This document shows, piece by piece, positions 1-16,991 of a stretch of 16,991 bases of DNA. A model generated the notes under the pieces. It ran no database searches and had not been told where the DNA came from. It saw only the letters and a program-made list of their open reading frames with translations. Every line of letters begins with the position of its first letter. Position 1 is the first letter of the stretch. The stretch is from Cyanobacteriota bacterium. Its GTDB lineage: Bacteria > Cyanobacteriota > Cyanobacteriia > Cyanobacteriales > Nostocaceae. Location of the stretch: NCBI GenBank assembly GCA_046045965.1, contig JBJOKS010000052.1, positions 1 to 16,991 on the forward strand, read 5' to 3'. A program made the position numbers and the translations under genes.

Positions 1-16
1 TTTTTTGATCAAAGGC

Positions 17-46
17 TTGCTATTTTCTAGAACCTTGTGTTATTCT
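17..46 (+). promoter_or_regulatory. Putative sigma70-type promoter of tRNA-Pro
   Basis: TTGCTA (17-22), 18-nt spacer, extended TGn-TATTCT (38-46), about 90 nt upstream of the tRNA. Pattern match only. Confidence 0.35.
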
Positions 47-137
47 CGTAAGAGTGACTTAATTAAGTTTAGATTCACAAATTTGGAATAAATCCCCAAT
101 CCAAAACCTAAAATTGAGAATCTAAAAGTTAAGTTAA

Positions 138-211
138 CGGGGCGTAGCGCAGCTTGGTAGCGCGCCACTTTGGGGTAGTGGAGGTCGTGGGTTCGAATCC
201 CGCCGCTCCGA
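138..211 (+). tRNA. trnP: tRNA-Pro(GGG)
   Basis: Cloverleaf: acceptor CGGGGCG/CGCTCCG, D arm GCGC-AGCTTGGTA-GCGC, anticodon stem CCACT/AGTGG with loop TTGGGGT (GGG at 172-174), T arm GTGGG-TTCGAAT-CCCGC, discriminator A. CCA is not encoded. Confidence 0.97.
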
Positions 212-251
212 TTTTTAAAAAACCTTACAGTGTATAGCTTTCAAGGATAAC

Positions 252-386
252 TAGGTAGAAAGCAATAAACTCTCTTAAATTACTTTCTACCAATTTTCTA
301 CCAAAAGTAAATACTACTTAATGAAATAATTTGTAGTTAGTAAGTTTGTATTAGCTAGAAAATATAATCTACCAGTTTTCTACCAA
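252..386. repeat. TTTCTACCAA-type repeats (integrase arm-site-like) downstream of tRNA-Pro
   Basis: Direct copies at 284-293 and 295-304, and at 366-375 (AATCTACCAG) and 377-386; each pair has an 11-bp period. Inverted copy TAGGTAGAAA at 252-261. Confidence 0.6.
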
Positions 387-422
387 CAGTACACTTTTAC
401 TATATAGCGTATCTAAACTATT

Positions 423-529
423 TACAGCAGATTTCATGTAAGTGAAGTATACCACTAGCGGGCAAGATGCCCGCACCACAAGAGTTTTATTATTCATCTC
501 TGTACCTCATAAGATCGGTAAGTGCTGTA
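423..529. mobile_element. Small MITE-like element with TA-bounded inverted ends and an internal palindrome
   Basis: Ends TACAGCA (423-429) and TGCTGTA (523-529), weaker subterminal complementarity (TGAAGTATA / TGTACCTCA), internal hairpin GCGGGCAAGATGCCCGC (458-474). Confidence 0.55.
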
Positions 530-881
530 TATACTGATTTTAAGTGTTTAATATATACTTCTGGTGAAGTCAAGTTTATAAACCATGCAGTTACTAAACA
601 GCTAAATAGCTGCAAGTGGCTAAAATTAGATATTACATAAACTACATATAATCTGACTGTATATATATTTCATACTTAATATACCTTTTGATATACTTCA
701 TTTCTTACACTGTTTATCTGATTGAGGCTGCTAAACGCTTTATATCAAAATTAATAATTCTTATGGGTGTAAAGGAAACGGGACTCCTACTATATGATTT
801 AGCAAATACTATATTTGTTTAAAAAAAACAATTTAGTAAATATTTCTAAAATCACATAAATATGTGTAAAGGCACTTAAAT

Positions 882-1184
882 ATGGAAAGAAATGCAGCTT
901 ATGAGAAATTAGTAGGTGACATTAAGAAAAAATTGATATATCTAGAGGATGAAATTAACTCGATTCCAGATTTTCTGAATCCCAAGGATGTATTGAATAC
1001 GCTTATAAAAAATAACTTTAATCCTTTACAAATTATTCATTCATTTGATGAAAGATTCAAAGAATTATCAAGTGAAATAGATAAGCTGAGAGCAAAAGCA
1101 CAAAACGGTATTGATTACTATACTATAGGTTTTAAAAAAACAAGCTCACCTGCACAAGTCAATCAACAGAGCGAGAAATTATAA
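882..1184 (+). CDS. Hypothetical protein (100 aa, helical/coiled-coil-like)
   Basis: Open ATG-TAA frame in very AT-rich DNA; no family recognised. Confidence 0.55.
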   Translation: MERNAAYEKLVGDIKKKLIYLEDEINSIPDFLNPKDVLNTLIKNNFNPLQIIHSFDERFKELSSEIDKLRAKAQNGIDYYTIGFKKTSSPAQVNQQSEKL

Positions 1185-1251
1185 ATTAAATAAAACCTTA
1201 TTTTCTAGCCATAACTCAACCTACTGACTAACTCCTGAATAGTCCTAAAAT

Positions 1252-1478
1252 TTTCAATGTTGTTATTCGTTAAAGTTAATAACTTCAAGATGCAGATTAT
1301 TTATGATGATAATAATATCATTTTCTGGTATTCCTGCATCTGCTAATTTGGCTATTACCTCAGATAAATTAACTGTACTAATTGCAGCTTTACCAATAAA
1401 TTTTAACACTTCTTCGCTTCCAGGTTCTTGATTGAGTAAAGCTAAAATTGCCGAAGGATCGAAAACAACTTCACTCAT
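1252..1478 (-). pseudogene. vapC: Truncated PIN-domain (VapC) toxin
   Basis: N-terminal PIN motifs (VVFDPSAILALL, ISTVNLSEV), but the frame stops at 71 aa. After FNE the DNA reads TAA CAA CA TTG AAA, consistent with a degraded E-Q-A-L-K (nonsense change plus 1-nt deletion). The C-terminal acidic motifs are missing. Confidence 0.8.
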
Positions 1479-1713
1479 TTAAACTTTCCTCTCTCCGTTC
1501 CTGAATTAATTTTTCAGATAGTTTTATATTAGCTGGAATATATTTTCTAAAAATATCTTGGGCATTTTTTACAGAATTATGGAAATCATCACTTATTGGT
1601 TGATTGTCTAATACAATAACTGCTTTACATTTTCCTTTTGGAATGTCTACAGGAGAATTAACTAACAATTTTACGTCACTGGTTATAGTCACTGTTACAC
1701 CTAATGTAATCAT
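1471..1713 (-). CDS. Putative antitoxin of the downstream VapC
   Basis: About 80 aa ORF overlapping the PIN start by 8 nt (translational coupling); C-terminal LSEKLIQERREE motif resembles VapB-like partners. Alternative start at 1725. Confidence 0.7.
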   Translation of the reverse strand: MITLGVTVTITSDVKLLVNSPVDIPKGKCKAVIVLDNQPISDDFHNSVKNAQDIFRKYIPANIKLSEKLIQERREESLNE

Positions 1714-1743
1714 AATGAACCCCATTAGTTAATTAGTTTATTA

Positions 1744-1772
1744 ATTATATCATAAAATGTGAATTTTGTCAG
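1744..1772 (-). promoter_or_regulatory. Hybrid promoter: -35 from the repeat terminus, -10 from the cassette
   Basis: Minus strand reads CTGACA (1772-1767), 17 nt, then TGn-extended TATAAT (1749-1744). Confidence 0.6.
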
Positions 1773-2003
1773 AATCAGGATGTCCAGGATTTGAGGATGT
1801 ACAGGATGGTTTTTTAATCTTTATCTATATTTTCAGAAGTTGCATTTTATCTGAATCAGGATGTTCAGGATTTGAGGATGTACAGGATGGGTTTTTCATA
1901 TTCATCTACATTTTCATAAGTTGCGCTAATTCAAATATCCCAGAATATCAAAATCAAATATAATCCTGTTAATCCTTTAATCCAGGTTATCCTGATTCAG
2001 ACA
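1767..2003. repeat. Inverted-repeat (MITE-like) element, copy 1: 156-bp core 1848-2003 plus an 81-bp duplicated left segment
   Basis: Termini TGTC(A/T)GAATCAGGAT ... ATCCTGATTCAGACA; ~41-bp imperfect arms built from AGGAT/ATCCT units; near-identical to 2775-2930 and 3652-3887. Confidence 0.9.
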
Positions 2004-2067
2004 GTTAAACATATTATTAAAATAATAAAAAACGGTGCATTAAATAAAGTTGATTAACGCACCTTAA
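2004..2067 (-). terminator. Junction repeat J1: REP-like hairpin with U-tract
   Basis: GGTGCATTAA-N10-TTAACGCACC (2034-2063), followed on the minus strand by GTTTTTTATT; lies just after the 2072 stop codon. Confidence 0.7.
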
Positions 2068-2071
2068 AATA

Positions 2072-2239
2072 TCAGCGTGATTTTACCACTGTCTTCAAGG
2101 GAAGAGAGATAATTTTTCTGCCACTTGTTGCTTGTTGTTTTCTTAAATCAGCACAAATAGCGGCTAAATCATAATTAAATGACTTAGCTTGTTCATCTCT
2201 GATTTTCCGAATTTCTGCCAAAACTTCATCATTCAACAT
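2072..2239 (-). CDS. Small putative antitoxin/partner of the upstream PIN protein (55 aa, absent from the ORF track)
   Basis: Manual translation MLNDEVLAEIRKIRDEQAKSFNYDLAAICADLRKQQATSGRKIISLPLKTVVKSR*; the ATG is 3 nt after the PIN stop. Resembles the small proteins that follow this PIN subfamily (recognition from memory). Confidence 0.8.
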   Translation of the reverse strand: MLNDEVLAEIRKIRDEQAKSFNYDLAAICADLRKQQATSGRKIISLPLKTVVKSR

Positions 2240-2242
2240 AAA

Positions 2243-2716
2243 TTATTCTCCTAACATTTCATAAGGTGTACATATTGTTGGTAGTTCATACCCTAAACTA
2301 TCAGCAATTTGTGAGAGTTTTTTCTGAATATAGGGGTTAGCAATGTGTTTACAATTCCATGTTAACAGATAATCTAAACCATAGACGGTAGCTGTAGCAA
2401 TATGAACAGTATCATAAGCAGCAGTCGGTGGTAAATTACTTTGTTTTTGAAATTCCTGTGCTAAGTTTTGTACTGGTTCTGTGATATCAAGTAAAGAAAA
2501 GTTATTTAAAACTTCTAGTCTTTTGTTCACCATTTCTGGATCACCTTTTGCTACTTCTTGCAATACCAGTTGAGAAATGTAAATAGTAAAAGAATTTCTC
2601 TGAGTATCCCACCAGTCTCTTGTTAATTCCGCATTAGCAGCAACAATTAAATTTTTACTAGGTCTTGCTGTTAAATAACCAATAATACTTGTTTCTATGT
2701 ATATTGTTTTGGTCAT
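2243..2716 (-). CDS. PIN-domain nuclease (VapC-like toxin)
   Basis: IYIETSIIGYL N-terminal motif, ISQLVLQE, and DTVHIA...DYLLTWNCKHIAN C-terminal PIN motifs. Confidence 0.88.
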   Translation of the reverse strand: MTKTIYIETSIIGYLTARPSKNLIVAANAELTRDWWDTQRNSFTIYISQLVLQEVAKGDPEMVNKRLEVLNNFSLLDITEPVQNLAQEFQKQSNLPPTAAYDTVHIATATVYGLDYLLTWNCKHIANPYIQKKLSQIADSLGYELPTICTPYEMLGE

Positions 2717-2774
2717 ATTATTAAAGTGCGATTACTTTGCTAAATTTACTATACTGTATTTTGTTAATCTTTTT

Positions 2775-2930
2775 TGTCTGAATCAGGATATCCAGGATTT
2801 GAGGATGTACAGGATGGTTTTTTCATATTCATCTACATTTTCATAAGTTGCGCTAATTCAAACATCCCAGAATATCAAAATCAAATATTATCCTGTTAAT
2901 CCTTTAATCCTGGTTATCATGATTCAGACA
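2775..2930. repeat. Inverted-repeat (MITE-like) element, copy 2 (156-bp core only)
   Basis: TGTCTGAATCAGGAT ... ATCATGATTCAGACA; near-identical to 1848-2003 and 3732-3887. Confidence 0.9.
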
Positions 2931-2995
2931 GTTAAATTTTAATAAAAAACGGTGCATTAAATAAAGTTGATTAACGCACCCTACGAGATGAGCGA
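2931..2995 (-). terminator. Junction repeat J2: GTAG-REP-like hairpin with U-tract
   Basis: Minus strand TCGCTCATCTC-GTAG-GGTGCGTTAA-N10-TTAATGCACC-GTTTTTTATT, starting 1 nt after the vapC stop. Confidence 0.72.
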
Positions 2996-2996
2996 A

Positions 2997-3398
2997 CTAT
3001 TTCATCAAATAATTATTGAGTTCAGGATATTGAGAAAAGAAACCGTCAATACTGGCTAATTTTGCTTGATATTCTAATGTGGTAGCAATAATTAAACGAT
3101 CAAATGGATCTTTATGAACAGGAGATAAATTTACAGCACGACAGGAAATTTCTACAGTTACGGGAAATAATGTAATACCTGATGGTTCTAATGCTTCTTG
3201 AAACCATTGATTAGCACTACAAGGTAATTGTAGTCTTCCCTTGTGTTGTGCAAGTGCTATTTCATAACAGGAAATAACGGAAATTCCTACTTCTTCTGAT
3301 GTTTCAATAGCTTCTCTCCAATGGGTAGGAAATCTCTGAAATTCCTGATTAATAAACCAGAACCAGATATGAGTATCAAGGATAATTATTTGAGACAT
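2997..3398 (-). CDS. vapC: Type II TA VapC toxin (PIN domain)
   Basis: ILDTHIWFW, ISVISCYEI, HKDPFDRLIIAT and SID motifs intact; overlaps the upstream antitoxin. Alternative start at 3404. Confidence 0.92.
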   Translation of the reverse strand: MSQIIILDTHIWFWFINQEFQRFPTHWREAIETSEEVGISVISCYEIALAQHKGRLQLPCSANQWFQEALEPSGITLFPVTVEISCRAVNLSPVHKDPFDRLIIATTLEYQAKLASIDGFFSQYPELNNYLMK

Positions 3399-3595
3399 TC
3401 CCATTCTTCTTCATTGACAATAGGACTAACAATATCACCTAATGTTTTACCTTTACCAGCAATGGAACTAGGAGGAGTACGGCGTTTTTTTGCTGGTAAT
3501 TGGTGTTTGAGAAATTGAATAAAATCTAAAACTTCTTGTTGTTTATCTGCTGGTAATTCTCGTAAGTTTTCTAAAACTGCTTGTTCAATGGTCAT
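3386..3595 (-). CDS. DUF2281-like antitoxin
   Basis: LRELPADKQQEVLDFIQFL motif; C-terminal GDIVSP..EEEW; overlaps the vapC start. Confidence 0.85.
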   Translation of the reverse strand: MTIEQAVLENLRELPADKQQEVLDFIQFLKHQLPAKKRRTPPSSIAGKGKTLGDIVSPIVNEEEWECLK

Positions 3596-3651
3596 AGTTT
3601 TACTTTTACTTTTAGGAGTATAATGTAATTATATTATATATTATCACTTTT

Positions 3652-3887
3652 TGTCTGAATCAGGATGTCCAGGATTTGAGGATTTACAGGATGGTTTTTC
3701 ATATTCATCTATATTTTTAGAAGTTGCATTTTGTCTGAATCAGGATGTACAAGATTTGAGGATGTACAGGATGGTTTTTTAATATTCATCTACATTTTCA
3801 GAAATTGCGCTAATTCAAATATCCAAGAATATCAATATCAAATATTATCCTGTTAATCCTTTAATCCTGGTTATCCTGATTCAGACA
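3652..3887. repeat. Inverted-repeat (MITE-like) element, copy 3: 156-bp core 3732-3887 plus an 80-bp duplicated left segment
   Basis: TGTCTGAATCAGGAT at 3652 and 3732; ATCCTGATTCAGACA ending at 3887. Confidence 0.9.
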
Positions 3888-3948
3888 GTTAAATTTTAAT
3901 AAAAAACGGTGCATTACATTTCACTAACGCACGCTATAGGATGAGCGA
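3888..3948 (-). terminator. Junction repeat J3: REP-like hairpin with U-tract
   Basis: GTTAAATTTTAATAAAAAACGGTGCATTA-N8-TAACGCACG-CTATAGGATGAGCGA; ends 3 nt from the 3952 stop. Confidence 0.7.
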
Positions 3949-3951
3949 TAT

Positions 3952-4590
3952 TTATGTTGTCGGATAAATCAGAATTGTTATTCCATCTTTTTTGAATGTA
4001 GTTGAAAAACTATAATTATGATTTATTGCCACATCAATAAAGAAACCAGCAAAAACTCCAATACCAGCACCTATTAAAACACCTGGTATCAGTCCTATTC
4101 CTCCACCTATTAAACCAACTCCAGCCCCTACAGTAGCACCTGCAATAACACTTATCATAAACATTGGGGGGTTTGGTTGGCTGTACGCAACAGATGAAGC
4201 ACCAGCAGATAAAGCATCAGCCAGAGGAGCAAAAGCACCAACAGAAGGCGAATCTAAACCAGAACTTTCATCATCCTTTAGCTTTTTCTTATTGAAGAAA
4301 TCATTATCGTGGGTTGCTAAAATTTTCTTTAGTCCAAGTGGAATATAAGCGTATTTCTTGTAATTAGTCTTTACTTCAACATATTTACCTTCTTCTAGAG
4401 TAGATATAAGTTCATTATAAAATTTATCTGTGTCTTGAAATTCCAACACTTTTATATTTTTATCTATGCTCTGAACATTGGAAGTTTCAACTCTAGAAAT
4501 TGCTTGAACAGGTAAAGACAAAGAAAATGATAATAGTAATATCATCACTAATATCAGAATTTTGGAAGTGAATAAGTTTTTGAGTAACAT
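3952..4590 (-). CDS. Hypothetical exported protein with a C-terminal glycine-zipper hydrophobic region
   Basis: Signal-peptide-like N-terminus (KILILVMILLLSFSLSLPVQA); GATVGAGVGLIGGGIGLIPGVLIGAGIGVFAG GxxxG array. Confidence 0.75.
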   Translation of the reverse strand: MLLKNLFTSKILILVMILLLSFSLSLPVQAISRVETSNVQSIDKNIKVLEFQDTDKFYNELISTLEEGKYVEVKTNYKKYAYIPLGLKKILATHDNDFFNKKKLKDDESSGLDSPSVGAFAPLADALSAGASSVAYSQPNPPMFMISVIAGATVGAGVGLIGGGIGLIPGVLIGAGIGVFAGFFIDVAINHNYSFSTTFKKDGITILIYPTT

Positions 4591-4670
4591 CTTTTTAATC
4601 CCTCACGAATAGCCTGAAAATCTAATAATCATGCAAATGCTAAACTTAGAATTTTTATACACTAATTTGA

Positions 4671-4720
4671 GTTAAATATCAATAAAAAAAGGTGCGTTTA
4701 ATTTAATCAGCGCACCTTAT
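4671..4720 (-). terminator. Junction repeat J4 (without the 156-bp element)
   Basis: GTTAAATATCAATAAAAAAAGGTGCGTT-N10-AGCGCACCTTAT aligns with J1-J3 from GTTAAA onward. Confidence 0.7.
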
Positions 4721-4735
4721 CAAAAGATATAATGA

Positions 4736-5140
4736 TTACTTATTTTTTAACAATTGGACTAATATGTCATTACTTACACGCTCTTCATGTTTTTTGATCT
4801 GACGTGGAATGGTAAATAAATCTAAAAGCATCATTATTCCAAGTAATCCCAAAGGTAATAGCCCAACAGCTAGAACTATACTAGCATCCTCGGATGTAAT
4901 AGATGTATCGTATGCAGACGCAACGCCACCTAATTCTAAAAAGCATCCTGAGAACAAAAGAATAATATATAGAAGACCCATTATAGGTTTTCCGATGTAA
5001 AACTTGTGACCTCCTATACTTCCTAAAAAGAAATATAAAATGTACGCAATTGTAGTGCTTTTGCGTTTTCGGTCTAGCTCAGAATTGAATATAATTAACT
5101 CACGATCAGTCAAATTTTTTTGAGCTTGGATGCTATTCAT
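4736..5140 (-). CDS. TM2-domain membrane protein
   Basis: KRKSTTIAYILYFFLGSIGGHKFYIGK...GLLY motif and C-terminal DLFTIP, typical of TM2 proteins. Confidence 0.88.
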   Translation of the reverse strand: MNSIQAQKNLTDRELIIFNSELDRKRKSTTIAYILYFFLGSIGGHKFYIGKPIMGLLYIILLFSGCFLELGGVASAYDTSITSEDASIVLAVGLLPLGLLGIMMLLDLFTIPRQIKKHEERVSNDILVQLLKNK

Positions 5141-5194
5141 TTTTCCCGCCTTTAACTTATTCTATGTATAAATACTCTTACTTAGAGCAACTAT

Positions 5195-5237
5195 ACTATA
5201 CAAGAATTTTATTTACATGGCTGTGATTTGTATCACG
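5195..5237 (-). promoter_or_regulatory. Class II CRP-type promoter upstream of the TM2 gene
   Basis: Minus strand CGTGA-N6-TCACA (5237-5222), 21 nt, TATAGT (5200-5195); the site centre falls at -41.5 if +1 is about 5188. Confidence 0.6.
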
Positions 5238-5271
5238 TATTATAAATTCACTATATGGTACTTTTAAACGT

Positions 5272-5300
5272 TGTAGAGACGCACCCCAAACGCCTCTACA
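5272..5300. repeat. GTAG-type REP-like palindrome downstream of serS
   Basis: TGTAGAGACG-N9-CGCCTCTACA, 11 nt after the serS stop. Confidence 0.7.
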
Positions 5301-5311
5301 AAAACCCTATC

Positions 5312-6592
5312 CTACAAAACCTCCCTACCCAAATAAACCTGCAAAACCTCCGGCACTTTAATCGTCCCATCAGCTTGCTGATAATTCTCCAAAATAGCCG
5401 CCATAGTCCTTCCCACAGCTAAACCAGAACCATTTAAAGTATGTACAAATTGCGTCCCTTTCTTACCAGCTTCCTTAAACCGAATATCCGCCCTTCTTGC
5501 TTGAAAATCAACACAATTAGAACAACTAGAAATCTCTCGATATTTCCCAGAAGAAGGCAACCAAACCTCTAAATCATAAGTCTTAGTTGCCCCAAAACCT
5601 AAATCAGCAGTACATAAATTAATCACTCGATAAGGCAACTTTAAACCCTGTAAAATTGACTCTGCACTAGCGACTAACTTCTCCAATTCCTCAAAAGAAT
5701 TTTCCGGTTTTACTAACTTCACCAACTCCACTTTATTGAATTGATGCAACCGAATTAAACCCCGCATATCCCGTCCATAACTTCCCGCTTCTCGCCGAAA
5801 ACAAGGAGTATAAGCACAGTGATAAATCGGTAATTCTTCCGCGTTGATAATTTCCCCCCGATAAAAATTTGTAACGGGAACTTCCGCAGTAGGAATTAAC
5901 CACAATTCATCATCTGCACATTTAAAACTTTCTTCCGCAAACTTCGGTAATTGTCCAGTTCCCGTTAAAGAATCAGTATTAACTAACAACGGTGGACTAA
6001 CTTCAATATACCCATTTTCAATATGCTTAGAAAGCATAAATTGAATTAACGCCCTTTCTAAAGCAGCACCCGCACCTATCAAACTCACAAACCGACTTTG
6101 GGCAATTTTTACCGCTCTTTCAAAATTCAAAATACCCAACTTTTCCCCAATTTCCCAATGAGGTAAAATATTCGGGTTTTCCGGTTTATATTCATCTCCC
6201 CATCTTCTCACCTCTGGGTTATCATCTTCACTTGCACCGATGGGAGTAGTATCACTAGGAAGGTTAGGAAGTGCTAAAATTAAATCTTGAATTTGTGCTT
6301 TTAATTCTTTTTCCTGGGGTTCTAAATCGCTTAATGTGATTTTAATATTATTCCCCTCTTCCTTTAAAGCGAGAATTTCCTCACTTTGGGGACTAACACC
6401 CGATTTTATCTTTTGTCCTACCAGTTTACCAATTTCATTACTCCGCGCTTGTAAATCGTTGCGTTTTCCTTCCAGTTCCCGTTGTTTTTGACTTAAATCT
6501 AATATAGGTTGAATGTCATATTTACCACTGCGACTGTTCAACTTTTCTTGTACTAATTGGGGGTTTTCTCTAATTTGTTTAATATCCAGCAT
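5312..6592 (-). CDS. serS: Serine--tRNA ligase
   Basis: [11 protein letters not shown] start, coiled-coil arm, [63 protein letters not shown]. Confidence 0.99.
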
Positions 6593-6644
6593 TTTTCGTT
6601 GTCGTTAATTTTGTCAATTGTACTTGATGGAGGTGATTAAGCGT

Positions 6645-6671
6645 TAGGGTTTAGCAATACTAAATCCCTAC
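6645..6671. repeat. REP-like palindrome
   Basis: TAGGGTTTAG-CAATA-CTAAATCCCTAC. Confidence 0.55.
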
Positions 6672-6754
6672 CAATAATCAATCATATCTATTATTAACAC
6701 CAGTTTTATACAATAACCATACAAAATCATCAAATTAATCAAAATCCCTTTTTC

Positions 6755-6784
6755 ATCCGCGTTTATCTGCGTTCATCTGCGTTC
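6755..6784. repeat. 10-bp tandem repeat (ATCTGCGTTC) x3
   Basis: ATCCGCGTTT ATCTGCGTTC ATCTGCGTTC. Confidence 0.75.
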
Positions 6785-6800
6785 TACTCTCAATATAGAA

Positions 6801-6884
6801 TGTAGGTTGGGTTGAGAAAACCCAACATTTATAAGATATTTATAATATTTTGTTGGGTTGCACTATCGCTTAACCCAACCTACA
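6801..6884. repeat. REPIN-like inverted doublet of GTAG REPs
   Basis: TGTAGGTTGGGTT..AACCCAACA, AT-rich spacer, TGTTGGGTT..AACCCAACCTACA; 13-bp perfect outer inverted repeat. Confidence 0.8.
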
Positions 6885-6925
6885 AAATATGATAAACTAA
6901 AACTAAAATCAGGAGGTTTTCAGCA

Positions 6926-7510
6926 ATGATGACATCTGAACCAGTAATTTTAAATATCAAAAATATTGGTTTAAGTGATGAACAATTTTTTCAACTCTGT
7001 CAAACTAACGAATGTTGGAAAATTGAACAAACAGCTAAAGATGAATTAATTATTCTCCCTGGTTCTAATTTAATTACTGGTAATAGAGAAGCGGAATTAA
7101 ATGGAAATTTGATGATTTGGAATCGTCAAAGTAAGCTAGGAAAAGTCTTTAGTTCTTCTACTATTTTCACTTTACCTAATGGTGGTAAACGTTCCCCTGA
7201 TGTCGCTTGGATAGTTAATGAACGTTGGGATGCTTTAAGCATTGAAGAACAAGAAAAATTCCCTAAAATTTGTCCTGATTTTGTCATAGAATTACGTTCT
7301 CGCACTGATTCTTTAACTCAATTACAGGAGAAAATGCAGGAATATCTTCATAGTGGTTTACGTTTAGGTTGGTTAATTGATCCGCAAAATCAACAAGTAG
7401 AAATTTATCGTCAAAATCAACCTGTAGAAATTCTATCATTACCGACATCTTTATCAGGAGAAGATGTTTTACCAGGATTTATTTTAGCACTACCTCTTTT
7501 CCATGATTAA
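6926..7510 (+). CDS. Uma2 family (DUF820) PD-(D/E)XK endonuclease-like protein
   Basis: RSPDVAW, CPDFVIELRS, LGWLIDP, LSGEDVLPGF motifs; SD AGGAGG at 6911-6916; extended -10 TGnTAAACT at 6890-6898. Confidence 0.95.
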   Translation: MMTSEPVILNIKNIGLSDEQFFQLCQTNECWKIEQTAKDELIILPGSNLITGNREAELNGNLMIWNRQSKLGKVFSSSTIFTLPNGGKRSPDVAWIVNERWDALSIEEQEKFPKICPDFVIELRSRTDSLTQLQEKMQEYLHSGLRLGWLIDPQNQQVEIYRQNQPVEILSLPTSLSGEDVLPGFILALPLFHD

Positions 7511-7537
7511 TAATACCAATTACCCATTACCAATTAT

Positions 7538-8107
7538 CTACTTTGTAATGCGATTTAGCATAAACAATGAAGCTACAAGCCCAGCAAAATGGGCTGATAT
7601 AGTGTTTACATTTGCTTGGACTACAAACATATCTAAACCGCTAATAAACGGTTGATTGCCTTGAGTCCCGAATAAAAACTGGGTTTGGGTAATTGCTCTG
7701 GCTGCTAAACTACCAACTATGGCCTGCGCTCCCAATAGTGTAAGGAGAATTCCTCCTAAATTTACCCATATTCCTAAGCGTAAGACTTGCACAGTCTCGC
7801 TTTTGCGAGGGCGGTTATTGGGATTGCTAGATTGGAGGTCTTTGGCAATTCTGGTGTACCGGAAAGCTAAAAAAATGCCCACACCCAAGGTAATTAGTCC
7901 GCAAATTGCTAAAAAAAGGCCAAATCCAGTTCCTGGATTGTTCGCTGGGCTTCCTGGTCTTTGACTGGAAATAGCATATAACAGTAAAATTACCCCAGAA
8001 ATTACGCCTAGTACCAGTTGAATCCAGAAACTAATCCAACCAGCGAGTCGAAACTTTTGGGCGATCGCGCGAATATTAGAGGATGGGGTTTCCGAGTTTT
8101 GTGACAT
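7538..8107 (-). CDS. DUF3611 family membrane protein (TIC21/PIC1-like)
   Basis: FRLAGWISFWIQLVLGVIS and LDMFVVQANVNTISAHF motifs; about four TM segments. Confidence 0.85.
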   Translation of the reverse strand: MSQNSETPSSNIRAIAQKFRLAGWISFWIQLVLGVISGVILLLYAISSQRPGSPANNPGTGFGLFLAICGLITLGVGIFLAFRYTRIAKDLQSSNPNNRPRKSETVQVLRLGIWVNLGGILLTLLGAQAIVGSLAARAITQTQFLFGTQGNQPFISGLDMFVVQANVNTISAHFAGLVASLFMLNRITK

Positions 8108-8250
8108 AAGGGACTGGGGATAAATTAATTAATAATTAATAATTAAAAATTAAAAATTCCAAAGAATTTCTATTTGCGGATTTTTGTGGGTTAATTCCAG
8201 AATAATTGATAATGAATAAGTCAGATCAAGTCAAAAAGTAAAAATTCATT

Positions 8251-8781
8251 ATGGATACTGCTATTGTTCCATCTACTTTCCTACTAACTTTGTTGTTATC
8301 AGTTGGTTTATTTTTCTTTATTCGCGCTTCTACTAAAGACCGCACAGAAAAAGCGCAATTAGTCTCGGAGCAAGATGAAGCTAGTTTGATGACTCAACTC
8401 AAGGAGTATTTTCGCTCTCGTTCCTACCGTGTTATATCTGTAGACCCAGAAAAAAATCAAGTCACTTTTGAAGGGTTTGTCAGTCCTAGCTGGTTTTTAG
8501 CTGTCTTTTTGACTGTTTTAGCAGCCGTTGGTTTTGCTTGTCTATCTCTAGTTTTATCTCAGCTTCTTTCCAGTCAAAGTCCGTTTTTGCTGGCTTTAGT
8601 CCTGTTATCTCCCTTAAGTGGTATATTTTATTGGCAAAAAGCTGGGAGAATTGAGAAAGTGTCACTCAAAATGGAAGCAATCCCAAATGAACAACACTCC
8701 TCAAGTATGATTACTGTTGTTGCCCATCGTGATGAACTCGCTGAGTTACAGAAGGCTTTACAGTTAAAGATGCTTGATTGA
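8251..8781 (+). CDS. ccb1: Cofactor assembly of complex C subunit B (CCB1-like; cytochrome b6 heme ci maturation)
   Basis: STFLLTLLLSVGLFFFIRASTKDR, FEGFVSPS, FYWQKAGR.E, AHRDEL motifs. Confidence 0.85.
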   Translation: MDTAIVPSTFLLTLLLSVGLFFFIRASTKDRTEKAQLVSEQDEASLMTQLKEYFRSRSYRVISVDPEKNQVTFEGFVSPSWFLAVFLTVLAAVGFACLSLVLSQLLSSQSPFLLALVLLSPLSGIFYWQKAGRIEKVSLKMEAIPNEQHSSSMITVVAHRDELAELQKALQLKMLD

Positions 8782-8804
8782 ACCTTGGTTCCTATTCCAA
8801 GGTT
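8781..8804 (+). terminator. Hairpin immediately after the ccb1 stop
   Basis: AACCTTGG-TTCCTATT-CCAAGGTT; no clear U-tract. Confidence 0.4.
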
Positions 8805-9266
8805 GGGAGAATCACGTCCTGATGATGAAGTGTATATTTGTCTATGCATTGGGCGAAGTTTTACAATACTTCTGACTGACTTTTGAGGAAAGGGAACAGT
8901 AGGGAGGAGGCAGAACAAATCTAATGTTGGCAGTTTTGCTGACGATTTCTGTCATCGGCAAAATTCAAATCTAAACCCGCTGACAGATCATTATGACGAG
9001 TTAAGCCAGTATAATCGTAGCAAGACGGTATTCTATGTGCTTGATTTTGTTGCTACTCCCTGCTGTATTAGCAGTATAGAAATCAACTTATGCAAACCTA
9101 TGTTGCACAGAGTTGATGATCTAAATTAGATCAGCTCTACTGACAGTTCAGCTACAAACTTAAAAAAAATTGAATTTTTGCATAAACTGATCAATTTTGC
9201 CAGTTAATTAATGTCAGAGTCAGAAGTAAGAAATCAGATTCAATGCGTAAGAGATCATTTTAGATG

Positions 9267-9584
9267 TTAACGACTAGCCACAGTCACTAATTCTTGACCA
9301 GCAGGAGCTTCCAAAACTCTCAAGCTGGGGAATAAGAAATGATTTTCTTCTACGTATTGAGCGCCAAACAGACCTTTTTCCGCCCAGAAATAACGGTCTG
9401 TGGTGTGTTCGTTCCGTTTTACAAGTAGCAAGGCAGGAGGCAAAATACCTTCAGCTTGAATGAATTTTCTCGCTGCTGTCACAGGTTTATCTTCGCCACT
9501 TTCGATGCTGTACTGAGGCACGTGTTCTAAAATCCGTCGTCCTTCTTGACGACGACGACTTTTCCGTTTACGTCTCCTTGCCAA
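9267..9584 (-). CDS. DUF3155 family conserved cyanobacterial protein
   Basis: ARRRKRKSRRRQEGRRILE...RNEHTTDRYFWAEKGLFGAQY. Likely start is TTG at 9584 with SD GAGGAGGA upstream, not 9605. Confidence 0.85.
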   Translation of the reverse strand: MARRRKRKSRRRQEGRRILEHVPQYSIESGEDKPVTAARKFIQAEGILPPALLLVKRNEHTTDRYFWAEKGLFGAQYVEENHFLFPSLRVLEAPAGQELVTVASR

Positions 9585-9903
9585 CCTATTGTCCTCCTCT
9601 TTCAAGCTATAAGATTGTAGTCATAGCTACAAAACCCGTCGTAATTATATAAGTTATAGTTGAAAAAATCAATGGTTTTTAACCTTTTGATACAACTGAA
9701 GTCATCTCTTTGTACTTTAGAGAAATTATCAGTAGCTAAGTAGCGAGTGCAGTCCAGTAAAAATCACTAGATAGTAGGAAATAGACAAAAAAATAGTTGA
9801 TGTGATGAGCATTTCCAAATCCTGTCTCTGACACCGTATTTTTTGGATGTAAAAAGATCATTTCCCAGAATTAAAGCATTGAGGAATTAGGACTTAGAAT
9901 ATT

Positions 9904-9983
9904 TACAGCAGAATATGGCTTACGCCATACAGAACTTCGTACATACTGAAAGCCTTCTTTCCTGTTCCCTGTTCCCTGCTATA
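9904..9983. repeat. Small TA-bounded inverted-end element with TTCCCTG heptamers
   Basis: TACAGCAG ... CTGCTATA ends; TTCCCTG-type repeats at 9958-9978. Confidence 0.4.
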
Positions 9984-10065
9984 AGCTGGATATTGAGATT
10001 ATAAAAAATTTATCACCTTTTCTATTTTTCCCTGCTAGTCCATAATCATGAGCAAGAGCTAAAAA

Positions 10066-11424
10066 ATGCTAATGTCTGCCAGTTCTGATTTTATTGCTCT
10101 GTGCCGAGAGCAAATATCTCTGTTAACCCAAGGACTGGGAGCGTCTTTGAGTGTTGTCTACTTAACGCAAGAATTAGTGGATAGTCCCACAGGTGAGGCG
10201 CAATTAATTCCTGTGGTGGTTTACCCAGAGACGGTAAGATTAAAGCACAAAGAGCAACTAGCCCAGGGGATAGTCAACAAGCAAATCAAATTTGGTAGCT
10301 TTTTGGCATTACCAAAGCACCGAGAAAAGTTATTGACAGCAGGATCAGAAACTGATCCCTCATCCCAAGAGTCAGAAAGTAGAAATACAGCCCCACCAAA
10401 TTTAGAAGATGAATATATATTCAGTGGTAATCAAATTGTTTTACCTCTGATTTATGAAGGTGTGATGATGGGGTTATTGGTGACAGGAAGGGAAGATCGA
10501 GCCTGGAATGAAAGGGAAGAGGGCGAAATTCAGCGCATAGCCACAACTCTAGCGATCGCTTGCATTTTAGACCAGCGTCGGGCTTGGTTACAGCAACAGT
10601 TACATCAACAGCAAGTTCTGCAAGAACAACAACGGGATTTACTGGATAATCTTTTACACCAGTTTCGCAACCCCTTAACAGCTATCCGCACTTTTGGTAA
10701 ACTACTGTTTAAGCGACTGCGACCAACAGATCCTAATCAAAGTGTAGCGACTAGTATAGTGCGGGAGAGCGATCGCCTCCAAGAATTGCTGCAACAGTTT
10801 GATCAAGTCATAGACTTAACTGATGCAGATTTAACACCAATTCCCCTCCCAGAATCTCAGGTAGTTGTGGAAGCATCTGTGCAGAAAGCAGCCAAACCAC
10901 CCCTATTATTGCCAGGAACAGGGGAAAATGTGACTAATTGCAATTTAATAGATTTATTAGTACCATTATTAATCTCTGCTCAAGCTATAGCCCAAGAACG
11001 AAATCTGGAATTAATAGCAGATATTCCGGAAAATTTACCGTTAGTAAGAGCTAATATCAAAGCATTACGAGAAGTTTTGAGTAATATTATTGATAACGCT
11101 TTGAAATATACCCCCGCTGGGGGGAAAATTTGGATTCAAGCCGGACTCCAAAAAGCTAATTTTCAAGGTATAGCTATTAGTGATACAGGTCCTGGTATTC
11201 CAGCAGCAGATTTAGAGCATTTAGGGGAAAGACATTACCGGGGTGTACAAGCACAAACAGAAATTCCCGGTACTGGTTTAGGAATTGCGATCGCCAAACA
11301 ATTGATAGCACAAATGCAGGGAGAAATTGAAGTTTTCAGCCCTGCATTTAACTCCAACATTACTTCAATTCAACAACCAGGAACTACCTTTATTATTTGG
11401 TTGCCTGAAGTTAAAGATTGGTAA
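10066..11424 (+). CDS. hik2: GAF-domain sensor histidine kinase (Hik2/CSK-like)
   Basis: N-terminal SSDFIALCREQ with conserved Cys, GAF-like region, H-box LLHQFRNPLTAIRTFGKLL, N-box NIIDNALKYT, G1 DTGPGI, G2 GTGLGIAIA. Confidence 0.85.
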   Translation: MLMSASSDFIALCREQISLLTQGLGASLSVVYLTQELVDSPTGEAQLIPVVVYPETVRLKHKEQLAQGIVNKQIKFGSFLALPKHREKLLTAGSETDPSSQESESRNTAPPNLEDEYIFSGNQIVLPLIYEGVMMGLLVTGREDRAWNEREEGEIQRIATTLAIACILDQRRAWLQQQLHQQQVLQEQQRDLLDNLLHQFRNPLTAIRTFGKLLFKRLRPTDPNQSVATSIVRESDRLQELLQQFDQVIDLTDADLTPIPLPESQVVVEASVQKAAKPPLLLPGTGENVTNCNLIDLLVPLLISAQAIAQERNLELIADIPENLPLVRANIKALREVLSNIIDNALKYTPAGGKIWIQAGLQKANFQGIAISDTGPGIPAADLEHLGERHYRGVQAQTEIPGTGLGIAIAKQLIAQMQGEIEVFSPAFNSNITSIQQPGTTFIIWLPEVKDW

Positions 11425-11434
11425 TTGGTAATTC

Positions 11435-11502
11435 AATTTTGGATTTTGGATTTTGGATTTTGTTAACTCCAATCTAAAATCTAAAATCTAAAATCTAAAA
11501 TT
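11435..11502. repeat. Inverted heptamer STRR arrays between convergent genes (probable bidirectional terminator)
   Basis: (TTTTGGA)x3 facing (TCTAAAA)x4. Confidence 0.8.
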
Positions 11503-11530
11503 TTTCTCCCCAGTCCCCAGTTACCAGTCA

Positions 11531-12772
11531 CTATTGCAGAGAAATTAACAGATTTTGATTAATTGTCATTTCTAAATCTGTGTTAGGTTCAATAGCAATT
11601 AAATCTACACTATTCCTACCAAAGAAAAGACCAATCAGCGCCCCAATACCAGCACCTCCCAGAATTTCTTCTGTAGCAATAGCGCGATCGCCTGTTACCG
11701 CAGACACCGCCGCCGCTGCTCCTGCTCCTAATACAGTATTTCTGATAATTGAACTGGTGCTAGTCCCTTTTCTGACAGTTTCGGTTTTGGTGATCACATC
11801 AGAACTAGCAATAATGTTATATTCTTTACCATTTGTCAAAATTAATTTTTGAGCCACAAATTGAGAACCACCTTGCGCCGGTCTAAGTTCACCGATCACC
11901 TGACTACCAGCAGGAATTACCACTGTTCCATCTTGAGTAATTACACTTTGTGATGTTGTCAAAGTTAAAGGTGCAGTTTCATCTTTAGTCACGAGAATCT
12001 TTTCTGCCTTTTCATACTTGACAGGAATAATAGTTCCTTGAGGAATGGTGACATTTGTAACTGGTTGTGGAATGGGTTGAAGAGAGACAACATAAGGTGA
12101 ATTAATTGCAGCGGCCTGATTAGCACTAACCAGTGCTTGATAGATAAAAGCCGCTACCTGCGCTCTGGTAGCAGTTACACCGGGATTAAGAAATTTAACA
12201 TTAGGATAGTTGACTACAATTCTTCTCTCAGTGGCCGCAGCAATGGGAGTGCGGGCATAGTCGGAGATACCAGCAGAATCATTGTAGTATTGTAGAGTGC
12301 TTTCCACATTACCACCAGCAGCATATTCCAAACCGTTAGCCAGGGAAACTAAAACTTGTTCACGGGGAATAGCTTGGTTAGGTCTAAAGACATTGCCTGG
12401 ATATCCAGACAAGAAACCGATAGCGTAAGATTGTCTAATGGCGTTGTATGCCCAAAAATTACTGGGGACATCATTAAAATTGATTGGTTGCCGTTGTGCA
12501 GACTTGCTAAAAGCCTTATTAATCATCGCCGCAAACTGAGCGCGTGTCACCGGTTCTTCGGGACGAAATGTACCATCAGGAAATCCCGCAATTACACCCC
12601 GTTGTGATAATTGTTGAATAAATTGTGATGCCCAGTAGTTAGATGAAACATCCGAAAAACTCGTTTGTGCTAAGGACGGAGTAGTAGTCATCAAGGGTGC
12701 TACAGTACCGACTGTAACACTTAAAGCCATAAATAAGGCTGTTTGTGATTTCAATCCATTTAAACTTAACAT
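11531..12772 (-). CDS. S-layer homology (SLH) domain protein
   Basis: Signal peptide, three SLH repeats (FSDV..NYWA..I, GFPDGTFRPEEPVTRAQFA, GYPGNVFRPNQAIPREQ, ATRAQVAAF), C-terminal glycine-zipper domain. Confidence 0.92.
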   Translation of the reverse strand: MLSLNGLKSQTALFMALSVTVGTVAPLMTTTPSLAQTSFSDVSSNYWASQFIQQLSQRGVIAGFPDGTFRPEEPVTRAQFAAMINKAFSKSAQRQPINFNDVPSNFWAYNAIRQSYAIGFLSGYPGNVFRPNQAIPREQVLVSLANGLEYAAGGNVESTLQYYNDSAGISDYARTPIAAATERRIVVNYPNVKFLNPGVTATRAQVAAFIYQALVSANQAAAINSPYVVSLQPIPQPVTNVTIPQGTIIPVKYEKAEKILVTKDETAPLTLTTSQSVITQDGTVVIPAGSQVIGELRPAQGGSQFVAQKLILTNGKEYNIIASSDVITKTETVRKGTSTSSIIRNTVLGAGAAAAVSAVTGDRAIATEEILGGAGIGALIGLFFGRNSVDLIAIEPNTDLEMTINQNLLISLQ

Positions 12773-12941
12773 TGCATTTACTCCTGTAAAAATTATTTGT
12801 TCTTTTTGTTAACTACTCTGTTAACTACCTAGACAATTTTGACATTAAACAGTTCCCTATGTTTTTCAGATTTTGTCAATAGTTTTACTGGTAGTATTCC
12901 TTTCGGTGATCCAAAATAAATTAGTACAATAATATAATAAT

Positions 12942-12974
12942 AGATACCCCACTTATCAAAGTAGCAGGGTATCT
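12942..12974. terminator. Imperfect palindrome downstream of the 13025 gene
   Basis: AGATACCC ... GGGTATCT with inner ACTT/AAGT. Confidence 0.4.
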
Positions 12975-13024
12975 GAGAGAAAATATTGCCAATCACAGTC
13001 ACGACTTCTTCAATTAAGTTAAGT

Positions 13025-13711
13025 CTAATTACGAGATAGTACCAAATCTGACCCTAGTGTGATAGCTAAATCGTTGTCTGGTCGCAGAACGAAGACATCA
13101 ACTTGGTTTTTTCGCAACAGTACACTGGCTAAAGCACCCGCAGCAGCACCACCAACAGGTTCTAAAACCTCAATTCTCCTGTTACCTGTCAGCAGTGAAA
13201 TCACAGTAGCAGCACCAGCACCTATGGCAGCATCTGTTAATACCCGTCCAGTATCCGTTCCCTGGGAAATTCTTTCAGTTTGGGTGATAGTTTTAGAATT
13301 AGCATTAATCTGCTGCCGTCTCCCAGAGGAAAATACTAATTCTCTGGCTACAAAACGTACACCTTGTTTATTGTCACTGCTACTCAGGTTAACTGGTTCT
13401 AGCTCCCCTACCACCTCAGTATTAGCTTGAATCAAAACATTTCTGTTACTGTCGATAATATCATTAGCTATTCTCAGGGTCAAAGGTAATCTTTCTCCAG
13501 GATTAACAATTACTTTCTCTTTTTCATAGGTAACAGGTAAGGTGACATTTGCCGGAATAGTAATTGTTCGAGGTTGGCCAATATTGAATTGTGCTTGAGC
13601 AGGAGCAAAGGTCAATAAAGGGGTGACAGCACCTGTAGTAATAGCTATTGTCATCAGTGCAGCAGTGCTAGACTGCCAACGCATAAGACTTCTCATATAT
13701 GATATTTCCAA
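13025..13711 (-). CDS. Exported envelope protein, paralog of the C-terminal domain of the adjacent SLH protein
   Basis: Signal peptide; TIPANVTLPVTYEKEK..PLTL, GEL.P, FVA, GAGAATVIS..TG.R.I, GGA..GAL align with 11531-12772. True start may be a later ATG. Confidence 0.85.
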   Translation of the reverse strand: MEISYMRSLMRWQSSTAALMTIAITTGAVTPLLTFAPAQAQFNIGQPRTITIPANVTLPVTYEKEKVIVNPGERLPLTLRIANDIIDSNRNVLIQANTEVVGELEPVNLSSSDNKQGVRFVARELVFSSGRRQQINANSKTITQTERISQGTDTGRVLTDAAIGAGAATVISLLTGNRRIEVLEPVGGAAAGALASVLLRKNQVDVFVLRPDNDLAITLGSDLVLSRN

Positions 13712-13788
13712 TGATGTGGATAGATTTGATGACGTGGCTTTAATGGGATAGTTTCTTTAGTTATCAGTTGTCAGTTTTATCTCGTTAT

Positions 13789-13895
13789 CTCGTTCCCAGT
13801 CTCCGACTGGGAATGCCATCATAGAGGCTCTGACTCTGATTTAATAAAAAGCAGAGTCTTCTGGAATTCATTACCATACTCTGTATGGAAACCAG
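13789..13895. repeat. Degenerate palindromic dispersed repeat
   Basis: CTCGTTCCCAGTCTCCGACTGGGAATG hairpin on the left; decayed inverse CATTACCATACTCTGTATGGAAACCAG on the right; inner GACTCTG/CAGAGTC. Confidence 0.6.
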
Positions 13896-13917
13896 AAACA
13901 GCTACTTATTTCCAAAC

Positions 13918-13940
13918 AAAAACCCGCCCAAGGGCGGGTT
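13918..13940 (-). terminator. Intrinsic terminator of the porin gene
   Basis: AACCCGCCC-AA-GGGCGGGTT, followed by a T-run on the minus strand. Confidence 0.8.
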
Positions 13941-13993
13941 AAAATTTGTAGGATTAATTAAACACCTACTATGCGGCTAACTCATCACTCAAA

Positions 13994-15583
13994 TTAGAAG
14001 CTGAAGGTAGTACGCACAGTACCTACTACTATGGTGTTGTTGTTATTGTTGTTTTCAGGATTGAAGATTACCAACACACCAGGGGTAATGAGAATATTGT
14101 CAGACAACTTCATCTTGTACAGACCTTCTAGGTGATAAGAAGTACCGCTTTCTCCACCCAGGTCTACGTTACCAACAGTACGGTCAGTAACTCTGGGTGG
14201 TTGACCGAAGATTAAACCCAAAGTATTACCTTTTGCACCAATGTCTTTGATACCTAAAGTAGCTGCCCAGTACCAAATACTAGCATTATCGGAAGTTGTT
14301 GTTGATTCTACGTCAGAAAAGCCTCCCCAACCGCCAAGTGTGATTTTCTCACTGGGTTTAAAGCTAAATTGCAAACCGTAGTTGTTTAAAGTGGTAGGTT
14401 GACCTGGACCAAATGGTCTGTTAGCAACTTCACTACCAGTGCTATCAAAGATCCGCTCACCAGAACCATAGTAACTACGTACATAAGTTAAACCAACACC
14501 AAACTTATTGTTGGGTTTGAATTCTAATTGAGCCAGTGCTGCATAGTTACCATCAAATAAGCCTTCACCAGAGGTAGGATCATTGGCTTCGTCTGCTAAG
14601 TAACCAACACCAAAGCTAATGGGTCCTTTAGCATTAAACTGCACATTTAAACCAGCTTGACCACTTTGGCGATAGATAGGGCTGAAACGACCATAGCGAG
14701 ATAAAGCACCAGTACCACTACTTCTAAAGTCTGGGTTAAAGGTATTGAAAAAGTCGAAGAAGTCTCCACCTACAGCGTCAACTTTGACTCTAATATTGTT
14801 GCCTACGTTAAAGGCATAGTTCAATTGGTCAACTTCAACAAAGTTGCCGGTATCACCATCAATGCCGAGACGGGTCTGCCTTGTACCCGTTACAGCTTGA
14901 TTTTGGACTATATTACGAGCATTTAAACGTACTTCCAATCTATCAGTACCTGTGAAGCTGCTTTCTAAAGTCAAGCGCACCCGGTCAGAGAAAGTTGTAT
15001 TTTCCACTATGTCTCCACCATCTCCTGCTGGACCACCAACAGCACTAGACAGGGCAAAAATAGCTTCACCCTTCAGCTTGGTGGTGGTGGAAAACTGGTT
15101 TGCTTCTAATTCAGAAGTACGAGCTTCTAGAGCATCTACGCGACCACGCAGAGTTGCTAATTCAGCAGAAAATTCTTCTTGTAACCGTTGCAAGGTAGCT
15201 AAATCTTCTCTGTTTACCAAGTCAGCGGTAGCTGTAGCGATCAATTCGTTAACTCGGTCTAAACAAGCATTCAAACCAGCTGCAAATTCATACCGAGTCA
15301 AAGCACGATTACCACGGTATGTACCATTAGGATAACCTGCAATACAACCGTAACGCTCAACTAAAGACTGTAAAGCTTGGAACGCCCAGTCTGATGGTTG
15401 CACATCGGAAAACTGAGAAACGGATGTTACCTGACCGATGCTATTAGTTTCTTGGGACAAACTAGCAACGCTGGTTGCTTGTTCATTAATTTCAACTTCA
15501 GCAGCAATAGCACTGTTAGCAGACAGCAAAGTAGCTGCAATAGCTGGACTTACCTTCAGAACATTCCAAAATGATTTTGTCAT
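13994..15583 (-). CDS. Cyanobacterial outer-membrane porin (SLH + OprB-like barrel; SomA/iron-uptake porin family)
   Basis: QVTSVSQFSDVQPSDWAFQALQSLVERYGCIAGYP, LTRYEFAAGLNACLD, QFSTTTKLKGEAIF, C-terminal RTTFSF. ATG at 15583 preferred over GTG at 15601. Confidence 0.95.
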   Translation of the reverse strand: MTKSFWNVLKVSPAIAATLLSANSAIAAEVEINEQATSVASLSQETNSIGQVTSVSQFSDVQPSDWAFQALQSLVERYGCIAGYPNGTYRGNRALTRYEFAAGLNACLDRVNELIATATADLVNREDLATLQRLQEEFSAELATLRGRVDALEARTSELEANQFSTTTKLKGEAIFALSSAVGGPAGDGGDIVENTTFSDRVRLTLESSFTGTDRLEVRLNARNIVQNQAVTGTRQTRLGIDGDTGNFVEVDQLNYAFNVGNNIRVKVDAVGGDFFDFFNTFNPDFRSSGTGALSRYGRFSPIYRQSGQAGLNVQFNAKGPISFGVGYLADEANDPTSGEGLFDGNYAALAQLEFKPNNKFGVGLTYVRSYYGSGERIFDSTGSEVANRPFGPGQPTTLNNYGLQFSFKPSEKITLGGWGGFSDVESTTTSDNASIWYWAATLGIKDIGAKGNTLGLIFGQPPRVTDRTVGNVDLGGESGTSYHLEGLYKMKLSDNILITPGVLVIFNPENNNNNNTIVVGTVRTTFSF

Positions 15584-15596
15584 GTTTATACTCTCA

Positions 15597-15604
15597 CTCA
15601 CACC
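15597..15604 (-). promoter_or_regulatory. Putative Yfr1 sRNA target site in the porin 5' UTR
   Basis: GGTGTGAG 13 nt upstream of the ATG; complementary to the CUCACAC part of the conserved Yfr1 motif ACUCCUCACAC. Confidence 0.6.
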
Positions 15605-15713
15605 TAAACGAATTCAAACTTATGATCAAATACTTTCCCTATTCAGGGAATTCACACATAAAATCCTCAGTAATCAATATACAGTATTCATGCTAGTTAG
15701 CACAAGCCCTATT

Positions 15714-16316
15714 TTAATTTTTGTACTCAATCTCAGTTAATTTGGTCGGTAAACTCAGAACAATACTACGTTTATGACGTGATATTTTTCCTTCTTCTTC
15801 AAATTTTTGTAATAGCCTTGTAACTGTGACTCTAGTTGTGTTTAGTACCTCTGATATATCCTGATGAGTAACATTTAAATCAATCAATTTACCCTGTTCT
15901 AAATCACGACCAAATTTTTCACCCAACCACACCAAAAATTTCCACAATTTTAGGGAAGTAGGTTTGCAATGCAATATGCTTAAAAGTTCTTCCGCTTGTT
16001 GGATGTGAGATAACAAAGCCTTGATATCTTCATGCCAGAGATGGGGCGGTATAATTGTTGCTTCCACACTTGTTAAACACTCAATTTGGTAGGGTTTAAC
16101 TTTTGACAAAGGATAGCCAACTATATCTCCTAAACCCCAATAACCCAAAGTGATAGATGTACCTTCTTCATTCCAGGTAAAACTACGAACTATACCTCGC
16201 TCAATCCGCCACAATACATCATTTCGGAATGGAATTATTGACCGACGAGTAAATAAGTTTTGGCTTAAATGTTTGTTTGTAGGGCAAATTAAGGTTTCAG
16301 TTGTAGAAAACGTCAT
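15714..16316 (-). CDS. Crp/Fnr family transcriptional regulator (short CysR-like type)
   Basis: LWRIERGIVRS...TLGYWGLGDIVG beta-roll and HTH THQDISEVLNTTRVTVTRLL. Confidence 0.92.
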   Translation of the reverse strand: MTFSTTETLICPTNKHLSQNLFTRRSIIPFRNDVLWRIERGIVRSFTWNEEGTSITLGYWGLGDIVGYPLSKVKPYQIECLTSVEATIIPPHLWHEDIKALLSHIQQAEELLSILHCKPTSLKLWKFLVWLGEKFGRDLEQGKLIDLNVTHQDISEVLNTTRVTVTRLLQKFEEEGKISRHKRSIVLSLPTKLTEIEYKN

Positions 16317-16665
16317 TTTTAGGTTAGATGGGTATAAAATGCAGATGCAGTATCTTGATAATTCATCAATAGAAAGTATCCATTGACAGAATTGATGATA
16401 ATTTTCAACTAAAATCTATAAATGTGCGTAAAATGTGCGTAAGTGCTAGAGTGTTAACTTGTGATCTTGCACAGTTTTATTCATTACACAAATTTTCGTA
16501 CTGGTTGATACCATCTTTCCAAAAAGATAGACGTGATCACTCATCACTTTAGTCACCCAAATGAATGGTTAATAGGTTTTAAACAGCAGATATTTTTCAG
16601 CTATCTTCCATTTACTCTAATATTTAAAGTTTAAGAATAGGTAAGCTTTTAGTGAAATGTAGGTA

Positions 16666-16698
16666 ACTGGGGACTGGGGACTGGGGACTGGGGACTGG
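16666..16698. repeat. STRR1-type heptamer (ACTGGGG) x4.7
   Basis: Direct tandem repeat; reverse complement is CCCCAGT. Confidence 0.9.
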
Positions 16699-16792
16699 AA
16701 AGATGAATCATCCAATTATCAATTAAGTAAGTTGGTAGGAAAAAACCGCAGCAAGTACAAAAATGTAAAATCGCTAACAGTCTTTCCCCTCT

Positions 16793-16897
16793 TGCCTCCT
16801 GCCTCCTGCCTCCTGCCTCTTGCCTCCTGCCTCCTGCCTCCTGCCTCTTGCCTCCTGCCTACTGCCTCCTGCCTACTGCCTCCTGCCTACTGTCTAC
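16793..16897. repeat. Heptamer tandem repeat (TGCCTCC/TGCCTCT/TGCCTAC) x15
   Basis: 15 consecutive 7-mers counted directly. Confidence 0.92.
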
Positions 16898-16991
16898 CGT
16901 TGGCCTGTAACAATATATGCGACTCGTTGACCAATATTAGTAGCGTGATCTGCCATGCGTTCTAAACATCGAATTGCTAATGTTAATAGTA

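What the first reader, a model, noticed from the sequence alone, without database searches (positions are those of the whole stretch)
1252..5300. Integron-like cassette array of TA and membrane genes, punctuated by one junction repeat, downstream of serS with no integrase in the window
Seen: five unrelated units, all on the minus strand like serS: TM2; glycine-zipper protein; DUF2281+VapC; PIN+55-aa partner; antitoxin+truncated VapC. Every internal boundary holds a copy of the same junction, GTTAAA..AATAAAAAA.GGTGCRTT..N..CGCAC (2004-2067, 2931-2995, 3888-3948, 4671-4720). Units carry almost no DNA of their own beyond the ORFs and a short promoter. Known: co-orientation, minimal flanks, palindromic spacers and TA enrichment are hallmarks of integron cassette arrays, but these spacers look like GTAG-REP hairpins, not canonical attC. 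Inference: a repeat-directed gene capture/shuffling system whose recombinase (possibly a RAYT/HUH or tyrosine recombinase) acts in trans.
Basis: partly seen in the sequence, partly recalled or inferred. Interest (0 to 1): 0.85.

Follow-up and report, generated by a model that had tools for sequence, protein, structure and literature searches.

The report
Integrase-free shuffled toxin-antitoxin cassette array
Behind one housekeeping gene, dozens of related cyanobacteria carry small toxin-antitoxin gene modules from one shared pool in many different orders, separated by a repeat built from sequences that elsewhere flank a nuclease-like gene and a transposase-like gene, and the modules are likely reshuffled by ordinary recombination at that repeat rather than by an integron enzyme.

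Summary
The spacer is a ~220-bp composite. The composite occurs in 41 of 389 family genomes (9 genera), just downstream of serS where checked. Nine module types (eight TA-type pairs, DUF29) give 24 orders in 26 loci, and 21 of 30 pairs occur in both orders. The slot next to serS holds 40 gene families in 39 loci, including CBASS. It is not an integron: no IntI, 0 of 107 junctions with attC cores, staggered joins, and HicAB moves without B. Variants inside A are scrambled and unlinked to either neighbour, which favours RecA-type recombination (0.55). GxxExxY-driven cutting is the main rival (0.2). No mechanism was tested directly. Ten literature searches found no description. Earlier scan notes report the GxxExxY-palindrome pairing on other DNA, but not this array.

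The parts
5312..6592 (-). serS, the conserved proximal anchor
   Evidence: PF00587 and PF02403; the array lies just downstream in relatives
5273..5299 (.). Small GTAG-tagged hairpin after the serS stop; strain-specific sequence starts here or at the stop codon
   Evidence: sequence; first 170 nt after serS in 33 loci
4736..5140 (-). TM2-domain gene, 134 aa; serS-proximal variable slot
   Evidence: PF05154 E 5.9e-13; its own family among slot-1 ORFs of 39 loci
4671..4722 (.). B only (no A): spacer plus distal REP of a RAYT 3' REP doublet
   Evidence: aligns with the doublet behind the in-array RAYT of G208 and G247
3952..4590 (-). 212-aa glycine-rich gene; serS-proximal variable slot
   Evidence: its own family among slot-1 ORFs; no PADLOC hit
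3888..3948 (.). B, copy 3
3652..3887 (.). Repeat A, copy 3 (236 bp; inverted ~45-bp arms, 80-nt tandem subunit)
   Evidence: same arms flank GxxExxY genes
2997..3595 (-). Module V1: DUF2281/VapB-like (3386-3595) + PIN/VapC (2997-3404)
   Evidence: 90-95% DNA identity to copies in other arrays
2931..2996 (.). B, copy 2 (complete GTAG-tagged REP hairpin followed by a T run on the gene strand)
2775..2930 (.). Repeat A, copy 2 (156 bp)
   Evidence: A+B folds with z = -6.8 against shuffles
2072..2716 (-). Module V2: PIN (2243-2716) + 55-aa partner (2072-2239)
   Evidence: 97.4-97.5% identical to copies in three genomes of another genus whose serS is 86.8-88.7% identical
2004..2066 (.). B, copy 1
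1767..2003 (.). Repeat A, copy 1 (237 bp; 81-nt tandem subunit)
1263..1725 (-). Module V3: 84-aa antitoxin-like gene (1471-1725) + VapC cut at about codon 71 (1263-1478); 127 aa in relatives

Best explanation
This is a chromosomal array downstream of serS in which toxin-antitoxin-type modules from a shared pool stand in different orders between copies of a locus-specific ~220-bp repeat, and it is likely shuffled by RecA-type homologous recombination inside that repeat rather than by an integrase. SHOWN: the repeat is B (half of the REP doublet behind a RAYT gene) plus A (a gene-less palindrome with the arms that flank GxxExxY genes); modules start at A's right end; modules are gained, lost, duplicated and reordered; one module is far more alike across genera than serS is; the slot between serS and the first repeat is replaced wholesale between strains with nearly identical serS. 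INFERRED: a donor piece A-module-A (DNA taken up from a relative, or a sister chromosome) would pair by the two halves of A with any resident A and so add a module at any junction; a crossover between two copies of A would delete or duplicate modules; modules between direct repeats would survive mainly when they are addictive, which would explain why TA pairs fill the inner slots; slot 1 has only serS on its proximal side, cannot loop out, and would be exchanged with serS and the first repeat as homology arms; a new module would first join by one non-homologous event, leaving the module-specific 3' joins seen.
For: 24 distinct orders in 26 loci, 21 of 30 pairs in both orders, duplicated modules in 3 loci. 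Across 107 junctions, variants in A show no linkage to either neighbour (delta about 0 to +0.03, against +0.40 at the start of B); r2 falls from 0.107 under 15 nt to about 0.02 beyond 30 nt; 57-81% of site pairs show all four combinations. 3' joins are staggered and B is dispensable. V2 is 97.4-97.5% identical where serS is 86.8-88.7%, and the same-genus genomes G001 and G002 have no match to it. L235 and L243 are 99.5% identical over the last 600 bp of serS, have slots of 2870 and 979 bp that share only the ~67-bp B end, and have the same distal genes. recA and a ComEC-family gene are present; 147 of 164 Nostocales genomes hold the full competence gene set (PMC13603067, passages). Neither candidate enzyme is found in all carriers.
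Against: No recombination event was observed; contigs laid on the window showed no reliable deleted or circular form. The window's repeat copies share perfect matches of only 31-44 bp, so RecA exchange would be slow. Low linkage could partly come from recurrent change in the palindromic arms or from conversion by the 169 dispersed arms. A nuclease that cuts at scattered places in A would leave the same pattern. Within-genome identity of A (0.893) is barely above between-genome identity (0.872). The same paper notes that transformation of Anabaena and Aphanizomenon filaments is difficult. The model does not explain why modules start so close to A's right end.
Confidence: 0.55

Rival explanations
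1. The GxxExxY (PD-(D/E)XK) protein recognises and cuts A palindromes and so drives or strongly stimulates capture and exchange. A TA module would be non-autonomous cargo in the same A-gene-A layout as the nuclease gene.
For: In G000 the gene (C64:11043 running into C69, 127-nt contig overlap) has an arm at -69 and one behind its end. All 15 orthologues at 88-100% identity have an A arm at -69 or +35, and 0 of 12 at 54-58% have any. Their surroundings mostly differ between genomes. All 15 lie in array-bearing genomes, out of 201 searched. The ~81-nt arm period is shared. Modules start at A's right end. Uma2 genes lie near A arms more often than background, 13 of 55 against 4.6%.
Against: No activity is known or tested. 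G002 had no match, and G067, G153 and G193 only 57-58% paralogues, though all carry the repeat (assemblies break at these repeats). No GxxExxY gene lies in any mapped array. Co-occurrence is confounded by kinship. PIN genes outside the array are not significantly near A arms (3 of 25, p = 0.11). No fixed crossover point.
Confidence: 0.2
2. The RAYT that owns REP B cuts and rejoins single-stranded DNA at B and moves the modules.
For: A RAYT (NF047646, 189 bits) sits inside the arrays of G208, G247 and G070, among array modules in G035, broken in L071 and as a remnant in G067. B is its REP. RAYTs cleave and strand-transfer at short sites near REPs in vitro (PMC8266576, passages), which could give staggered joins.
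Against: Modules without a complete B are reordered like the rest. Only 9 of the 41 repeat-bearing genomes have a RAYT at 72% identity or more; G000's best is 53-54% and is flanked by another REP. Scrambling lies in A, not B. A role in founding the locus or in first joins stays open.
Confidence: 0.1
3. A is only a mobile repeat that keeps landing in front of TA promoters; the orders arise by independent insertions and deletions, with no role for the repeat in exchange.
For: A arms are dispersed (169 in 105 clusters) and often lie near small genes.
Against: The full 156-bp A is found only in the array (93.6-95.5% between copies, about 70% for the best match elsewhere). V2 copies at 87% identity or more lie only at this locus or among its modules; 5 of 5 distant paralogues checked have no A or B. 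No target-site duplications were noticed (not tested formally).
Confidence: 0.08
4. A true integron array without its integrase (CALIN), served by IntI or another tyrosine recombinase in trans.
For: Co-orientation (50 of 56 slot-1 ORFs), TA and defence cargo, cyanobacterial integrons exist (PMC8618304, passages), and G000 has four PF00589 matches on other contigs.
Against: No IntI (best 45 bits against a cut-off of 265; genome 92% complete). 0 of 107 junctions have RYYYAAC..GTTRRRY on either strand. Joins are staggered. Both parts of the spacer have another origin.
Confidence: 0.03

Closest known systems
Sedentary chromosomal integrons and CALINs (PMC8618304, passages read)
   Same: Tandem, co-oriented, repeat-separated modules at one chromosomal site; TA and anti-phage cargo; order differs between strains; the most variable cargo is at one end.
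   Different: No IntI and no attC cores; a 220-bp spacer from two other repeat families; staggered joins; crossovers appear spread over the spacer. It works like an integron array but is not a member.
REPtrons: RAYT/TnpA-REP with GTAG REPs (PMC3733652, PMC8266576, PMC5581495; passages read)
   Same: B is half of the REP doublet of a RAYT that lies in some arrays.
   Different: The passages read describe REPs spreading, not gene modules being shuffled. Most carriers lack this RAYT, and B is dispensable for module movement.
procA clusters with TnpA-REP in marine picocyanobacteria (bioRxiv 10.1101/2020.03.09.984088, first of two parts read)
   Same: A variable gene cluster in cyanobacteria interspersed with RAYT genes, with recombination-based diversification proposed.
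   Different: [quoted passage not shown]
E. coli folA-apaH interval with ccd TA and REP (review PMC3184786, passages read)
   Same: A variable intergenic site holding a TA pair and often a REP, with the repeat suggested to aid plasticity.
   Different: A single slot, not a multi-module array with reordering.
GxxExxY (TIGR04256) genes between palindromes
   Same: A is such a gene-less palindrome, with the cognate gene elsewhere in the genome.
   Different: Here the palindromes space an array of unrelated cargo at one fixed locus.

Membership tests
Integron / CALIN | IntI integron integrase in the locus or genome | tested here: not met
   TIGR02249 best 45 bits, cut-off 265; genome 92.2% complete
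Integron / CALIN | attC with RYYYAAC ... GTTRRRY cores 55-145 nt apart (consensus recalled) | tested here: not met
   0 of 107 junctions on either strand, and none in the window's four
Integron / CALIN | Single fixed crossover point | tested here: not met
   staggered 3' joins; no step in linkage inside A
Integron / CALIN | Tandem co-oriented cassettes whose content and order vary | tested here: met
Integron / CALIN | IntegronFinder attC model hit; circular intermediates | not testable with these tools
   IntegronFinder not available; Rfam gave only the tRNA in 1-7500; only contigs could be laid
REP / REPtron (part B) | GTAG-tagged hairpin in inverted doublets flanking a RAYT gene | tested here: met
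   (in relatives)
REP / REPtron (part B) | Cognate RAYT in the same genome | tested here: not met
   G000's best match is 53-54% and has another REP
GxxExxY-associated palindrome (part A) | The same arms bracket a TIGR04256 gene, and not distant paralogues | tested here: met
   15 of 15 close orthologues, 0 of 12 distant ones
GxxExxY-associated palindrome (part A) | The protein acts on the palindrome | not testable with these tools
   needs biochemistry
Type II toxin-antitoxin modules | Two small adjacent genes with toxin and antitoxin family domains | tested here: met
   PIN, DUF2281, HicA/HicB, Phd/YoeB, HigB, DUF433/DUF5615; the 55-aa and 84-aa partners have no family hit
Type II toxin-antitoxin modules | Toxicity neutralised by the partner | not testable with these tools
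   no assay; the window's third VapC is truncated

The most novel reading that the evidence does not exclude
The orphan GxxExxY nuclease family is the engine of a second, non-integron gene-cassette system: it cuts its own palindromes, cargo between two palindromes is captured and swapped, and the serS array is a cross-genus bank of TA and defence modules built on those sites.
Probability: 0.2. Interest if true: 0.9.

Novelty: new variant of a known kind. Interest (0 to 1): 0.7.

Why it matters
It shows that an integron-like cassette bank can arise without integrase or attC, from repeats left beside two small mobile-type genes, and be shared across nine genera at one locus. Integron detectors would be expected to miss such arrays. 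The serS-proximal slot is a compact place to look for new defence genes: 11 of 36 families scanned hit PADLOC (CBASS, PDC-M55, PDC-M11 among them) and 25 did not. It also hands the uncharacterised GxxExxY family a defined candidate substrate, so a recA versus GxxExxY versus RAYT test can be run directly.

Tried and rejected
(1) Loss of module V2 in a natural population: run X1 had almost no depth over 2085-2700, but X2 from the same sample, read whole, covers it without differences. The hole comes from partial reading. Joints listed there have sides of 21-45 letters inside repeats and were not used. (2) tRNA-Pro as boundary or insertion site: rejected. (3) RNA families: only the tRNA. (4) A supplying -35 boxes: two window sites fit (1772-1744 with 11 of 12 matches; 3657-3628), but total sites equal shuffles (21 against 21.8) and spacing varies among modules; not claimed. 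(5) B as terminator: one of four copies passes the scan; plausible, not shown. (7) A arms near PIN genes genome-wide: not significant. (8) Earlier scan notes by place, sequence and words held nothing on this array. Rows left out: one search dropped the 11 motif loci without serS or A, plus L072 and L078; one search used 35 serS-anchored loci with at least one module, with orders transcribed by hand and partial modules counted as present; one search left out 4 of 40 slot-1 families (RAYT, Phd, HigA, HigB); searches used only junctions with both A arms and removed a short insert before aligning.
Full report
OBSERVATION. The window is contig C52 of G000, a 5.29-Mb, 38% GC assembly. A named relative with 92% serS identity is Anabaena catenula FACHB-362 (L071). 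A arms are dispersed (169 in 105 clusters), but the whole 156-bp element exists only here, 93.6-95.5% identical between copies against about 70% for the best match elsewhere. A+B folds far better than shuffles (z = -6.8).

DISTRIBUTION. The short motif hit 50 of 301 family genomes, the reversed control 1. The 221-bp composite hit 41 of 389 genomes in 9 of 68 genera. In 40 fetched regions the composite lay just downstream of serS; 11 regions had the short motif alone, without serS or A. A map of 51 loci shows one pool of modules: four PIN/VapBC-type pairs, HicAB, DUF433-DUF5615, Phd-YoeB, an inverted HigBA, DUF29, and sometimes an inverted RAYT (families). Among 35 serS-anchored loci with modules, 26 have two or more types and give 24 orders; 21 of 30 pairs that co-occur at least twice appear in both orders; 36 of 72 possible adjacencies occur; 3 loci have duplicates (hand-transcribed). 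Metagenome contigs add further arrangements.

SLOT 1. Between serS and the first A arm, 39 loci hold 56 ORFs in 40 families, 50 of them co-oriented. Of 36 families scanned, 11 hit PADLOC, including CBASS, PDC-M55 A-C and PDC-M11 A-B. The window's TM2 and 212-aa genes are such cargo and hit nothing there. L235 and L243 (99.5% identical over the last 600 bp of serS) and L045 and L249 (99.7%) have unrelated slots that share only the B end.

ORIGIN OF THE SPACER. B: a RAYT (NF047646) lies inside the arrays of G208, G247 and G070, among array modules in G035, broken in L071 and as a remnant in G067. G000 lacks this RAYT (best 53-54%, another REP). A: G000 has a GxxExxY gene (TIGR04256) with A arms on both sides. 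All 15 orthologues at 88-100% have an arm at -69 or +35, three at 76-79% have partial arms, and 0 of 12 at 54-58% have any. I found this pairing before reading earlier scan notes that describe it on other DNA; those notes are not independent support.

WHERE EXCHANGE HAPPENS. Modules begin at A's right end, followed by a short stretch of their own; their 3' ends join the repeat at module-specific, staggered points. A complete B follows V1 (10 of 10), V2 (11 of 11), DUF5615 (2 of 2) and slot 1 (32 of 36), but V3 only 4 of 9 times and never V4 (0 of 11), HicAB (0 of 14) or YoeB (0 of 3). Over 107 junctions, variants in B travel with the upstream module, while variants in A are linked to neither neighbour; r2 decays from 0.107 to about 0.02, and 57-81% of site pairs show four combinations. 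One HicAB subtype keeps its variants about 25-50 nt into A, a gradual decay rather than a cut at A's edge. No junction has attC cores and no IntI was found. V2 is 97.4-97.5% identical between G000 and three genomes of another genus whose serS is 86.8-88.7% identical; copies at 87% or more lie only at this locus or among its modules.

MECHANISM. Shown: the anatomy, the origin of both spacer parts, the reordering, the wholesale replacement of slot 1, a module more alike across genera than serS is, and the lack of a fixed crossover. Inferred (0.55): RecA-type recombination in A inserts, deletes and duplicates modules; addiction keeps TA pairs between direct repeats, as argued for superintegrons (recalled; the studies appear only as references); slot 1 is exchanged between serS and the first repeat. 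recA and a ComEC-family gene are present. Against: perfect matches between the window's copies are only 31-44 bp, no event was observed, and recurrent change or a nuclease with scattered cuts could mimic the linkage pattern. Rivals: GxxExxY-driven (0.2), RAYT-driven (0.1), passive insertions (0.08), integron (0.03).

COMPARISON AND NOVELTY. It works like a chromosomal integron array but fails the membership tests for IntI, attC and fixed crossover. B belongs to the known GTAG REP/REPtron kind. Papers seen: passages of PMC5581495, PMC8618304, PMC3184786, PMC3733652, PMC8266576 and PMC13603067; the first of two parts of bioRxiv 10.1101/2020.03.09.984088; listings only for bioRxiv 10.1101/2024.07.02.601686 and PMC12614218. 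Ten searches found no description of this locus or of GxxExxY palindromes as cassette spacers; the library lacks most subscription papers, and no supplements were read.

VERDICT. A real, apparently undescribed, integrase-free cassette array; new variant of a known kind; interest 0.7. If GxxExxY proves to be the driver (probability 0.2), it would be a new class of cassette system (0.9).

Noticed in passing
window 219-866 and 1182-1260: About 92% identical to G000 C33:42284-42828 and 46127-46206; the CTACCARTTTTCTACCA pair at 287 and 369 recurs only at C33. The array's broken far end is fused to this segment beside tRNA-Pro. Possibly the end of an integrated element.
   Followed up: partly
window 6801-7510: A Uma2 gene behind another GTAG REP doublet is present in some relatives and missing in others between serS and DUF3611; the same REP type flanks G000's RAYT at C22:2406.
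   Followed up: partly
A arms in many relatives, e.g. L045, L063, L067: A 21-24-nt insert interrupts the arms at the same place, and HIP1 (GCGATCGC) often marks the left edge of B. The insert resembles the small dispersed repeats of Nostoc (recalled, not tested).
   Followed up: no
L043, L050 and metagenome loci L235, L243: The ~64-81-nt right-arm subunit of A is expanded up to nine times in tandem.
   Followed up: no
G000 genome-wide: 13 of 55 Uma2 genes lie within 400 bp of an A arm against 4.6% of 3624 ORFs (p = 1.4e-6); small TA-like genes between direct A arms occur on C4, C5, C10, C26 and C30.
   Followed up: partly
G000 C81:6656-7003 and C19:57916-58266: Two more GxxExxY genes, one with internal stops, each bracketed by its own different inverted short-period repeats.
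   Followed up: no
L190:4604-6902; L045:10462-14337; L047:5204-7836: CBASS (patatin + cyclase), PDC-M55 and PDC-M11 gene sets in the serS-proximal slot.
   Followed up: partly
L037, L040, L261: More distant relatives (serS about 79% DNA identity in L037 and L040) hold some of the same modules after serS with no A or B, and L261 with a degenerate repeat, so the site may have collected TA genes before the repeat arose.
   Followed up: partly
window 11433-11531, 16663-16708, 16774-16909: Short tandem repeats of 6-7 nt typical of filamentous cyanobacteria.
   Followed up: no
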